Below are positions 1 to 64,000 of a DNA stretch of 64,000 nucleotides, piece after piece. The notes below the pieces were generated by a model that worked only from the letters and a program-made list of their open reading frames with translations, was not told the origin of the DNA and did no database searches. Where the stretch lies: NCBI GenBank assembly GCA_002011125.2, contig MTMF02000009.1, positions 1,000,989 to 1,064,988 of the forward strand, given 5' to 3'. Every line of letters starts with the position of its first letter. Position 1 is the first letter of the stretch. The translations under genes were made by a program, and so were the position numbers. Source of the DNA: Candidatus Hydrothermarchaeum profundi. Lineage in GTDB: Archaea; Hydrothermarchaeota; Hydrothermarchaeia; Hydrothermarchaeales; Hydrothermarchaeaceae.

Positions 1-2
1 AC

Positions 3-350
3 GCTTTTGTTCTCTGGGCTAAAAATAGTAAGCTGGAGAGCTGGAAAGAAGACATTATAGGGAAAACGAAAGGGGTAGGGATAAATACTTATCAATATTT
101 GAGAATGATGGCCGGGATCGATACAGTTATGCCGGATAAAATTGTTAAGAGAGTTCTAAAAGAGATTTCAAGCGAAGCAGGTGAAGAGCTTCTTTTTGAA
201 GATGATATAGCATTTATAAAAGAGGTTCATAAAATTGCCGAAAAAACAGGATATAGACCAATAGAAATTTGTTGGATGACCTGGCTTGTACATTCGGAGT
301 CTAGTTTATCAAGAGAAAAGGGATATAGCGAGATTTTGACAAAAATCTAA
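3..350 (+). CDS. 5'-truncated protein with helix-hairpin-helix (HhH-GPD-like) motif
   Basis: The frame is open from the window start (AFVLWAK...KTKGVGINTYQYLRMMAGIDTVMPDKIVKR). GVG-xx-T followed by PD resembles HhH-GPD glycosylase-like proteins. Confidence 0.5.
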   Translation, partial: AFVLWAKNSKLESWKEDIIGKTKGVGINTYQYLRMMAGIDTVMPDKIVKRVLKEISSEAGEELLFEDDIAFIKEVHKIAEKTGYRPIEICWMTWLVHSESSLSREKGYSEILTKI

Positions 351-351
351 T

Positions 352-1083
352 TCAAGTTAGGTATCTTCTTAAATATCCGAAGTTTAGTTCAAGGAAGTCT
401 TGTATATTAGATAAGTGGATCCACGATTTGGATACTAATCCTTTAATCTTAAATCCATCGTCTATCATCATCTGAATAGCGTCAGGGAGTTCGTATTCGC
501 CTCTTTTAGACTTTTTAACTCGTTTCAAGTAATCTTTAATTATATCTTTAAAAATATAAACCGGGCCACAAGAAATGTTACTTATTATTTCATCTTCAGA
601 AGGCTTTTCTATAACCTGCAGTATAGTTCCATCCTCTTTCATTTTAACAACACTAGACTCTTTAATCCTTTCATCGTTCATTATTTTGAGGCTCAGGGCA
701 ATATCAAGTTCTTCTTCTTTGAACATCTCAATTAGTTCCCTGTAATGTTTCTCTGGAAAAATAGAGTCACATGCGCTGACTAAAACATCTCCTACAATTA
801 ATTCACCAGCTGTTAAGAGTGCATGAGCCGATCCCAGCTGTTCTTTTTGTTCAACATAAATTATAGTACCTCCTAGTTGCGAACCGTCTCCCAAATAATC
901 TGAAATTTGCCACCCGAGGTGGCCTGTAACTATAATAAACTCCCGTATACCCACAGCGTATAGATTTTTCAATATTTGCTCTATGAGGGGTCTTCCTTGT
1001 ACTGGCAGTAGTCCTTTAGCCACCTTATCCGTAATAGGTCTAAGGCGCTTACCTCTTCCTCCTGCAAGTATTACAGCTTTCAA
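352..1083 (-). CDS. Sugar-phosphate nucleotidyltransferase (NTP_transferase family, glucose-1-phosphate thymidylyltransferase-like)
   Basis: N-terminal AVILAGGRGKRLRP, EQKEQLGSAHA, EKP and RGEYELPDA motifs. Confidence 0.9.
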   Translation of the reverse strand: MKAVILAGGRGKRLRPITDKVAKGLLPVQGRPLIEQILKNLYAVGIREFIIVTGHLGWQISDYLGDGSQLGGTIIYVEQKEQLGSAHALLTAGELIVGDVLVSACDSIFPEKHYRELIEMFKEEELDIALSLKIMNDERIKESSVVKMKEDGTILQVIEKPSEDEIISNISCGPVYIFKDIIKDYLKRVKKSKRGEYELPDAIQMMIDDGFKIKGLVSKSWIHLSNIQDFLELNFGYLRRYLT

Positions 1084-1084
1084 G

Positions 1085-1825
1085 CTACACCTCCAGTTTC
1101 ATAAGGTCCTCTGCGAAGATTATTTCGCCGTTAAAAGCTGTAGATACTATATCCTTAATATTCTCCATATTACTCTCTACTTCAGGTGAGAAATGTGTCA
1201 GAATCAGTTTATAAACAGGTAGACCTTTTATAAATCTTGCCAGTGTCTTAGGATTAGTATGTCCACTGACTTTAGATATAGATGAGCATTCATGAATAAG
1301 GACCCCTACGTTATCGCCTATTAGTTTCTTTATACCTTCACAAGGCTCAGTGTCTCCCGAGAAAATTACAGATGAGCTTTTAGAGTCGATTCTATATGCG
1401 AGACTCGGTTCTAAATGAGACGTTGTAGCTACTCTAATTTCATCTCTCCCTATATTAAATACATCCATGCTTTGTAGTTCCTTTGTGTCTAATTCAAATC
1501 TTCCTTGTAGATAGGGATACGATTTAAGTTGCATTTCTATCCATTTCACAGTGCCAGTAGGCCCAATTACCCTCATATCGTTTCTACCCATCAGATAATT
1601 CGCTTTTAAAATAGCAAGAAAATCAGAGTTATGATCCAAATGATGGTGAGTAAAAAAAATATGTGTAATATCCTTAGGAGAATAGCCGCTTTGTATAATC
1701 CTACTCAGAACTCCAGATCCGCAATCAAGTAGATAAAGATTATTATTAGTATCCACAAGGATCCCTGTTTGTACTCTACTAGGTGTAGGTATCGAGAACC
1801 CCGTACCAAGTAGTACAACACGCAT
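1085..1825 (-). CDS. MBL-fold metallo-hydrolase, RNase Z-like
   Basis: LLGTG, LLDCGSG, THHHLDH (HxHxDH), SGDTEP, HECS and LTHFS motifs. Start placed at ATG 1825. Confidence 0.8.
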   Translation of the reverse strand: MRVVLLGTGFSIPTPSRVQTGILVDTNNNLYLLDCGSGVLSRIIQSGYSPKDITHIFFTHHHLDHNSDFLAILKANYLMGRNDMRVIGPTGTVKWIEMQLKSYPYLQGRFELDTKELQSMDVFNIGRDEIRVATTSHLEPSLAYRIDSKSSSVIFSGDTEPCEGIKKLIGDNVGVLIHECSSISKVSGHTNPKTLARFIKGLPVYKLILTHFSPEVESNMENIKDIVSTAFNGEIIFAEDLMKLEV

Positions 1826-1959
1826 ATTTAGAAATTTCAAAGATATCAAATTTAAATCCAGCGATTTATGTATACGCGTGTGTTTAGGAAGGAGATTAGG
1901 ATATAGAGTTTAAGATGAGTAACATAAGATTTAATTATTTTTAATATTAAAGTTTTAGC

Positions 1960-2688
1960 ATGGTTGAGATATTAATACATAAGTTTAAAGATATGGATCT
2001 TAAAGGAGCTACAGTAGTAAATGGATTCCCTAGTTTAGGCTTGGTTAGCACTATTACAGCCAATTATCTCATAGGTACTATTAACTTAGATCAGATAGGG
2101 GCGCTTGATTCAGAAGCATTTCCCCCCGTTTCAATGATATATGCCGCAAAGCCCAAATTTCCAGCAAGGATTTATGCCGATGAAAATGCAAAAATAGTAG
2201 TCTTCCTCTCAGAATTCACTCCAATACCCCAATTAGTGAGACCAATAGCAAGAGCAATACTGGATTGGACGAAAAAGAACAAATGTGCAAGAATCGTTGC
2301 GCCTGAAGTCATTTCTATAAGCGAAGCAAGTAAAATTCATGTCTTTGGAGTTGCAAGCACTGATCGTGCTAGAGAAGAAATGAAAAAGCTTCACATCAGG
2401 CCCTTCACCCAAGGGATGGTTTCTGGAATAACAGGTGTATTCCTTAATGAAGGCCGAAGACAGAATATAGATGTTTACGCACTATTAGCTCAAGCGAGAC
2501 CAGAGATACCCGATGCGAGAGCAGCAGCAAAAATAATTGAGGTCATAGATAAACTAGTACCTACAATCGAAATCGAGGTGGAGCCACTTTATGCTGAAGC
2601 TGAAAGGATTGAAGCTTATGTCAAGAAACTCAGAGAACAAGCAAAGCCTGCCTTCGAGCCTTCTACTCCAGAGAATATGTATCAGTAA
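1960..2688 (+). CDS. Proteasome assembly chaperone (PAC2/PbaA-PbaB family)
   Basis: GFPSLGLVSTITANYLI and PDARAAA motifs. C-terminus MYQ fits HbYX. Confidence 0.85.
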   Translation: MVEILIHKFKDMDLKGATVVNGFPSLGLVSTITANYLIGTINLDQIGALDSEAFPPVSMIYAAKPKFPARIYADENAKIVVFLSEFTPIPQLVRPIARAILDWTKKNKCARIVAPEVISISEASKIHVFGVASTDRAREEMKKLHIRPFTQGMVSGITGVFLNEGRRQNIDVYALLAQARPEIPDARAAAKIIEVIDKLVPTIEIEVEPLYAEAERIEAYVKKLREQAKPAFEPSTPENMYQ

Positions 2689-2745
2689 ACACTTTTTCTT
2701 TGCTCTCACCCAAGGTTTAAATTCTAAAAACGAGATTTTTTTCTA

Positions 2746-3759
2746 ATGCTCAATTCTATGTATGAGACTCTAGCTAAAAAGAAGTCCATTATCCGGGAGG
2801 AAATAGATAGACTCCTTCGAATTAGAGATATTGAGAAATATAAGGATCTGTGGAGGAGTGTAGAATTTTCTGGAGAAGAGGTTAAAATAGGAGGAGAAGA
2901 TGGGAGTTTTAATCATTTGAAATATAAAAACTTCGTCCTATATGCTGTAAATGCAATAGCTTTTTCATATGATGGTAGTATAAAGGGGGTAGAGGCCTCG
3001 GATATCAACATACTATTTCCTTACAAGAACATTGAAGAAAGACTAAAACTTTATCAAACTATACTAGAACTCAAGGTCTCCCAACGGATAATTGATGAGG
3101 TAGAAGTGTTCTTATTAGATGGATCTTTGATGAGCAAGTTAGCAGCTCCTAAAGAGCTAGTTTTAACTATAGATGAAAAGAAAGAAGTAGTGGACTTTCT
3201 GCCTAAATTGGAGAGGGAGATTGCATTGGAGATATCTTCCTCTAAGTATGCTGGGATGTTAGGCAAATACGAGAAGATAGCATTTTTTGAATATCTAGAA
3301 TTTTTAGTAGTTGTAGGTAAACTGTTAGAAAAAGGCCTTAATAAAATAGTTTGTGTATCGAAGACTTCTACTTGGTCAGAGTTTAATCAGGGAATGTCGG
3401 ACCTAGCTGTATATGAAGAACTAACCAATAAAAGTGGATATTCAAAGCCGGTATATAGGCCGCTAGGCTCTTATTATGGAAGATTCCCCATAAATGAGGA
3501 GCTATTTGAAAGTCTAGTGTTTACAACCTTCTATGCAAGGCTTGAGGATAATAAAAATACATTCATGTTTGAAGTGCCTATGGAGATAGATGAAGAGGAG
3601 GTATACGATATATTAAACAAAATCAAACCTATCTGCGTTGAGGGATATCCATATTTATTAAAAAAAGCGCATAGGAAAGTTGTAATAACCCGGAAAGACA
3701 TTCACAGAATCTTTACCTCTCTAGGAATACATGCGAAAACCGGTAGGGAGATGTTATGA
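2746..3759 (+). CDS. nurA: DNA double-strand break repair nuclease NurA
   Basis: GGEDGS, LLDGSL, VSKTS and EGYPYLLKKAH motifs. Overlaps herA by 4 nt. Confidence 0.9.
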   Translation: MLNSMYETLAKKKSIIREEIDRLLRIRDIEKYKDLWRSVEFSGEEVKIGGEDGSFNHLKYKNFVLYAVNAIAFSYDGSIKGVEASDINILFPYKNIEERLKLYQTILELKVSQRIIDEVEVFLLDGSLMSKLAAPKELVLTIDEKKEVVDFLPKLEREIALEISSSKYAGMLGKYEKIAFFEYLEFLVVVGKLLEKGLNKIVCVSKTSTWSEFNQGMSDLAVYEELTNKSGYSKPVYRPLGSYYGRFPINEELFESLVFTTFYARLEDNKNTFMFEVPMEIDEEEVYDILNKIKPICVEGYPYLLKKAHRKVVITRKDIHRIFTSLGIHAKTGREML

Positions 3760-5237
3760 GCGAATTAATTGGTACATGCATCGGTGAAGCGTCTCCAAGT
3801 GAAGCCACATTCATCTCTAAAGGTATGCCGCGTACTGGAGAATATGTGATCTTGAGCTATGATGGAAAAAATATATTAGGCATGGTGGAAACTTTAACGA
3901 GGGGGAGTCCCTCAATATCAGATGACATTTTAGATCCTGAGGTAGTAGAGAGAATTTTGAATTTTGAGAATGAAGAATACATAAGAGGTGTTATAAGACT
4001 TTTAGGGGAGGTTAATACTTTAGAAATTCCAAAGGTACCTCCACCTCCTGGTACCAAGATTTATAGAGCGGATTCGCGGTCACTAAAGAAAATATTCGGG
4101 AAAGGAGATATAAAACTTGGGAGACTTCTTTCACATCCAGATGTCCCAGTTTACATAGATGGAAATAGGATGATAACTCGGCATCTGGCTATTTTAGCTA
4201 TAACAGGAGCTGGCAAATCCAATACCGTAAGCGTCATAGTTGAAGGCATATTGAAGCTAAATGGTCTTCCTATAATTTTCGATATGCATTCTGAATATGT
4301 GAATGCGGAGTTCGCAGGAGGGGTCAAAAGAATTGCTCCAATGTTAAACCCACTATACCTCTCAGCGGACGAATTTAAGATTCTTGTTGATATAAGTAAA
4401 GACGCCTATGTGCAAGAGCGTTATTTGAGAAGGGCTTACATGGAAGCAAGGCGAAGAACTGAAGAGGGCCATAGGAATTTTGTAGAGCAGGTTATATCTG
4501 CCTTGGAGGATATCCGCGCAAGCGAGGAAGATTTTACGCAGAGCGAGAAAAATGCGATTGTAGGTGTAATAAATAAGGTTGAGGATTTTGAATTAAAATA
4601 TAGGGGGTTAGTAAATCCTTATGCTTCGGATATACTGGATGAACTGGAGCAGGGAAAAGCAAATGTAATAGATCTAGGGCAAGTGGATGAAGACTATGCT
4701 GATGTTATTGTAAGTCATGTACTTAGAAAAATTCTGTACAAAAGAAAGAGTAAAGAGATTCCTCCCTCATTTTGCGTATTAGAAGAGGCACATATACTAG
4801 CTCCTATGTATAGGCCGACCTTGTCTAAATACTGGATAGACAGGATTGCTCGTGAAGGTAGGAAATTTGGGGTGGGATTATGTATGGTTAGTCAGCGACC
4901 TAAGAGTCTGGATCAAAATTCCCTTTCTCAGGCAAATAATTCTATAATAATGAGGCTGATAGAGCCAAGTGACCAGCGCCATGTACAGCAGGCTAGCGAG
5001 AGGCTGAGTGATGATTTACTATCTCAGCTTCCCTCTCTTAATATAGGCGAGGCAGTAGTAGTGGGCTTGATGACTAAAATCCCGGCATTGGTAAAAATCG
5101 ACAAATTTGAAGGAAAGCTTGGCGGCGGCGACCCGGATGTGATAGGAGAATGGAAAAAAACATTCAAAGAGAAAGAAGAGAAAACAATAAAGGAGAAAAA
5201 GGAAATAAATGATTTGTATGGAGGGATGATCGAATAA
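3756..5237 (+). CDS. herA: HerA helicase/ATPase
   Basis: RHLAILAITGAGKS (Walker A), FDMHSEY, LEEAH, IAREGRKFG and SQRP motifs. Adjacent to nurA. Confidence 0.92.
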   Translation: MSELIGTCIGEASPSEATFISKGMPRTGEYVILSYDGKNILGMVETLTRGSPSISDDILDPEVVERILNFENEEYIRGVIRLLGEVNTLEIPKVPPPPGTKIYRADSRSLKKIFGKGDIKLGRLLSHPDVPVYIDGNRMITRHLAILAITGAGKSNTVSVIVEGILKLNGLPIIFDMHSEYVNAEFAGGVKRIAPMLNPLYLSADEFKILVDISKDAYVQERYLRRAYMEARRRTEEGHRNFVEQVISALEDIRASEEDFTQSEKNAIVGVINKVEDFELKYRGLVNPYASDILDELEQGKANVIDLGQVDEDYADVIVSHVLRKILYKRKSKEIPPSFCVLEEAHILAPMYRPTLSKYWIDRIAREGRKFGVGLCMVSQRPKSLDQNSLSQANNSIIMRLIEPSDQRHVQQASERLSDDLLSQLPSLNIGEAVVVGLMTKIPALVKIDKFEGKLGGGDPDVIGEWKKTFKEKEEKTIKEKKEINDLYGGMIE

Positions 5238-5242
5238 AGGTT

Positions 5243-5800
5243 TTAGTTCTTGGTTATCCCTTTTTCTTTCATGATTTCATCTATTTTCTTTTGAAGTTCT
5301 TCAATCGTGCCTGTGTTATCTACGATATAATCCGCTTTTCTCCCGATTACTTCAATACGTTGCTCGGTTTCTCTCATCTCGCTCTCTAAAAATTCTGCAA
5401 ATGTCATAGAGGCCTCTCCCTTTTCTTTTCTCGTTACTGCTCTAACATACCTATCTCTTACTGGGGCGTTTATGAATATCAAAATATTATTTTCAAAGCT
5501 TCTGAGCATTTCAACTTCGTTATCATATCTTATTCCATCGATGACTATTAGATTAGATGGATCCTTTTCTAAGTCTTTTTTAAATGCATTGACTATTACA
5601 TCCATACCAAGCTCTGCCCGTAAACTTGCTCCAAGTTTCTGTAAATATTCCCTCTTATGGGGAAGATAAAGTCTATCTAAGATATCCATCAAAATCTGAG
5701 AAAAGCGGTGTTGGCTAGCGCCATACTTTGAGCTGAGATATTCACTTACAGTAGTCTTGCCTGAGCCAATACCACCTACTAACCCGATTACAAGCTTCAT
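5243..5800 (-). CDS. P-loop nucleotide/nucleoside monophosphate kinase-like protein (dephospho-CoA kinase/UPF0200-like)
   Basis: IGLVGGIGSGKTT, VIDGIR and ADYIVDNTG motifs. Overlaps the dCMP deaminase gene by 4 nt. Confidence 0.7.
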   Translation of the reverse strand: MKLVIGLVGGIGSGKTTVSEYLSSKYGASQHRFSQILMDILDRLYLPHKREYLQKLGASLRAELGMDVIVNAFKKDLEKDPSNLIVIDGIRYDNEVEMLRSFENNILIFINAPVRDRYVRAVTRKEKGEASMTFAEFLESEMRETEQRIEVIGRKADYIVDNTGTIEELQKKIDEIMKEKGITKN

Positions 5801-6387
5801 TCAGCCACCGATTCTTTTTCGGCACCAGTTACCTCCGGAGGCTTACTTTCCTCCCTAGAATCGACATGTACTACCTCAATATTAGCAGCTTTTAATATCT
5901 CTAATCCCTCTTTATCGGTGTATTCACCGCTGACAACTACCCTCGTGATACCCGCATTTACCATAAGCCTAGCACAGATTTTACATGGAAACCCATTCAC
6001 ATATAGCGTGGCTTTTCGAGCTTGTTTACCCGCCTGCAATAATGCATTCTGCTCTGCATGTACCGCCGGGCATATACCATGACCCATTCCGCTCTCGATA
6101 TTGTTTTCGTCTTTTACGCAGGCAACAAAACCTTCTATAGGTTGAAAGTGCCTGTGCTCCGGCAGACAAATATCAATAATGTCACAGTTTACATTTTTCG
6201 AGCAGAAATTACAATCTTTTTTGCAGCAATGTGGCGCGCCTCTTACAGGGCCATTGTAGCCGGTAGAGATTATTTCTTTGTCCTCATTAACTATTACCGC
6301 TCCAAACTGGTGCCTTATGCACGTAGAGCGTGTCGCAACATTTTCAACTATTCGTGCGAAGTATACATCCCATGATGGCCTATTCAT
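5797..6387 (-). CDS. dCMP deaminase family protein
   Basis: RPSWDVYF, RSTC, TGYNG, HAEQNA and PCKIC zinc motifs. Confidence 0.9.
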   Translation of the reverse strand: MNRPSWDVYFARIVENVATRSTCIRHQFGAVIVNEDKEIISTGYNGPVRGAPHCCKKDCNFCSKNVNCDIIDICLPEHRHFQPIEGFVACVKDENNIESGMGHGICPAVHAEQNALLQAGKQARKATLYVNGFPCKICARLMVNAGITRVVVSGEYTDKEGLEILKAANIEVVHVDSREESKPPEVTGAEKESVAE

Positions 6388-6498
6388 AGTCTTCAACCTC
6401 AACTCAGTAAAGGGTAATTTCCTTAAACAAACTTTCGATTTGCCTAGGGCTATTTCCTAAGGAGTTTTTAATCCTTGTGTAAGAGAGCCTAAAAAAAG

Positions 6499-6756
6499 TT
6501 ATTCTACTATTTTATAGACTACATCGTTTGGCCTAACCCGTTCTTTGACTTTTATACCAACTGACTGTCCTTTTCCGGCTTCCTGAACATCTACTCTATC
6601 TATCTGCATGCTCTCAACTTTTTGTTGGAAATTAGTTGTGTGGCCTTCTATAGAGATCGTATCACCAACTGAGAGAGAACCGTCAGTTAGCTTAACCCCT
6701 GCTACTCCTACCTTAGAAAAATAAGTAAAAACAGTACCTACTTTCTCTTTTTCCAT
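6499..6756 (-). CDS. Small beta-barrel protein (EF-Tu domain 2-like / U32 peptidase C-terminal-like)
   Basis: VGTVFTYFSKVGVAG...QKVESMQID...GQSVGIKV...VRPNDVVY pattern. SD-like GGGGTGA upstream. Confidence 0.7.
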   Translation of the reverse strand: MEKEKVGTVFTYFSKVGVAGVKLTDGSLSVGDTISIEGHTTNFQQKVESMQIDRVDVQEAGKGQSVGIKVKERVRPNDVVYKIVE

Positions 6757-6791
6757 GGTGTTTCACCCCAAAATATTGATAGCATACTCGA

Positions 6792-8366
6792 TTATAAAAA
6801 CTTTGCCTTATACTTAAACTGATTTTCATAAAGGTTTCTTACTCTCTCTAAGGTATCTACATCCTCGATTGAAAGATCCTCACGAATCCTAGTTATCCTC
6901 GCAAACCTTAAAGCAAAACCTGAAGAATAATGCGGGCTCCTTTGTATCTCGCTAAATGCCACTTCAACTATTATCTTTGGTTTTACTGTTATAATAAACT
7001 CGCTTTCTGCGATTTTAAGCTTTAGCAATTCCTGAGTCATCCACTGGAATTCTTTATCATTTAATCCTTTGAAAGTTTTTCCTATCATCATAAACTCGCC
7101 AGTTTCCTCATCCCTAACTGCGAGATGGTAATTGCTTAGCCATTCTTTACGTCTACCATGTCCCCATTCTGCCGCTATTATTACAGCATCAAGAGTTACA
7201 GAAGTTTTCACCTTCAACCATTTTTTGCCACGCTTTCCAGGGATATACTTGGAATCAAGATCTTTTATCATCAATCCTTCGTGGCCAGATTTAATGGACT
7301 CGCCCATAAATGCTCTAGCCTCCTTGAGATCTTTGGTTATAATTCTACTAGCAAGTAGGTCCTTAGGGCAAATTTCTTCTAAGAGTTTCCAGCGCTTTTC
7401 ATAAGTTTCATCAACTAAACTCATTCCATCCACAAAGAGGATATCAAATAAATATAACTTCAAGGGAATTGACTTTTTTAATCGCTCAATATCATGGACA
7501 CGTTTAAATCTCTTCATCAAATACTGGAAAGGAAAAGGCCTACCTGATTTATCAATCGCTATTATCTCTCCTTCCGCTATGACTTCTTTAGTCTTAATAC
7601 TTTTACTTAACTCTACTATTTCAGGCAAGCTTTCTGTTACATTAGTAAGCCTTCTTGAGAATATTACAACCTTTTCTCCCTTCTTATGGATTTGTATCCT
7701 AGCTCCATCATACTTAAATTCCAAGGCGCATTTCCTATGTTCTTGTAAAGCCTCTTCAAGCGAGTTTGCCATCTCCGCTAGCATCGGTTTAATAGGGATA
7801 AAAAGCGTGATGTTAATTTTCTCGAGACCTTTCTTTCCTTCGACTAAAGCTATCCTAGCGACCTCACCTAAGTCGCCTAGAAACATAAGGGCTTTCCTTA
7901 ATAAGTCTAGATTTAAATAAGATGCTTTAGATATTGCCTCTAACATTGTCCCCTCGCTAACACCAATTCTCATCTCACCGAAGATACTTTTAAAAATATA
8001 CTTTCTCTCAAGCGGGCTCGCTCGACTAATGAGGCTTTGTAAAAGGTTTTCTTTTTTCTTTCTAGAGCCTTCCCCTCTTTGACTTGATATTTTTTTGAAA
8101 TAATCTCCTATGTCTAATATACTAAGCGGTGTTGTAAGGAGTGTTTTCTGATGATCTCTCCCAACTTTTTCTATAGTTTTCCATCCTACATCTAACGACT
8201 TTGATTCCGCCTCGGGGAAAATAGAACCCGTAATAAAAAGTACAGCTACAGGGATTTCAGATTCTTCAAGCGTTTTTAAGAAATGGCTTAATATCTCTAT
8301 TTTTTTGGATTTTTTGGTATTTTTTGCTACTTTCTCGCAGGTTTCCACTAATCTTAGAAAGTCCAC
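6792..8366 (-). CDS. lig: ATP-dependent DNA ligase
   Basis: PMLA, EFKYDGARIQIH (motif I), EGLMIK, WLKVK and ALRFARITRIRED motifs. GTG start at 8366 assumed. Confidence 0.93.
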   Translation of the reverse strand: MDFLRLVETCEKVAKNTKKSKKIEILSHFLKTLEESEIPVAVLFITGSIFPEAESKSLDVGWKTIEKVGRDHQKTLLTTPLSILDIGDYFKKISSQRGEGSRKKKENLLQSLISRASPLERKYIFKSIFGEMRIGVSEGTMLEAISKASYLNLDLLRKALMFLGDLGEVARIALVEGKKGLEKINITLFIPIKPMLAEMANSLEEALQEHRKCALEFKYDGARIQIHKKGEKVVIFSRRLTNVTESLPEIVELSKSIKTKEVIAEGEIIAIDKSGRPFPFQYLMKRFKRVHDIERLKKSIPLKLYLFDILFVDGMSLVDETYEKRWKLLEEICPKDLLASRIITKDLKEARAFMGESIKSGHEGLMIKDLDSKYIPGKRGKKWLKVKTSVTLDAVIIAAEWGHGRRKEWLSNYHLAVRDEETGEFMMIGKTFKGLNDKEFQWMTQELLKLKIAESEFIITVKPKIIVEVAFSEIQRSPHYSSGFALRFARITRIREDLSIEDVDTLERVRNLYENQFKYKAKFL

Positions 8367-8367
8367 T

Positions 8368-8754
8368 TCATTTTCCCTGAGAAGAAGATTTCTCAAAAAT
8401 AATTTTTATTTTATCTATAAATTCACGAATTTCAAATGGTTTCCCTATATGAGCATCCGCGTGAGCATATTCAAAACTCCTCTTTAAAGATTCTTCGCTA
8501 TCGCGGACAGAAAAAATAATTACTGGGATATTTTTTGTTTTTGGGTTCTCTTTTATTCTTTTACAAACTTCCCATCCATCGAGGCCCGGCATCCTTACAT
8601 CCATGAGGATGAGCCCAGGTTTAATTGTCTTCAGCATTTCCAATGACTCCTCACCATTTGCCGCTTCAATAACCTCGTAGCCTTCTCTTTTCAGCATACG
8701 TTTTACTAGAAATCTTAGCTCAGGCTCATCATCAACTAACATTATGCTTACCAT
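8368..8754 (-). CDS. Stand-alone response regulator receiver (CheY-like)
   Basis: MLVDDE, LILMDVRMPGLDG and KPF motifs. Start placed at ATG 8754. Confidence 0.92.
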   Translation of the reverse strand: MVSIMLVDDEPELRFLVKRMLKREGYEVIEAANGEESLEMLKTIKPGLILMDVRMPGLDGWEVCKRIKENPKTKNIPVIIFSVRDSEESLKRSFEYAHADAHIGKPFEIREFIDKIKIIFEKSSSQGK

Positions 8755-10348
8755 CTCTTTTCCCCTCAATTGGCAGAGTAAAATAGAAGCAACTACCCTT
8801 GCCATATCTGCTCTTAACTGCAATTTCTCCCCCTAGAAAGTTAACTATCCTCTTAGCCACTGCTAGACCTAATCCCGTACCCCCATACCTTCTAGAGCTA
8901 CTACTGTCCACCTGATATAAAGGGTCAAAGATTTTATCTAACTTATCCGCGGGTATACCCACTCCCGAATCTGATATAGACACCTCTATCATTTCTCCTT
9001 TTCTTCTAGTGTGTATAAGTATCTTCCCCCCAGGCTTATTAAACTTTATTGCGTTGCTTAATAAGTTACTCAGCAAATGTTGGAATCTTTTACGATCAGT
9101 CCTCACATAGGGTAGATTATCATTTAATAAAACTTTTAATTTTATATTTCTTTGGACAAGGGTTGGTTCGAAATACCTAATCGCTGTGGTAATAAGTTGC
9201 TTTACATCTACATTTTCAAATTCCCATTTCAACTCTCCCCTTTCTAACCTAGCCGCTTCTATTAGGTCACGGATTATCATATTTTGTCTGTTTATGGCTT
9301 TCATAGCTATTTTATAGAGTTTTTCTTTTTCTACCGGGTTTTCCTCCTCTTTTAGAAGTTCTATAGCACCTTTCACGATCGTAGTTGGTGTAAGCAGCTC
9401 ATGGCTCACGTTGGATATTATATTGTTCTTTAATTCGTGCAGATCCTGCAATTCTTCATACGCTCTCCTAGTTTTTTCAAAAAGCCTATAATGCTCGATA
9501 GCGACAGAAGATTGTCCCGCTAATGTTATCAGAGTTCTAAGACTGTCTTTAGTAAATTTTCCTTTTTTTTGGCTTGCTACGTATAAAACGCCAAGTGGAA
9601 GACCGCCTCTCGACATGAATGGTACTGCTAAGAATGATTTTAGGCCTTCTTTTTCTACTTCTTGGTAGGGCGCTTTTTTGAGCCTTTGGTCTGAGAAGAA
9701 GTCGTCCACTATTATCGGCTTTTTTTCTTGGATGGCGAGCCATCCTAGGCCTGCGCCTTTTTCTAGCCGTATTCTCTTAAAGTCCTCGGTATGTATGCCG
9801 TTAAAGCTGTGATGAACAATAACGTCATCCTCCACAAAGCCAAAAAAGGCAGCATCCGCGCCAGTAAGCTCCCTCGCCTTACTTACGATGAAACTTAGGA
9901 GTGAGGGCAAGTCCTCTTTTTCGACAATATTTTTTTGAATTTCATGCAGGGCAAACAGTCCTTCAAGATAATTATCTAGTTTTTCTTCCGCTCTTCTTTG
10001 TTCTGTGATGTCTTCAATCATCTCGAGGACACCAACTATCTTGTCCTCTTTCTTAATAGGTAAAAAAGTGCTTTTAATTATCAAATTTGGTTTAATAACT
10101 CTCTCAACACTTCGAATTTTCTCTCCTTTAAGAGCTTCGGTAGCTAGACATTCAGGGCAGAGTCCATCTGCTTGACGTCCGCTATAAAAAACTTTGTAGC
10201 AGTGCTTTGAAGTAGGATCAAATTTTACATCAAAAAAATTTAATATGAATGTATTAACTCTAACTACCTTTAAATCTTTGTCCAAGTATAGTAGGCCTAT
10301 AGGAGCGTGCTCAAAGACGTGTTCAAGCTCCTTATTTTTTTCTTCCAT
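8732..10348 (-). CDS. Cytoplasmic sensor histidine kinase (PAS-GAF-HisKA-HATPase)
   Basis: PAS-like N-terminus, GAF (GAGLGW...LAVP...GVLYVAS), VSHELLTP H-box, NLLSNAIKF, DSGVGI and GGTGLGL. Confidence 0.92.
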   Translation of the reverse strand: MEEKNKELEHVFEHAPIGLLYLDKDLKVVRVNTFILNFFDVKFDPTSKHCYKVFYSGRQADGLCPECLATEALKGEKIRSVERVIKPNLIIKSTFLPIKKEDKIVGVLEMIEDITEQRRAEEKLDNYLEGLFALHEIQKNIVEKEDLPSLLSFIVSKARELTGADAAFFGFVEDDVIVHHSFNGIHTEDFKRIRLEKGAGLGWLAIQEKKPIIVDDFFSDQRLKKAPYQEVEKEGLKSFLAVPFMSRGGLPLGVLYVASQKKGKFTKDSLRTLITLAGQSSVAIEHYRLFEKTRRAYEELQDLHELKNNIISNVSHELLTPTTIVKGAIELLKEEENPVEKEKLYKIAMKAINRQNMIIRDLIEAARLERGELKWEFENVDVKQLITTAIRYFEPTLVQRNIKLKVLLNDNLPYVRTDRKRFQHLLSNLLSNAIKFNKPGGKILIHTRRKGEMIEVSISDSGVGIPADKLDKIFDPLYQVDSSSSRRYGGTGLGLAVAKRIVNFLGGEIAVKSRYGKGSCFYFTLPIEGKRDGKHNVS

Positions 10349-10528
10349 ATTAAACTCCTCAGTTAAAAAAATATACATATAACTTAATCGTATATACTTT
10401 ATGTTTACATATCTGAGTTCAAATATCTACAAAAGTGATTATTTTTCCAGAGCTCTCGCAAAAATTACATAAGAAAAAAAGGTGAGGAAAGCTAAAGTGT
10501 TATATTAAATCACGCATGAGGATTTAAT

Positions 10529-11713
10529 ATGCGTTTTGCACATCTTTCAGATACTCACCTGGGCTATAGGCAATATAATCTCGATAAGAGAGAAGATGAT
10601 TTCTACAAGGCGTTTCATAAGTGCATAGACAAAATAATAGACGAAAAATGTGATTTTGTCATTCACTCAGGGGACCTATTCGATGAACCTAGGCCGCATA
10701 TTAGGGCCTTGGTAGAAGTCAGAAAAGCAATAGATAAACTTCATGATTCGGGCATAGAATTTATTACAGTAGCTGGCAATCACGACATTCTAATGAGAAA
10801 GGGGTCTCTAATACCTCACGCACTTTACAAGAGAATAAAAGTTCTTACACCAAAAAACCCAGTAAAAGTTATTGGAGATGTTTTTATCGGAGGGCTTCCA
10901 TATCACTCGAAAATACATATTAATGCATTAAAAGACTCCCTTAAACTTCTATCCAAGAAATCGCAAGAATATGGGAAAAGAATATTGGTCATGCATCAGG
11001 GGATAGATAAATATTTTGGGTTGGAATACGAGCTAAAGTTTGGAGATGTCCCTAAGGGTTTCGACTATTATGCTTTTGGGCATATTCATAAGAGAATAGA
11101 AGACGAATTTGAAGGGGGAAAAATAGTTTATCCAGGGTCTACTGAGATCTGGAGAGTAGATGAATTAGTTGATTTTGAAAAGAATAGGAAAGGCTTTGTT
11201 TTAGTTGATACCGATGATTTTTCAATTAAAAGAGTAGATATAGACATTAGGCCCTTCATAAAGCTAGAAGTTGAGTCAACTTTTGATCTTAACGAAATTA
11301 AGCATAGGATAGCAGGAAAGAAAAAACCTATTTTATATGTTACTGTTAAAACAGATGATCAGAGATATCAAACTATATATAGAGAGCTGAATAGGGAACT
11401 AAGTAACAAAGTTCTTTATATCGACATAAAAAAGAAAAATATTTCAAAAGAGGAAACTCGTTTTACAGAGGCAGTTGATTTAAGAGACCTCATCAATGAA
11501 ATGATGGAGGGTTATAAAGGAGAGGAAAAGGATTTTGCATACAGTCTTTTTAAAACACTTTCCTCTGGGGATATAGAAGCTGCTTTCACTTTAACTGAAG
11601 ATTTCTATCGGGTATGGGATTCTAATGCCCAGGATATAAAAAATAGAGGCAAGGCAGAGGCACCAAGTAAAATCAAAGAAGTATTCCAGAGCAGTTTGGA
11701 GGCTTATAGATGA
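10529..11713 (+). CDS. mre11: DNA repair exonuclease Mre11
   Basis: HLSDTHLG, HSGDLFD, GNHD, GHIH and YPGS phosphoesterase motifs. Overlaps rad50. Confidence 0.93.
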   Translation: MRFAHLSDTHLGYRQYNLDKREDDFYKAFHKCIDKIIDEKCDFVIHSGDLFDEPRPHIRALVEVRKAIDKLHDSGIEFITVAGNHDILMRKGSLIPHALYKRIKVLTPKNPVKVIGDVFIGGLPYHSKIHINALKDSLKLLSKKSQEYGKRILVMHQGIDKYFGLEYELKFGDVPKGFDYYAFGHIHKRIEDEFEGGKIVYPGSTEIWRVDELVDFEKNRKGFVLVDTDDFSIKRVDIDIRPFIKLEVESTFDLNEIKHRIAGKKKPILYVTVKTDDQRYQTIYRELNRELSNKVLYIDIKKKNISKEETRFTEAVDLRDLINEMMEGYKGEEKDFAYSLFKTLSSGDIEAAFTLTEDFYRVWDSNAQDIKNRGKAEAPSKIKEVFQSSLEAYR

Positions 11714-14082
11714 TTATCCAAGAAGTGAGCATTAAAAACTTTAGGTCCCATAAGAATACCTCACTTCAGTTCAAAGAGGGGATACATGTTATTGTAGGAG
11801 ATAATGGCTCAGGTAAAACTAGCATCTTAGATGCTTTGAATTTTGCGCTATTCAAACAGAAGTCAAACAAGGAGGTAAATATAGATAACCTTATTAGAAG
11901 GGGGGCATCTGAGTGTATCATTTCCGTAGTATTCCACTCTAACGGTAGGAAGTATAAAGTGATTAGAGGCAGGAAAATCGGAAAAGCTTCAGGAAGTGCT
12001 ATTTATCGAATTGACAATGGAGAAACACTCATCGCAAGAGGAGAGGATGAAATAACCAAAGAAGTCGAAGAAATTCTCAAGGTTAATGGAGAGTTATTCA
12101 CTAGCGCTATTTACATAAAACAAGGAGAAATTGACAGTCTGATTTCGGCTACCCCTTCAACTCGCAAAGAGCATATAGGAAAACTCTTAGGCGCAGAAGA
12201 TCTGGAACGTGCTTATCAGAGGATGTATGATATTTTGAAGGAATATCGAATAAAATTAGAGGGCTATGCTTCTTTGCCTGAAGAAATAAATGAACGTAAA
12301 AATAGGATTAAAGAAGAAGAAAAGGAGATAGAAATACTAAGTCAAAAGTTAATTGAGGTAAAAAATATTCTAAAAAAGAAAAAAAAAGAATTTAAAAGCT
12401 TAGAAGAAAAAATAGGAAACTTGGAAAAACTGCAAAATCTAGAATCAGAAAAAAAGCTATTAGAAAGCAATTTAGATCATATAAGAGACAACATAGAGAA
12501 AATAACTTCGTCAGAATTAGAGCTTGAAAAGACTAAAGAAGCTCATAGACAATATATAAAATTAGAAGAGGAAATCGAAAGGCTTAGAAATGATAAAAAT
12601 AAACTGTTCGTTATAAAAGAGAGATTAAAATCATTAGAAAGGGAACTAGGCAGCTATGGTGAAAAAATCAAGGAGATAGATGATTTTTTTTCACAAAAGT
12701 TTGGCGATTTAGAAGATATTCTGCCTGAAAAAATTTCGACAATAGAACAGCTGAAGCAAGTGTTGGATAGGAAAATAAAAGACATCAAGGAGGAGAAGAG
12801 AAAAAAGGAAGAAGAGAAAGAAAGTATACTTTCAGAAATCAATGAATATAAAGGACAGAATACTGAGATCCTAAGGGCGAAGCAAGAGTTAGAAAAAGCA
12901 GCTGATAAATGTCCCACTTGCGGTCAAACGTTATCAGTTACTCATAAAAATAAACTTATCAGAGATTATTCTAGGAAGATACGGGAAAATCAAAACATTA
13001 TCTCTGAGAAGGAAGTAAAGATTGAGGAAATTAATGAAGAGATCAAGAGACTATCACACCTATTTGAAGAACTTAAAGGAGTTAACCTAGATCTATTGGG
13101 CTCATATGAAAAAGAAAAGAAAGAGGCAGAGAAAAAAAGAAATGAAATTAAGGAATCTATAAAAGAGCAAGAGGAAAAGCTTAGAACACTTCGGGATGTA
13201 GAGTCTTTTTTAACGCAAAAGGAAAATGAGAAAGAACAGCTTAGGGATAAGCATGAGAGATATATAAGCGCTAAAAGATTTCTGAGGGAGAGGTTACCGG
13301 ATAAAGAAAGGTATCTCAAAAAAATGGAGGTCATCAAAGCGAGGATAGAGAGAATCAAAGGCGAGATGGATAATATATTTGGGGTCATAGGATATGTGCC
13401 TAAAGCTGAGGAGCTTTGGAAAGTTAGAGAAGCTTATAGGAGTAAATGGGAAGAACTTACTAAGCTGGAAAAAATAAAGACAGAAAAAGAATCTATAATT
13501 TTAGAAAAAAAGAAAAAAATATCTATCTATAGAGATGAAATAGAAAAATTAACAAAAAGAAAAATAGAAGGCGAACAGCTCGCAAAGTTTGTTACTTTTC
13601 TAGAAAAAGTCCGCAGTTTTTTCCATAAGGATTGCTTACAAAAAGAGCTTAGAATACGGGCTAGGCCTTTAATAGAAAGGTATACTCGGGAAATATTTGA
13701 CCGTTTCAATCTACCCTACTCAGATTTAAAAATTACCGATGACTTCAATATTGAATTATATGGGCCTCATGGGAAAGAAACTGTTGATATGCTTAGTGGT
13801 GGCGAAAAAATTGCTGCAGCACTTGCACTTAGAATAGGTATTGCCAAAGCGTTATCAGGTCGAGCTATGGAGCTAATCATTCTTGATGAGCCGACTATTC
13901 ATTTAGATGCTCAACGGAGGCAGGAACTAGTAGAAATTATTAGAAGACTTTCCTCTATCCCGCAGACTATCGTAGTAACTCACGATAAAGAGTTTGAGCA
14001 AGCCGCCGATGTTTTAATCGCGGTTGAAAAAGTTAATGGCATCTCTACTGTTAAGCAACTTGAATTAATTCTGGAATCGTAG
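11710..14082 (+). CDS. rad50: DNA double-strand break repair ATPase Rad50
   Basis: GDNGSGKTS Walker A, coiled coils, central CPTC zinc hook, LSGGE signature and ILDEPT Walker B. Confidence 0.93.
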   Translation: MIIQEVSIKNFRSHKNTSLQFKEGIHVIVGDNGSGKTSILDALNFALFKQKSNKEVNIDNLIRRGASECIISVVFHSNGRKYKVIRGRKIGKASGSAIYRIDNGETLIARGEDEITKEVEEILKVNGELFTSAIYIKQGEIDSLISATPSTRKEHIGKLLGAEDLERAYQRMYDILKEYRIKLEGYASLPEEINERKNRIKEEEKEIEILSQKLIEVKNILKKKKKEFKSLEEKIGNLEKLQNLESEKKLLESNLDHIRDNIEKITSSELELEKTKEAHRQYIKLEEEIERLRNDKNKLFVIKERLKSLERELGSYGEKIKEIDDFFSQKFGDLEDILPEKISTIEQLKQVLDRKIKDIKEEKRKKEEEKESILSEINEYKGQNTEILRAKQELEKAADKCPTCGQTLSVTHKNKLIRDYSRKIRENQNIISEKEVKIEEINEEIKRLSHLFEELKGVNLDLLGSYEKEKKEAEKKRNEIKESIKEQEEKLRTLRDVESFLTQKENEKEQLRDKHERYISAKRFLRERLPDKERYLKKMEVIKARIERIKGEMDNIFGVIGYVPKAEELWKVREAYRSKWEELTKLEKIKTEKESIILEKKKKISIYRDEIEKLTKRKIEGEQLAKFVTFLEKVRSFFHKDCLQKELRIRARPLIERYTREIFDRFNLPYSDLKITDDFNIELYGPHGKETVDMLSGGEKIAAALALRIGIAKALSGRAMELIILDEPTIHLDAQRRQELVEIIRRLSSIPQTIVVTHDKEFEQAADVLIAVEKVNGISTVKQLELILES

Positions 14083-14094
14083 TGAAAAATCAGA

Positions 14095-14379
14095 TTAGGC
14101 TAGCTTTTTTAGAAACTCATCGACAGGTATTATGGGGAAAGTATTCGTTCTTATAGTACCTCGGGAAGCTAATTCTACCATCGCAGCAGCTACGATTACC
14201 TCATTAGGCGCCTCTACAATGTTTAGGAAATCGTAGTTCCCTAGTACAACATATTGTTCTATAACTTTTACTCCCATTTTCTCTAGTTCGGAATTAACTT
14301 CTTTTACTCTGTGTGGATTCTTCTTTAATGTTCTAGCCCCCTCGTCTGTTAAACTAGAAACGATCATATACAGCGGCAA
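14095..14379 (-). CDS. GYD domain protein
   Basis: LTDEGARTL...LGNYDFLNIVEAP...RGTIRT pattern. Strong SD (GGAGGTGA) before the TTG. Confidence 0.8.
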   Translation of the reverse strand: MPLYMIVSSLTDEGARTLKKNPHRVKEVNSELEKMGVKVIEQYVVLGNYDFLNIVEAPNEVIVAAAMVELASRGTIRTNTFPIIPVDEFLKKLA

Positions 14380-14532
14380 TAAATTTCACCTCCTAACCTT
14401 TTATTTTAAATTATAATTGAAATCCTTATTAATCTTACCGTTTAGTTCTTTTAATCTGGCAGGTTGGGCTAGATAATTCACATACCTAAAATTTGGTTTT
14501 TTAATTATTGTAGTGGGCTTAAAAAATTCTGC

Positions 14533-14556
14533 GGTTGTGCAATATATTAAACAACC
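14533..14556. promoter_or_regulatory. Imperfect palindrome GGTTGT-gc-AATATATT-aa-ACAACC, putative regulator site
   Basis: Dyad symmetry read directly, just upstream of the BRE/TATA of the apr operon. Confidence 0.45.
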
Positions 14557-14558
14557 AC

Positions 14559-14573
14559 CGAAATCTTTATATA
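14559..14573 (+). promoter_or_regulatory. Archaeal BRE/TATA promoter of the apr-sat operon
   Basis: CGAAA followed by TTTATATA, about 35-55 bp upstream of the candidate aprA starts. Confidence 0.6.
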
Positions 14574-14576
14574 CTA

Positions 14577-14613
14577 CTTAACGATAGTTAAGTGAATTTT
14601 AACGATTGTTAAG
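14577..14613. promoter_or_regulatory. Two tandem palindromic operators TTAAC-N4-GTTAA (21-bp spacing)
   Basis: CTTAACGATAGTTAAG (14577-14592) and TTAACGATTGTTAAG (14599-14613), directly downstream of the TATA box. Confidence 0.6.
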
Positions 14614-16336
14614 GAGTGTTTGTAAATTGGAAATCGATACCGACCTTCTCATTATAGGTGGTGGCACAGCAGGTTGCCTTGCAGCAGTTGAAGCTAAAGA
14701 GCTAGATCCAGATTTAAAAGTCACAATTCTAGAGAAAGCACATATAGAAAGAAGTGGATGTCTCGCAGGCGGGATAAATGCAATTAATGTATACATCCAT
14801 GAAGGAGAGTCTCCTGAAAGTTATGTAAGGTGGGCACGCTGGTATGCCATGGGTTTACTAAGAGAAGACCTAGCCTTAACTATGGCTAGAGAGATAAACA
14901 AGGCTATAGAGAAGGTCGAGAAGTGGGGCTTACCTATACCCAAGGATGATAAGGGCCGATATCTAAGAAGAGGGCGGTGGGGGATTCATGTTTTTGGAGA
15001 GTCTATAAAACCCATTCTCGCGAAGGCAGTAAAAAATGCTGAGGTGGATGTATATAATAGAGTAGTGGTAACAAATCTTCTGACTAAAAGAGAAAAGGTT
15101 ATTGGAGCGGTAGGGTTTGGAGTTAGAAATGGAGACTTCTACCTGGTAAGAGCGAAAGCTACTATCGTTGCAACAGGCGGAGCAGCAGGACTTTATAAAC
15201 CTAAAAATGATGGTGAAGCCCATCATAAAATATGGTATTCGCCTTTTAACACAGGAACAGGTTACGCGGTGGGGATCAGAGCTGGTGCTGAGATGACAAG
15301 CTTTGAAATGAGGTTTAATGCTATTCGTATAAAAGATGTAAACGCGCCGATTGGCACCATAGCTGTTGGTTTTAATGCACCGGTCATTAATTCTAAAGGT
15401 GAAAAATTTATGCAGAAAAACTATGCGCACTTAGGAGGCGAGGCAGCGCCAACTCCACTGCGAGTACATGGGCCAATGGAAGAAATAAGAAATGGTAGAG
15501 GACCATGTTATATAGATACTCGGAGGTTAAATGATAAAGACTTGAGACGTTTGAAAGAAGAATATCTCGACGAATATCCCACACTAGTATTGTATCTCGC
15601 TTCAAACGGTATAGATCTTAAAAATAGGTTTCTTGAGATCTACGGCACAGACCCATATATTGTTGGTGGGCATTGTAACGCGGGGTATTGGATAAATACT
15701 GATCGATCAACTACGTTAGAAGGTCTATATGCAATTGGAGATGTTGCTGGTGGAGCTAGCAGTAAGTTCGTGGGAGGTTGCTTCGCTGAGGGTATTATAG
15801 CAGCTCGCGCAGCTGTTGATTACATATGTAACAAAAATGCTTTGGAAGAAGTAGATCCAGAACTGGTAGATAAAGAGAGGTATAGAACTTTTGCTCCGCT
15901 ATGGAGATATAAAGAAGGAAGACATGGGCCTACTCCTAAGGAAATGGAACTAAGATTGCAAAAAGTTATGGATGAGTATGTGGGCGGTGTACATCAGTTT
16001 TACTTGATAACTGAAAAAGGGCTAGAAATAGCTAAAATTGAGATTAAGGCACTTAAAGAGCAAGCAGAGAATCTTATTGCAAGAGACCTTCATGAACTCA
16101 TGCTTGCGCATGAGTTAATAGATAGGTTAGATGTTGCTGAAGTGCTTATTCATCATCTCCTATATCGTAAAGAGACGAGATGGCCGGGATTCCAGGATCG
16201 GGTAGAGTATCCACATTTAGACGACAAGAATTGGCTGGTATTCGTAAACTCTAGAAAGAATCCTAAGACCGGAGAAATAGAGGTTTTTACAAGGCCTTAT
16301 GAGCAAATTGTCCCAGGGGATAGGTACAATCCATGA
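14606..16336 (+). CDS. aprA: Adenylylsulfate (APS/PAPS) reductase alpha subunit, AprA-like flavoprotein
   Basis: IIGGGTAGC FAD motif, RSGCLAGGINAIN, WYSPFNTG, GAEMTSFEMRF and RKETRWPG. Followed by AprB and Sat. The start may be TTG 14627. Confidence 0.9.
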   Translation: MLRSVCKLEIDTDLLIIGGGTAGCLAAVEAKELDPDLKVTILEKAHIERSGCLAGGINAINVYIHEGESPESYVRWARWYAMGLLREDLALTMAREINKAIEKVEKWGLPIPKDDKGRYLRRGRWGIHVFGESIKPILAKAVKNAEVDVYNRVVVTNLLTKREKVIGAVGFGVRNGDFYLVRAKATIVATGGAAGLYKPKNDGEAHHKIWYSPFNTGTGYAVGIRAGAEMTSFEMRFNAIRIKDVNAPIGTIAVGFNAPVINSKGEKFMQKNYAHLGGEAAPTPLRVHGPMEEIRNGRGPCYIDTRRLNDKDLRRLKEEYLDEYPTLVLYLASNGIDLKNRFLEIYGTDPYIVGGHCNAGYWINTDRSTTLEGLYAIGDVAGGASSKFVGGCFAEGIIAARAAVDYICNKNALEEVDPELVDKERYRTFAPLWRYKEGRHGPTPKEMELRLQKVMDEYVGGVHQFYLITEKGLEIAKIEIKALKEQAENLIARDLHELMLAHELIDRLDVAEVLIHHLLYRKETRWPGFQDRVEYPHLDDKNWLVFVNSRKNPKTGEIEVFTRPYEQIVPGDRYNP

Positions 16337-16342
16337 GGTGAT

Positions 16343-16660
16343 ATGTTGACCATCGTGATACACCATGAAAAATGCACTGGGTGCAAAGGCATGAAAGAAC
16401 CTCTATGTGTAAAGCTCTGCCCAGGAGACCTTATAATGATAAAAAATGAGAAGTCCTTCATCCGAGACCCCGGAGATTGTTGGGATTGTATGGCATGCGT
16501 AAAATCATGCCCTTACGGCGCTATTGAAACCAAGCTTCCTTATGAGCTGGGTTATAAAGATGCGCATTTGATTCCCAAGAGAAAAGGGAAGATAATAGTC
16601 TGGGAGCTTGTTTACTCAGACGGCCGAAGGGAAGTATTTGAGAGGCAGGTGAGATTATGA
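16343..16660 (+). CDS. aprB: APS reductase beta subunit, short 2x[4Fe-4S] ferredoxin
   Basis: CTGCKG...LCVKLCPGD and CWDCMACVKSCP. 105 aa, without the long C-terminal tail of dissimilatory AprB. Confidence 0.85.
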   Translation: MLTIVIHHEKCTGCKGMKEPLCVKLCPGDLIMIKNEKSFIRDPGDCWDCMACVKSCPYGAIETKLPYELGYKDAHLIPKRKGKIIVWELVYSDGRREVFERQVRL

Positions 16661-18450
16661 GGCAAACTCCAGTTGGAGGCAGATTAGTTAACAGAGTATT
16701 AAAGGGCAGAGATAAAGTGAGAGCTAAAGAAGCAGCGGCTAACCTCCCAAAAATCAAGATTGAAAATGATATTATAGTCACGCTTGAGATGATAGCTACT
16801 GGAGTGTTGAGTCCGTTAGAAGGATTTCAGGGATACGAAGATTATAGAAGCATATTAGAAGATAAAAGACTTGCTGACGGTACACCCTGGACAATCCCCC
16901 AAATATTCGCTCCGAATATAGAGTCAACTAAGAGTCTAGACGAGATTAAGGAAGGGGAGGATATAGCTCTTATTGGAAAATCAGGAGAACCCATTGCTTT
17001 ACTACATTTGGAGGAGAAGTTTACTATCGATAGAAAAGAAATGGTAGAATATATTTTTGGTACGAGTGATAAATCTCACCCAGGAGTTAATTATGTTTAT
17101 AGGAAGGGAGAAAGGGCTTTAGCAGGAAAGATAGATCTAATACACAGACCTTCATGGGGCCCATTTGAGAAATATAGACTTGAGCCTAAAGATACTTGGG
17201 AAATATTTAAGGAAAGAAACTATGAAACAGTAGTAGGATTTCAAACAGCTAACCCTCTCCATCGGGGCCATGAGTATTTGCAGAAATGTGCATTGGAAAT
17301 ATTTGATGGGATATTTATTAACCCAATAGTTGAAACCACCCGACGGGCGTATTTTAGAAATGAATTCAGGATAAAAGCATACGAGGAGGCTATCAAGGTC
17401 TACTATCCGGAAGATAGAGTAGTTTTTGCACCGCTCAGACTAATAATGCAATATGCTGGACCAAGAGAAGCAGTAATGCATGCCTTGATAAGGAGAAACT
17501 ACGGATGCACGCATTTTATTTTGGGAAGAGATCATGCAGGATACAAAGATTATTACCCGAAATATGCATCTCAAAAAATATTTAAAGAGTTTGAAGAGGA
17601 TGAGCTTGGGATAACCCCCTTATTCTTCCGAGAAGCCTTTTATTGCGCTCGTTGCGCTAATCTAGCTACAGAGAAGACATGTCCTCATGGTAAAGAATAC
17701 CATATTACTATGAGCGCCTCTATAATCCAGGATATTTTTAGGTATGGCTATCTCCCTCCAAAAGAAGTAATGCGGCCAGAAGTTTCACAGATAGCAATAC
17801 AGGGAATCCAGCCAAAAGGGCTTGATGAGACTGGACATGCATTAGAATCTCCTGGAGCAGCAATAAAAGGCATGTTTCCATTCTATATAACCCACTACAG
17901 GCTTGGAGGATATAAAAGGGACAGACCGCTAGACGTTAATTCCCTTACAGTTGCGGATATCCGCAGGGCGCTTCTTGATGTAAGGATTAACGCGAGTAAG
18001 ATATACGAAGAAATCTATGAGACGATTGCTTATTATTTCGATATATCCCGGGATTTGGTTGCTAATCGTAGAGGAGAGGCTTTAGAACAGTCGGTGGATA
18101 GGCAAATTAGATTGATTAAAACTTTGAAGGAAAAAGTTGAGGGTGCACCAGAATCTGTACAAGACCCATTTATGTATCAAGATAAAAACGAGGCCAAAAA
18201 AGAATTAGATATAGCTCAAAAAATATTAAACGACCTTTTCAGGTATAGGCCCAAGGATTTTGGTATAAGAATCTGGAATCCACTAGAATATGAGAGGTAT
18301 CGACATTCTTCGATTGCAACCTCTTCAGTTTATCCGAATATAATCTACGATAAAATGAACCGGGCTAGCATAGAGGACGATGCGAAACCTAATGCATCTA
18401 TCGCCGTCGCTGAAGCAGATTGGAATTATGAAAAGAGGGTAAGAAAATGA
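16657..18450 (+). CDS. sat: Sulfate adenylyltransferase (Sat)-like protein with extra C-terminal domain
   Basis: GVLSPLEGF, HPGV, FQTANPLHRGHEY, YAGPREAVMHALIRRNYGCTHFILGRDHAG and a YCARC...CPH zinc site. Confidence 0.85.
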   Translation: MRQTPVGGRLVNRVLKGRDKVRAKEAAANLPKIKIENDIIVTLEMIATGVLSPLEGFQGYEDYRSILEDKRLADGTPWTIPQIFAPNIESTKSLDEIKEGEDIALIGKSGEPIALLHLEEKFTIDRKEMVEYIFGTSDKSHPGVNYVYRKGERALAGKIDLIHRPSWGPFEKYRLEPKDTWEIFKERNYETVVGFQTANPLHRGHEYLQKCALEIFDGIFINPIVETTRRAYFRNEFRIKAYEEAIKVYYPEDRVVFAPLRLIMQYAGPREAVMHALIRRNYGCTHFILGRDHAGYKDYYPKYASQKIFKEFEEDELGITPLFFREAFYCARCANLATEKTCPHGKEYHITMSASIIQDIFRYGYLPPKEVMRPEVSQIAIQGIQPKGLDETGHALESPGAAIKGMFPFYITHYRLGGYKRDRPLDVNSLTVADIRRALLDVRINASKIYEEIYETIAYYFDISRDLVANRRGEALEQSVDRQIRLIKTLKEKVEGAPESVQDPFMYQDKNEAKKELDIAQKILNDLFRYRPKDFGIRIWNPLEYERYRHSSIATSSVYPNIIYDKMNRASIEDDAKPNASIAVAEADWNYEKRVRK

Positions 18451-19307
18451 TAGATCACGAGAATATAAGGATGGAAATCCAACAAAAGCAAGAGGGATAT
18501 GGAGTATTGAGAGCACCAACGTTTGGTAGGATAACATCTCAACAGCTTAAAACGCTAGCTAAAATCTCTAGAGAATTTGGTGATGGCTACGCATTACTCA
18601 CCATGAGGAAAGGATTCGAGATACCTTGGATAAATAGAGAGAATTTTGGGAAAGCCCTCTCAGAGATTGAAAAAACGGGTCTAAAAGTAGGGTCTAGTGG
18701 GAATACAGTAAGATCCATACTTCCCTGTGCTGGTCAGGACAGGTGTCCTTTTGACATACTGGAGGTAGGTGTGTTAACCAAGAAAATAAGAAATGAACAC
18801 TATGGCAGACCTATGCCTATGAAATTTAATATAACTCTTTGTGGTTGTCCGAACTATTGTACTCATCCATATCTGAGTGATATAGGGATAATAGGCAGAG
18901 CACGCCCTAGAGTGAACGAGGACAAATGTATAGGTTGTGGTCAATGTGTAAGACTCTGCCGCGGAGATGATGGTGGAGCACTACGTCAAGTAGATACGAA
19001 TGCACCTGAAATTGATTACGAAAAGTGTATAGAGTGTGGGTGGTGTATAAAAAACTGCCCTACTGGTGCAATGGAAGCAGAGAAGCAAGGATGTAGTATA
19101 TTGGTTGGAGGCAAAGGCGGAGCAAATCCAAAACTTGGTGTAGAGTTAATTAGAATAATATCTATAGAAAAGGTAGGCCGTGTTTTAGAGAGAATCGTTC
19201 AATATACGGAGGAATATTCTAGTAAAGGTGAAAGATTGGCTGATGTAATTGAAAAATATTCGTTTGAACACTTTAAGAATTATGTGTTAGGTGAAATCGA
19301 TGACTAA
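18447..19307 (+). CDS. Dissimilatory-type sulfite reductase-like protein (Dsr-LP/AsrC-like) with ferredoxin domain
   Basis: Siroheme-[4Fe-4S] motif CAGQDRC...GCPNYC, ferredoxin CIGCGQC...CIECGWCIKNCP, and VGGKGG. Confidence 0.8.
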   Translation: MIDHENIRMEIQQKQEGYGVLRAPTFGRITSQQLKTLAKISREFGDGYALLTMRKGFEIPWINRENFGKALSEIEKTGLKVGSSGNTVRSILPCAGQDRCPFDILEVGVLTKKIRNEHYGRPMPMKFNITLCGCPNYCTHPYLSDIGIIGRARPRVNEDKCIGCGQCVRLCRGDDGGALRQVDTNAPEIDYEKCIECGWCIKNCPTGAMEAEKQGCSILVGGKGGANPKLGVELIRIISIEKVGRVLERIVQYTEEYSSKGERLADVIEKYSFEHFKNYVLGEIDD

Positions 19308-20001
19308 AGTTAGAGGAAGAATTGGCTTATTAGCTCAAAGGCAGAAAGATTACGTAACCATCAGGCTAAGGATACCTTTGGGAAAACTTACGGCAGAGCA
19401 GATGGAGGGAATATCCCAGATCATTGAAGAATATGGAGACGGCTATGCTATACCGACTATTCGTAAAAGCCTAGAAATACCTTGGGTCAGATTTGAGGAT
19501 TCTAATAAAGTTCTAAAAGAGTTAAGGAAAATGGGTCTCTCGGCAGGCTCATGCGGGAGAAAAGTGAGGACAATAGTGGCATGTGCGGGATTAGGACATT
19601 GCATCCATTCTCATAGAAATCTAGAGAAAATGTACTATAAGCTCCTCGGAAATTATTACATGAAAGATACTCCCACTAAATTTAAAATATCCCTCTCCGG
19701 GTGTCACCTTGCTTGTAACCATCCTTATATTAATGACTTTGGAATTATTGCCACTGAAGATGGCTTTTCAATCCTTGTAGGTGGAAAGGGTGGTAGACAC
19801 CCCCAGTTTGGAAAGCTGATAGTTGAAGGAGTATCTGAGGAAGAGGTATTCAATATTCTTGATAAAACCTTGGAATATTTCAGAAAGTATGCTCAAGGCA
19901 GAGAGAGGATTTATGAAGTTATAAAAAGAAATGGCGTAGACCATTTTAGAGGATACGTGTTAGAGGGGGTGAAAGCTTGGCCAAGAGATTCGAAGAATTA
20001 A
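19300..20001 (+). CDS. Nitrite/sulfite reductase-like protein (Dsr-LP) without ferredoxin domain
   Basis: QRQKDYVTIRLRIPLG, CAGLGHC...KFKISLSGCHLAC, VGGKGGR and ERI motifs. ATG 19300 follows SD AGGTGA. Confidence 0.8.
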   Translation: MTKVRGRIGLLAQRQKDYVTIRLRIPLGKLTAEQMEGISQIIEEYGDGYAIPTIRKSLEIPWVRFEDSNKVLKELRKMGLSAGSCGRKVRTIVACAGLGHCIHSHRNLEKMYYKLLGNYYMKDTPTKFKISLSGCHLACNHPYINDFGIIATEDGFSILVGGKGGRHPQFGKLIVEGVSEEEVFNILDKTLEYFRKYAQGRERIYEVIKRNGVDHFRGYVLEGVKAWPRDSKN

Positions 20002-21026
20002 AAAAAGAAGTGATAGACAAAGGTTTTTGTGTACACTGTGGTGCTTGTAGCGCATTTTGCAATCGCATAAAGCTTAATGCGTCTCCACAGCTTGTCGGGA
20101 AATGTGTGGAGAGCTGTTCATCTCCTTATGGAACTGATGGGGTATGTTATGAGCATTGTCCAATGGTTAAAAGCTTTGATGAAAAACATATCTTTCAAAG
20201 GAATACTTCCGATCCATTAGGGATATATATTTCATTAAAGTCAGCTCGTGCTCATGATAATAGTCTTAACGGTGTTCAGGATGGAGGTGTTGCAACAGCC
20301 TTGCTTAAGGCAGCATTTGAAGATGGAGAGATAGATGCAGCTATCGTGGTAGGTAGAGATGAGCTATGGAGAAGTCAACCTAAAATAGCGTGGTCGGTTA
20401 AAGACTTAATAGGTACTTCTGGGTCTAAATACACTGAAACGCCTGTTATAGAACTCGTAGGTAAACTTTCTCGAGAAGGCGCAAGTAGTGTCGCAGTTGT
20501 CGCTGTGCCATGTCAAATACAGGCGCTCCGGAATTTAGAATACGGGCTTCTCTATCCAAATGGGTTCTCCCCTTACTCAGACATGATGCTGTACACGATA
20601 GGCTTGTTCTGTTCAGGTGTATTCAACTATAAAGAACTTGTAAATAGACTTGATGTAGACTTGAAATATGTTGATAAAATGGACATAAAGGATAGTAAAT
20701 TTAAAGTGGAAGGGAAAATTACCAAAACTTTGCCTCTTAGTAGAGTAAAAAAAGCTTTATTACCCGCATGCAAATATTGCAGGGACTACACCGCAAGACT
20801 CGCTGACATATCTTTAGGCTCTGTAGGGTCCCCAAAAGGTTGGACTACAGTAATCGTTAGAAATCCAAATGGAAGCTGGCTGTTAACAAATGCTAAAAAT
20901 TTAGGATTAATAGAGGTGAAGCGAGGTCTAAGTGAAAATGTACTAAGAACTCATGTTGATAAAAGAATAAAAAATGTGAGTAAGGAATGTATGAAAGCTA
21001 ATGAGATTCCGCCTTCATTTAAGTAA
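19977..21026 (+). CDS. Coenzyme F420 hydrogenase/dehydrogenase beta-subunit family protein (FrhB/FpoF/Fsr-N-like)
   Basis: CVHCGACSAFC, CYEHCP, QDGGVATALL, GSKY, PCQ, IGLFC and CKYCRDYTARLADISLGSVGSPKGWT. Confidence 0.88.
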   Translation: MAKRFEELKKEVIDKGFCVHCGACSAFCNRIKLNASPQLVGKCVESCSSPYGTDGVCYEHCPMVKSFDEKHIFQRNTSDPLGIYISLKSARAHDNSLNGVQDGGVATALLKAAFEDGEIDAAIVVGRDELWRSQPKIAWSVKDLIGTSGSKYTETPVIELVGKLSREGASSVAVVAVPCQIQALRNLEYGLLYPNGFSPYSDMMLYTIGLFCSGVFNYKELVNRLDVDLKYVDKMDIKDSKFKVEGKITKTLPLSRVKKALLPACKYCRDYTARLADISLGSVGSPKGWTTVIVRNPNGSWLLTNAKNLGLIEVKRGLSENVLRTHVDKRIKNVSKECMKANEIPPSFK

Positions 21027-21375
21027 AACAGGCATCGCAATCGTTTGGCACTATGCTGGCTTCTTTATGCGGGCCGCAAAGAGTTTTATCTGATTTTGCA
21101 GCTTCACATATTCTACATATCTCTTTATATGGGTTATGTTTTTCTCCAGAGATTATCTTATCAGCAAACTCAGATATAGCGGCTTTAGCATTTTCTTTGA
21201 GTTCAATTTTTTTCCCACGCTTTCCTTTCAAATATTGAGAAACAGCCGCTTCTGTAACCCCCATTACTGATGCCACTTCCTTCTGACTCATCCCGCGGCT
21301 GATTAGTTCTTTTGCTAGGTCTGATTTTATTGCCGGTAAAACATACCATACTACTAATTCACAGGGAGCTTTCAT
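21019..21375 (-). CDS. HTH transcriptional regulator with Cys/His-rich termini (COG2522-like)
   Basis: PCELVVWYVLPAIK, GMSQKEVA...TEAAVSQYLKGKRG, ICRIC, LCGPH and CDAC. Confidence 0.85.
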   Translation of the reverse strand: MKAPCELVVWYVLPAIKSDLAKELISRGMSQKEVASVMGVTEAAVSQYLKGKRGKKIELKENAKAAISEFADKIISGEKHNPYKEICRICEAAKSDKTLCGPHKEASIVPNDCDACFT

Positions 21376-21475
21376 AATAGTTTATAAAATAACTTAACGC
21401 CTATTAATTTTTTTGAATAAAAAATCTTTAATTATGATAATACATACGTCAGCTTTCATAGGCGTTAGAAATTAC

Positions 21476-21523
21476 GAATTTGGTCTAGAATATGGTGAAA
21501 TTTGGGTGAAAATTCGGGAAAAA
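21476..21523 (+). promoter_or_regulatory. Tandem ~11-bp-periodic AA(T/G)TTGG-type motif upstream of the ccm/thioredoxin operon
   Basis: GAATTTGG, GAATATGG, GAAATTTGGGT and GAAAATTCGGG in tandem. GAAATTTGGGT recurs at 26436. Confidence 0.5.
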
Positions 21524-21555
21524 CAAATAAAAAGGGTTGTGGATGCTAAATTTTA

Positions 21556-21831
21556 ATGTTATATGAGATTTCTACCATAGCAGCTCTTGGAAACGTACTT
21601 CTCTTACTAATACTCCTCTACATTTTTATTCAAAACTATAGAAAAATACCTTCTAGTTTTACATTTGGTCTGGTTATTTTTGCATCCATTTTATTAGTTG
21701 ATTCCCTGTTTTCCTGTTCTGCATTCCTTCCAAGTCTTATTACACAGTTTATCCCTCACCAGATTCATACTCTTCCGCCTGTTCTAGAATTTATAGCGCT
21801 AGTAGTGCTGATAAGTATAGTAATAAAGTGA
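21556..21831 (+). CDS. Small 3-TM membrane protein (paralogue of 31245-31523)
   Basis: Hydrophobic. MLYEI...GN..LLL..LYIF.Q.YRK..S.FT.GLV.FA is shared with the ORF at 31245. Confidence 0.75.
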   Translation: MLYEISTIAALGNVLLLLILLYIFIQNYRKIPSSFTFGLVIFASILLVDSLFSCSAFLPSLITQFIPHQIHTLPPVLEFIALVVLISIVIK

Positions 21832-21838
21832 CGGTATT

Positions 21839-22321
21839 ATGAAACCAAAGAAAATAATAACCATATCAGTCGTGGTGGTTCTTCTCCTATTTGTATACTA
21901 CTCAATGAATGCTGCTCCTCTAATAAGCGATGAAAAGTATACTTACATTAGCGGTTTGAGATGGTACAATACCTTCGAAGAAGGTCAAAGGGTTGCGTTA
22001 GAGCAAAATAAACCTATCTTTATTTATTTCTGGGCGATATGGTGCACATACTGCGAAAAATTACATACTGAAGTTTATCCAAACCCGGAAATCAATAGGA
22101 TCTTAAAAGAAGACTATGTACTTGTAGCGGTGGATCTAGATACTAACAAAAAAGATGCAGCTAGATTTGGAGCAACGTATCCTCCAAAGCTTGTGTTCAT
22201 TACGCCAGATGGTGAAATAATAACTGAAATTGGAGGTTATGTTCCAGCGGAATCTCTACTTCCTGTTCTACAAAATGTAAAAGCCTTCTATCAAAATAGA
22301 ATTAGTTCCGGTGGTGGTTAA
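21839..22321 (+). CDS. Membrane-anchored thioredoxin-family protein (SoxW/CcmG-like)
   Basis: N-terminal TM, WAIWCTYCEKL CxxC, and a cis-Pro region YPP. Confidence 0.85.
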   Translation: MKPKKIITISVVVVLLLFVYYSMNAAPLISDEKYTYISGLRWYNTFEEGQRVALEQNKPIFIYFWAIWCTYCEKLHTEVYPNPEINRILKEDYVLVAVDLDTNKKDAARFGATYPPKLVFITPDGEIITEIGGYVPAESLLPVLQNVKAFYQNRISSGGG

Positions 22322-24667
22322 GTGAATCTAGGTAATCTATTGCTATATAGTGCATTTTCCATCGGGTCTTTGATTATTTTATTATTATTGATAAATCTAA
22401 TCAAGAACATTCAAGTTGAAAGATATGTTCAATGGCTAGTGAGAGCTTTTTTTATGATATTACTCGCGGATATGAGTCTGCTTACTTACTATTTCATCGT
22501 GAGCGATATTTCAGTAAATTACGTATGGACATTTACGAGTAAGTATCTCCCACTTTTATACAAATTATCTGGCGTATTGGCTGGACAACAAGGAACACTA
22601 TTATTCTGGGCATTTTTAATAAGTATAAGTGCTCTATGGATTAATGAGAGAAAAGAGTATAGCGATTTTATAAAAAAAGTCCAGATAATTGTATTGTTAC
22701 TAGGATTATTCTTTATTGCTTTAACGATCAAAGAATCACCTTTTATCACGATATATGATCTCTATCCAGACTTACCGAGAGATTTCCTTCCAGAAGACGG
22801 CGCTGGACTTAATCCCCTTCTAATCGACCCTTGGATGGCTGTTCATCCTCCGGTAATTTTTATAGCTTATGCAACTATGACTATTCCTTTTGCAGTCGCC
22901 GTAGTTTACCTTATTAAGTCTATAAAAGAGGACACCTTAAAAGTGTATAGTGAATGGAGTCATATTGTGACCTTCTGGTGCAGGATTTCTTGGCTTTTTC
23001 TTACATGGGGGATCGCGGTCGGCGGTTTTTGGGCCTATAAAGTACTCGGTTGGGGCGGTTACTGGGCTTGGGATCCTGTGGAAACATCTTCTCTTATCCC
23101 GTGGATCCTTTTGACAGGAGCTCTCCACGCTCTATCCGAAAATAGGAAAAAAAAGGAGAGTTATAATATATTAGCTCCAGTGCTGGTTGCGTTGTCTTTT
23201 TCACTAGTGGTATACGCTACATTAGTTACTAGAAGTGGATTTTTTGAATCCGTGCATGCCTTCAGCACCGGGCAAACAGGATTTTATCTATTAATTTTGG
23301 TTGTAGTGAGCATACTGGTTTCTCTCATTTTAGGAAGTATAAAGTACGTTAAGAGAGTTGATAGGCACGTAGAAGATATTGATAATGGAGAGATTACTCT
23401 GGTGAATAGGACAAATATATTCTATCTTGCAATATTATTGTTTGTAATATTAACTTTTATATCCTTCTGGGGGATCACATTTCCGGCGTTGACAAAACTA
23501 GCTATGGGGAAAAAAATTGGTATGGGTATTTCGTTTTTTAATATTTGGAGTTATCCTTTTATAATATTGCTAATGCTTTTCGGCGGACTAGGGCTAAATT
23601 ACAAGCATTCTGAAAAAAAGAAGCAACTACGAGTATTCGGTTTATTTATCCTCATTACTTTGATAGCGGCTGTAATTAAGCCCTCAGAATCATGGAAAAT
23701 TGTAGAATATTCCGCCATCATCAATCCCGAAAAGCCATTTCTATATAGGCTGATTGGCGGTGCCTCCCCCTTAAGCATAATACCCCCTTCTATTTACCTG
23801 ACTTGGGGTGCGAGTGAAAGGCTTTTGCGAAGATTTAAGAGTAAGTCCATGGAGCTAAAAATAAAGGAAGTAGGGATTTTTATCATACATGTCGGAGTTG
23901 TTTTAATCATAGCTGGTTCTGTAGTTAGTACTCTTTTCGATAAAGAGTTCAGTACTAGAGTCACTATAGGAAATTCTGAGCTTGTACGGATTGAAGGGAC
24001 CCCTTATGCGGTTAAACTTCTTGGCTTTGACACAGAGGTAGTATATATAGAAGATTCTGCGAGTAATGATATACCGGGGGATAGTCTAGATGAATTTTAC
24101 ACGAAAATCGGGGAAGAGGATGTCTATTTAGTGCATGGTAAGGTAGAGGAAACTGTACAAACGGAACATAATACTTATATGAAACTTGTAGATAACGGCA
24201 GAGAGTTATGGGTCGCTACTAATAGGGTAGACATCCCTAAGGGTGCCCTAGTTGTACTATCTGGAAATGTGATGTTTGATTTTGCAAGTCCAACTTTAAA
24301 CAGAGTTTTCGATATAATACTTTTCGCTCCGCATGTAGAGGTATATAGTATGGAGCCTGAAAGATATTCGACAACAGAACTAGTTAAAGTAGCGGTATAC
24401 AATGGCCATAACAAAATAGGGGAGGGTACTGCTAAGTCGATTACCTATAAAAATGGAAATGTCAACAAGGTAATGATTGATAGATCATTGACTAAGGATG
24501 TTTATGTTATCTACACAGGAAAGAACGGCCAAGAAATACCTTTAACAATTAAGATTAAGCCGTACGTAAGCTGGACTTGGGTAGGTGTGGTGTTGTTTTC
24601 GGTGGGCATACTTTTTATATTATTTTTTGATCCGGTTGTTAAAGAGAGGAGGTATCAAGCTGAATAG
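22322..24667 (+). CDS. ccmF: Cytochrome c biogenesis heme lyase CcmF with C-terminal inserted domain
   Basis: GQQGTLLFW, GLNPLL, HPP, WGGYWAWDPVET (WWD domain), TRSG..ESVHAF and IIHVG. Confidence 0.92.
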   Translation: MNLGNLLLYSAFSIGSLIILLLLINLIKNIQVERYVQWLVRAFFMILLADMSLLTYYFIVSDISVNYVWTFTSKYLPLLYKLSGVLAGQQGTLLFWAFLISISALWINERKEYSDFIKKVQIIVLLLGLFFIALTIKESPFITIYDLYPDLPRDFLPEDGAGLNPLLIDPWMAVHPPVIFIAYATMTIPFAVAVVYLIKSIKEDTLKVYSEWSHIVTFWCRISWLFLTWGIAVGGFWAYKVLGWGGYWAWDPVETSSLIPWILLTGALHALSENRKKKESYNILAPVLVALSFSLVVYATLVTRSGFFESVHAFSTGQTGFYLLILVVVSILVSLILGSIKYVKRVDRHVEDIDNGEITLVNRTNIFYLAILLFVILTFISFWGITFPALTKLAMGKKIGMGISFFNIWSYPFIILLMLFGGLGLNYKHSEKKKQLRVFGLFILITLIAAVIKPSESWKIVEYSAIINPEKPFLYRLIGGASPLSIIPPSIYLTWGASERLLRRFKSKSMELKIKEVGIFIIHVGVVLIIAGSVVSTLFDKEFSTRVTIGNSELVRIEGTPYAVKLLGFDTEVVYIEDSASNDIPGDSLDEFYTKIGEEDVYLVHGKVEETVQTEHNTYMKLVDNGRELWVATNRVDIPKGALVVLSGNVMFDFASPTLNRVFDIILFAPHVEVYSMEPERYSTTELVKVAVYNGHNKIGEGTAKSITYKNGNVNKVMIDRSLTKDVYVIYTGKNGQEIPLTIKIKPYVSWTWVGVVLFSVGILFILFFDPVVKERRYQAE

Positions 24668-25382
24668 TGAGCCATCATTTGTCTTAGCATTCCTTGCTGG
24701 ACTCTTAACGGTTACTACCCCTTGTGTCATCCCAATCCTCCCCCCAATGTTAGCCGGATCTATCGGTCATAAGCTTAGACCTTTTTTTATTGTATTAGGA
24801 AGCTCCATAACGTTTACCTTAATGGGGGGAGCTTTCGCAGCAATAGGCCTCTTAGCGTCAGGGGTTACAGAATATATGAGACTATTTTTTATTTTCTTTA
24901 TCATAGCTTTTGGAGCAGTAATGGTGGATGAAGATATCAATAAAGTATATACGAAATACGCAACAGTTGTAGTCAATAGATTATTAAGTCGAAAAGGAAG
25001 TAATTCCTCAAGAAACTTTCACCCACTAGTAGGAGCTTTTGTGTTAGGGCTTTCTCTGGGTATAGTGTGGATTCCATGCGTCGGCCCTATATTGGGGGCT
25101 GTACTTGCATATGCTTCAACAACAGCTAACTTAGCTAAGGGGTCTCTTTTGTTGATGACGTATTCTTTTGGGCTTGGACTTCCGATGCTTGGGATAGCTT
25201 ACGGGGGCAAATATGCTTCTGTAAAAGTAGAATGGGTTAAGGTCCATTCTATTACGATAAGAAAGATTGCTGGATGGGTAATTATCCTCACAGGGATAGC
25301 TATGCTCTTTGGTCTTGATAGACTTGTACAAGCTGGTCTTACTCCGTATTTCCCGAGTTTTGAAGAGAGGTTGCTAAAATGA
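24660..25382 (+). CDS. ccdA: CcdA/DsbD transmembrane electron-transfer protein
   Basis: TPCVIPILP and WIPCVGPILG Cys pair. Probable CTG start at 24660 after SD GAGGAGGT. Confidence 0.88.
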   Translation: MNSEPSFVLAFLAGLLTVTTPCVIPILPPMLAGSIGHKLRPFFIVLGSSITFTLMGGAFAAIGLLASGVTEYMRLFFIFFIIAFGAVMVDEDINKVYTKYATVVVNRLLSRKGSNSSRNFHPLVGAFVLGLSLGIVWIPCVGPILGAVLAYASTTANLAKGSLLLMTYSFGLGLPMLGIAYGGKYASVKVEWVKVHSITIRKIAGWVIILTGIAMLFGLDRLVQAGLTPYFPSFEERLLK

Positions 25383-26392
25383 GTGAAAAGGGAGACCGCT
25401 TTAAGATAAATTGGGGGCATAGGTATCTTATAATTGTGGCAGGGCTTTTCTTTATTGCTGGATTCTCATCAGGGTATGTGTTCTTTAGTGATGGAGAAAA
25501 TGAGAAAATTTGTCCATTTAGTTTTAATATAACCCTGTCTAATGAACTCTTTGCTGATGTCATTGGTGAAAAGGCAGCGAGTTATGTAGATGAAAAATTT
25601 CTAAGGCCGCAAGGAGCTTCAGGGGAACTGGTAAAAGTTGAGAGCTATGGGGATAGTCTCTATAGAGTTATAATACGTGCTACTAAGGAGGGTGTTACTC
25701 AGACGATTTCGTTACTCGCTACAAGAGATGGTAAGTTAATACTACTAGGTGAGGGCGGAGGCGTGGTCGAGATTCCAGAATCCTATGAAGCAAACCTCAC
25801 TTTTAGGGAGGTAGCTAAAACTGATGCTATCTACATAACCTCAGGATTGGAAATAAGACCAGAGATGGCCGCATATATTCGGGGATCAAAAGATGCTCCT
25901 ATAACTTTTGTAGAATTCAATGATTTTCAGTGTCCATTTTGTAAAAGGTTCAGGGATCAGAGTTTAGATCTTATTCTAACAAAATATGAAGGAAAAATCC
26001 GTTATGTTCTTTTAGATTTCCCTATTACTTCAATTCATCCTCAAGCACCTCTGGCACATATTGCCGCTAGGTGTGCGGGTGAACAAGGAAAATACTTCGA
26101 ATATCATAACAAGCTCTTTGCTAAACAAGAAAGTTGGTCTAGGATGCCTCCAGATTCTGTAGAAGAGATAAATGAGTTTGAAAGCTACGCAGTTGAGCTT
26201 GGATTAGATGAGGTGAAGTTTTCTCAATGCCTAAACTCAAGAAAGTATGAGAACGCGGTATTATCAAACATGGAGATAGGAGCTAGAGCGGGTGTTACAG
26301 GAACTCCAACTTTCTTTATAAACGGTCAGAAAGTCGGTGGAGCGCAACCTTATCAAGTCTTCGAATCTGTCATAGAATCTCAACTAAGTTAG
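25379..26392 (+). CDS. DsbA-family thiol-disulfide oxidoreductase, membrane anchored
   Basis: FVEFNDFQCPFC, DFPITSIHPQA and GVTGTPTFFING. Confidence 0.9.
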   Translation: MSEKGDRFKINWGHRYLIIVAGLFFIAGFSSGYVFFSDGENEKICPFSFNITLSNELFADVIGEKAASYVDEKFLRPQGASGELVKVESYGDSLYRVIIRATKEGVTQTISLLATRDGKLILLGEGGGVVEIPESYEANLTFREVAKTDAIYITSGLEIRPEMAAYIRGSKDAPITFVEFNDFQCPFCKRFRDQSLDLILTKYEGKIRYVLLDFPITSIHPQAPLAHIAARCAGEQGKYFEYHNKLFAKQESWSRMPPDSVEEINEFESYAVELGLDEVKFSQCLNSRKYENAVLSNMEIGARAGVTGTPTFFINGQKVGGAQPYQVFESVIESQLS

Positions 26393-26435
26393 GATATTTA
26401 GAAAAAAATCAAAATTTCATAAACATAAATCACCG

Positions 26436-26484
26436 GAAATTTGGGTAAAAGTTGGTGTAAATTCTGGAAAATGTTCTTAAATAA
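26436..26484 (+). promoter_or_regulatory. Second copy of the tandem motif followed by TATA-like TTAAATAA
   Basis: GAAATTTGGGTA-AAAGTTGGTGT-AAATTCTGG with cores 11 bp apart, upstream of the DUF1573 genes. Confidence 0.5.
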
Positions 26485-26519
26485 TCATTTTGAGAGAAAA
26501 ACTAGTGGTCGGGACTGAT

Positions 26520-27332
26520 TTGGCTTCAGAGTCGGAAAAAAAAGGAAGGAGAAGGTATATAATATTTCTTCTGGTATCCTTTTTGATAGGGAGTATAGGA
26601 GGATTAGTTCTATTCACTTATTTAAGTCCGGATACCCTTAAAACTTCCGCTTCTGGTAAAGTATATGCGGAATCTCAGCCTGTAGGAAGTATGGTAAGTT
26701 ATACCAATCCGGAGGAAATTTATAAGCTCTTTATCTGTCCTTGCTGTGGTAGTACAATAGACGCATTATGTTGTGAGTCAGCTATAGAACGAAAAGCCTA
26801 TGTTGACGGACTCTTAGATGCGGGATTAGATAAGACAGAGATAATGGTTAAGATGACTTCTCGCTATGGATTGGATTCTCTCGCAAGCGATTCATTGAAA
26901 ACCGAGGTTAGGGAGATTCTAATCGAAAGAGCCCCCGAAGATAGGCCACAGCTAGTAATTTACCCGAAAGCCTATGACTTGGGAAATGTGAGTGTTTCAG
27001 GCGGAGTTGTCACAACTCTTGTCCACTTAACAAACAAGGGAAAAACAAATCTGGTGATTGATGATATGGAGACTTCTTGTGGTTGTACTTCTGCTTCTAT
27101 TGTTTATGATGGTGTTGAGGGTCCTCTTTTTAATATGAGGGAGCATGGTAATAATCCTGTGGGGTGGAGTGTTAGTATTAGGCCGGGTGATACTGCTATC
27201 TTGAAGGTTATTTATGATCCGATGGTGCACCCTGATCTCAGAGGAACGGTAACTAGGCTCGTCACTATATATTCTAACGACCCAATTGACCCACAGACGA
27301 CTTTTAAATTGAGATTGAATCAGGTCGATTAA
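26520..27332 (+). CDS. Membrane-anchored protein: CcmH-like Cys-rich domain fused to DUF1573 (Ig-like) domain
   Basis: TM, then FICPCC...LCCESA...LDAGLDKTEIMVKMTSRYG, then TSCGCT...SNDP. Start is TTG 26520 or 26490. Confidence 0.65.
   Translation: MASESEKKGRRRYIIFLLVSFLIGSIGGLVLFTYLSPDTLKTSASGKVYAESQPVGSMVSYTNPEEIYKLFICPCCGSTIDALCCESAIERKAYVDGLLDAGLDKTEIMVKMTSRYGLDSLASDSLKTEVREILIERAPEDRPQLVIYPKAYDLGNVSVSGGVVTTLVHLTNKGKTNLVIDDMETSCGCTSASIVYDGVEGPLFNMREHGNNPVGWSVSIRPGDTAILKVIYDPMVHPDLRGTVTRLVTIYSNDPIDPQTTFKLRLNQVD
27049..27257 (+). repeat. 209-bp direct repeat, copy 1
   Basis: Read base by base as identical to 27629-27837. Confidence 0.95.
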
Positions 27333-27333
27333 A

Positions 27334-27912
27334 GTGTCGAAATTAACAAAACACCAGGCTAAGGAACTCAAAAAGAAGAAGAAAAATAAAAAAATTGAGG
27401 CACAGCGGCGTAAAATTCAATCACAAAGAAAGATTAGGCGACTGACTAAATACATAGGCATTATCGTGATATTCTCTGTAGCTCTTCTGATAGTTAAGGG
27501 ATCAATGGGTGCTGTGGAAGGAGCGCCTTCGTTACAGGTATCGCCTGAGAGTATAAACTTGGGAGACGTAAGCGTATCCGGAGGCCCGGTAGTTGTTGGT
27601 TTTGAGATAAAAAATACTGGGGCTAGTGATCTGGTGATTGATGATATGGAGACTTCTTGTGGTTGTACTTCTGCTTCTATTGTTTATGATGGTGTTGAGG
27701 GTCCTCTTTTTAATATGAGGGAGCATGGTAATAATCCTGTGGGGTGGAGTGTTAGTATTAGGCCGGGTGATACTGCTATCTTGAAGGTTATTTATGATCC
27801 GATGGTGCACCCTGATCTCAGAGGAACGGTAACTAGGGTTGTTACCCTTTATACGAATGATCCCACATCGAAAGTTAAGGACGTATATATACGGATAAAT
27901 CAAGTGGACTGA
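27334..27912 (+). CDS. Membrane-anchored DUF1573 domain protein
   Basis: Lys-rich N-terminus, TM, then INLGDV...IKNTG...TSCGCT...TNDP. Confidence 0.75.
   Translation: MSKLTKHQAKELKKKKKNKKIEAQRRKIQSQRKIRRLTKYIGIIVIFSVALLIVKGSMGAVEGAPSLQVSPESINLGDVSVSGGPVVVGFEIKNTGASDLVIDDMETSCGCTSASIVYDGVEGPLFNMREHGNNPVGWSVSIRPGDTAILKVIYDPMVHPDLRGTVTRVVTLYTNDPTSKVKDVYIRINQVD
27629..27837 (+). repeat. 209-bp direct repeat, copy 2
   Basis: Identical to 27049-27257, 580 bp downstream. Confidence 0.95.
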
Positions 27913-27916
27913 GATA

Positions 27917-28339
27917 ATGACTAAGATGATAATTTTTCTAAGTTTGGTGTCTATGTCTATAATAGGCGGGGCAATATTTTATCAGTATTTTAAATTAGAG
28001 AGTCCAGTTTCACCGCCAGTAATTGAGATTATACCTGCCTCATATGATTTTGGTGATATCCCTTACAAGAAAGTCGAAACAACATTTAAAATTAAAAACC
28101 TGGGTGGAGAGAATCTAGAGATTCTTGGTGTAAGTACATCCTGTGGATGTACCAAAGCATATGCCAAGGAAAATATTATACCACCGGGTGGAGAAACTGA
28201 GTTGATTGTAACATTTGATCCAAATCTTATGGATTATAAAGTAGTAGGGAAGGTATTCAGAGCGGTTTTTGTTTCCAGTAATGATCCTCTTAATGAGGAA
28301 GTCAGAATAGACATCACAGCTAACGTTGTGGAGGGGTAA
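27917..28339 (+). CDS. DUF1573 domain protein
   Basis: YDFGDI...FKIKNLG...STSCGCT...IPPGG...SNDP. Confidence 0.8.
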   Translation: MTKMIIFLSLVSMSIIGGAIFYQYFKLESPVSPPVIEIIPASYDFGDIPYKKVETTFKIKNLGGENLEILGVSTSCGCTKAYAKENIIPPGGETELIVTFDPNLMDYKVVGKVFRAVFVSSNDPLNEEVRIDITANVVEG

Positions 28340-28346
28340 TTTTATT

Positions 28347-29561
28347 ATGAAAAAACAGGGCCTTATCGTATTGCTATTTATTTTCTTAGTTTTCCCACTA
28401 GCATCTGCTTATAATTCATCTGGTAAGGCGGTTATCTATTACAACGAGGCGTGTAGCGATTGTACAATCTATATTAAAAAAAATTTAGTTGTAATTCTAA
28501 GAGACTATGGTATTACCGATATACAGCTTAAGGACTACATAAATAACGATAATTACCGGAAAGAATTGGTTGAATTTAATAAAAGAAATGGCATACCTAT
28601 GGAGCTCCAATCGCATCTTACAGCTGTAGTAAATGATAGAATCATACTCGAAGGACATGTTCCAGAAAGTATAATTAGAGACCTGCTTTCTCAGCAAGAG
28701 TTTGATAAGGTCTTGGTATACCAAGATGAGATGAAGAAAGAGGCAAGAACTTATAAAGTTTGGGCTTTCTCTGGAGAAATTAAAGAATATCCCATACGAA
28801 CACCAATAAGTGAGTATATAGACTGGTTTAAATCGGAAGGCTCAAATAGGCTTCAAAATTCGCCTGTTTTATCTAATTTTGTGTCTAGTTCTCTTCTTCC
28901 GTTGGTGATTGTTACCGGACTTTTAGATGGAATTAATCCTTGTGCGTTTGCAGTTTTATTGTTTTTCATAGCATATCTTTTTACTATTAAGAGAGCAAGG
29001 GTCAGTGTTATAAAAATGGGAGTAGTCTATATAGCGGCGATTTATCTTGCTTATTTTCTGATAGGTATCGGTATAATGAAGGCTTTGGTAATTACAGGGC
29101 AGCCTCATCTAATGGCTAAGATAGGAGCTATTCTTATTATTATTTTAGGATTTATAAATATCAAAGACTACTTCAAGCCAGAGCTATTCCCGATACATCT
29201 TAAAATCCCTCATCAAGCGGTACCCCACATAAAGGAATGGGCATACAAAGCTACCTTTCCTGCAGCCTCAATTATGGGCTTCCTTGTGGGTCTCTGTACT
29301 TTCCCCTGTTCGGGGGGAATCTATGTTGCCATTATCGGATTATTATCAGCAAAAGCCACATATTTCAATGGCATAGCATATCTACTACTCTATAATCTTA
29401 TGTTTGTTATGCCTCTTGTAGTGATATTATTAGTGACATCGAGTGCGTCTAGAACAGTTAAACTTAAAGAGTGGAGAGATCGTAATGCGAGGCTGATGAA
29501 GTTAGAATTTGGAGTTGCTATGATTCTGATAGGATTTGTGATACTAAAGTGGTTTGTATAG
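28347..29561 (+). CDS. CxxC extracytoplasmic domain fused to CcdA-like cytochrome c biogenesis membrane domain
   Basis: Signal peptide and YNEACSDC, then DGINPCAFAVLLF and LCTFPCSGGIY in a multi-TM region. Confidence 0.75.
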   Translation: MKKQGLIVLLFIFLVFPLASAYNSSGKAVIYYNEACSDCTIYIKKNLVVILRDYGITDIQLKDYINNDNYRKELVEFNKRNGIPMELQSHLTAVVNDRIILEGHVPESIIRDLLSQQEFDKVLVYQDEMKKEARTYKVWAFSGEIKEYPIRTPISEYIDWFKSEGSNRLQNSPVLSNFVSSSLLPLVIVTGLLDGINPCAFAVLLFFIAYLFTIKRARVSVIKMGVVYIAAIYLAYFLIGIGIMKALVITGQPHLMAKIGAILIIILGFINIKDYFKPELFPIHLKIPHQAVPHIKEWAYKATFPAASIMGFLVGLCTFPCSGGIYVAIIGLLSAKATYFNGIAYLLLYNLMFVMPLVVILLVTSSASRTVKLKEWRDRNARLMKLEFGVAMILIGFVILKWFV

Positions 29562-29590
29562 ATTAACAAAATTTGATATGGCGGACCCTA

Positions 29591-30031
29591 TTACTTTTTT
29601 AGCCAATCACTAATATAGACTTTATATGTTCTTCCAAGACGTTCACGTGAGATTATCCCTTTCTTCTCTAGATTAAGTAAAAGAGCGCTGACTTTTGATT
29701 TCGAGAAGCCAGTTCTAAATCGCAGCGAGTCTTGAGTGACTCCTTCCGAGTTTCTAATTATATCAAGTAGAAGAATCTCATCTTCTGTTAAAGCTCTCTG
29801 CAATATATCTATACTACGGTCCATCCCAAACTCGCTTGGTCTTGCCCAGAGGTAAAATAGGAATCCAATACCCATCCCGATTACAAAGGAAAGAGTCATC
29901 CTATAATGCATTATTCTACTACTCTCTTCAAAAAACAGAGAAAAGATTGCATCTATACCAAAAAAGATGATGAATATTAAGAGCACTGTAGATAATATTC
30001 GCTCGTTCTCTGTAGAAGGTTTTCTCACCAT
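29591..30031 (-). CDS. Membrane-anchored winged-HTH protein (MarR-like C-terminus)
   Basis: Two TM helices, then LTEDE...GVTQDSLRFRTGFSKSKVS..L..LEKKGII.RE..GRT. Confidence 0.75.
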   Translation of the reverse strand: MVRKPSTENERILSTVLLIFIIFFGIDAIFSLFFEESSRIMHYRMTLSFVIGMGIGFLFYLWARPSEFGMDRSIDILQRALTEDEILLLDIIRNSEGVTQDSLRFRTGFSKSKVSALLLNLEKKGIISRERLGRTYKVYISDWLKK

Positions 30032-30038
30032 TTTGTCA

Positions 30039-30737
30039 TCACACTACTATTTCTGGGAAATATGGGAGCAACCAGATTTGAATTTGTCTATCTAACCCTA
30101 GAAAAATAGAAATACCAGTCAAAATGAGCAGGACTCCAGCAATTTTTTTAATAGTCTCTCCATGTTTTGCAACACTACGCATCCTTGAAAAGGTGAGTTT
30201 CCCGGTATAAGCTACTATGAGCATAGGGATACCGATACCGAGAGAATAAGAGAATAGAGATAGACCGCCTGTTAGAACGTCTCCCTTAAGGGCTACAGCC
30301 GTTAAAACAGACCCCAGTATAGGGCCAACACAGGGAATCCAGACTATACCTAATGACAGACCCAATATAAATCCTCCGATTTTTCCCGTACCTACTCCTT
30401 CCTTTATCTCTATTGACCCAAGTTTGTTCATGATTACTCCTGCCGTTAAAACAAATTTTTCATTTAATTTTTCTGACACAAGAAGTAATCCTAAAAATAT
30501 TATGATGAATGTCGCAAGGTCTCTAAGAAAGCTTGTATATGTTGCCACGGTGCCCCCTATTTTAGAAGTCACGACACCCATTAGGGAGAATGTAATAGAC
30601 ATGCCCAGAACAATTGCTATAGGCCTAAGTCTGTCCCCTATTGAACCGGCCATTACGGCAGGAATTAACGGCAGTACGCAGGGGGTTAAAACTGATATAA
30701 TACCAGCTAAAAATGCGACAAGAATTAAATAAGCCAT
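30039..30737 (-). CDS. ccdA: CcdA family protein (paralogue of 24660-25382)
   Basis: TPCVLPLIP and WIPCVGPILG. Confidence 0.88.
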   Translation of the reverse strand: MAYLILVAFLAGIISVLTPCVLPLIPAVMAGSIGDRLRPIAIVLGMSITFSLMGVVTSKIGGTVATYTSFLRDLATFIIIFLGLLLVSEKLNEKFVLTAGVIMNKLGSIEIKEGVGTGKIGGFILGLSLGIVWIPCVGPILGSVLTAVALKGDVLTGGLSLFSYSLGIGIPMLIVAYTGKLTFSRMRSVAKHGETIKKIAGVLLILTGISIFLGLDRQIQIWLLPYFPEIVV

Positions 30738-30777
30738 ATAAACCTATAAATCGGGTTAACGAGATGCAATTTAGAAT

Positions 30778-31230
30778 TTATGCTCTTGTAACTTGTTTTA
30801 ATACTTGTAGGAACTCACTTGCGCTCACATAGCCGGGTATTCTAGTTATCTCTTCGCCGTTAGGTGTTAAGAATATTTCTGCTGGAGGTGCTCCTACTCC
30901 AAATCTAGCTGCTAGGTCTCCTTGTTCATCTATATTGATCGCTACTAATACAAGATTATCCTTCATAATAGCGTTTACTTCAGGATTCACATAAGTGTCC
31001 TTTTCTAACTGTTCGCAATATTTACACCATGTAGCCCAGATGTAAACCATAATTGGTTTACCAGTGCTCGACGCTTGTTCTATTCCTGCCTCTAGCGAGT
31101 TGAGCCAAGTAAGTCCGCTTATATATGTTTGGCCTCCCTGGCTCACAACAGGCATATCTCTAGGAGAGAGTACTACAAACAAAAATATTAACGCTAATCC
31201 TCCAACCAATATATATTTTTCAGTTCGCAT
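30778..31230 (-). CDS. Membrane-anchored thioredoxin-family protein (paralogue of 21839-22321)
   Basis: TYISGLTW and WATWCKYCEQL. Confidence 0.85.
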   Translation of the reverse strand: MRTEKYILVGGLALIFLFVVLSPRDMPVVSQGGQTYISGLTWLNSLEAGIEQASSTGKPIMVYIWATWCKYCEQLEKDTYVNPEVNAIMKDNLVLVAINIDEQGDLAARFGVGAPPAEIFLTPNGEEITRIPGYVSASEFLQVLKQVTRA

Positions 31231-31244
31231 GGCTCTAGATTTTT

Positions 31245-31523
31245 TTATCTTGTGACAATATATGTTAAAATTATCAACGCAAAAAATTCAAATGTAGAGG
31301 CTAGCGCATGGTATGGCTCGTAAGCGCAAGTATGGGGCCCGACGGCTGCGAAAAATATGGGGCATGAGAATATCGCATTAAAAAGTAGAATACCTGCAAA
31401 CAGTACCAGTCCGAGAGTAAAAGTGGATGCGACCTTCCTATAATCTTGTACGAAAATGTAAAAGAGAAATAAAAGCAAAAAGATATTGCCAAGCGTAGTT
31501 AACAAATAGATTTCATATAACAT
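31245..31523 (-). CDS. Small 3-TM membrane protein
   Basis: Paralogue of 21556-21831. Follows the wHTH regulator. Confidence 0.75.
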   Translation of the reverse strand: MLYEIYLLTTLGNIFLLLFLFYIFVQDYRKVASTFTLGLVLFAGILLFNAIFSCPIFFAAVGPHTCAYEPYHALASTFEFFALIILTYIVTR

Positions 31524-31532
31524 ATTTTCAAC

Positions 31533-31820
31533 CTATTTTTTCCTATTTTTTATTTTTTCCCATATACTCTCGAATTCCTCATAGGAGTCCTCCATATCTG
31601 GCGATAAAAAATACATTGCCCCGTATCTTTTACCTGTAGAAACCACTATCTTATTTTCAATGAGCAGATCAATATGATGGCGGATAGTCTTATAATCCAA
31701 ACCGAGTTCTTCTGCAAGTTGGTTTGCATTATATGGTCTCTCTTTTAAAGACCGAATTATCCTAGCTCGAGTTTCACCGCCCCTGGTGCCAGCTATTAGC
31801 CACCATAAGATGCGTTTCAT
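31533..31820 (-). CDS. ArsR-like winged-HTH transcriptional regulator
   Basis: LWWLIAGTRGG.TRARII...RPYNANQLAEELGLDYKTIRHH...YGAMYF. Confidence 0.88.
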   Translation of the reverse strand: MKRILWWLIAGTRGGETRARIIRSLKERPYNANQLAEELGLDYKTIRHHIDLLIENKIVVSTGKRYGAMYFLSPDMEDSYEEFESIWEKIKNRKK

Positions 31821-31923
31821 GAAAAAAAGAGTAGACTCCGGTATATATTACTCTTTTCTATTTCAAAAAGTAAAAACAATTGTAGAAAATTATTTATTCG
31901 TTACGGTTTTTATCCCACTTAAA

Positions 31924-31995
31924 GCCGGGGTAGTCTAGTGGTTAGGCAGCGGACTGCAGATCCGCGTTACGTGAGTTCGAATCTCACCCCCGGCT
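31924..31995 (+). tRNA. tRNA-Cys (GCA)
   Basis: Acceptor GCCGGGG/CCCCGGC, anticodon arm GCGGA-CTGCAGA-TCCGC, T arm GTGAG-TTCGAAT-CTCAC, U73 discriminator. CCA is not encoded and there is no intron. Confidence 0.96.
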
Positions 31996-32108
31996 CTATA
32001 TAAATTCCTAAATCTGTGTGATTATTGCTTTTTCCCTAAAAAATATAAGGAATTTAATTGGATTTTCTATCAATTCTTAGGTATTAGATCTTTTTTAAGA
32101 TAAAAAGG

Positions 32109-32459
32109 TTAGGATAAAAGAAGTTTTAGTGCTAGAATAAATAGTATTGCAACAAATAGTATTTTAAAAGCTTCGTCCGGGATCTTTTCTACTAATCTTG
32201 CCCCAATCTGTGCACCAATTATTCCTCCAACCCCTAATAGTACTCCTACCTTAAAATCGACGTGTAAGAGGCTTTTGTGAGCTAATAATGCTGAAAGCGA
32301 TATCAGCAAAATTACAACGAAGGAGGTTCCCACAGCTTTACTCGGAGAGTATCCTAAAATAATAAGAAAGGGTACTACTAAGAATCCTCCTCCCAAGCCT
32401 GTGAACGCTGCTCCAACTCCAACAAGCATCCCTAAAACTATTAAAGCAAGTGGGTTCAT
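32109..32459 (-). CDS. Sulfite exporter TauE/SafE (TSUP) family, half-size
   Basis: GLGGGFLVVP, AVGTS and GGIIGAQIGA. About 116 aa from ATG 32459. Confidence 0.82.
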   Translation of the reverse strand: MNPLALIVLGMLVGVGAAFTGLGGGFLVVPFLIILGYSPSKAVGTSFVVILLISLSALLAHKSLLHVDFKVGVLLGVGGIIGAQIGARLVEKIPDEAFKILFVAILFILALKLLLS

Positions 32460-32510
32460 ACATATAAAATCTATTAGCGATATTTGAGTTTTTTGGCGGC
32501 GTGACATTAG

Positions 32511-33860
32511 ATGGACATAGATAAACTAAAAAAGATACTGGAAATCCCTGCTAAATTTGTAGATATCACTATCCAAGAGTCTCAGGAAAATCAGATAATA
32601 CTAAGAGACGGTATAGCTAAGGACTTGACTTCCGGAGATGCTTTTGGTATTGGTATAAGAGTATTAGATAACGGATGGGGATTTGCATCTACTAATTCTC
32701 CAGAAAATATAGACGAAATAACAGAGAAAGCAAGAAAAATGGCAGCAATCGGGGAGAAAATAAAGTATGATGAGAGAGATCCAATAACAGACAACGTAAG
32801 AGTCAAATCTAAAGTTGACCCAGTTAATGTAGATTTAGAGGAAAAAAGAGAGATTCTTCACAGATGTGAGGAAGCAGTAAGGGAATATAAAGAGGTAGTA
32901 AGTTCGACCCTTGCATATATCGATTCAAAAAGCATTTTTCACTATTTAAACTCTGAGGGAAGTGATATTAGATCAGAATATACTAGAGTAGGTATTTTTA
33001 CAACTGTTTATGCCAAAAAAAATGGAAAAATCCAAGTGGGCTCTGAGAGATTAGGTGCCACAGGTGGGTTAGAATACCTTAAAGGAGCTGAAGAAAAATC
33101 CAAAAAGGCGGCAGAGAAAGCCTTGCGTTTACTAGATGCTGAGGAAGCACCCAGTGGTGTTTTCAGGGTAGTTTTAGATCCGCTGCTGACAGGGGTCTTC
33201 ATACATGAAGCTTTAGGACATGCGATGGAAGCGGATCACGTTATAAATGGCGAGTCAATACTGGAAGGAAAACTCGGGAGCATTATAGCCAGCAGCCTCG
33301 TTACGGTCTATGATGACCCTACTATTGAAGGATCCTTTGGTTTTTATTTTTATGATTCTGAGGGAGTTAGAGGTGAAAGAAAAGCGGTATTAGAGAAAGG
33401 AATTTTTAAAAGGCTTTTGCAATCCCGAGAAACCGCAAGTAAGTTGGGAGATACACCTACGGGTAATGCTAGATCTCAAAATTATAGTCATTTCCCTATA
33501 CCAAGGATGAGCAACACTTACGTGGAGAAAGGCGATATGAGTTTTGAGGAAATGATAGAGGATATCAAATATGGAGTTTACCTTCGAGGCTCAAAAGGGG
33601 GGGAGGTAGACACGGTAAGAGGTGTATTCCAGTTTAGTGCTGAAGAGGGTTTCATAATCCGAAATGGAAAACTCGCTGAGCCTATACGAGATGTTGCTTT
33701 ATCTGGAGAAACTCTGAAAATTCTTAAGAATATAGACGCTGTAGGCAATGATGAGTTAGAGTTGCATATAGGGTTCTGCGGTAAAGCATCCCAATCGGTA
33801 CCAGTAGGTGATGGAGGTCCTCATATTAGGACAACTGCTACTGTTGGAGGGACAAAATGA
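32511..33860 (+). CDS. tldD: TldD metalloprotease
   Basis: FIHEALGHAMEAD, DDPT, GNAR, PRMSNT and CGK...VPVGDGGP. Confidence 0.92.
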   Translation: MDIDKLKKILEIPAKFVDITIQESQENQIILRDGIAKDLTSGDAFGIGIRVLDNGWGFASTNSPENIDEITEKARKMAAIGEKIKYDERDPITDNVRVKSKVDPVNVDLEEKREILHRCEEAVREYKEVVSSTLAYIDSKSIFHYLNSEGSDIRSEYTRVGIFTTVYAKKNGKIQVGSERLGATGGLEYLKGAEEKSKKAAEKALRLLDAEEAPSGVFRVVLDPLLTGVFIHEALGHAMEADHVINGESILEGKLGSIIASSLVTVYDDPTIEGSFGFYFYDSEGVRGERKAVLEKGIFKRLLQSRETASKLGDTPTGNARSQNYSHFPIPRMSNTYVEKGDMSFEEMIEDIKYGVYLRGSKGGEVDTVRGVFQFSAEEGFIIRNGKLAEPIRDVALSGETLKILKNIDAVGNDELELHIGFCGKASQSVPVGDGGPHIRTTATVGGTK

Positions 33861-35116
33861 TTGAAGTTGATAATGCGTTAAACATTCTATCAAAGATCGC
33901 AGATGGAGGAGAGATTTATTTTACTGATACTAAAAGCAAAAAAATTGAGATAAAAAAAGGTAAGATAGAGACCTTAAAAGAGACCTATTCTTCAGGATAT
34001 AGCATAAGAGTAATAAAGAACAATAGAATGGGCTTCACTTTTTCGAATGAGCTAAAAGAAGGCATTATAGAAAAAGCTTTAAACGTAGCTAAAATTGCCG
34101 AGGAAGACAAATATCTCTCATTCCCGGAAAAGCAAGTATACCCAAATGTAAAAGGGCTATACGATAAAAGTATAAGGGATATTGATATAATCGAACTCAA
34201 AGATTTCGTAGAGCAGCTCATTGATCCATGCAAAAAAAATAAAGTTATGCCTACTAGTGGGAGCATCGCTTTTTATACCTCGGAAACTAGGATATGGAAT
34301 ACTAATGGAGTTAAGGGAGAAGAAAAGGGAACAGTTGTTACCTGCTTCCTTAGTACTGTGGCTAAAAATAAAGAATCGGCAAGTGGCTTTTATTACGATG
34401 CCTCTAGGTCTTTGGACTTAGATTTCCATAAAATAGGTGAAGAGGCAACACGTCTAGCAATTGATTCCCTACATGCGAAGAGGATGGGTACAAAAGATGT
34501 CAACTTAATCCTTAAACCTCAGGCGGTTAGTGAACTTTTAGAAAATGTTTTTATACCTTCATTTAGCGCTGATAATGTTCAAAGGAATCGGTCCTTTTTA
34601 CAAGGAAAGTTGGGTCATAGATTATTTTCACCTATAAATATAGTCGACGATGGTACACTCAAGTCTGGGCTAATGAGCGGCAAATTTGACTCTGAGGGTG
34701 TTAGAATGCAGAAGACACCTCTCGTAGAGAAGGGGATATTAAAAGGATACTTATATGATACATATACCGCAAATAAGGGTAATACACATAGTACTGGGAA
34801 TGCGGATAGGAACTCCTATTCTACTCCGGTTAAAATAGATTCCACAAATTTTATAATATCCGGTGAGGGAGGAATAGGAGAGGGCTTAGTAGTCCATGGG
34901 TTAATCGGTGCCCACACAGCTAACTCGGTTACAGGCGATTTCTCTACGGAAACTAGGAATGCTTTTCTAAATGGAGTGCCAATAAAAAAAGCTATAATCT
35001 CAGGAAATATCTTTGACCTTTTAAACAGGGTGGAGGGGGTAGGTAAGGATTACATGCAAGTGTCTTCTCTCGTTTCACCTTCCATTGAGTTCTCTAAAGT
35101 TAGAGTCGTAGGCTGA
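33857..35116 (+). CDS. pmbA: PmbA/TldE family protein
   Basis: FDSEGV, STGNA and GAHTANSVTGDFS, no HExxxH. Coupled to tldD. Confidence 0.88.
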   Translation: MIEVDNALNILSKIADGGEIYFTDTKSKKIEIKKGKIETLKETYSSGYSIRVIKNNRMGFTFSNELKEGIIEKALNVAKIAEEDKYLSFPEKQVYPNVKGLYDKSIRDIDIIELKDFVEQLIDPCKKNKVMPTSGSIAFYTSETRIWNTNGVKGEEKGTVVTCFLSTVAKNKESASGFYYDASRSLDLDFHKIGEEATRLAIDSLHAKRMGTKDVNLILKPQAVSELLENVFIPSFSADNVQRNRSFLQGKLGHRLFSPINIVDDGTLKSGLMSGKFDSEGVRMQKTPLVEKGILKGYLYDTYTANKGNTHSTGNADRNSYSTPVKIDSTNFIISGEGGIGEGLVVHGLIGAHTANSVTGDFSTETRNAFLNGVPIKKAIISGNIFDLLNRVEGVGKDYMQVSSLVSPSIEFSKVRVVG

Positions 35117-35146
35117 TTTTAAACGTTATCACTATATGAGAATTAT

Positions 35147-36232
35147 ATGCACTGGCTTATCCGCCCGGACTCGGTTCATGCATTAGAAGATGAAGGAGTA
35201 AAAAAAGCTCTAGGAAGGTATGTCGAGGTATCTAAAAATAAAAAACTAGCAAAGTTTATAATCACAAAAACCATACCGATTGATGTGGATCTTAGTTCTT
35301 CAGATGAAGAACTGTGGAAGGCGCATGAAACGATCATTAAAGATTTTAAAAAACTTGAAAAGGAACATGACAATAAAGACATTAAACAACTTAAATTCCC
35401 AACTAAATCTCTATTAGATCTTAAGATTGAACTTGCAAAAAGAATTCTCAATAAATGTAGGTTTTGCGAGAGGAAATGTGGGGTAAACAGATTTGAAAAG
35501 AAGAGGGGATTCTGCAATTTAGATATTCAGAGCCGTTTATCTTCAGAGTTCCTTCACATGGGTGAAGAAGCATGTTTAGTGCCTTCTCATACCTTGTTTT
35601 TTATCGGATGTTCTTTTTATTGTGTTTTCTGCCAGAATTGGACTATCTCCCGGCATGTTGAAAAGGGATTGCCTGTTACCGGTTCTGACTTAGCAAAGAT
35701 GGTGAAGAAAAGACGCTTAATGGAGGGAAGTAGGAACGTTAACTTAGTCGGGGGATCACCTACCCCTAATACTCATATTATCTTAGAGATGTTAAGGGAA
35801 CTCGATGTGAACATCCCAGTGGTATGGAATTCTAATATGTATATGACTATGGACACCATGAAATTACTAAATGGGTGCGTGGACGTATACTTAGCTGATT
35901 TTAAGTATGGAAATAATAATTGTGCTGAGCGACTCTCTAAAATAAAAAATTATTGGGAAGTTACTACTAGAAACCACTTAGTAGCAAAAAAACAAGCAGA
36001 ATTACTTATCCGTCATTTAGTACTTCCAAATCATATTGAATGCTGTACGAAACCTATTATTGAATGGATAGCCAAAAATTTTGATAATAAAGTTAGAGTT
36101 AATATTATGGCTCAGTATAGACCCGAGTTTGAGGCTTTTAAGATACCGGATATAAATAGAAGAGTTATGGCGGAGGAAATGGAGAGAGCTTTTAATATAG
36201 CCCGAGATAATGGCTTAACAAATCTAGATTAA
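35147..36232 (+). CDS. Radical SAM protein, PflX-like
   Basis: CRFCERKCGVNR, HMGEE, GCSFYCVFCQNW, WNSNMY and RHLVLPNH. Confidence 0.88.
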   Translation: MHWLIRPDSVHALEDEGVKKALGRYVEVSKNKKLAKFIITKTIPIDVDLSSSDEELWKAHETIIKDFKKLEKEHDNKDIKQLKFPTKSLLDLKIELAKRILNKCRFCERKCGVNRFEKKRGFCNLDIQSRLSSEFLHMGEEACLVPSHTLFFIGCSFYCVFCQNWTISRHVEKGLPVTGSDLAKMVKKRRLMEGSRNVNLVGGSPTPNTHIILEMLRELDVNIPVVWNSNMYMTMDTMKLLNGCVDVYLADFKYGNNNCAERLSKIKNYWEVTTRNHLVAKKQAELLIRHLVLPNHIECCTKPIIEWIAKNFDNKVRVNIMAQYRPEFEAFKIPDINRRVMAEEMERAFNIARDNGLTNLD

Positions 36233-36308
36233 AATTTAAATCAGAATAAGCTTTTCAGACTTTTCCCAAACCAAAAAAATAATATTTAAAAGGGAACTTG
36301 ATGGTATC

Positions 36309-37928
36309 ATGGTAAAAGAAACTCTGTTTTGGGCTGACCAGAAGGCAGAGGAAATCATAAACAGAAAGAAGTTTCACTTTATAGACAAACAAATACCAGA
36401 ATTTAAAAAATATACTGTTAAAACATCTGCGTCAATATCAGGGGTCCTACATATAGGTAGATTAAGCGATACAATAAGGGGGGATTCTGTTGTAGTGGCT
36501 TTAAGAGATATAGGATTGCCTGCTGAGCTTATCTGGGTTGCTGAGGATATGGATCCTCTAAGAAAAATACCCAAAGAAGTTCCTAAGCATTTAGAAGATT
36601 ACATCGGAGTGCCGGTTATAGATGTCCCAGATCCATGGGGTTGCCATGCTTCCTATGCGGAACATCATATTGGCAAATACAGAGAAGTACTCCAAGAATT
36701 TTCATCTACCGAGATTATTAGCTATTCCATGAGCGAGGAGTATAAAAAAGGCAAATTTAGGCCTTATATTAGGAAGATGCTGGACAAGATTGATGAGGTT
36801 TTGGTTATTCAAAATAAGTATAGACAAAAACCTCTTCAAAGCGGTTGGAGTCCCTTTACTCCAGTTTGTAAGAACTGTGGAAAAATAATAACACCGAAAA
36901 TACTAGGGTTTAGGGAGGGAAAAATACTATATAGATGTGAGGATTACTCTTTCGAGAAAAAAATTGCTCGGGGATGCAATTATGAGGGCGTTTGCGACCC
37001 CTTAAAGGATAGGGGGAAGCTTATGTGGAAAGGGGAATGGGCAGCTCAATGGGCTAGATGGAAAATTGCGGCTGAAGGAGCAGGAAAAGAATATGTAGTA
37101 CCACAAAGTGCATGGTGGGTAAATGGCGAGCTTGTAGAAAAGATTTTAGATTTTCCTATGCCGGTACCCATTTTTTATGAGCATATAATGATAGATGGTC
37201 AGAAAATGAGTGCATCGTTAGGAAATGTTATATATCCCCATGAATGGCTTGAAGTTGCTCCGCCTGAATTACTGAGATTTTTTTATAACAAAAAATTGAT
37301 GAAGACTAGAAGTTTTTCATGGGACTATCTACCTAGGCTTTACGACGAATATGATTTTCATGCTAGGGCTTATTTCGGTTTGGAGAAAATAGGGAGTGAG
37401 AAAGAATCCAAGAACATTAGAAGACTTTATGAATTTTCCCAGTTAAGAGAAATTAAAAAGCCTGTGCCTCTACCTTTTTCGCATGCTGTCATAGTTTCAC
37501 AGATTTTTAAGAGCGAAGATGCGTTAATTGCTAGTCTAAAGCGTTCTGGTCATTATTCTGCGGAAGTTCATGATTTAATAATTGAGCGATTAAAGATGGC
37601 TAAAAAATGGGCTGAGAAATATGCTCCCGAGGAGATGAAAATCACGCTAGATTTCGACTCTACTGAAATTAGATCAAAACTCTCCGAAAAGCAAAAAAAT
37701 TTGATGAAAGAACTTTTAGAATGGCTAAAAGAGGGGGATAGGAGACGAGAAGAAATCCATCAACGGATTTATGAAATTGGTAAAAAAGTAGATCTTACTC
37801 CCGCAGAGTCTTTTCAAGCCGTTTATCTTTCCCTTCTAGGTAAAAATCGGGGGCCGCGGGCGGGTACACTAATAGCATCTCTAGACAGGGAGTGGGTGCT
37901 AAAAAAGATATCCGCAGTAGTCGAATAG
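36309..37928 (+). CDS. lysS: Lysyl-tRNA synthetase, class I
   Basis: FWAD, SGVLHIG, DMDPLRK, CKNCGK, GKLMWK, KMSAS and GPRAG. Confidence 0.93.
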   Translation: MVKETLFWADQKAEEIINRKKFHFIDKQIPEFKKYTVKTSASISGVLHIGRLSDTIRGDSVVVALRDIGLPAELIWVAEDMDPLRKIPKEVPKHLEDYIGVPVIDVPDPWGCHASYAEHHIGKYREVLQEFSSTEIISYSMSEEYKKGKFRPYIRKMLDKIDEVLVIQNKYRQKPLQSGWSPFTPVCKNCGKIITPKILGFREGKILYRCEDYSFEKKIARGCNYEGVCDPLKDRGKLMWKGEWAAQWARWKIAAEGAGKEYVVPQSAWWVNGELVEKILDFPMPVPIFYEHIMIDGQKMSASLGNVIYPHEWLEVAPPELLRFFYNKKLMKTRSFSWDYLPRLYDEYDFHARAYFGLEKIGSEKESKNIRRLYEFSQLREIKKPVPLPFSHAVIVSQIFKSEDALIASLKRSGHYSAEVHDLIIERLKMAKKWAEKYAPEEMKITLDFDSTEIRSKLSEKQKNLMKELLEWLKEGDRRREEIHQRIYEIGKKVDLTPAESFQAVYLSLLGKNRGPRAGTLIASLDREWVLKKISAVVE

Positions 37929-37929
37929 C

Positions 37930-38118
37930 TTACCTTTTCCACTCCATATAAACGGGGCACAGGATACACTCACTAGGAGGATTATTTTTGTCCTCTATTA
38001 CAGGAGGGCATTCTGGATAGCTCCCAGGGCAGTTGGGGTATTTCCCCTTGATTTTTTGCCATGCTAATTCGGCCTCACTCTTACGTTTTGGGGGCTTTTT
38101 TCTCTGTTTTCTAGTCAT
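37930..38118 (-). CDS. Small basic Cys-rich hypothetical protein
   Basis: MTRKQRKK...YPNCPGSYPECP...ECILCPVY. TATA-like AT run upstream. Confidence 0.5.
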   Translation of the reverse strand: MTRKQRKKPPKRKSEAELAWQKIKGKYPNCPGSYPECPPVIEDKNNPPSECILCPVYMEWKR

Positions 38119-38216
38119 TACATAAAAAAATGAAGAGGGCATATATAATAGTTTAGGTTTTTTGACACCTTTCTAAAAGCCTTTCATTTTGATGTTAAAA
38201 AATTTCTCAAGAAGAT

Positions 38217-38786
38217 GTGGATTTAACGTTATTTACATCTACATATATCCTGATTGCATTAGCTGAAATTGGCGATAAAACGCAATTATTGGGTATCGCA
38301 CTTGCATCTAGATATAGGGCTAAAACTGTACTATTAGGAATGGCTGTATCTACCTCTTTTCTTATGCTCTTGGCGGTCGCTGTCGGCCAACTTTTATATC
38401 GCTTTTTACCGATGAATTTTGTTTATCTATCCAGTGGAATATTCTTTATCTTTTTCGGGTTATTGATATTAAAAAGCGGTGGAGAAGAGAAAGTTAAAGG
38501 ACTAAGTATACGTTTATCCCCCGTGATAGCAGTTTTTCTAACTTTTTTATTAGCAGAACTCGGCGATAAGACGCAGCTTGCTGTAATACCATTGGCAGCC
38601 ACATCTTCGTCTGTATTCTCAATATGGTCTGGTGCGACGTTAGGCATGGTAACTGTTAATGGGGCAGGTATTTTTGTAGGTAATAAAATAAAGGAAATAA
38701 TTTCAGAAAGTTATGTAAAGAAAATTGCCGCTGCCTTATTCTTTATTTTCGGGGTGCTCTTTATTTATAAGTCACTTTTTTCCTAG
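38217..38786 (+). CDS. TMEM165/GDT1 (UPF0016) Mn/Ca transporter
   Basis: Two E-x-GDKTQ motifs (AEIGDKTQ and AELGDKTQ). Confidence 0.92.
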   Translation: MDLTLFTSTYILIALAEIGDKTQLLGIALASRYRAKTVLLGMAVSTSFLMLLAVAVGQLLYRFLPMNFVYLSSGIFFIFFGLLILKSGGEEKVKGLSIRLSPVIAVFLTFLLAELGDKTQLAVIPLAATSSSVFSIWSGATLGMVTVNGAGIFVGNKIKEIISESYVKKIAAALFFIFGVLFIYKSLFS

Positions 38787-38796
38787 CAAAATAATC

Positions 38797-39111
38797 TTAT
38801 TCGAATAATTCTTCTTTTATCCAATCCATATACTCCTTTTTTCCTCGGAGTATAGGTACAGCTATAACTTCAGGATTCTCGTATGAGTGTAGTTCACCAA
38901 CTCGTTTGAATATATCTTCTAATTTTCTTTCTGTTGTCTTCAATATTAGCATCGCTTCTGCGCTTTCCTCTATTTCCCCTTTCCACCAATAGTGGGACTT
39001 CACACTTTCAATAACATTTGCACATGCGGCTAGTCTCTCTTTAACTAATGTTTTTCCAATGTGCTCTGCTTCAGAGGAGTCTGATGCTGTTATAAAGACT
39101 AGAATAACCAT
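38797..39111 (-). CDS. cutA: Divalent-cation tolerance protein CutA
   Basis: LVKERLAACAN, SHYWWKG and HSYENPE. Confidence 0.93.
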   Translation of the reverse strand: MVILVFITASDSSEAEHIGKTLVKERLAACANVIESVKSHYWWKGEIEESAEAMLILKTTERKLEDIFKRVGELHSYENPEVIAVPILRGKKEYMDWIKEELFE

Positions 39112-39152
39112 ATGCTTTTAATTGATTATGATGTTATAAAAAATATTCTAAG

Positions 39153-40286
39153 ATGGTTGTAATGTCAAAATTGTATATACTAGCAGGTCTTATACTAATC
39201 TCGTGGGTCATTATAATACGACTGGAGAAAATGGGAAAGTTAAACGCAGAGAGACATTTCATTTTCCTTCTTTTAAGAACTGAACGTGGTAAGGAGTTTA
39301 TAGAACGTGTCTCTAGGTTTGGGTTCTGGCCTTTTATCTCCACATTAGGCGTAGTTATTTCCCTCCTAGGCATGGCGTTCGTAATATTCTCTCTCGGATA
39401 CGCTATTTATTCAACTTACTTTTTGAAAACAAAAATTGAGGGAGCAACTCTAGTGATACCAGGAGTAACCATACCCTTTTGGTATGGTATAATAGGATTA
39501 ATAACGGTATTAGTTGTTCATGAAGTTAGCCATGGAATTATTGCTAGGAGCGAGAATATCTCAATTAAAAATTTGGGGGCAGTTTTATTTGCAATTATAC
39601 CAATAGGGGCTTTCGTTGAACCTGATGAAGAGGAACTTAATAGAAAGCCAAGAATCTCAAAGCTGAGAGTCTACTCTGCTGGCTCCTTTGGGAATATAGT
39701 TCTAGCTATTATAGCTTTCTTTACGTTCGTAGCTTTCTCTAGTCAGGTATTCGACCCCAGTACTATACAAATAATAGATGTAGCTAAAGGGTCGCCAGCA
39801 GATGGAGTATTAGAAGAGGGAATGGTTATATTGAGAATAAATGGAGAAGAAATTTCCTCTACGAATGACTTTATGACGGTTGCTAGAGAAATTGAGCCTG
39901 GAGAAACCATTTCTATTGAGACTGATAAAGGAAACTTTTTGGTGAATGCAGGAAAACGAAAAGACCATCCCAGTAGAGGGTTTATAGGAATCAGGGTACA
40001 TAGCGCTGTAAAAGAAGGATTATCAAAGATAGTTGATATTGGCGTACTTTTATTTATTTCCGGGTCTCTCCAATGGATATTTTTCCTTAATCAAGGTATT
40101 GGACTTATTAATTTAGCACCGATTCACTTTGGCGTAGCAGCTACTGATGGCCATCATATCCTAAAAGAAATTATCTCGCACTTTGTAGGGGAAGCAAGGG
40201 CAGAAAAAGTTGCTATTTTTATATCAACCACTACTCTTCTTATACTTCTCTTTACAATAATAGGTCCTACTCCAACGGCAGCTTAA
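39153..40286 (+). CDS. Site-2 protease (M50) with PDZ domain
   Basis: VHEVSHG, GAFVEPDE, SAGSFGN, PDZ segment GSPADG, and NLAP...DGHH. Confidence 0.9.
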   Translation: MVVMSKLYILAGLILISWVIIIRLEKMGKLNAERHFIFLLLRTERGKEFIERVSRFGFWPFISTLGVVISLLGMAFVIFSLGYAIYSTYFLKTKIEGATLVIPGVTIPFWYGIIGLITVLVVHEVSHGIIARSENISIKNLGAVLFAIIPIGAFVEPDEEELNRKPRISKLRVYSAGSFGNIVLAIIAFFTFVAFSSQVFDPSTIQIIDVAKGSPADGVLEEGMVILRINGEEISSTNDFMTVAREIEPGETISIETDKGNFLVNAGKRKDHPSRGFIGIRVHSAVKEGLSKIVDIGVLLFISGSLQWIFFLNQGIGLINLAPIHFGVAATDGHHILKEIISHFVGEARAEKVAIFISTTTLLILLFTIIGPTPTAA

Positions 40287-40297
40287 GGTGGAGGAGT

Positions 40298-40867
40298 ATG
40301 GACCGAGAAATAAAGAGGCAATTAATACATGCATCTGGGGCTCTCCTGAGCGTATTTATAATAAGAGTCGATTGGTACTTTTCTGCTATTTTTTTAGGAT
40401 TTCTTCTGATATTCTCATATGCGATTGCTTTAGGATATACGAAGGGTATACGTGTACCCGTGCTTGCTCAACTTATTGATATGTCAGAAAGACCAGAAGT
40501 CATAAAAGTTAAGCCTGCTAAAGGGGCTCTTTGCTTCTTTCTTGGGATATTTCTCACAATTTTAATTTTTCAAAATAGAGAAATCGGAGCTAGTGCAGTG
40601 GTGATTTTAGCTATAGGAGATTCTTTTTCAACTCTAATAGGGAAGAAATTCGGTGCTCATAGGCTTCCCTATAATACTGAAAAGTCGGTGGAGGGAAGTT
40701 TGGCTTTTTTGATATCAGCTTATTTTGCTGCTTTACTAATTATGCCGCCTATTTTAGCTGCGGCTAGTGTGGCGGTCGGAGCACTTGCGGAGTCTATACC
40801 CTCAAGGGTCGATGATAACATTACGATACCTCTTTCTTCAGGGTTAGTGATGTATCTTGCGCAGTGA
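40298..40867 (+). CDS. Dolichol/phytol kinase-like membrane protein (SEC59/DGK1/VTE5 family)
   Basis: RQLIH, AIGDSFSTLIG, KSVEGS and DDNITIP. Confidence 0.85.
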   Translation: MDREIKRQLIHASGALLSVFIIRVDWYFSAIFLGFLLIFSYAIALGYTKGIRVPVLAQLIDMSERPEVIKVKPAKGALCFFLGIFLTILIFQNREIGASAVVILAIGDSFSTLIGKKFGAHRLPYNTEKSVEGSLAFLISAYFAALLIMPPILAAASVAVGALAESIPSRVDDNITIPLSSGLVMYLAQ

Positions 40868-41590
40868 GGAAGTGATTCTTTTTATGCATCCTTTGACATC
40901 GCTTGTTCTCTCAACTACAGTTCCGGTGACTACTATATCCGCTCCAGATTTAGCTACATTATAAGCATCTTCTTCGGTCTTTATACCGCCGCCTACGATG
41001 AGTGGTATATCTATCACTTTTTTCACTTCAGTGATCATTTTCTCTGGGACATGCTCATCAGCTCCAGATCCGGCCTCCAAATATACCAACTGCATACCAA
41101 AATACTGAGCTGCTAGAGCATATCCACAAGCACGCTCATGGTCACTTCTTGATATAAGGTCAGCGGCCCCTACTTTACCAACTGCACCTCCTGGCTCTAC
41201 TATTATGTAGCCCATTGGTATTGGTTCTATCCCTATTTTTCTTATTATGGGAGCACCCATTGCTTGGGCACCTGTAATGAAATAGGGGTTTCTAGAATTA
41301 AGCAAACTCATGAAAAAAATTGCATCCGCGTTAGGTGAAATGCCAGATATATCGCCTGGAAATAGTATTATTGGTAAGTCTGTTACCCCTTTTATTTCTC
41401 TAACTGTAGTATCTAAGTATTCCTCAGATATTCCCCTCGAACCACCTATCATAAATCCTTTAGTTCCCCCTTCGGCTGCTTCTTTAGCGATCTTTGAGGC
41501 TCTCTTAGACGTTTGCTTGTCGGGGTCTATCAATGTTAGATGTATAGGATTTCTTTTTATTTCTTTGCGAAGATATTCTAAAACTCTCAT
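40844..41590 (-). CDS. Geranylgeranylglyceryl phosphate synthase
   Basis: HLTLIDPDK, MIGGS, FMSLLNS, YLEAGSGA, VGGGI and VTGT. Confidence 0.93.
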   Translation of the reverse strand: MRVLEYLRKEIKRNPIHLTLIDPDKQTSKRASKIAKEAAEGGTKGFMIGGSRGISEEYLDTTVREIKGVTDLPIILFPGDISGISPNADAIFFMSLLNSRNPYFITGAQAMGAPIIRKIGIEPIPMGYIIVEPGGAVGKVGAADLISRSDHERACGYALAAQYFGMQLVYLEAGSGADEHVPEKMITEVKKVIDIPLIVGGGIKTEEDAYNVAKSGADIVVTGTVVERTSDVKGCIKRITSSLRKIHH

Positions 41591-41591
41591 T

Positions 41592-41738
41592 TTATGCTTT
41601 TATCTCTTTTCTCTTTGGTCTGAGTGCTTTAGAACCGCATTTTCTGCATTTTTCTGCTTTCCAAGGGTTTTTTGCTTTACATTTTCTACAGATCTTTATG
41701 TGAAATAATCTTTTCTCTGCTTCTTGGAATCTTGCCAT
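41592..41738 (-). CDS. rpl40e: 50S ribosomal protein L40e (absent from the ORF track)
   Basis: Manual translation: [48 protein letters not shown]. Confidence 0.93.
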
Positions 41739-42241
41739 AACTTAATCCACTCCTTTTCTTTTTTTATAACTTCCTCTTCATTTTTGGCTTGTGCGTAATC
41801 CTCTAACAATTCTCGGTTTAATTCTAAGAAAGATGGGCCCCATTTAAATTTTTGAAGAATGTTTTCCCCATATTCTGGGTATCCCAAGATATATAAAGCT
41901 GAGGCTAGAGATTCTACCGTTGAGAGTTTTTTTATTTTTCCATAGTTTATAGGGTTACCTGCGATTAGCAAGGGCAATACTCTGTCGTTATAGGGCTTTT
42001 TTAGTGTTCCAAAAACGTTGTAAGCTCTTTTCCATGAGCAATCTAATGCAACTAATCCGTGTTTCATATATCTCTTATCCTCTTTTGAGAGAACTTTATC
42101 TGCATAAGGATTGAGAATTATGGAATTCCTAGGTATTTTTGAGGGAGTGTAGAATACCTCTGCCAGTCTAAATTTTTTAAGCTTATTGGATGTACAAGCT
42201 TTCGGGTTGCATTGTTTAGCGTGATATATTAGTAATTTCAT
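41696..42241 (-). CDS. tsr3: 16S rRNA aminocarboxypropyltransferase Tsr3
   Basis: [28 protein letters not shown]...LSTVES and FKWG..FLELN. Confidence 0.92.
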
Positions 42242-42300
42242 TCAGTCCCTCGGCTATTCGTTTTTTAGATAGAAAGGGAACCTAAACGCCTCTCCCCAGT

Positions 42301-42654
42301 TCACCATTCATCAATAGCCTTTTCTATATTATTTGTCCACGTCTGTAGAGTTTCACGTAGATTTCTCTTTATTTCATCTTTTTCTACAGGGGCATACTCG
42401 AATGCCCGGCCTCTAGTTCTCATCACCGGCTTACGATAAGCCATTCCATAGCTTACTAAATTCTGAAGTGCCCTCTGTACTAGGCTCCTACTTTTCCCTA
42501 TTCTCTTACTTATTTCATCTGGAGTCCCTGCTTTTTCAAGTAGAGAAGAGTATACGTCGACTTCAAGCTTTCTCAGACCCAATAAGCATTGTAGTACTGA
42601 TTCTATCGTCACTTTCTTAGAACAAATAAGACTTCTTGCTTCAATCATATTCAT
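42301..42654 (-). CDS. HTH transcriptional regulator (TrmB/COG3355-like)
   Basis: CLLGL..LEVDVY..L...GTPDEISKRIGKSRSLVQRALQNL. Confidence 0.78.
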   Translation of the reverse strand: MNMIEARSLICSKKVTIESVLQCLLGLRKLEVDVYSSLLEKAGTPDEISKRIGKSRSLVQRALQNLVSYGMAYRKPVMRTRGRAFEYAPVEKDEIKRNLRETLQTWTNNIEKAIDEW

Positions 42655-42691
42655 AGATGTTGAACAGTAACGAAATAATATTATTATAGAA

Positions 42692-44662
42692 TTAATAGGA
42701 TTCGTCTATCCCCCATGCGTTTTTAACTATAGCGGGGATTAACTGAAGCGCAATTCCAGCACATAAAAGAATGCTTCCGATCCATATTAGTGATACCAGT
42801 GGAATTGTTTTTATAGAGATTAAAATCAGATTTGATTGATACCCATAAAAAACCACGTAAAAATCTACTATTCCCCTCAAGATCTTAACTTTTGGATATT
42901 GCCCATATCGAGCGTCATCGATGAATAAAGCTTTTTCCTCTCCTAGAGAGTTTTCACCAGCAATAATCTCAAATCTAACATATTGGTACCAGTTGCCTTT
43001 GACATTCTGAATGTCTAGACCATTTAATTTTATTTTGTGACCCCCAAAATCTTTCATGGTGCCGATTTCTTGAGGGTACTGAAAGACTAATCTATACTCC
43101 TTTTCAAAAACAGTACTTGTTACTACACCAATTATTATTAAAACCATGCCTAAGTGGATCAGTTGCGGTCCTATTCTTTTGATTATTCTTTTCATATTCC
43201 TTTGTTTAAGTATGGTAAAGACCCGATATCCAATTCCAAAAAGCGCGAATACTACGAAAAAAATAGAATAATTAAAATATTTTGTATGCACTGGGCCTAT
43301 TATACCTATCAAAAGGTTAATAATTACCGCTCCCCCAGCGAGTTTTAAAAGATGATCTTTCTTAATAGTGCCTAAAAGTAAACAGAAACCCGTTAAAAGT
43401 ACCGCAAAATCAATCAAGAGAAAGCACCACTTATTGAAGAATTCTTTAGTAGTAGGGATTTCAACTCCTTTAAGAATCTTCATTATAACAGGATAAGTTA
43501 AACCCCATAACAGGACAACTGATATCCCAATAAAGACTACAACTGCCAAATATTGGGCAGTCGATATGGAAATAGAAGGCTTCTTTTTTGATAGCTTTAT
43601 ATTCTTTCTAGAAAGTTCTCTAAGAACTAAAACAGAGGAAATTATTGTTGTGATAATTATAAAACTTGCTAAGTGGGGACCTACAGTAGTACTCGCATAT
43701 CCATGAACGGATTTAAGAATGCCACTACGGGTTATGAAAGTTGTATAAAACACAAATATTAATGTGAAAAGACCAAGAGCAGGCCCTAAAATCTCAAATT
43801 TTCTTCTTGTACGATACATATAGGAAGCATGCATAAACGCTGTTAAGCTTACCCATAATAGTAGAGAGGCAGTTTCTACAGGGTCCCACGTCCAGTAACC
43901 ACCATACGATAGTTCTTCGTATGCCCAGACCCCACCAATAGTGATACCTATCGTTAAAAAAAGCCATGAGAACCTAGCCCAGTATCTCGAGATTTCTTCC
44001 CAGTCGCCAGTTCTTTCTAGAAAGTATATTAGTGAGGCAGCAAAAGGTACGGTTAGTGTTGCATAAGCTATAAACACAATAGGAGGATGGAGAGCCATCC
44101 AAGGGCTCATTAAAAAGGGATTCAATCCATTACCATCTATGAATCCTCTTTTGGGATCGTATTTCCCAATTGACCGGTAGTAATTTAATATAGTATCAAG
44201 AGGGATATTATTTTTGATCGCATAATCTTCAAAGCTACTAATAGTAGTTTGGAATGGATTCAGCAAGTACACCATTGCTAAAAGGATTAATCCTATTGAT
44301 AATACGATAATACCTGTTTTTCTGCGAAATTTCTCCCTTTTTTTGATGAGTACTATAGATGATAATATAGTCGCCCATGCCCACAGCAGGAAAGTTCCTT
44401 CTTGGCCTGCCCAAACCGCAGATAACTTATATGGAAGCGGTGTATCAACGCTTGAGTGAGTAAAGACATAGTTGATGTTATAATTCGTAAAGAAATAATA
44501 GGTGAGAACTGATACCACTACGGTAATCAATATTCCCAAGAGATTAAACCCACTATAAATCAAAGGGTCATATTCTCGTTTCTTGGCTTCGCAATATATT
44601 GTTAAAAATAAAAGCCCAGAACCCAATATGAGGGAGAATATCAGTAGTACGTTGCCTATCAA
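42692..44662 (-). CDS. ccmF: Second cytochrome c biogenesis heme lyase CcmF
   Basis: WAGQEGTFLLW, GLNPFL, HPP, YGGYWTWDPVET, TRSG..KSVHGY and LIHLG. Confidence 0.9.
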   Translation of the reverse strand: MIGNVLLIFSLILGSGLLFLTIYCEAKKREYDPLIYSGFNLLGILITVVVSVLTYYFFTNYNINYVFTHSSVDTPLPYKLSAVWAGQEGTFLLWAWATILSSIVLIKKREKFRRKTGIIVLSIGLILLAMVYLLNPFQTTISSFEDYAIKNNIPLDTILNYYRSIGKYDPKRGFIDGNGLNPFLMSPWMALHPPIVFIAYATLTVPFAASLIYFLERTGDWEEISRYWARFSWLFLTIGITIGGVWAYEELSYGGYWTWDPVETASLLLWVSLTAFMHASYMYRTRRKFEILGPALGLFTLIFVFYTTFITRSGILKSVHGYASTTVGPHLASFIIITTIISSVLVLRELSRKNIKLSKKKPSISISTAQYLAVVVFIGISVVLLWGLTYPVIMKILKGVEIPTTKEFFNKWCFLLIDFAVLLTGFCLLLGTIKKDHLLKLAGGAVIINLLIGIIGPVHTKYFNYSIFFVVFALFGIGYRVFTILKQRNMKRIIKRIGPQLIHLGMVLIIIGVVTSTVFEKEYRLVFQYPQEIGTMKDFGGHKIKLNGLDIQNVKGNWYQYVRFEIIAGENSLGEEKALFIDDARYGQYPKVKILRGIVDFYVVFYGYQSNLILISIKTIPLVSLIWIGSILLCAGIALQLIPAIVKNAWGIDESY

Positions 44663-45315
44663 CTTACCAACGTCCCGCCGTGATTTTCACCTTTTATTGC
44701 TTTCTCTATACTCTCTAAGTTCCTACCATCTAGTACAATTGTTCTGATTTTATTTCTATGGATTATTTTTGCGGCTACCGGGTCAATGATTGTACTTAGA
44801 CCAGCCTTGTGAACTTGCTCTACAAGCTCAATAAGTTTTTCTGATTTTATTTCTTTTAGTTTTATTGCCGAAGGATTTTTCCTAGGATCAGAATCATAGA
44901 TGCCATCAACGTTTGTTGCATTAATCAATAAATCAGCTTTACATTTTGCCGCTATTTCTGCGGAAACTGCGTCAGTAGTCTGCCCCGGTTTTATTCCGCC
45001 TATTATAAAAATATCTGAGCATTTGATATTCAGGTCCTCTGGTATGTCCTTATATACTCCAAATGCAGCTGAGATTAACATTGCATTTAATCTAGTAGCT
45101 AGTATTCCACTCTTGTCGCAGTAATCTTCAGATGCTCCAAGTTCTCTTAATGCTTGAATGTACTCTCTAGCTATTGCTCCTCCTCCTACTACTACTTTTA
45201 TATCGTGACCTTCCGTAGTCAGTTTTTTTATTAGTTGTGAAAAATTTTTTATGTAGTTCACGTTGGGTTTAGGAGATGCTATAACGGATCCTCCAATGCT
45301 AATAACTACTTTCAT
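44659..45315 (-). CDS. pyrH: UMP kinase (archaeal type)
   Basis: SIGGS, VVGGGAIAREYI, PGQTTDAV and NATNVDGIYDSDP. Confidence 0.93.
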   Translation of the reverse strand: MKVVISIGGSVIASPKPNVNYIKNFSQLIKKLTTEGHDIKVVVGGGAIAREYIQALRELGASEDYCDKSGILATRLNAMLISAAFGVYKDIPEDLNIKCSDIFIIGGIKPGQTTDAVSAEIAAKCKADLLINATNVDGIYDSDPRKNPSAIKLKEIKSEKLIELVEQVHKAGLSTIIDPVAAKIIHRNKIRTIVLDGRNLESIEKAIKGENHGGTLVS

Positions 45316-45393
45316 AGATCCTATGGAGTAAGTGGAAGATATTAAATATTACTCCAAAAATGTATTAATTGGCTACCACTAAGCATTTTTTAG

Positions 45394-46641
45394 TTGGTTG
45401 AGAATATGAAGAAAGCATCATCAGTAGAACTTCATAAATTAAAGAAAGAGCTGGAAAGGCTTGAGAGTAAAGTTGGTAAGGGTACAGAACTAGTCAGTTT
45501 ACATATTCCCCCCGATAAAAATCTAAATGATGTAATGTCACATATGAGAGATGAATATTCCCAGGCTAATAATATCAAATCAGCTAGAACTAGGAAAAAC
45601 GTCCAAGCCGCTTTAGAGGTAATAATGCAAAGACTTAAAATGATAAAACAAGTGCCTGAGAACGGACTAGTATTGTTAGTTGGAACAATCCCTCGAGGCA
45701 CAAAAGATAAAATGGAGGTTTATTTGATTCATCCTCCTGAAAAATTGCAGACGTATGTTTATCATTGTGATTCGAAATTTTATCTTGATCCACTTAAAGA
45801 AATGCTTGAGGAAAAAGGGTCATATGGTCTACTCGTATTAGATAGAGGCGAAGCTACCGTAGGACTTCTTAAGGGGAAAAATATTGAGGTTGTTAAAAGA
45901 ATTAGTTCTACGGTTCCAGGGAAGCATGGTAGAGGCGGTCAAAGCCAAAGAAGGTTTGAAAGGCTTATTGAGATAGCGGCGCATGAGTATTTCAAGAGAG
46001 TGGGAGAACATGCTAGTGAAGTTTTCATGAATACCCCTGATCTCAGAGGAGTAATTTTAGGGGGGCCTGGACCGACTAAAGAATTTTTTTATAATGAAGG
46101 ATATCTCCATCCAAAAGTACAAGAGAAGATATTAGGTGTTGTTGATACATCCTATACTGATGAATTTGGTATTAAGGAGTTAGTGAATAAGTCATCTGAA
46201 ATTTTTAAAGATTTAGAGATTACAAAGGAGAAAAACCTCGTTCAAAAGTTTCTTCAAGAAGTTGTCAAGGATAGAGGATTAGCTGCATATGGCGAGGAGG
46301 AAGTACGAAACTTACTCAAAATGGGAGCGGTTGATACCATCCTTTATTCAGAAGATTTAGAGTCGTTTAGAGTCAAGGTTAAATGCTCTAATTGTGACTA
46401 CTCTAACTTAGTTACTACTAAAGATATTAAGAAATTAGAAGAAGAACTCGTACAAGAACCTTGTCCGAAATGTAATGAAAATTCTTTGGAGATAGAGGAG
46501 TATACTAGTACCCTAGACTTATTAATTGATATTGCAGAATCTACAGGGGCTAAAGTTGAGGTCATATCCACAGATACCGAGGAGGGACAGCAACTTAAAG
46601 CATTTGGCGGTATAGCCGCCATATTAAGGTTTCGTCCTTAA
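45394..46641 (+). CDS. prf1: Peptide chain release factor aRF1
   Basis: GTELVSL, NIKS, YHCDSKF, GGQS and AAILRF. Confidence 0.96.
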   Translation: MVENMKKASSVELHKLKKELERLESKVGKGTELVSLHIPPDKNLNDVMSHMRDEYSQANNIKSARTRKNVQAALEVIMQRLKMIKQVPENGLVLLVGTIPRGTKDKMEVYLIHPPEKLQTYVYHCDSKFYLDPLKEMLEEKGSYGLLVLDRGEATVGLLKGKNIEVVKRISSTVPGKHGRGGQSQRRFERLIEIAAHEYFKRVGEHASEVFMNTPDLRGVILGGPGPTKEFFYNEGYLHPKVQEKILGVVDTSYTDEFGIKELVNKSSEIFKDLEITKEKNLVQKFLQEVVKDRGLAAYGEEEVRNLLKMGAVDTILYSEDLESFRVKVKCSNCDYSNLVTTKDIKKLEEELVQEPCPKCNENSLEIEEYTSTLDLLIDIAESTGAKVEVISTDTEEGQQLKAFGGIAAILRFRP

Positions 46642-46659
46642 AAGAGGAGTGAGAATTAT

Positions 46660-48327
46660 TTGTTTGATAAATTTATAAATCAAGCTAAAGGCGAGGTAGA
46701 TAGAGTTCTAGAAGAGAAAGGCATATCCAAGGAGATAGTATTTGAAGAGCCTATTGAAGAATTTGGAGATCTCTCTACTCCTATATGTTTTGAATTAGCT
46801 CCATTAATGAAAAAGTCTCCTAAAGTACTTGCAGAAGAACTTGCTGGTGATATGGAGGCCGGGGGATTTATCCGGGAGATAAAGCCTGTCAATGGGTATG
46901 TAAACTTTTATTTAAATTACGAAAAACTAACCCCACTTTTGCTTGAAAAAATTAAGTCAGAGAAGGATAATTATGGACGGGGAAAAGGAAAAGAAAAGAT
47001 AATTTTAGAATGCACTTCAGCCAACCCGGATGGCCCTCTACACATTGGTCATGCACGAAATGGAATAATAGGTGATACTTTAGCGAGAGTGATGAGATTT
47101 GCGGGATATGATGTGGAAACACAATATTATGTGAATGATATGGGAAAACAGTTGGCAGTAGTGGTATGGGGTCTAAGGAGGTTTAAGATAGATAGCAAGA
47201 AAAAGAAAGACCACGCTATTTCTGAGATCTATGTAAAAGCTACTAAAGTTTTAAATGAGAATCCAGAGTATGAAAGTGAGATATCCGGGCTAATGAAGGA
47301 CTATGAGCAGGGGACTAAAGAAGTAAAAAGTGAATTTGAATATGCTGCCAATTATTGTCTAGATGGAATCCGTGAGACGCTAGAAAGAATTAAGATAAAT
47401 ATCGATACTTATATTTGGGAAAGTTCTTTCCTGAGGGATTCTTCTGTTAGTAAAGCGTTGGAAAGATTGGGAAAAACGAAGTATCTAAAAAAGAATGATG
47501 TCCTCTATTTAGACCTATCTGAATTTGGAGTTGAAAAGGAACTAATCTTAACTAGGAAAGATGGGACGTCTCTGTATGTAACTAGGGATATAGCTTATCA
47601 CCTTTGGAAATCATCTAGAGGTTTAGTTGTAGATATATTTGGTGCAGATCATAAGCTGGTTTCAACCCAGTTATCGCTAGCTCTCAGAATATTGGGCGTA
47701 AAGCAACCTGAATTCGTGATATATGAATTTATATCGCTCCCTGGGGGGAAAATGTCTACTCGCAGAGGGATTTTTATTTCTTTGGATGAACTTTTAGATG
47801 AGAGTGCTGAAAGAGCATTAAGAGAAGTTAATAAGAGAAGGCCAAAGCTCAATGAGAGTTTGAAAGCTAAAATAGCTGAAAGTGTGGGTGTTGGAGCCGT
47901 AAGATTTAATGTTATAAAAATATCTCCAGAGAAACCTATTATTTTTAGATGGGAGGAGGCTTTGGATTTTGAGAGGCAGGGGTCTCCTTTTATCCAGTAT
48001 GCACATGCTAGGGCGTGTAGGATTCTTGAAAAAGCAGAGATTAAAGACTCTTATGAAGTTCCTTCCCTCTCATCTAATGAAAAGAAGCTTGTAAAGGTAC
48101 TCTCTAAATTCCCGGTCAAGGTTAGCGAGGCCGCTGAAAGTAGGCGTCCTCATATAATAGCTAATTATGCCCTAGAACTTGCAGACAGTTTTCACCGGTT
48201 TTATATGTTTGAACCAGTTCTAAAATCTGATAAAAAAGATTTTAGAGTACATTTAGTTTTAGCGAGCAAAATTGTTTTAGCTAATACCCTGAGTCTTTTG
48301 GGAATAGATCCTCTGGAAGAGATGTAA
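46660..48327 (+). CDS. argS: Arginyl-tRNA synthetase
   Basis: SANPDGPLHIGHARN, YYVNDMG, KMSTRRG, IQYAHAR and the C-terminal LGI..LEEM. Confidence 0.96.
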   Translation: MFDKFINQAKGEVDRVLEEKGISKEIVFEEPIEEFGDLSTPICFELAPLMKKSPKVLAEELAGDMEAGGFIREIKPVNGYVNFYLNYEKLTPLLLEKIKSEKDNYGRGKGKEKIILECTSANPDGPLHIGHARNGIIGDTLARVMRFAGYDVETQYYVNDMGKQLAVVVWGLRRFKIDSKKKKDHAISEIYVKATKVLNENPEYESEISGLMKDYEQGTKEVKSEFEYAANYCLDGIRETLERIKINIDTYIWESSFLRDSSVSKALERLGKTKYLKKNDVLYLDLSEFGVEKELILTRKDGTSLYVTRDIAYHLWKSSRGLVVDIFGADHKLVSTQLSLALRILGVKQPEFVIYEFISLPGGKMSTRRGIFISLDELLDESAERALREVNKRRPKLNESLKAKIAESVGVGAVRFNVIKISPEKPIIFRWEEALDFERQGSPFIQYAHARACRILEKAEIKDSYEVPSLSSNEKKLVKVLSKFPVKVSEAAESRRPHIIANYALELADSFHRFYMFEPVLKSDKKDFRVHLVLASKIVLANTLSLLGIDPLEEM

Positions 48328-48459
48328 CCCAATTGCCCCGATATGTAGGGTTATACCGACTCCTAGGAGCGTTAAAATTGCTATGGGGAGTTTTAATAAT
48401 ACCGCTGTTATCGTTAGTGGATATACCACAAAGAGAGTGAATTCAATAATCTTACTCAT
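48277..48459 (-). CDS. Possible small membrane protein
   Basis: Hydrophobic 60-aa ATG ORF with an upstream TTTATAAA, but it overlaps the argS 3' end. Confidence 0.3.
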   Translation of the reverse strand: MSKIIEFTLFVVYPLTITAVLLKLPIAILTLLGVGITLHIGAIGLHLFQRIYSQKTQGIS

Positions 48460-48644
48460 AAATATATAGAGTATAATTCATTTTTATAAATTATAGATCT
48501 TTTGAAATGGCGAAATCATTTAAGTTCTGAGATAAAAATTCTCTATAATAGTTTGCTTCACCATATTTTTGTTGGAGAGTTTGTGACATTATTCGCAAGA
48601 ATCCACGTAAGATATTTATCTTTTTTTGCCTTTAGTGTTATTCC

Positions 48645-49001
48645 ATGGAGGACTACGGTAAAAGTCTCATGGATATACGGAGAGAGGAAAGAGAAAAGCT
48701 TAGGAGAATATTCTCCTTAATCTTGAGTGTTACTTCTATTGTGCTCGGTGCGGCTCTCGCTTATGTGGGATACTCGGAAGAGAGTTTGTTGGGTTTATTC
48801 TTTTATTTTCTTTTTGGTCTGGGCTTAGTTTTTGTAGGCTTCCAAATTTTTCTCATGGAAACTAAAGAAAAAACTAAGAAAGTCGAAAATAATCCACCTC
48901 AAGAACAACAAGAGAAGCCTGATGTTGATAAGTGCCCTCATTGTGGAGCGGATATAACTACGGCTGGAAAGTTTTGCGGAAGCTGTGGAAGGATGTTATG
49001 A
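48645..49001 (+). CDS. Membrane protein with C-terminal zinc ribbon
   Basis: Two TM helices and CPHCG...FCGSCG. Confidence 0.75.
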   Translation: MEDYGKSLMDIRREEREKLRRIFSLILSVTSIVLGAALAYVGYSEESLLGLFFYFLFGLGLVFVGFQIFLMETKEKTKKVENNPPQEQQEKPDVDKCPHCGADITTAGKFCGSCGRML

Positions 49002-49787
49002 GAGAGCCTTAGCCGTTTTAAAAGCTCTTAAATAGCCATCTACCGAATTAGCTCTTGAGGTATCGATTAGACACTTATCAACTCCGACTATGGGGGCTCC
49101 ATAGCCTTTACCATTTCCTATAAAAACCAAAGTTCTAAAAATCAAGTTTCCTGTAATGCCATTTGGGGCTATTATAAAATTTGCTCCATCTTTAATGGCA
49201 TCTTCAATTAATATCGAGTAATTTTTAACATTTCTTAAGGAACTAGAGATAAACTCGGCTTCGTCTAATGTCTTGTCTACTAGAGCATGCCTACCGTAAT
49301 CCTGCTTCCTACCACCACTTAATATACCAATTCTAGGTGTTAATCCAAGTTTCATTAGAATCTTGGTGCCCTCACTAATCAGAAAGGTCTTATCCTCAAT
49401 GCTCCATCCCTCGTCTATACCAACCGGAGCAAGCATAAAGGATTTCCCTTCGGGGGATTCTAATATTGCTATTCTACTTATTTTAGTATTGAAAGCATTT
49501 TTAATTGCTTGGATGAAACGCTTCGCATCTCCTGATCCCCTTATTGCAACATCTACCCTTCCTTTTTTTACTAATTCAACTAAATAGTTCTCTACATTTT
49601 TGGATTCTACTACCTCCGTATTTACATTGCTAGAAAATTTTAGTGGGGTAACTACGGTTACCTCTCCCTCTATTTCTGCAGCCTCTATGATCTTATTTAC
49701 ATACCCCTCTCTTTCGATTCCTGCACCAATAGCTATTTTTACTTTTTTTGCTTGTGCAACTTTCTCCAAAGCCTTTATAATGTCCAT
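48996..49787 (-). CDS. mtxX: Methanogenesis marker protein Mmp4/MtxX family
   Basis: DVAIRGS, LAPVGIDEG, GILSGGR..DYGRH..VDKTL, ILIEDA, GITGNLIFRTL and DTSR. Confidence 0.85.
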   Translation of the reverse strand: MDIIKALEKVAQAKKVKIAIGAGIEREGYVNKIIEAAEIEGEVTVVTPLKFSSNVNTEVVESKNVENYLVELVKKGRVDVAIRGSGDAKRFIQAIKNAFNTKISRIAILESPEGKSFMLAPVGIDEGWSIEDKTFLISEGTKILMKLGLTPRIGILSGGRKQDYGRHALVDKTLDEAEFISSSLRNVKNYSILIEDAIKDGANFIIAPNGITGNLIFRTLVFIGNGKGYGAPIVGVDKCLIDTSRANSVDGYLRAFKTAKALS

Positions 49788-49866
49788 AACATAAATTTGT
49801 GAGATAATACTTTAAAAATTACTTATAGGAAAAAATAAATATCTACGACTTATTAAAGGAGAGAGG

Positions 49867-50637
49867 ATGCTAAGTAAGCTACTAAAGCCGATTTATTTTG
49901 TATATGAGGCAAAGCTGGAAAGAGATGTTAAGAAGGGGAAACTACCTCGTCACATAGCCATTATTATGGATGGGAATAGGAGGTTAGCAGAAAAAGTAGG
50001 TATTATGCCATGGGAAGGACATAGACTTGGGGCTCAAAAGTTAGAAGAAGTATTAGATTGGTGCATCGATTTAGGAATAAAAACCGTCACGGCATACGCT
50101 TTTTCCAATGAAAACTTTTATAGACCAAAAATAGAGAGAGAACGTCTTTTTGATTTGTTTGAGGAGTATTTTAACAAGGTTGCGGTAGACAAAAAAATAC
50201 ATAAAAATAAGGCTAGGGTTAAGGCTATTGGCAGGAAGGAGAAATTTCCTCCGAGAGTAAGAGAGGCGATAAGAAGGGCAGAGGAGGCTACTAAGGATTA
50301 TAATAATTTTCACCTAAATTTAGCTGTGGCGTATGGAGGAAGACAGGAGATAGTGGACGCTGTAAAATCTGTTGCATCTGATGTCAAGACCGGTAAACTA
50401 GAGATAAAAGATATCGATGAGAAGATAATAAGTAAAAATCTGTATACAAATGGCTTGCCTGACCCTGATCTAGTGATAAGGACTTCAGGTGAAGAAAGAA
50501 TCTCGGGATTTCTTTTGTGGCAAAGTGCCTATTCCGAGTTATACTTCTGCGAGAGTTATTGGCCAGGGTTTAGAAAGATCGATTTTTTGAGGGCTATTAG
50601 GACATTCCAGCAGAGAAAGAGGAGATTTGGAAGATAG
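49867..50637 (+). CDS. uppS: cis-Prenyltransferase (polyprenyl/undecaprenyl diphosphate synthase)
   Basis: HIAIIMDGNRR, YAFSNEN, YGGRQEI and IRTSGEERISGFLLWQ. Confidence 0.95.
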   Translation: MLSKLLKPIYFVYEAKLERDVKKGKLPRHIAIIMDGNRRLAEKVGIMPWEGHRLGAQKLEEVLDWCIDLGIKTVTAYAFSNENFYRPKIERERLFDLFEEYFNKVAVDKKIHKNKARVKAIGRKEKFPPRVREAIRRAEEATKDYNNFHLNLAVAYGGRQEIVDAVKSVASDVKTGKLEIKDIDEKIISKNLYTNGLPDPDLVIRTSGEERISGFLLWQSAYSELYFCESYWPGFRKIDFLRAIRTFQQRKRRFGR

Positions 50638-50675
50638 GTTTATAAATATGCTTAATAAAGATATGATTGAAGGCC

Positions 50676-51122
50676 ATGAGGAAGGTAATTGCTCTAACAT
50701 TAATTGTTTGTTTTGTTTTAAATGTTAGCGGGTTATGGGGATATGAGAAGACATCTACAGTTTTAATGAAATTTGAGGACGGTACAGCTATTAATGCCGA
50801 GGTAGCTAGGGATAAAGCGAGAGGACTCATGTTTAGGGACTCTCTGAATGAGAATGAAGGAATGTTTTTTTCTTTCGATGAAATGGGGAAGTATGGTTTC
50901 TGGATGAAAAATATGAAGTTTCCTCTTGATATAATATGGCTTGATGAAAATTTCCGAGTCGTACATATAGAGGAAAATGTTCCCCCTTGTAATGACGAAT
51001 GTCCTACATATATTCCTGAGAGACCAGCAAAGTATGTACTTGAGGTTCAAGCAAATTTTGCAGTAGAACACTCAGTAGGACTAGGAGATAAAGTGTATGC
51101 AACCGAAGAAATTATTGCTTGA
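50676..51122 (+). CDS. DUF192 family protein
   Basis: RGLMFRDSL..NEGMFF, FWMKNMKFPLDIIW and YVLEV. Confidence 0.9.
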   Translation: MRKVIALTLIVCFVLNVSGLWGYEKTSTVLMKFEDGTAINAEVARDKARGLMFRDSLNENEGMFFSFDEMGKYGFWMKNMKFPLDIIWLDENFRVVHIEENVPPCNDECPTYIPERPAKYVLEVQANFAVEHSVGLGDKVYATEEIIA

Positions 51123-51137
51123 ATGAGTATCTCGAAT

Positions 51138-51626
51138 TCATATCCTAACTATTCTTACATCCATCTCTTCGGTATCTAGCAAAGCCAAAGTTTTTTCTCC
51201 ACTTAGATAACCACAAAGCTCTCCGGGATTAGTCACTAGAGTACTTTCTACTCTTTTAACATCTGATTTATGTGTATGTCCAGTTATAACAACGTCATAA
51301 AGACCGCTCTTTATTAAGGCATTCGTAACTGCTTGAATAGTTCCGTGGTATACTACTATTTTTTTGCCATTATGTTTAATCTCTGCTAGTTCTTGTAGGG
51401 AAGCATTCATTTCAGAGAACTTCAGGGAGAGGAGTCTCTTTTCTCCGTCATTATTTCCATAAACTCCTATAAACTCTGCCTTCAGTTTACTAAATTCTGG
51501 CACAGTAAAGGGAGATATAATATCTCCGGCATGGATAACCAGATCCACTTTGTGCGAATTAAAATATTTTACTGCCTTCTTAATTGCATCTACATTATCA
51601 TGGCTGTCAGATAGAATCCCAATCAA
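51138..51626 (-). CDS. Metallophosphoesterase (YfcE/MJ0936 family)
   Basis: SDSHD, HAGD, GNND, GHTH and NPG. Confidence 0.9.
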   Translation of the reverse strand: MIGILSDSHDNVDAIKKAVKYFNSHKVDLVIHAGDIISPFTVPEFSKLKAEFIGVYGNNDGEKRLLSLKFSEMNASLQELAEIKHNGKKIVVYHGTIQAVTNALIKSGLYDVVITGHTHKSDVKRVESTLVTNPGELCGYLSGEKTLALLDTEEMDVRIVRI

Positions 51627-51723
51627 CTATATCACCTTCTTTAATAGTGCATTATTTTTAAAAATAAGTTTTTGTAAGCCGTATATATTATACACTTGAG
51701 AATAGATGTAATTAGGTGTTAAA

Positions 51724-52854
51724 ATGTTTGCAAAACGCTTGGATTATATTGATATCTCAGGTATAAGAAAGATGTTTGAAATGGCTGGTGGGAGGGATAT
51801 TATTAATTTAGCTTTAGGGGAGCCGGATTTTCCTATACCTCCAGAGTCTAAAGAAGAAATCAAAAGAGCGATTGAAGAAGATTTTACTCATTACACTCCT
51901 AATAAAGGGATACTTGAGTTGCGTGAAGAACTAGCGAAGAAATTTGAAAATAGAGGTATTAAAACCGATCCTCAGCAAATTATAGTTACATCTGGAGCAT
52001 CCGAGGCTCTGTTCCTCGCTATTATGGCATTCGTAGATGTTAAAGATGAGGTCTTAATTCCAGACCCAGGTTTTGTATCTTTTAATCCAATGGTCAGATT
52101 GGCAGGGGGATTACCTATCTCTGTTCCTCTAAAGGAGGAAGACGGATTTGTAATAGATTTAGAGGAAGTAAAAAAAAGGATCAGTAAGAAAACGAAAATG
52201 CTCATAGTAAACTCGCCAAGTAATCCGACAGGGGCAGTATTTCCAAAAGAAACTATAAAAGGGTTAGCGGAAATATGCGAGGATTACAACATAATGGCGT
52301 TATCTGACGAAGTTTATGAAGATATTATTTATGAAGGAAAACACTATAGCGTTGGTCAATATACGGATAACTCGATAGTTGTAAGCGCTTTTTCTAAAAC
52401 TTATGCGATGACTGGACTGAGATTAGGCTATCTTAAAAGCACCAATGAAGCGGTAGAAGAAATGCTTAAAGTGCATCAGTATATTCAGGCAAGTACTTGT
52501 TCTCTATCCCAAGTGGCTGCGCTTGCTGCACTTAAGACTAAGGGTTTCGTAGAAGCGATGGTTAAGGTATTCAAGAAGCGTCGGGAGATCGCAGTGGATC
52601 TTCTAAATAAAATAGATGGAGTCACTTGTTCGCTTCCTAAGGGCGCATTTTATGTTTTCCCGAACTTTTCAAAATTCGGAAGATCCTCGGATTTATCGAT
52701 GGAGTTTCTTAAAGAAGCAAAGGTCATAACTACGCCGGGTACAGCATTTGGACAATACGGAGAAGGATTCATTAGATTTTCTTACGCGACTAGTGAAAAT
52801 AATATTTCAAAAGGGATTGAGAGGATCAGGAAATATTTATATTCTGTAAAATAA
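51724..52854 (+). CDS. PLP-dependent aminotransferase class I/II (aspartate aminotransferase-like)
   Basis: GEPDF, NSPSNPTG, SDEVY and FSKTYAMTGLRLG. Confidence 0.93.
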   Translation: MFAKRLDYIDISGIRKMFEMAGGRDIINLALGEPDFPIPPESKEEIKRAIEEDFTHYTPNKGILELREELAKKFENRGIKTDPQQIIVTSGASEALFLAIMAFVDVKDEVLIPDPGFVSFNPMVRLAGGLPISVPLKEEDGFVIDLEEVKKRISKKTKMLIVNSPSNPTGAVFPKETIKGLAEICEDYNIMALSDEVYEDIIYEGKHYSVGQYTDNSIVVSAFSKTYAMTGLRLGYLKSTNEAVEEMLKVHQYIQASTCSLSQVAALAALKTKGFVEAMVKVFKKRREIAVDLLNKIDGVTCSLPKGAFYVFPNFSKFGRSSDLSMEFLKEAKVITTPGTAFGQYGEGFIRFSYATSENNISKGIERIRKYLYSVK

Positions 52855-52879
52855 AAGTTGGCTGGAGGCTTGAATAATC

Positions 52880-53908
52880 ATGAAATTGTTACAAAAACTC
52901 TCAGAAGCTCATGGAGTTCCTGGAGCGGAGAGAGAAGTAAGAGAAATAATGGAAGAAGAGCTGTTGAAGTATTGCGATGAGGTTGAAGTAGATAATATGG
53001 GCAATCTTATAGCTAGGAAAGGGGATGGAGAAAAGAAAGTGATGTTGTCCGCACATATGGATGAGATTGGTCTAATTGTAAAGCATATAGACAAGGAGGG
53101 TTTTATCCGGTTCGCTTCCTTAGGCGGTATATTTGATCAAACACTACTCAATCAGAGGGTTATAATTCACAGTAAGAAGGGGAGGGTAACAGGTGTCATA
53201 GGCTCTAAGCCTCCGCATTTAATGGATGAAGAAGAAAGAAAAAAACCTGTTAAAGCAAAAGATATGTTTATAGACATAGGAGCGGCGGATAATAAAGATG
53301 CAGAGAAGATAGGAGTTTCTGTCGGGGATTATATAACACTTGAAAGAAGCTTTAAAAAACTTGGTAAAAAACTAGTCACAGGGAAAGCCTTTGATGATAG
53401 GATAGGATGTTATGCTCTCCTTGAGGTGATGAGAAGAGTAGATACGGATTGGTTAGTATATGCCGTAGGTACTACGCAGGAGGAGGTAGGATTAAAAGGT
53501 GCAAGGACCGCTGCTTATAAGATAACACCGGACTACGCTATAGTATTGGAAGTGACTACGACCGGGGATTACCCGGGTGTAAGGGAAGAGGAATCAGCTA
53601 ACAAAATAGGAAAAGGGCCGGCACTTACTCTTGTAGACGCAGGGGGGCGTGGTTTAATAACTCATCCTAAAGTCCGGGATTTGCTAATAACGACTGCTGA
53701 GGATAACAAAATCCCCTATCAATTGGAAGTTGGAGAGGGTGGAACTACTGATGCTAGTGTTATCCACCTTACAAAGGAGGGAATACCCTCCGGGGTTATA
53801 TCTGTACCAACGAGGTATATACATAGTCCTGTAGAAGTCGCTAGTGTGAAGGACATTGAGAATATGATCAAACTCGCAACCTTGAGCTTAAAAGTGGGAA
53901 TAAAATAA
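52880..53908 (+). CDS. M42 family aminopeptidase (TET-like)
   Basis: [29 protein letters not shown] and RYIHSP. Confidence 0.93.
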
Positions 53909-53955
53909 CAAGGTTTTTATGTTCTGAAAATCTTTTTTGGCGTAAGGTGGGATTA

Positions 53956-54276
53956 ATGAAACTAGGGATAATTATCTACTCTAATGATTCTGAAACTGTT
54001 TGGAATGCTTTTAGAGTTGGAAATTACGCTTTGCAGCAAGGTGATAGTGTTAGGGTTTTTCTACTTGGAAAAGGCGTCGAATGTGAGTCTTTAGACACCG
54101 TAGAATTCAAAATTAAGGAGCAAATGCAATCTTTTGTCGATAACGGAGGGGAAATACTTGCTTGCGGTACTTGCCTAAAAATTAGGAAAAAAGAGGCATC
54201 AGAGATCTGTCCTTTATCTACGTTGAAAGATTTGTATACAATAGTTAGTGAAAGCGATAAAATATTAACATTCTAA
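53956..54276 (+). CDS. DsrE/DsrF-like sulfur relay family protein
   Basis: WNAFRVGN, VFLLGKGVE, ACGTCLKIR and CPLST. Confidence 0.85.
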   Translation: MKLGIIIYSNDSETVWNAFRVGNYALQQGDSVRVFLLGKGVECESLDTVEFKIKEQMQSFVDNGGEILACGTCLKIRKKEASEICPLSTLKDLYTIVSESDKILTF

Positions 54277-54290
54277 TTTTGGGAGGTTAG

Positions 54291-55922
54291 ATGGGTCTAT
54301 TAAAGATATTGAGGGTTAATCTCTCAAAGGAAAGTATTAAGGAGGAAGAGATTGAACAGGGAGATTTCATTGGAGGCAGAGGCCTTGGAGTGTATATTGC
54401 ATCGCGGGAACTTGATCCTAAAGTCGAAGCGTTCTCTGAAGGCAATAAGATAATCATATCTAACGGCCCATTAGCGGGTACTTTAGTTCCCTTCAGTGGT
54501 AGATGTAATGTAACAAGTAAGTCGCCACTCACAGGTACCCTATTTAGTTCTAATGCGGGAGGGATGTTTAGTTATGAGCTCAGCAAGACAGGATATGATG
54601 TCATAATAATTGAAGGAAAATCTAATGACCCAGTATATTTGAAAGTAGGAGACGATTCACAGATAGTTAATGCCACAGAGATATGGGGGAAAACTGTTTT
54701 TGAAACTCTTGAGTTCTTTAAAAAAACAGGACTTGAAAAAGGGAAGGTAGCATGTATAGGGCCTGCTGGTGAAAATTTAGTGAGATTTGCGAATATAATG
54801 GTACAAGGCCACAGAGCATTCGGAAGGGGCGGTTTAGGTTCTGTTATGGGGTTCAAAAAGCTAAAGGCAGTTGTACTGGACGGTTCTCAACATAAGAAGA
54901 AGAAATTCGAGGAGTTAGCGAGAGAATTAAGAAAGAAAATCAAGAGAATCTCAAGTCCACTTAAAACGCAGGGGACATCGAACATATTAGCAATAATTCA
55001 AGAGATTAGGTCTCTTCCTACAAAGAACTTCCAGCATAAGGAGTTCGAAAATGCGGATATGATAAATGGGGATGCTCTCAGGAAATATACGCTCCGAAGT
55101 GATACATGTTATTCTTGTATTATAGCCTGCAAAAGGATTACTCGTAGCGAGAGATATGGTATAGTTACAGATGGTCCGGAGTATGAGACTCTTGCAGCTT
55201 TTGGGTCGTACATTTGCAACTATGATATCGAAAGCATAATCAAAGCTAATGATCTTTGCGATAATATGGGAATTGACACTATTTCTATGGGAAGCGCTAT
55301 CGCACATTTCATGGAGGCCTCTGGGAAGTGGGGCGATTATGAATTAGCCCACGAGCTGATAGTTAAAACTGCGTATAGAGATGGAATCGGAGATAAGCTC
55401 GCAGAGGGTTCAGCAAGATTTGCGAAAGATATGGGTATTGAGGCGATAGCAGTTAAAGGAATGGATCTTCCAGCATATCATCCTCAAGGTCTATATGGCC
55501 AGGGTTTAGCGTTTGTAACGAGTAATAGAGGGGCGGACCACCTATATTCCTCTTATTATCTAGAGGAATTAAAAAGGAAAGATAGAGAAGCTCTTTCTAA
55601 AGAGAAGATTCCTGAGATTATCGCTAATGAAAATAAAAATGCAATCCTTGATTCGCTCATATTATGCAAGTTTTCACGGAGGTTTTACTCTATTGAAGAT
55701 TTCTTAAAGCTATTATCCATTACAATGTCTAGAGATATCAGTGAAGAAGAATTTTATGAGATGGGAGGAAAAATTATCACAGAAGAGAGAAGGTTCAATT
55801 TTAAAGCTGGAATAACGAAGGAGGATGTCTTGCCAAGTAGGATTTCGATCCCGGGTTTAAAAGAGGCGTTAAGAGAATATTACCTCCTAAGAGGATGGGA
55901 CAAGGAGGGGGCCCCTAAGTGA
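54291..55922 (+). CDS. Aldehyde:ferredoxin oxidoreductase family (W/Mo-pterin)
   Basis: GGRGLG, KSPLTG, CIGPAGENLV, GRGGLGSVMG, CYSCIIAC, GPEYET, DNMGIDTIS and YYLLRGWD. Confidence 0.92.
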   Translation: MGLLKILRVNLSKESIKEEEIEQGDFIGGRGLGVYIASRELDPKVEAFSEGNKIIISNGPLAGTLVPFSGRCNVTSKSPLTGTLFSSNAGGMFSYELSKTGYDVIIIEGKSNDPVYLKVGDDSQIVNATEIWGKTVFETLEFFKKTGLEKGKVACIGPAGENLVRFANIMVQGHRAFGRGGLGSVMGFKKLKAVVLDGSQHKKKKFEELARELRKKIKRISSPLKTQGTSNILAIIQEIRSLPTKNFQHKEFENADMINGDALRKYTLRSDTCYSCIIACKRITRSERYGIVTDGPEYETLAAFGSYICNYDIESIIKANDLCDNMGIDTISMGSAIAHFMEASGKWGDYELAHELIVKTAYRDGIGDKLAEGSARFAKDMGIEAIAVKGMDLPAYHPQGLYGQGLAFVTSNRGADHLYSSYYLEELKRKDREALSKEKIPEIIANENKNAILDSLILCKFSRRFYSIEDFLKLLSITMSRDISEEEFYEMGGKIITEERRFNFKAGITKEDVLPSRISIPGLKEALREYYLLRGWDKEGAPK

Positions 55923-56826
55923 GCTTTTTTAAAATGTTATCTAAAGCTGTTAGAATTTCCTCATAGCCATCTCCCCAATGCACGGTATATCCTAGGTGGC
56001 CATTAATCATTAGGGGACCGGTTTTATTTTTCAAACAACATCTCGTTATAAAGTATCCATCCACTTTATGCTTTCTAGGGCAGATATTATAAAATATAAA
56101 TCTCTTGCCAGGGAAGTTCTCGCTGAATACTTCTTTGGATACTTTGCATCCTATTAGAACTATTTTATCATTCTTTACGTCAAATTTTTTATCTAGGAAA
56201 ACAACTTTTGAACCATTAAGTACTTCCGGTATTCCTGAAGCCGAGCAAGGGAGTACAAGAAGAGAAGGTCTAAATTTTTTAGTTAATTCTCTAGCAATTT
56301 TTAAAATATTTATTCTTTTAAATTTAAACGATACCGGTATATCAAGTTGTGTTTTTCGGATGGTCTTTAAACTTTCCAGTAGTCTTGAAGGGTAGGGAGG
56401 GACAACATCTATAACATTAATAGTAGGAACTTTTTCAGGGACTATAGCAAAGTTCACATGATCATATTTCCCGAAAAAAACGACCCCCTTTACTCTCTTT
56501 CTCCTAGCTATCTCATGGGCAACTGTAAGGATTTCTGAATTACTAAGCGGATTTATTTTACTGCGAATAATCGCAGTATCCTCTGCCTTTGAGAGAACTT
56601 CTATTCCTTCAACTTTTCTCATAAAGGAAAAATTATCATTCGTTTTATCCAAAGGCTCCTCTTTTCTAACTCTAATGATTGTTGCATTGTCCGTCTTTTT
56701 ATTATAAAGAACAAGATATTCTGAAGAGAAATATACTTTCTTGTTTCTTGCTATCTCTCGGATTTCACGTTCATCATTTAGGTCTTTTTCAACTTCAACT
56801 AGCCCTACCATTTTGCAATGGTGCAT
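55915..56826 (-). CDS. Hypothetical protein with scattered Cys/His motifs
   Basis: Long ORF 2 bp downstream of the radical SAM gene. Motifs HCKMVG, HVNF, LPCSASG, IGC, ICP, RCC and VHWG. Confidence 0.7.
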   Translation of the reverse strand: MHHCKMVGLVEVEKDLNDEREIREIARNKKVYFSSEYLVLYNKKTDNATIIRVRKEEPLDKTNDNFSFMRKVEGIEVLSKAEDTAIIRSKINPLSNSEILTVAHEIARRKRVKGVVFFGKYDHVNFAIVPEKVPTINVIDVVPPYPSRLLESLKTIRKTQLDIPVSFKFKRINILKIARELTKKFRPSLLVLPCSASGIPEVLNGSKVVFLDKKFDVKNDKIVLIGCKVSKEVFSENFPGKRFIFYNICPRKHKVDGYFITRCCLKNKTGPLMINGHLGYTVHWGDGYEEILTALDNILKKLT

Positions 56827-56828
56827 AA

Positions 56829-57794
56829 TTAAACCTCTGTTGGAGATAATTGACAGGCAGAACAGAGCCCGCACATAGTCTTTCCAGTATATATGAGCCC
56901 GTAATTATTGAGTATCTCCTTCTGACTTCTAGAAAGAAATAATATTCTAGCTGCATTTGGTCTTTCTGCTTTTCCCATTGTTGCTTCTATTAATGGAGCA
57001 CTATTTCTCGGCATTGTAAGAGGTCTTAGATGCGCTATAACCCCTATAGACGTCAGTTCTTCCAGCCCTCTTATTACGGTAGAATCACTTTCTCCTAACC
57101 CTATTATCACATTGGAGAATACTTTACCCTCACCGAACGTATTTACTGCTTCTTTGAGATGGTGAAGAATATACTCTAAGGACTTATTTGGGCAGACTTT
57201 TCTCAGGATTTTATGATCGAAACTCTCAATATTATATTTTATCTCATCTACCCCTGCTTGGAATAGTTTTTCTGAGGCACCTTCAGCAGGGTAAATTGAA
57301 ACTCCAATTGGACAATTGAATTCCTCTCTTAACTCTTTAACGATATTCACCATTTTTTCTAACTCTAGTGAGGGGGTTAGGGGTATTCCGGAGGTTAAGG
57401 AAATAGCCTTTAGCATGGGATCAACAGCAGCATTCCTAACAATTTTAATGACATCCCGATTATCTCTTTTTGCCTTTAACTCGCAGAATTTACAGCCATA
57501 GTTACAGGAAGTACTAACCATTATGTAGGCCTGTTCTGGGCAGTGAGATAACGGCTTCTCAAGCCTGCACTCCAAAGTTCTATCACCTAAGAAAATCCGA
57601 TTTTTTCCATTTTCGTTCTTGATTTTTAATTGTGAATCTTTAGATAGTATCAGTCTGATTCTCTGTTTGCCCACTCTCGCGAATAGGGATGGAGCACCAG
57701 CACCTGGGCCTCCTGAACTTATAGAAAGCATTTTTGATGGTATTCCCTCAGCATGTATTTCCCCAATAGCTAGGAGTTCTGCCTTAGATATCAT
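56829..57794 (-). CDS. Radical SAM protein (biotin synthase-like fold)
   Basis: HCPEQAY..VSTSCNYGCKFC, KYNIES, SNVIIGLGE and the C-terminal TMCGLCSAC. Confidence 0.85.
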   Translation of the reverse strand: MISKAELLAIGEIHAEGIPSKMLSISSGGPGAGAPSLFARVGKQRIRLILSKDSQLKIKNENGKNRIFLGDRTLECRLEKPLSHCPEQAYIMVSTSCNYGCKFCELKAKRDNRDVIKIVRNAAVDPMLKAISLTSGIPLTPSLELEKMVNIVKELREEFNCPIGVSIYPAEGASEKLFQAGVDEIKYNIESFDHKILRKVCPNKSLEYILHHLKEAVNTFGEGKVFSNVIIGLGESDSTVIRGLEELTSIGVIAHLRPLTMPRNSAPLIEATMGKAERPNAARILFLSRSQKEILNNYGLIYTGKTMCGLCSACQLSPTEV

Positions 57795-58681
57795 AGTTCT
57801 ACTCCTTCATCTGGATCATTATAAAATGCTATTGCCGCAGCAGAACCTATAAGTCCCCTTTCTCCGGTTATAGGATATAATTTTATATTACATTTTTCTG
57901 AGATATCGTAAACAGAATTTAAATTTACTAATCTCCTTTTTACAAGCTTCCCGTAATCTCTTATTTCTTTTTTTAACTCAAAATCATTTAAAACAGCCAT
58001 CCCCGTGTTTTCTGAAAGAGTATTTTTTTCGAGCATAAGCTCAAACTTTTTAATTAAACCATCCACATCATTTGTAGCAAATTCAACAGCAGTACTAGCA
58101 CAGTTCTGTGTTTTATAGGGATTTTTGGAATAAAGTTGAACTATGGAGTGATAAAGATAGCTTCCAATACCCTCTTTCTCTATCATTGAAGCTATATTGT
58201 GTGTAAGAGACCATGTTGCACCTTTATTCTGATTGTCTGTGTCATCCACACCTACAACAACTCTCTCTTTTCTCGGTAAAACAAGTTTAGCTCTTACAAG
58301 GCTACTTCCTCCAGGTTCTCCAATCATCTCAGCACTAATGACTCCTTTAGCTTTCTCTCTCGCCGCTATACCAACGCTGCTTCCCCCTAATCCACAATAA
58401 CCTATTTCAACGATTTTATCTTCGATAGATACACTTTCTATGCCAAAGGGTGAAATGCTGGGTTGGAGATTAACCGGTTTTTCACCGACTCTTAGCCTGA
58501 ATCTGTTTTGGGTACCCTCCCTCCTAGCATCTATAATTAAAGGAGAAGTCCTTTTAAGATGATATACTATCCATGCTGAACCCCCCTGTGTTGGTGACTC
58601 TTCGATTAAGTCGACAAATTTTGCAGTTTTATCGACTATCGCATCTATTCTGCTATAGGATACCGACCATTTATGATCCAT
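57791..58681 (-). CDS. Methanogenesis marker protein 11 (TiaS-like FLD domain)
   Basis: GLGGSSVG, VVVGVDDTD...GATWSL, HSIVQLY..NPYKTQNC and ITGERGLIGS. Confidence 0.75.
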   Translation of the reverse strand: MDHKWSVSYSRIDAIVDKTAKFVDLIEESPTQGGSAWIVYHLKRTSPLIIDARREGTQNRFRLRVGEKPVNLQPSISPFGIESVSIEDKIVEIGYCGLGGSSVGIAAREKAKGVISAEMIGEPGGSSLVRAKLVLPRKERVVVGVDDTDNQNKGATWSLTHNIASMIEKEGIGSYLYHSIVQLYSKNPYKTQNCASTAVEFATNDVDGLIKKFELMLEKNTLSENTGMAVLNDFELKKEIRDYGKLVKRRLVNLNSVYDISEKCNIKLYPITGERGLIGSAAAIAFYNDPDEGVEL

Positions 58682-58696
58682 ATAAATTATCCAATA

Positions 58697-60058
58697 TTAT
58701 ATGTCCAATCCCATATTCGCGATATCTGATTTAACCTCGCTCCAGATCTGTAGATAGTCTGATGAAGGCGATATCTCTTTAGGCGAGTAGCATTCTGTAA
58801 AACTTTTTCCCTCAGGTATCCTACCTTCCAGAAGATTGTCTTCATAACGATTTATAAGTTCATTTAACACATCGTTAGCTTCTTTAATATCTATCTTTGC
58901 AGCAACTTCGCTCACTTCCTTAGCAACTCTAGCTTCCATTCCAGTATAATAATCTGTTTTTGCCCCTTTTGTTGCACCAGAGCTGAATATCATGTCTGCT
59001 CCGCATAACGTATCAACAATAGTTTGGGCAGCGATTTCATAACATAACATATCAGTACAAGGTTCTCCTCCGGCCCAGATCCAATTGTCAACAATAATAT
59101 CGAATCTTTTTTTAACAGCTAGTAGGCTAGAAGCTAGTACCCATAATGTGCCCTTCTCCGTACTTGTAGAGGTTCTTATGCTTGAGGGGGATGTGCCTGA
59201 TGTTGTAGCTCCTAACAGATAGTCAAGTATTATTTCCGCTGTGCTTACTATCGCAGTTTCCTCTGGTCCTCCTATATACCCCACCATGGGGCACTGGCTG
59301 GCTTCTAATATAAGTTTATTATGTTTTATGTAATATAGTCTGTTTAATAGATTTATATCTATTTTTAGCTCGTTTAGAGGCGCTAGATTGAACATGTCAG
59401 TTTCTCTCATCCCCCCCGGCGAGTAGCCCGAATTTAGAGATACTGCCGAAGTTCCAGACATAGGGCCTACGATACATAAACCCGGTTTCTGTGCTTTCTT
59501 TATAGCTTCTCTGATCAACCTAACTTCATGTAATACGGCTCCCACTTCTATAGGAGTCCCTTTCTTTATGCTAAGATTGTGGTAGGTTGTAAGGCATCCT
59601 CCTATAATCCCATCTATTTCTTCTTTTGCGTAGCTATATAGAACATCTCGATATATATTCTCTGAAACAGGGCAACCACATACTCCGCCAACAATTAGGG
59701 GAGCTTTTTTCTCTCCTATTTTTCTGGCAGTGATGTCTCTAAGCTCTTCCCCACTGCCGATCGATACAGTTGAAGATGCGTCTTTTAATGCAGTATGAAT
59801 CTCTTTTTCATTGAATGTTACTCGAGTAGAGGTTATCCCAGAATACTGTAAACCCACTTCGCATAGCAAGTCTACAGCAGCATCGAAAAGATTTTTAGTC
59901 AAGTTTTCATCTGTAGGTATTATCTCTGAAGGAGTATATTGAATCTCGTATTCATTTTTCAGTTCGGCTGCTTTTTTTAGTAAAATCATATCAAAGTCTG
60001 TCTCTGAAATTTGTTCTCCTCCTTCACATCTATTCCAGAGTTCAATAGCACTCTCCAT
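58697..60058 (-). CDS. mtmB: Monomethylamine:corrinoid methyltransferase MtmB homologue, no pyrrolysine
   Basis: LNELKID, GGPEETAIV, EPCTDMLCYE.AAQ.I.DT, KG..TDYYTGMEAR and PEGKSFTECY. There is no in-frame TAG. Confidence 0.85.
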   Translation of the reverse strand: MESAIELWNRCEGGEQISETDFDMILLKKAAELKNEYEIQYTPSEIIPTDENLTKNLFDAAVDLLCEVGLQYSGITSTRVTFNEKEIHTALKDASSTVSIGSGEELRDITARKIGEKKAPLIVGGVCGCPVSENIYRDVLYSYAKEEIDGIIGGCLTTYHNLSIKKGTPIEVGAVLHEVRLIREAIKKAQKPGLCIVGPMSGTSAVSLNSGYSPGGMRETDMFNLAPLNELKIDINLLNRLYYIKHNKLILEASQCPMVGYIGGPEETAIVSTAEIILDYLLGATTSGTSPSSIRTSTSTEKGTLWVLASSLLAVKKRFDIIVDNWIWAGGEPCTDMLCYEIAAQTIVDTLCGADMIFSSGATKGAKTDYYTGMEARVAKEVSEVAAKIDIKEANDVLNELINRYEDNLLEGRIPEGKSFTECYSPKEISPSSDYLQIWSEVKSDIANMGLDI

Positions 60059-60179
60059 GATCGTACCTCCTATTCTTTTTTATGTGTAGAAGATATATAG
60101 TTCTATTTATTTAGAAGTTACGAAAAGAAGGAGAGGGCATGTTTAAATCCTTAGAGAAATACTCAATGCTAGACTATTA

Positions 60180-60779
60180 TTAATGTGTTGCGTGGTCGAC
60201 ATCTTCAGGGGCTGCTGGGATGTAGATAGCTCCTTCCTTATCTCCTATAATCTGACATAGTCCTTTATCAGTTAGATAGGCGGTGTAGGCTGATATGACT
60301 GCGTCGAGTTCATGATGGTTAGATTTATCCAAAAACCCGTTTGGGTCACTTATAACTCTACTTATTTCTCGTATCAGTATCTTTCTTCCTCCAGAACTTT
60401 TCTTATTTATTTTAGTAGCTATACCTAACCTTCTTCTAGTTGCGTAGGGATATACCTCGATGCATTTTATACCTCGTTTTGTGAGTTCCTTTAAGATATA
60501 AATACCTGTTTTGGTGAGTTTAGAAAAATTTTTAGCTCCTGGAGGAAGACAGGGTATGCCCATCTTAAGAAGTAGCTTATCGCATTTTCTCCAAGGGCCA
60601 TTAATAGGTGATGTTAGTGGTGCATCAATCCCTACGAGAACACACGAATACTCAATTGTTTTTCTAATTACCTCTTTTAAACTTAAAATGTCCAAATATA
60701 ATAGTTCTTTTTCTTCATTTATAAGCGCGAATCCAGATTTTTTCGTAGAAAGATCGATTCCTCCGTAGTTCCTTATCAT
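60180..60779 (-). CDS. DUF429 family (RNase H-like predicted nuclease)
   Basis: GGIDLS, VGIDAPL, RKCD, IEVYPYAT and HELDAVISAY. Confidence 0.82.
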   Translation of the reverse strand: MIRNYGGIDLSTKKSGFALINEEKELLYLDILSLKEVIRKTIEYSCVLVGIDAPLTSPINGPWRKCDKLLLKMGIPCLPPGAKNFSKLTKTGIYILKELTKRGIKCIEVYPYATRRRLGIATKINKKSSGGRKILIREISRVISDPNGFLDKSNHHELDAVISAYTAYLTDKGLCQIIGDKEGAIYIPAAPEDVDHATH

Positions 60780-60887
60780 ACACTTACTTTATACTTTATT
60801 AAATGAAATACATTGAGCTTCTAACTACCGCAAGGAACATCTAAAATATATCTGTGAGATATTTCATTAAGGAATTTTCACATTACT

Positions 60888-61523
60888 TTAACCTAATTGC
60901 TCAACAATACCTACGCTTATCAGAGCTTTAACAGGCTTATCTCCCACGGTTGTTATGCCCTTTTTGTCTATCATTATAACTGCGGCTAACGGGTTAGCAC
61001 CCTGTTCTTCTAAAAAATTTATAGTATCTTTTATTGTACTGCCGGTAGTAGCGATGTCGTCAACTATTATAACATTCTTTCCTTTTACGTCTGCGAAGTT
61101 TGATAGTAGAAATCCGGATTGGTTCTTCTCTTTTTCCCTTTCCGGCTCCCATAGATGTTTTTTTGGCCTAATTACGGCTAAGGATGCGCCCATTTGTTCA
61201 GCAATTGTAGTCGCAATAGGTACTCCGCTAACAGCTATACCTGCGATGACATCCGGATTAGGAAGATTATGTTCTTTTATAATACTCTTAATCAGCTCAA
61301 CTAAAGCACATGAAAGATTCTTTAAAATTAATGGATTAGAACCAACATTGCTCCAATCAATATAAATGTCCTTAGGAGCTTTCTTCTTTTCTTCGGCTTC
61401 ATGAGTAACTAGCCAAAGGGCAGTTTCTCTAGAGATATTTAGTTCATCTGCGATTTCTCCGGTAGTAAATCCCTTCTCTTTCAGTTCATGTGCTTTTTTC
61501 ATTAGGTCAGCGATATTTCTCAT
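60888..61523 (-). CDS. gfcR: PyrE-like protein with N-terminal HTH (transcription regulator GfcR family)
   Basis: GFTTGEIADELNISRETALWL, PKDIYIDWS, SNFADV and IVDDIATTG. Confidence 0.8.
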   Translation of the reverse strand: MRNIADLMKKAHELKEKGFTTGEIADELNISRETALWLVTHEAEEKKKAPKDIYIDWSNVGSNPLILKNLSCALVELIKSIIKEHNLPNPDVIAGIAVSGVPIATTIAEQMGASLAVIRPKKHLWEPEREKEKNQSGFLLSNFADVKGKNVIIVDDIATTGSTIKDTINFLEEQGANPLAAVIMIDKKGITTVGDKPVKALISVGIVEQLG

Positions 61524-61527
61524 AAGC

Positions 61528-62019
61528 TCACCCCCTTACAATCTTTAGCTCTGAACCACAAACATCGCATCTCCCTTTATAGCTTGCTGGGAATTTTTTG
61601 CCGCAGCCTTTACATATAGTTTTCCATCTAAAGACTTTTTTTATTCCCATCTCGGTTATTGGTTTGAACTCTATGTCCATAATAGATGCCATGTTCTGTA
61701 TGTCGTAATCGTCAGTAATTATAGTGACCTTCCTTCCTAGCCTCAGTAAATGCCGTGCTAATGCTAGTACTTTAATATCAGTTTTTGATAGAAGAGCGAT
61801 ATCCCCTGAGTTCAATGCTACTCTCTTAACTTCTTCACAACATTCTTTGGAGGGTTTTAATATCTTTAGACTTCCTTCTCGTATGCTTACATCCACTCTC
61901 AATTTAGTGTTCCTATTCTTAATTTCCTTTAAAACCTCTTTCACAGTAAAGCATTCTTCTTGATAAGGTCTGACTCCCCCAATCAAGGCAGAAGAATCAA
62001 GTATTAGAGCCTTCTTCAT
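61528..62019 (-). CDS. nob1: Endoribonuclease Nob1 (PIN plus zinc ribbon)
   Basis: LDSSA, LSKTDIKVLALA, TDDYDIQN and CKGC...CDVCG. Confidence 0.88.
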   Translation of the reverse strand: MKKALILDSSALIGGVRPYQEECFTVKEVLKEIKNRNTKLRVDVSIREGSLKILKPSKECCEEVKRVALNSGDIALLSKTDIKVLALARHLLRLGRKVTIITDDYDIQNMASIMDIEFKPITEMGIKKVFRWKTICKGCGKKFPASYKGRCDVCGSELKIVRG

Positions 62020-62210
62020 TATTCTTCCTTCTTAAATATTAAACCCGAATAGTAAAGTACTAAGAATGGAAAAAGGAGGAAAAATCCTACGATGCCAAAT
62101 ACTACTATTGGGGTACTCTCTGTCCTCCATCCTTGAATTATGAAGAAAAGAGGAACAACGCCTGTGATTATAATGATTATAATTTCATAACCTTTCTCTA
62201 ATCTTCTCAT
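62019..62210 (-). CDS. Small 2-TM hypothetical protein
   Basis: Hydrophobic ORF between nadK and nob1, overlapping both in the same orientation. Confidence 0.5.
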   Translation of the reverse strand: MRRLEKGYEIIIIIITGVVPLFFIIQGWRTESTPIVVFGIVGFFLLFPFLVLYYSGLIFKKEE

Positions 62211-63009
62211 AGAAGTCTCCCCCTATTTTAACAAAATAGGCTTTACTTCCTGACAATGTTAATTTAGCTTCTCCTCCAGGAGGAAGTTTTCCAGCAAGTT
62301 CTCCATCAACAACTACCAGAGCCTCTTTTTTTGGCATAAGAGCCCTTACCTCTATTGTTGAATTCCTTGGAACTACCAACGAACGTATTCTAGATCTAAA
62401 AGGAGCAATAGGCGTAATCACGAAAGCACTGACTCTAGGATCTACGATAGGGCCGCCAGCAGACATAGAGTACGCAGTTGAACCGGTAGGCGTTGAGATG
62501 ATTACTCCATCCGACTTAATGTCATCTACTACCTGATCATTTACGGTTATTCTAAAATAAAGCATTTTAACTGGCAACGAAGTCATTATTACAACTTCGT
62601 TTAAGGCATCCCCCACCTTTTTATTGTTTACTTTAACACTTAATTTATCTTTTTTTTCTATAATAAAATTTCCTTCAAGGATTTTCTCCAGCGAACCTTT
62701 CCAATACTTGGGTGTTATTTCTGTTAAAAAACCCATAGTGCCGAAATTTATCCCAAATACAGGTATTTTCTTTCCCTTGATCAATGAAACAGTTTTTAGA
62801 ATGGTTCCATCCCCTCCAAGGGTGATAATAATATCAACATCCATGTCTTCAATCTTTCTAGATTCATGTTGTAGATCCATTTTCCCTGCGCTCCAGTCGT
62901 CAACGTATACCTCTATTCCCCTAGATGTCAGAAATTTGTATATTTCCCTGCCTAATGCTATCGAATCATTCAGGCTTTTCACTACTAATCCTATTTTTTT
63001 GATTATCAT
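62185..63009 (-). CDS. nadK: NAD kinase
   Basis: GGDGT, GFLTE, ALNEV and DGVIISTPTGSTAYSMSAGGP. Confidence 0.95.
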   Translation of the reverse strand: MIIKKIGLVVKSLNDSIALGREIYKFLTSRGIEVYVDDWSAGKMDLQHESRKIEDMDVDIIITLGGDGTILKTVSLIKGKKIPVFGINFGTMGFLTEITPKYWKGSLEKILEGNFIIEKKDKLSVKVNNKKVGDALNEVVIMTSLPVKMLYFRITVNDQVVDDIKSDGVIISTPTGSTAYSMSAGGPIVDPRVSAFVITPIAPFRSRIRSLVVPRNSTIEVRALMPKKEALVVVDGELAGKLPPGGEAKLTLSGSKAYFVKIGGDFYEKIRERL

Positions 63010-63797
63010 TTCTTCAATAACCCCATAGTCTGTTCATATATCCTATTATTTGCCGCAGCTATAATTGAAATCCACTCCATCTTTAATATAGTGGTATTCA
63101 AAGGTGAACCGGATTCATTGCCAGTTATTCCCCCTGCTTCTTCTACTATAAGTTTACCTGCCGCGATATCAGTTACTCTCAGCTTTTTTCTTAAATCGAT
63201 GAAGGCATGATAGCTCCCTTTAGCTAGGTAGCATAGTTCTAATGAAACACATCCGAGGTTTCTTATTCTTTTCGGCTTCTCTAGTAACTTGTCAATCCCT
63301 TTAATACCGTGCTCAACATATAATCCTATTGTACTATCTTCTAGGTATTCTATAGAGGATGTGTTTATCTTTTTTCCATTCAACTTTGCTCCTTTACCTT
63401 TTGTAGCCTCAAAAGTATCACCAGTGATAATATTCTTCACTAGACCATATTCAATATCGCTGAGAGTAGCGTTATTCTTATAAGGCGCTAATGCTATGGA
63501 GACAGAAGCGAGAGGAATGCCGCAGATAGCGTTAAATGACCCATCAATAGGGTCTAAAAGGCATATATATTCTGGCCGATCTCCTAGCCTTATTCTTCCA
63601 GCTTCTTCTGATAAAATCTCAACGGGTACTCCTTCATTTTTAAGGAAATTAATAGCTGTATCTTCAGCTACCTTGTCGATTTTCCTTGTATACTGTCCTC
63701 CAGCACCTTTTTTTATTATCTCATTGGCGTTTTGTGTCCCGATCAAATATTGGACAGAGCTGCTGACAATCTCAGCCATTTTATAAATATCAATCAT
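63006..63797 (-). CDS. Inositol monophosphatase / FBPase family phosphatase
   Basis: IDKVAE, LSEEAG, LDPIDGSFN, RNLGC and DIAAG. Confidence 0.9.
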   Translation of the reverse strand: MIDIYKMAEIVSSSVQYLIGTQNANEIIKKGAGGQYTRKIDKVAEDTAINFLKNEGVPVEILSEEAGRIRLGDRPEYICLLDPIDGSFNAICGIPLASVSIALAPYKNNATLSDIEYGLVKNIITGDTFEATKGKGAKLNGKKINTSSIEYLEDSTIGLYVEHGIKGIDKLLEKPKRIRNLGCVSLELCYLAKGSYHAFIDLRKKLRVTDIAAGKLIVEEAGGITGNESGSPLNTTILKMEWISIIAAANNRIYEQTMGLLKK

Positions 63798-63878
63798 ACT
63801 ATTTCACTTCAAAGAACTTTAAATACTGACAAACTATTTATATACCTCATCTTTTGGTATAAATAGTGGAGGTAAAAC

Positions 63879-64000
63879 ATGGCTACAAGAGTAATTGAAG
63901 TCAAGGAATGCAAAGTAGGAAAATATGTAATTATAGATGGAGAGCCATGCAAGATAATAAGCGTTCAAACAGCTAAGACTGGAAAACATGGGCATGCCAA
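63879..64000 (+). CDS. eif5a: Translation factor aIF5A, 3'-truncated by the window end
   Basis: Manual translation: [40 protein letters not shown] (hypusine-site GKHG). SD GGAGGT upstream. Confidence 0.93.

Follow-up and report, generated by a model that had tools for sequence, protein, structure and literature searches.

Organization of the operon

The window, a stretch of 64,000 nucleotides from the Candidatus Hydrothermarchaeum profundi contig MTMF02000009.1, contains a putative operon of six plus-strand ORFs. The genome was placed with Candidatus Hydrothermarchaeota. The first ORF encodes an AprA-like FAD subunit of the short type (14606..16336, 576 aa). It is followed by the ORFs of a short AprB-like 2x[4Fe-4S] subunit (16343..16660, 105 aa), a sulfate adenylyltransferase or Sat (16657..18450, 597 aa), the Dsr-like protein Dsr-LP1 (18447..19307, 286 aa), its paralogue Dsr-LP2 (19291..20001, 236 aa), and an FrhB/FpoF-family protein (19977..21026, 349 aa), hereafter called the FrhB-like protein. 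The spacings from ORF to ORF are +6, -4, -4, -17, and -25 bases. The ORF list gives the same coordinates as a first-pass annotation of this DNA, which had described six tightly packed genes on one strand, and the profile matches given below agree with the domains that it had claimed. From position 16200 to 21100, a contig from a second study matches the window with zero differences.

The first-pass annotation had also placed a TATA box ahead of the operon. A motif scan found the TATA-like box TTTATATA at 14566..14573 on the plus strand, 40 bases 5′ of the TTG start of the first gene, and this box is a candidate promoter. The start of the AprA ORF may be at 14627, since a database twin of the protein is 569 aa in length. 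GGAG lies immediately 5′ of this candidate start.

Sat and the short-type AprAB

It was found that Sat exceeds the cut-offs of both NF003166 (455.4 bits; cut-off, 387) and TIGR00339 (338.7 bits; cut-off, 322.95). Its best solved match is MtATPS (8A8D, 324.4 bits). The PUA_2 and ATP-sulfurylase domains cover residues 4-388, and about 200 C-terminal residues lie beyond them. No relative of this tail was found in Pfam, NCBIfam, or Atlas, and no kinase family is recognisable in it.

AprA is a single-copy protein in the genome. It is above the family cut-off of NF005331 (721 bits; cut-off, 557) and below that of TIGR02061 aprA (487.3 bits; cut-off, 641.75). AprB, which has two 4Fe-4S motifs, is below the cut-off of TIGR02060 (72.2 bits; cut-off, 135.65). 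Thus, neither protein is of the dissimilatory type by the family models. The best solved matches are the alpha subunit (8A8O_A, 626.7 bits) and the beta subunit (8A8O_C, 71.7 bits) of the PAPS reductase of Methanothermococcus thermolithotrophicus, while Archaeoglobus fulgidus AprA matches the AprA at 407 bits. AprB is nearly identical in length to the 104-residue 8A8O_C and lacks the long tail found at the C-terminus of dissimilatory AprB, whose solved chains have 150 and 166 residues. The short AprA family is widespread, with members including Nitrospirota, Actinobacteria, Poribacteria, and Hadarchaeales. One match, 61% identical, carries the name of a MAG from Kato et al. 2019.

Does this AprAB reduce APS or PAPS? 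Since its type is that of the M. thermolithotrophicus PAPS reductase, the sequence alone does not tell. The sole characterised member of this type is described as favouring PAPS (PMC10322725). A Gln of A. fulgidus AprA, which would clash with the 3′-phosphate according to the same report, is Gly in the substrate loop of the AprA studied here. It is conceivable that PAPS is made by an unrecognised kinase or by the C-terminal part of Sat and is reduced by AprAB as in M. thermolithotrophicus, whose PAPS reductase is the nearest solved relative of AprA. Two genomes of relatives in the phylum, G032 and G033, do have an APS kinase over the cut-off. However, no APS kinase is over the cut-off in the present genome (best match, 31 bits; cut-off, 138.7) or in those of G027, G028, G030, and G031, and no kinase family is recognised in the Sat tail. 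Moreover, the AprA loop differs from those of both reference enzymes, and the family consensus, RGRWNIKIN in 124 sequences, is unlike the M. thermolithotrophicus enzyme. I thus regard a PAPS route as quite improbable. Since no APS kinase was found, the substrate of AprAB is most likely APS.

Dsr-LP1, Dsr-LP2, and the FrhB-like protein

Both Dsr-LPs are NIR_SIR proteins with the siroheme-[4Fe-4S] motif CX5C...CX3C, and all four Cys residues are present and invariant in the alignments. Dsr-LP1 has the PF03460 and PF01077 domains and two Fer4 domains, with an inserted 2x[4Fe-4S] ferredoxin of the group III type. Its best solved match is residues 356-608 of MtFsr (138.2 bits). Dsr-LP2 has PF03460 and PF01077 only. 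It was revealed that the ferredoxin insert is cleanly deleted in Dsr-LP2 and in P0261 (69% identity), while the sister protein of G027 (292 aa) keeps the insert. The four basic substrate residues are those aligned to R about 357, R423, K460, and K462 of MtFsr. Dsr-LP2 keeps all four (R, R, K, and K), while Dsr-LP1 keeps three and has Asn in place of the fourth substrate-binding lysine. Among 30 aligned sequences, the site aligned to K462 is non-basic only in Dsr-LP1 (N) and its G027 orthologue (T).

Dsr-LP1 and Dsr-LP2 are lineage-specific duplicates with complementary losses, and they may form a heterodimer. If cofactors are swapped between the protomers as described for Fsr (PMC10229431), both losses hit the same composite site. 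By analogy with DsrAB, the complementary losses fit a pair of active sites of which one works and the other is degenerate.

The Dsr-LPs are not DsrA or DsrB, since they score 53.7-90.1 bits against TIGR02064 and TIGR02066, far under the cut-offs of 392.85 and 341.5. The AsrC identity was also rejected (143.5 bits against TIGR02912; cut-off, 324.1), and the operon has no AsrA or AsrB.

The FrhB-like protein has the domains FrhB_FdhB_N (PF04422, 67.3 bits) and FrhB_FdhB_C (PF04432, 127.8 bits). In its Cys-rich, ferredoxin-like N-terminal region, Cys 18, 21, 24, 28, 43, 57, and 61 are shared by all 32 sequences compared. The solved matches are 8RIU_B (175.5 bits), the 9TN7 fusion (169.7 bits), MtFsr (149.7 bits), and FrhB (147.9 bits). 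The FrhB family includes non-F420 members such as 7-hydroxymethyl chlorophyll a reductase, whose structure 5DQR is matched at 40.7 bits.

The first-pass annotation had suggested co-folding of Dsr-LP1, Dsr-LP2, and the FrhB-like protein. In the resulting model, the FrhB-like protein is seated on the Dsr-LP pair with a score of 0.80, while the best of three controls scored 0.00. The runs share at least 65% of the contacts, with a partner pLDDT of 84 or more. For calibration, 116 of 157 solved complexes and two of 215 mismatched pairs came up to the mark for this score, counts that hold only roughly here because own alignments were used. The predicted contact is between the N-terminal region of the FrhB-like protein and residues 160-208 of Dsr-LP1. 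The modelled binding may reflect memory of, or likeness to, the solved Fsr structure.

Distribution in the phylum

Is this gene arrangement found elsewhere? Of the 37 other genomes in this phylum, nine have an orthologue of the FrhB-like protein (at least 268 bits). In eight of the nine loci, a Dsr-LP gene adjoins the FrhB-like gene, and the contig of the ninth ends there. The AprA, AprB, and Sat genes are also adjacent in six of the nine, in two different gene orders. Thus, the search for conserved synteny proposed in the first-pass annotation gave a positive result. In a quick tree, the FrhB-like clade has 41 sequences and an SH-aLRT of 99. Outside this clade, none of 76 loci with FrhB homologues has such neighbours.

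The state of the Dsr-LP genes differs among the genomes. There is one copy in G028 and G030-G033 and two intact copies in G019 and G020. In G027, one of the copies has lost the lysine, while both the lysine and the insert losses are found in the present genome.

Among solved proteins, Dsr-LP2 is matched best by a plant nitrite reductase (84.8 bits), ahead of Fsr (82.8 bits) by 2 bits. Fsr is described as also reducing nitrite (PMC10229431), and an ANME homologue of Fsr is reported as a nitrite reductase (PMC9295563). It might be supposed that nitrite or some other oxyanion is the substrate of the Dsr-LP/FrhB-like enzyme and that the adjacency to Sat and AprAB does not mean a shared pathway. 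However, this is very improbable, given the adjacency of AprA, AprB, and Sat in the six relatives in two gene orders and the four sulfite-reductase basic residues of Dsr-LP2.

Dsr genes and cofactor genes in the rest of the genome

The first-pass annotation had noted no APS kinase, Qmo, DsrC, or canonical DsrAB in the window, which holds, and had suggested a search of the rest of the genome. The genome is 97.65% complete, and the operon holds its only Sat and AprAB. Outside the window, I found DsrA (454 bits; cut-off, 392.85), DsrB (481.6 bits; cut-off, 341.5), and DsrK (523 bits; cut-off, 400), together with DsrM, a DsrC with both C-terminal Cys residues, and a second DsrAB-like pair. Thus, canonical DsrAB and DsrC do exist in this organism, while neither cysC nor QmoC is over the cut-off in the genome (the best NF038018 match for QmoC is 88.6 bits; cut-off, 300). 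HdrA-like proteins are present, and three PAPS_reduct-superfamily proteins are all under the CysH-type cut-offs. Genes for F420 and siroheme, whose biosynthesis the first-pass annotation had wanted checked, are represented by CofH (504.5 bits), Mtd (381 bits), and cysG_Nterm (96.3 bits) matches.

Since the only Sat and AprAB are in the operon and a full Dsr set is elsewhere, the operon may also feed sulfite to respiration in this organism. In its full form, this explanation assumes that the organism respires sulfate, that Sat and AprAB supply sulfite to DsrAB-DsrC-DsrMK, and that the Dsr-LP/FrhB-like enzyme is a safety valve for excess sulfite, or a non-conserving electron sink in the relatives without Dsr. 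The Sat and Apr of this phylum have been read or speculated to be dissimilatory by Carr 2019 (PMC6775978) and Kato 2019 (PMC6759336). On the other hand, AprA and AprB score under the dissimilatory cut-offs, AprB lacks the long tail, and a QmoC over the cut-off is missing from the genome. The long-type AprA reading frames of the phylum (631-675 aa) belong to other genomes, G016, G018, and G022, which are distinct from the FrhB-like carriers, and a partial one to G017. Moreover, the DsrA matches in the nine FrhB-like-carrying relatives do not exceed 98 bits, and DsrC was not found in seven of them, although most of the relatives are incomplete genomes (57-96% complete) in which the absence of a gene is not proof. 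I consider a primarily dissimilatory use unlikely, but it could hold together with a self-contained assimilatory route in this one genome. The self-contained character proposed in the first-pass annotation thus agrees with the state of the nine relatives, while the present genome has DsrAB, DsrC, and DsrMK elsewhere.

Proposed pathway

The family memberships, synteny, residue patterns, and gene contents described above are observations, from which I infer the activities, the involvement of F420, the pairing of the two Dsr-LPs, and the physiological role. The products of the operon probably make up a self-contained, soluble pathway by which sulfate is converted to sulfide. It ends with a three-subunit, Fsr-like enzyme and likely serves assimilation and sulfite removal. 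In this route, Sat would make APS, the short AprAB would reduce the activated sulfate to sulfite, and the Fsr-like enzyme would take sulfite to sulfide.

The FrhB-like protein is the proposed F420H2-oxidising subunit. F420H2 would be oxidised at its flavin, and its Fe-S clusters would relay the electrons to the inserted ferredoxin of Dsr-LP1, from which they would go on to the siroheme-[4Fe-4S] site. In the working site, Dsr-LP1 would supply the cluster and Dsr-LP2 the basic residues. The other site of the heterodimer would be degenerate, with the lysine lost and no ferredoxin feed. The most likely role would be sulfur assimilation and sulfite removal rather than energy conservation.

Comparison with Fsr and other known systems

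The modules of the present enzyme recur in Fsr, where a ferredoxin region at the N-terminus is joined to an FrhB-type F420H2-oxidase and to a Dsr-like siroheme-[4Fe-4S] domain that carries a 2x[4Fe-4S] ferredoxin as an insert. The electron relay described for Fsr (PMC10229431) agrees with the modelled contact of the FrhB-like N-terminus with the inserted ferredoxin. In contrast to the single polypeptide of Fsr, the present enzyme is encoded by three genes, and it would be a heterodimer of diverged Dsr-LPs rather than a homodimer. The ferredoxin insert is missing in Dsr-LP2 and one substrate lysine in Dsr-LP1. Judged by the names of its relatives, the host is not a methanogen.

A single-polypeptide Fsr at this locus was ruled out, since the FrhB-like and Dsr-like halves are separate ORFs, each with its own stop codon. 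The fused forms obtained in a search for longer proteins belong to other organisms. Thus, the first-pass annotation was right that the halves are separate genes in one operon. It had further seen in them a pre-fusion state of Fsr. In quick trees, the FrhB-like half and the Dsr-LP half each form a clade of their own apart from Fsr, while AU tests did not reject sisterhood to Fsr (p = 0.123 and 0.583). The trees neither show nor reject the kinship that a pre-fusion state implies.

The best solved matches of Sat, AprA, AprB, and Dsr-LP1 all come from the assimilatory pathway of M. thermolithotrophicus, described as ATPS, APSK, an AprAB-like PAPS reductase, a PAP phosphatase, and Fsr (PMC10322725), where AprB is equally short. 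The present system differs from it in three respects: a search of the genome yielded no APS kinase, the terminal enzyme is split into separate proteins, and the AprA substrate loop is different.

A Sat-AprAB-AsrC/Fsr-C cluster of a like kind is already in print for MAGs without Dsr from the MBGE-D subgroup of the same phylum (Kato et al. 2019; PMC6759336), where the CX5C...CX3C motif was noted and dissimilatory sulfate reduction was speculated. The term "frhb" is absent from the main text and one supplement of that report. As far as these parts go, neither the FrhB-like partner nor the two-paralogue form of Dsr-LP with its complementary losses was reported there.

DsrAB is likewise a heterodimer of paralogous siroheme proteins, of which one of the two sites is thought to work, as would be the case for the putative Dsr-LP dimer. 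In the working site of DsrAB, the basic residues come from DsrA and the cluster from DsrB. The Dsr-LPs fall short of DsrA and DsrB by about 100-150 residues, their operon has no DsrC, and the trees indicate that their duplication was a separate, lineage-specific event. It is tempting, if rather speculative, to see here a natural multi-subunit Fsr that independently replays the history of DsrA and DsrB. A small sulfite reductase would have been duplicated, and the two copies would have turned into an obligate heterodimer in which one site is catalytic and the other vestigial. The stages of this change would still be seen in lineages alive today, and the same FrhB-like subunit might also feed the short AprAB. 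If so, F420H2 would supply all eight electrons for the reduction of sulfate, and the archaeal AprAB of this type would for the first time have a named physiological electron donor.

Neighbouring genes

In the two relatives other than the seven without DsrC, a TusE-like gene with one Cys directly follows the FrhB-like gene. Next come LarE-like, ThrC-like, and SAMP1-like genes, a neighbourhood whose gene families point to a sulfur-incorporation context. In the window, a convergent gene on the minus strand (21019..21375) encodes an HTH protein of 118 aa with a Cys-rich C-terminus (HTH_3, 30.4 bits), which is a candidate regulator. Its counterparts (62-68% identity) are at the equivalent position next to the FrhB-like gene in the relatives G026 and G027.

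Structure and conservation of the operon

A putative same-strand operon (window positions 14606-21026, forward strand) encodes an AprA-like flavoprotein, AprB, Sat, two Dsr-like proteins (Dsr-LP1 and Dsr-LP2), and an FrhB-like protein. The six ORFs proposed by the first-pass annotation were recovered on this strand with exactly matching coordinates, and the domain assignment of each protein was confirmed with Pfam and NCBIfam. The successive genes are spaced by +6, -4, -4, -17, and -25 bases, and the first start codon is preceded, at a distance of 40 bases, by a TTTATATA box (14566). The AprA-like protein is of the short type (NF005331, 721 bits, cut-off 557), and its TIGR02061 score (487) is under the cut-off (641.75). 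AprB has 105 residues, both Dsr-LPs are NIR_SIR proteins with the CX5C...CX3C motif, and the FrhB-like protein has FrhB_FdhB_N/C domains. Since the database twin of AprA has 569 residues and a GGAG sequence lies immediately 5′ of 14627, the true start of AprA is probably at 14627, 21 bases 3′ of the TTG at 14606. A contig from a different study spans positions 16200-21100 with zero differences. Thus, the operon arrangement is not a one-off assembly product.

Is this arrangement conserved in the phylum? The search set contained 38 genomes of the phylum, and orthologues of the FrhB-like protein were found in nine of the 37 other genomes (268-463 bits; the next best matches have 204 bits or less). 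In G027, the gene order is identical to that of the window, including a convergent HTH gene. Three genomes (G028, G032, and G033) have the order AprA, AprB, a short Sat, one Dsr-LP, and the FrhB-like gene, and two (G030 and G031) have the FrhB-like gene in front of AprA, AprB, a long Sat, and one Dsr-LP. G019 and G020 have two Dsr-LPs followed by the FrhB-like gene, without Apr or Sat, and the 3.2-kb contig of G026 stops after the FrhB-like gene. In summary, a Dsr-LP adjoins the FrhB-like gene in eight of the nine loci, and Apr/Sat genes do so in six. In G033 (L038:7918-8328) and G032 (L040:3951-4361), the FrhB-like gene faces a convergent gene for a Prok-JAB domain protein. Synteny outside the phylum was searched for with FrhB homologues as the starting point; among the best 80 of 576 confirmed stretches in genome_contigs, four have Dsr-LP or Apr/Sat neighbours, and all four are contigs of the same clade. 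The split arrangement may also occur outside the phylum.

Sat and AprAB

The assimilatory pathway of M. thermolithotrophicus provides the best solved match for Sat (ATP sulfurylase 8A8D, 324.4 bits), AprA (PAPS reductase alpha 8A8O, 626.7 bits; A. fulgidus AprA, 407), AprB (PAPS reductase beta of 104 residues, 71.7 bits), and Dsr-LP1 (Fsr residues 356-608, 138.2 bits) alike. For the AprAB-like enzyme of this methanogen, a preference for PAPS is reported, and the physiological donor is described as not known (PMC10322725). At the position where A. fulgidus AprA has a Gln residue expected to clash with a 3′-phosphate, the window AprA has Gly. The short AprA family has a loop (consensus RGRWNIKIN in 124 sequences) unlike those of both the A. 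fulgidus and M. thermolithotrophicus enzymes. Because the loop departs from both references, the AprA sequence does not distinguish APS from PAPS. APS is the simpler guess for the substrate, since no APS kinase over the cut-off was found in the source genome, where the best P-loop kinase reaches 31 bits against 138.7. This kinase (L059:5449-5973) was rejected as a candidate, its best match being a PSTK model. Three proteins of the PAPS_reduct superfamily are also encoded, all under the CysH-type cut-offs. The short AprA family is spread across bacteria and archaea, including Nitrospirota, Actinobacteria, Poribacteria, and Hadarchaeales.

Sat passes two curated cut-offs. Its C-terminal extension of about 200 residues (residues ~385-597, window 17810-18450) has no Pfam or NCBIfam family and only sub-threshold matches in the protein collection searched (Atlas). 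The long Sat is present in the source genome, G027, G030, and G031, and no APS kinase was found in these four. The short Sat is present in G028, G032, and G033, the last two of which have an APS kinase.

A predicted three-subunit sulfite reductase

The scores of the Dsr-LPs are under the cut-offs for both AsrC and DsrAB, for which reason these two assignments were discarded. All 13 Dsr-LPs of the clade and one environmental twin form a single group (SH-aLRT 97, or 99 with the mixture model), within which the trees place the duplication that gave the two copies. Dsr-LP1 keeps the ferredoxin insert, and its residue aligned with K462 of the M. thermolithotrophicus Fsr is Asn; only this residue and the Thr of the G027 orthologue are non-basic among 30 sequences. 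In Dsr-LP2, the four basic residues and the four cysteines are all present, and the ferredoxin insert is gone. The insert loss is shared with the homologue P0261 (69% identical), and the Dsr-LP2 sister in G027 retains the insert. In Fsr, the relay is reported to cross protomers: basic residues of one protomer do most of the siroheme binding, and the partner binds the coupled cluster (PMC10229431). If such a relay applies here, both losses would fall on one composite site, and the other would stay intact, drawing its basic residues from Dsr-LP2 and its cluster and ferredoxin insert from Dsr-LP1.

In the complex model, the FrhB-like protein is predicted to contact Dsr-LP1 residues 160-208 through its Cys-rich N-terminal region, with a score of 0.80, against 0.00 for the best of three controls; contact agreement among the runs was at least 65%, and the partner pLDDT was at least 84. 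Of 157 solved complexes, 116 attain the mark for this score, as do 2 of 215 mismatched pairs; these counts are only rough (own alignments were used). Since the structure of Fsr is already solved, the pass may reflect mere likeness to Fsr.

Relation to Fsr

Susanti and Mukhopadhyay (2012, PMC3448663) proposed a two-subunit intermediate on the way to Fsr, in which FrhB-like and Dsr-like proteins formed a complex while still separate. In the quick trees, the FrhB-like clade (41 rows, SH-aLRT 99) lies apart from the FrhB-like half of Fsr (SH-aLRT 94), and the Dsr-LP clade likewise lies apart from the Dsr-like half, on backbones that are not resolved. These were LG+G4 trees and, on 70 rows hand-picked from 108, a C20 mixture tree; matches that aligned to fewer than about 220 query positions (Dsr-LP) or 230 (FrhB) and alternate FrhB matches from row P0035 on were omitted. 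A single clade with Fsr was not rejected by the AU test for the FrhB half (p 0.123) or for the Dsr-LP half (p 0.583), where the constrained tree was 7.0 log-likelihood units better. Since a common clade is rejected for neither half, the pre-fusion state of Fsr suggested in the first-pass annotation is neither shown nor excluded; the split arrangement could equally result from parallel recruitment or from fission. The observation itself was borne out, and its reading in part.

Genome content and physiological role

The source genome is 2.19 Mb in length and 97.65% complete, and the nearest homologues carry the names Candidatus Hydrothermarchaeota or Hydrothermarchaeales. F420 and siroheme synthesis, whose lack would have spoken against the proposed route, are represented by CofH (504.5 bits, cut-off 374.1), Mtd (381 bits), and the N-terminal module of siroheme synthase (96.3 bits, cut-off 62.3). 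QmoC was not found over the cut-off (88.6 bits against 300). No DsrC or canonical DsrAB is present in the window, as first described; in contrast, the genome encodes DsrA (454 bits, cut-off 392.85), DsrB (481.6 bits, cut-off 341.5), DsrK (523 bits, cut-off 400), a DsrM-like protein, and a DsrC that has its two C-terminal cysteines.

It also encodes a second DsrAB-like pair outside the window (L057:8237-10436, contig C9, ~126-128 kb; DsrB 389 bits, over the cut-off; DsrA-like 333, under it), which neighbours a SoxX-like c-type cytochrome gene and a ccoN-like fragment. HdrA2-like proteins adjoin two other FrhB-like genes. On the same contig (L067:6757-16129, ~296-306 kb), HdrA2 (801 residues, 1112 bits), an MvhD-like protein, a doubled HdrA of 1004 residues, an FrhB-like protein, and an HdrD-like protein are clustered, which suggests an F420-linked Hdr-type complex; a second FrhB-like gene is divergent from this cluster.

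Is the route then self-contained? In the nine relatives with the FrhB-like gene (57-96% complete), DsrA matches do not exceed 98 bits, in three of the nine no match reaches E 1e-20, and DsrC was not found in seven; at this completeness, such absences are not proof. Long AprA reading frames occur in phylum genomes other than these carriers. In G019 (L036:2431-8074), and likewise in G020, the two Dsr-LPs and the FrhB-like gene are followed on the same strand by genes for a small TusE-like protein with a single cysteine, a LarE-like sulfur transferase (317 bits), a ThrC-like PLP enzyme (311 bits), and a SAMP1/MoaD-like protein. Because of this gene context, the relatives without DsrA or DsrC, and the long AprA elsewhere, the more likely reading is a soluble route, either assimilatory or detoxifying, which would be independent of the Dsr machinery. 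The self-contained route fits the nine relatives but is less clear-cut in the source genome, which holds DsrAB, DsrC, and DsrK. There, the operon-encoded Sat and AprAB are the sole copies (one each of Sat, AprA, and AprB) and may also serve respiration with DsrAB. DsrA matches in four other genomes of the phylum (G012:C81, G013:C3, G017:C7, and G018:C2) each have one or two in-frame TGA/TAG codons.

Comparison with earlier reports

Contiguous Sat, AprAB, and AsrC/Fsr-C genes without Dsr were described in MBGE-D MAGs, for which sulfate reduction was speculated (Kato et al. 2019, PMC6759336); the main text and one supplement do not mention FrhB. The sat, apr, and dsrAB genes of the phylum were interpreted as dissimilatory (Carr et al. 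2019, PMC6775978). The Fsr fusion is included in a fusion/fission survey whose filter requires split parts at most five genes apart in some genome; the survey does not say where (PMC11237513). In the literature searched, neither a split Fsr nor the FrhB-like partner is described for the phylum. Dsr-LPs in archaea were said to be confined to methanogens (PMC3448663); here, the split arrangement, of the type predicted as an intermediate, lies beside sulfate-activating genes in a non-methanogen lineage. The system is cloneable and could serve to probe two questions: how small sulfite reductases acquired their electron input modules, and how a heterodimer comes to have one dead site, as DsrAB does. 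Sat and AprAB in these archaea were previously counted as markers of sulfate respiration, and their dissimilatory potential may be overstated, since most carriers of the cluster are without DsrAB or DsrC.

Flanking genes

On the 5′ side of the operon, an Mre11-like phosphoesterase and a 790-residue ORF, labelled Rad50-like from sequence reading only, are encoded at window 10529-14082, followed by a GYD-domain gene on the reverse strand (14095-14379). Directly 3′ of the operon (21839-26392), thioredoxin-like, CcmF-like (781 residues), DsbD-like, and DsbA-like proteins form a cytochrome c maturation set.
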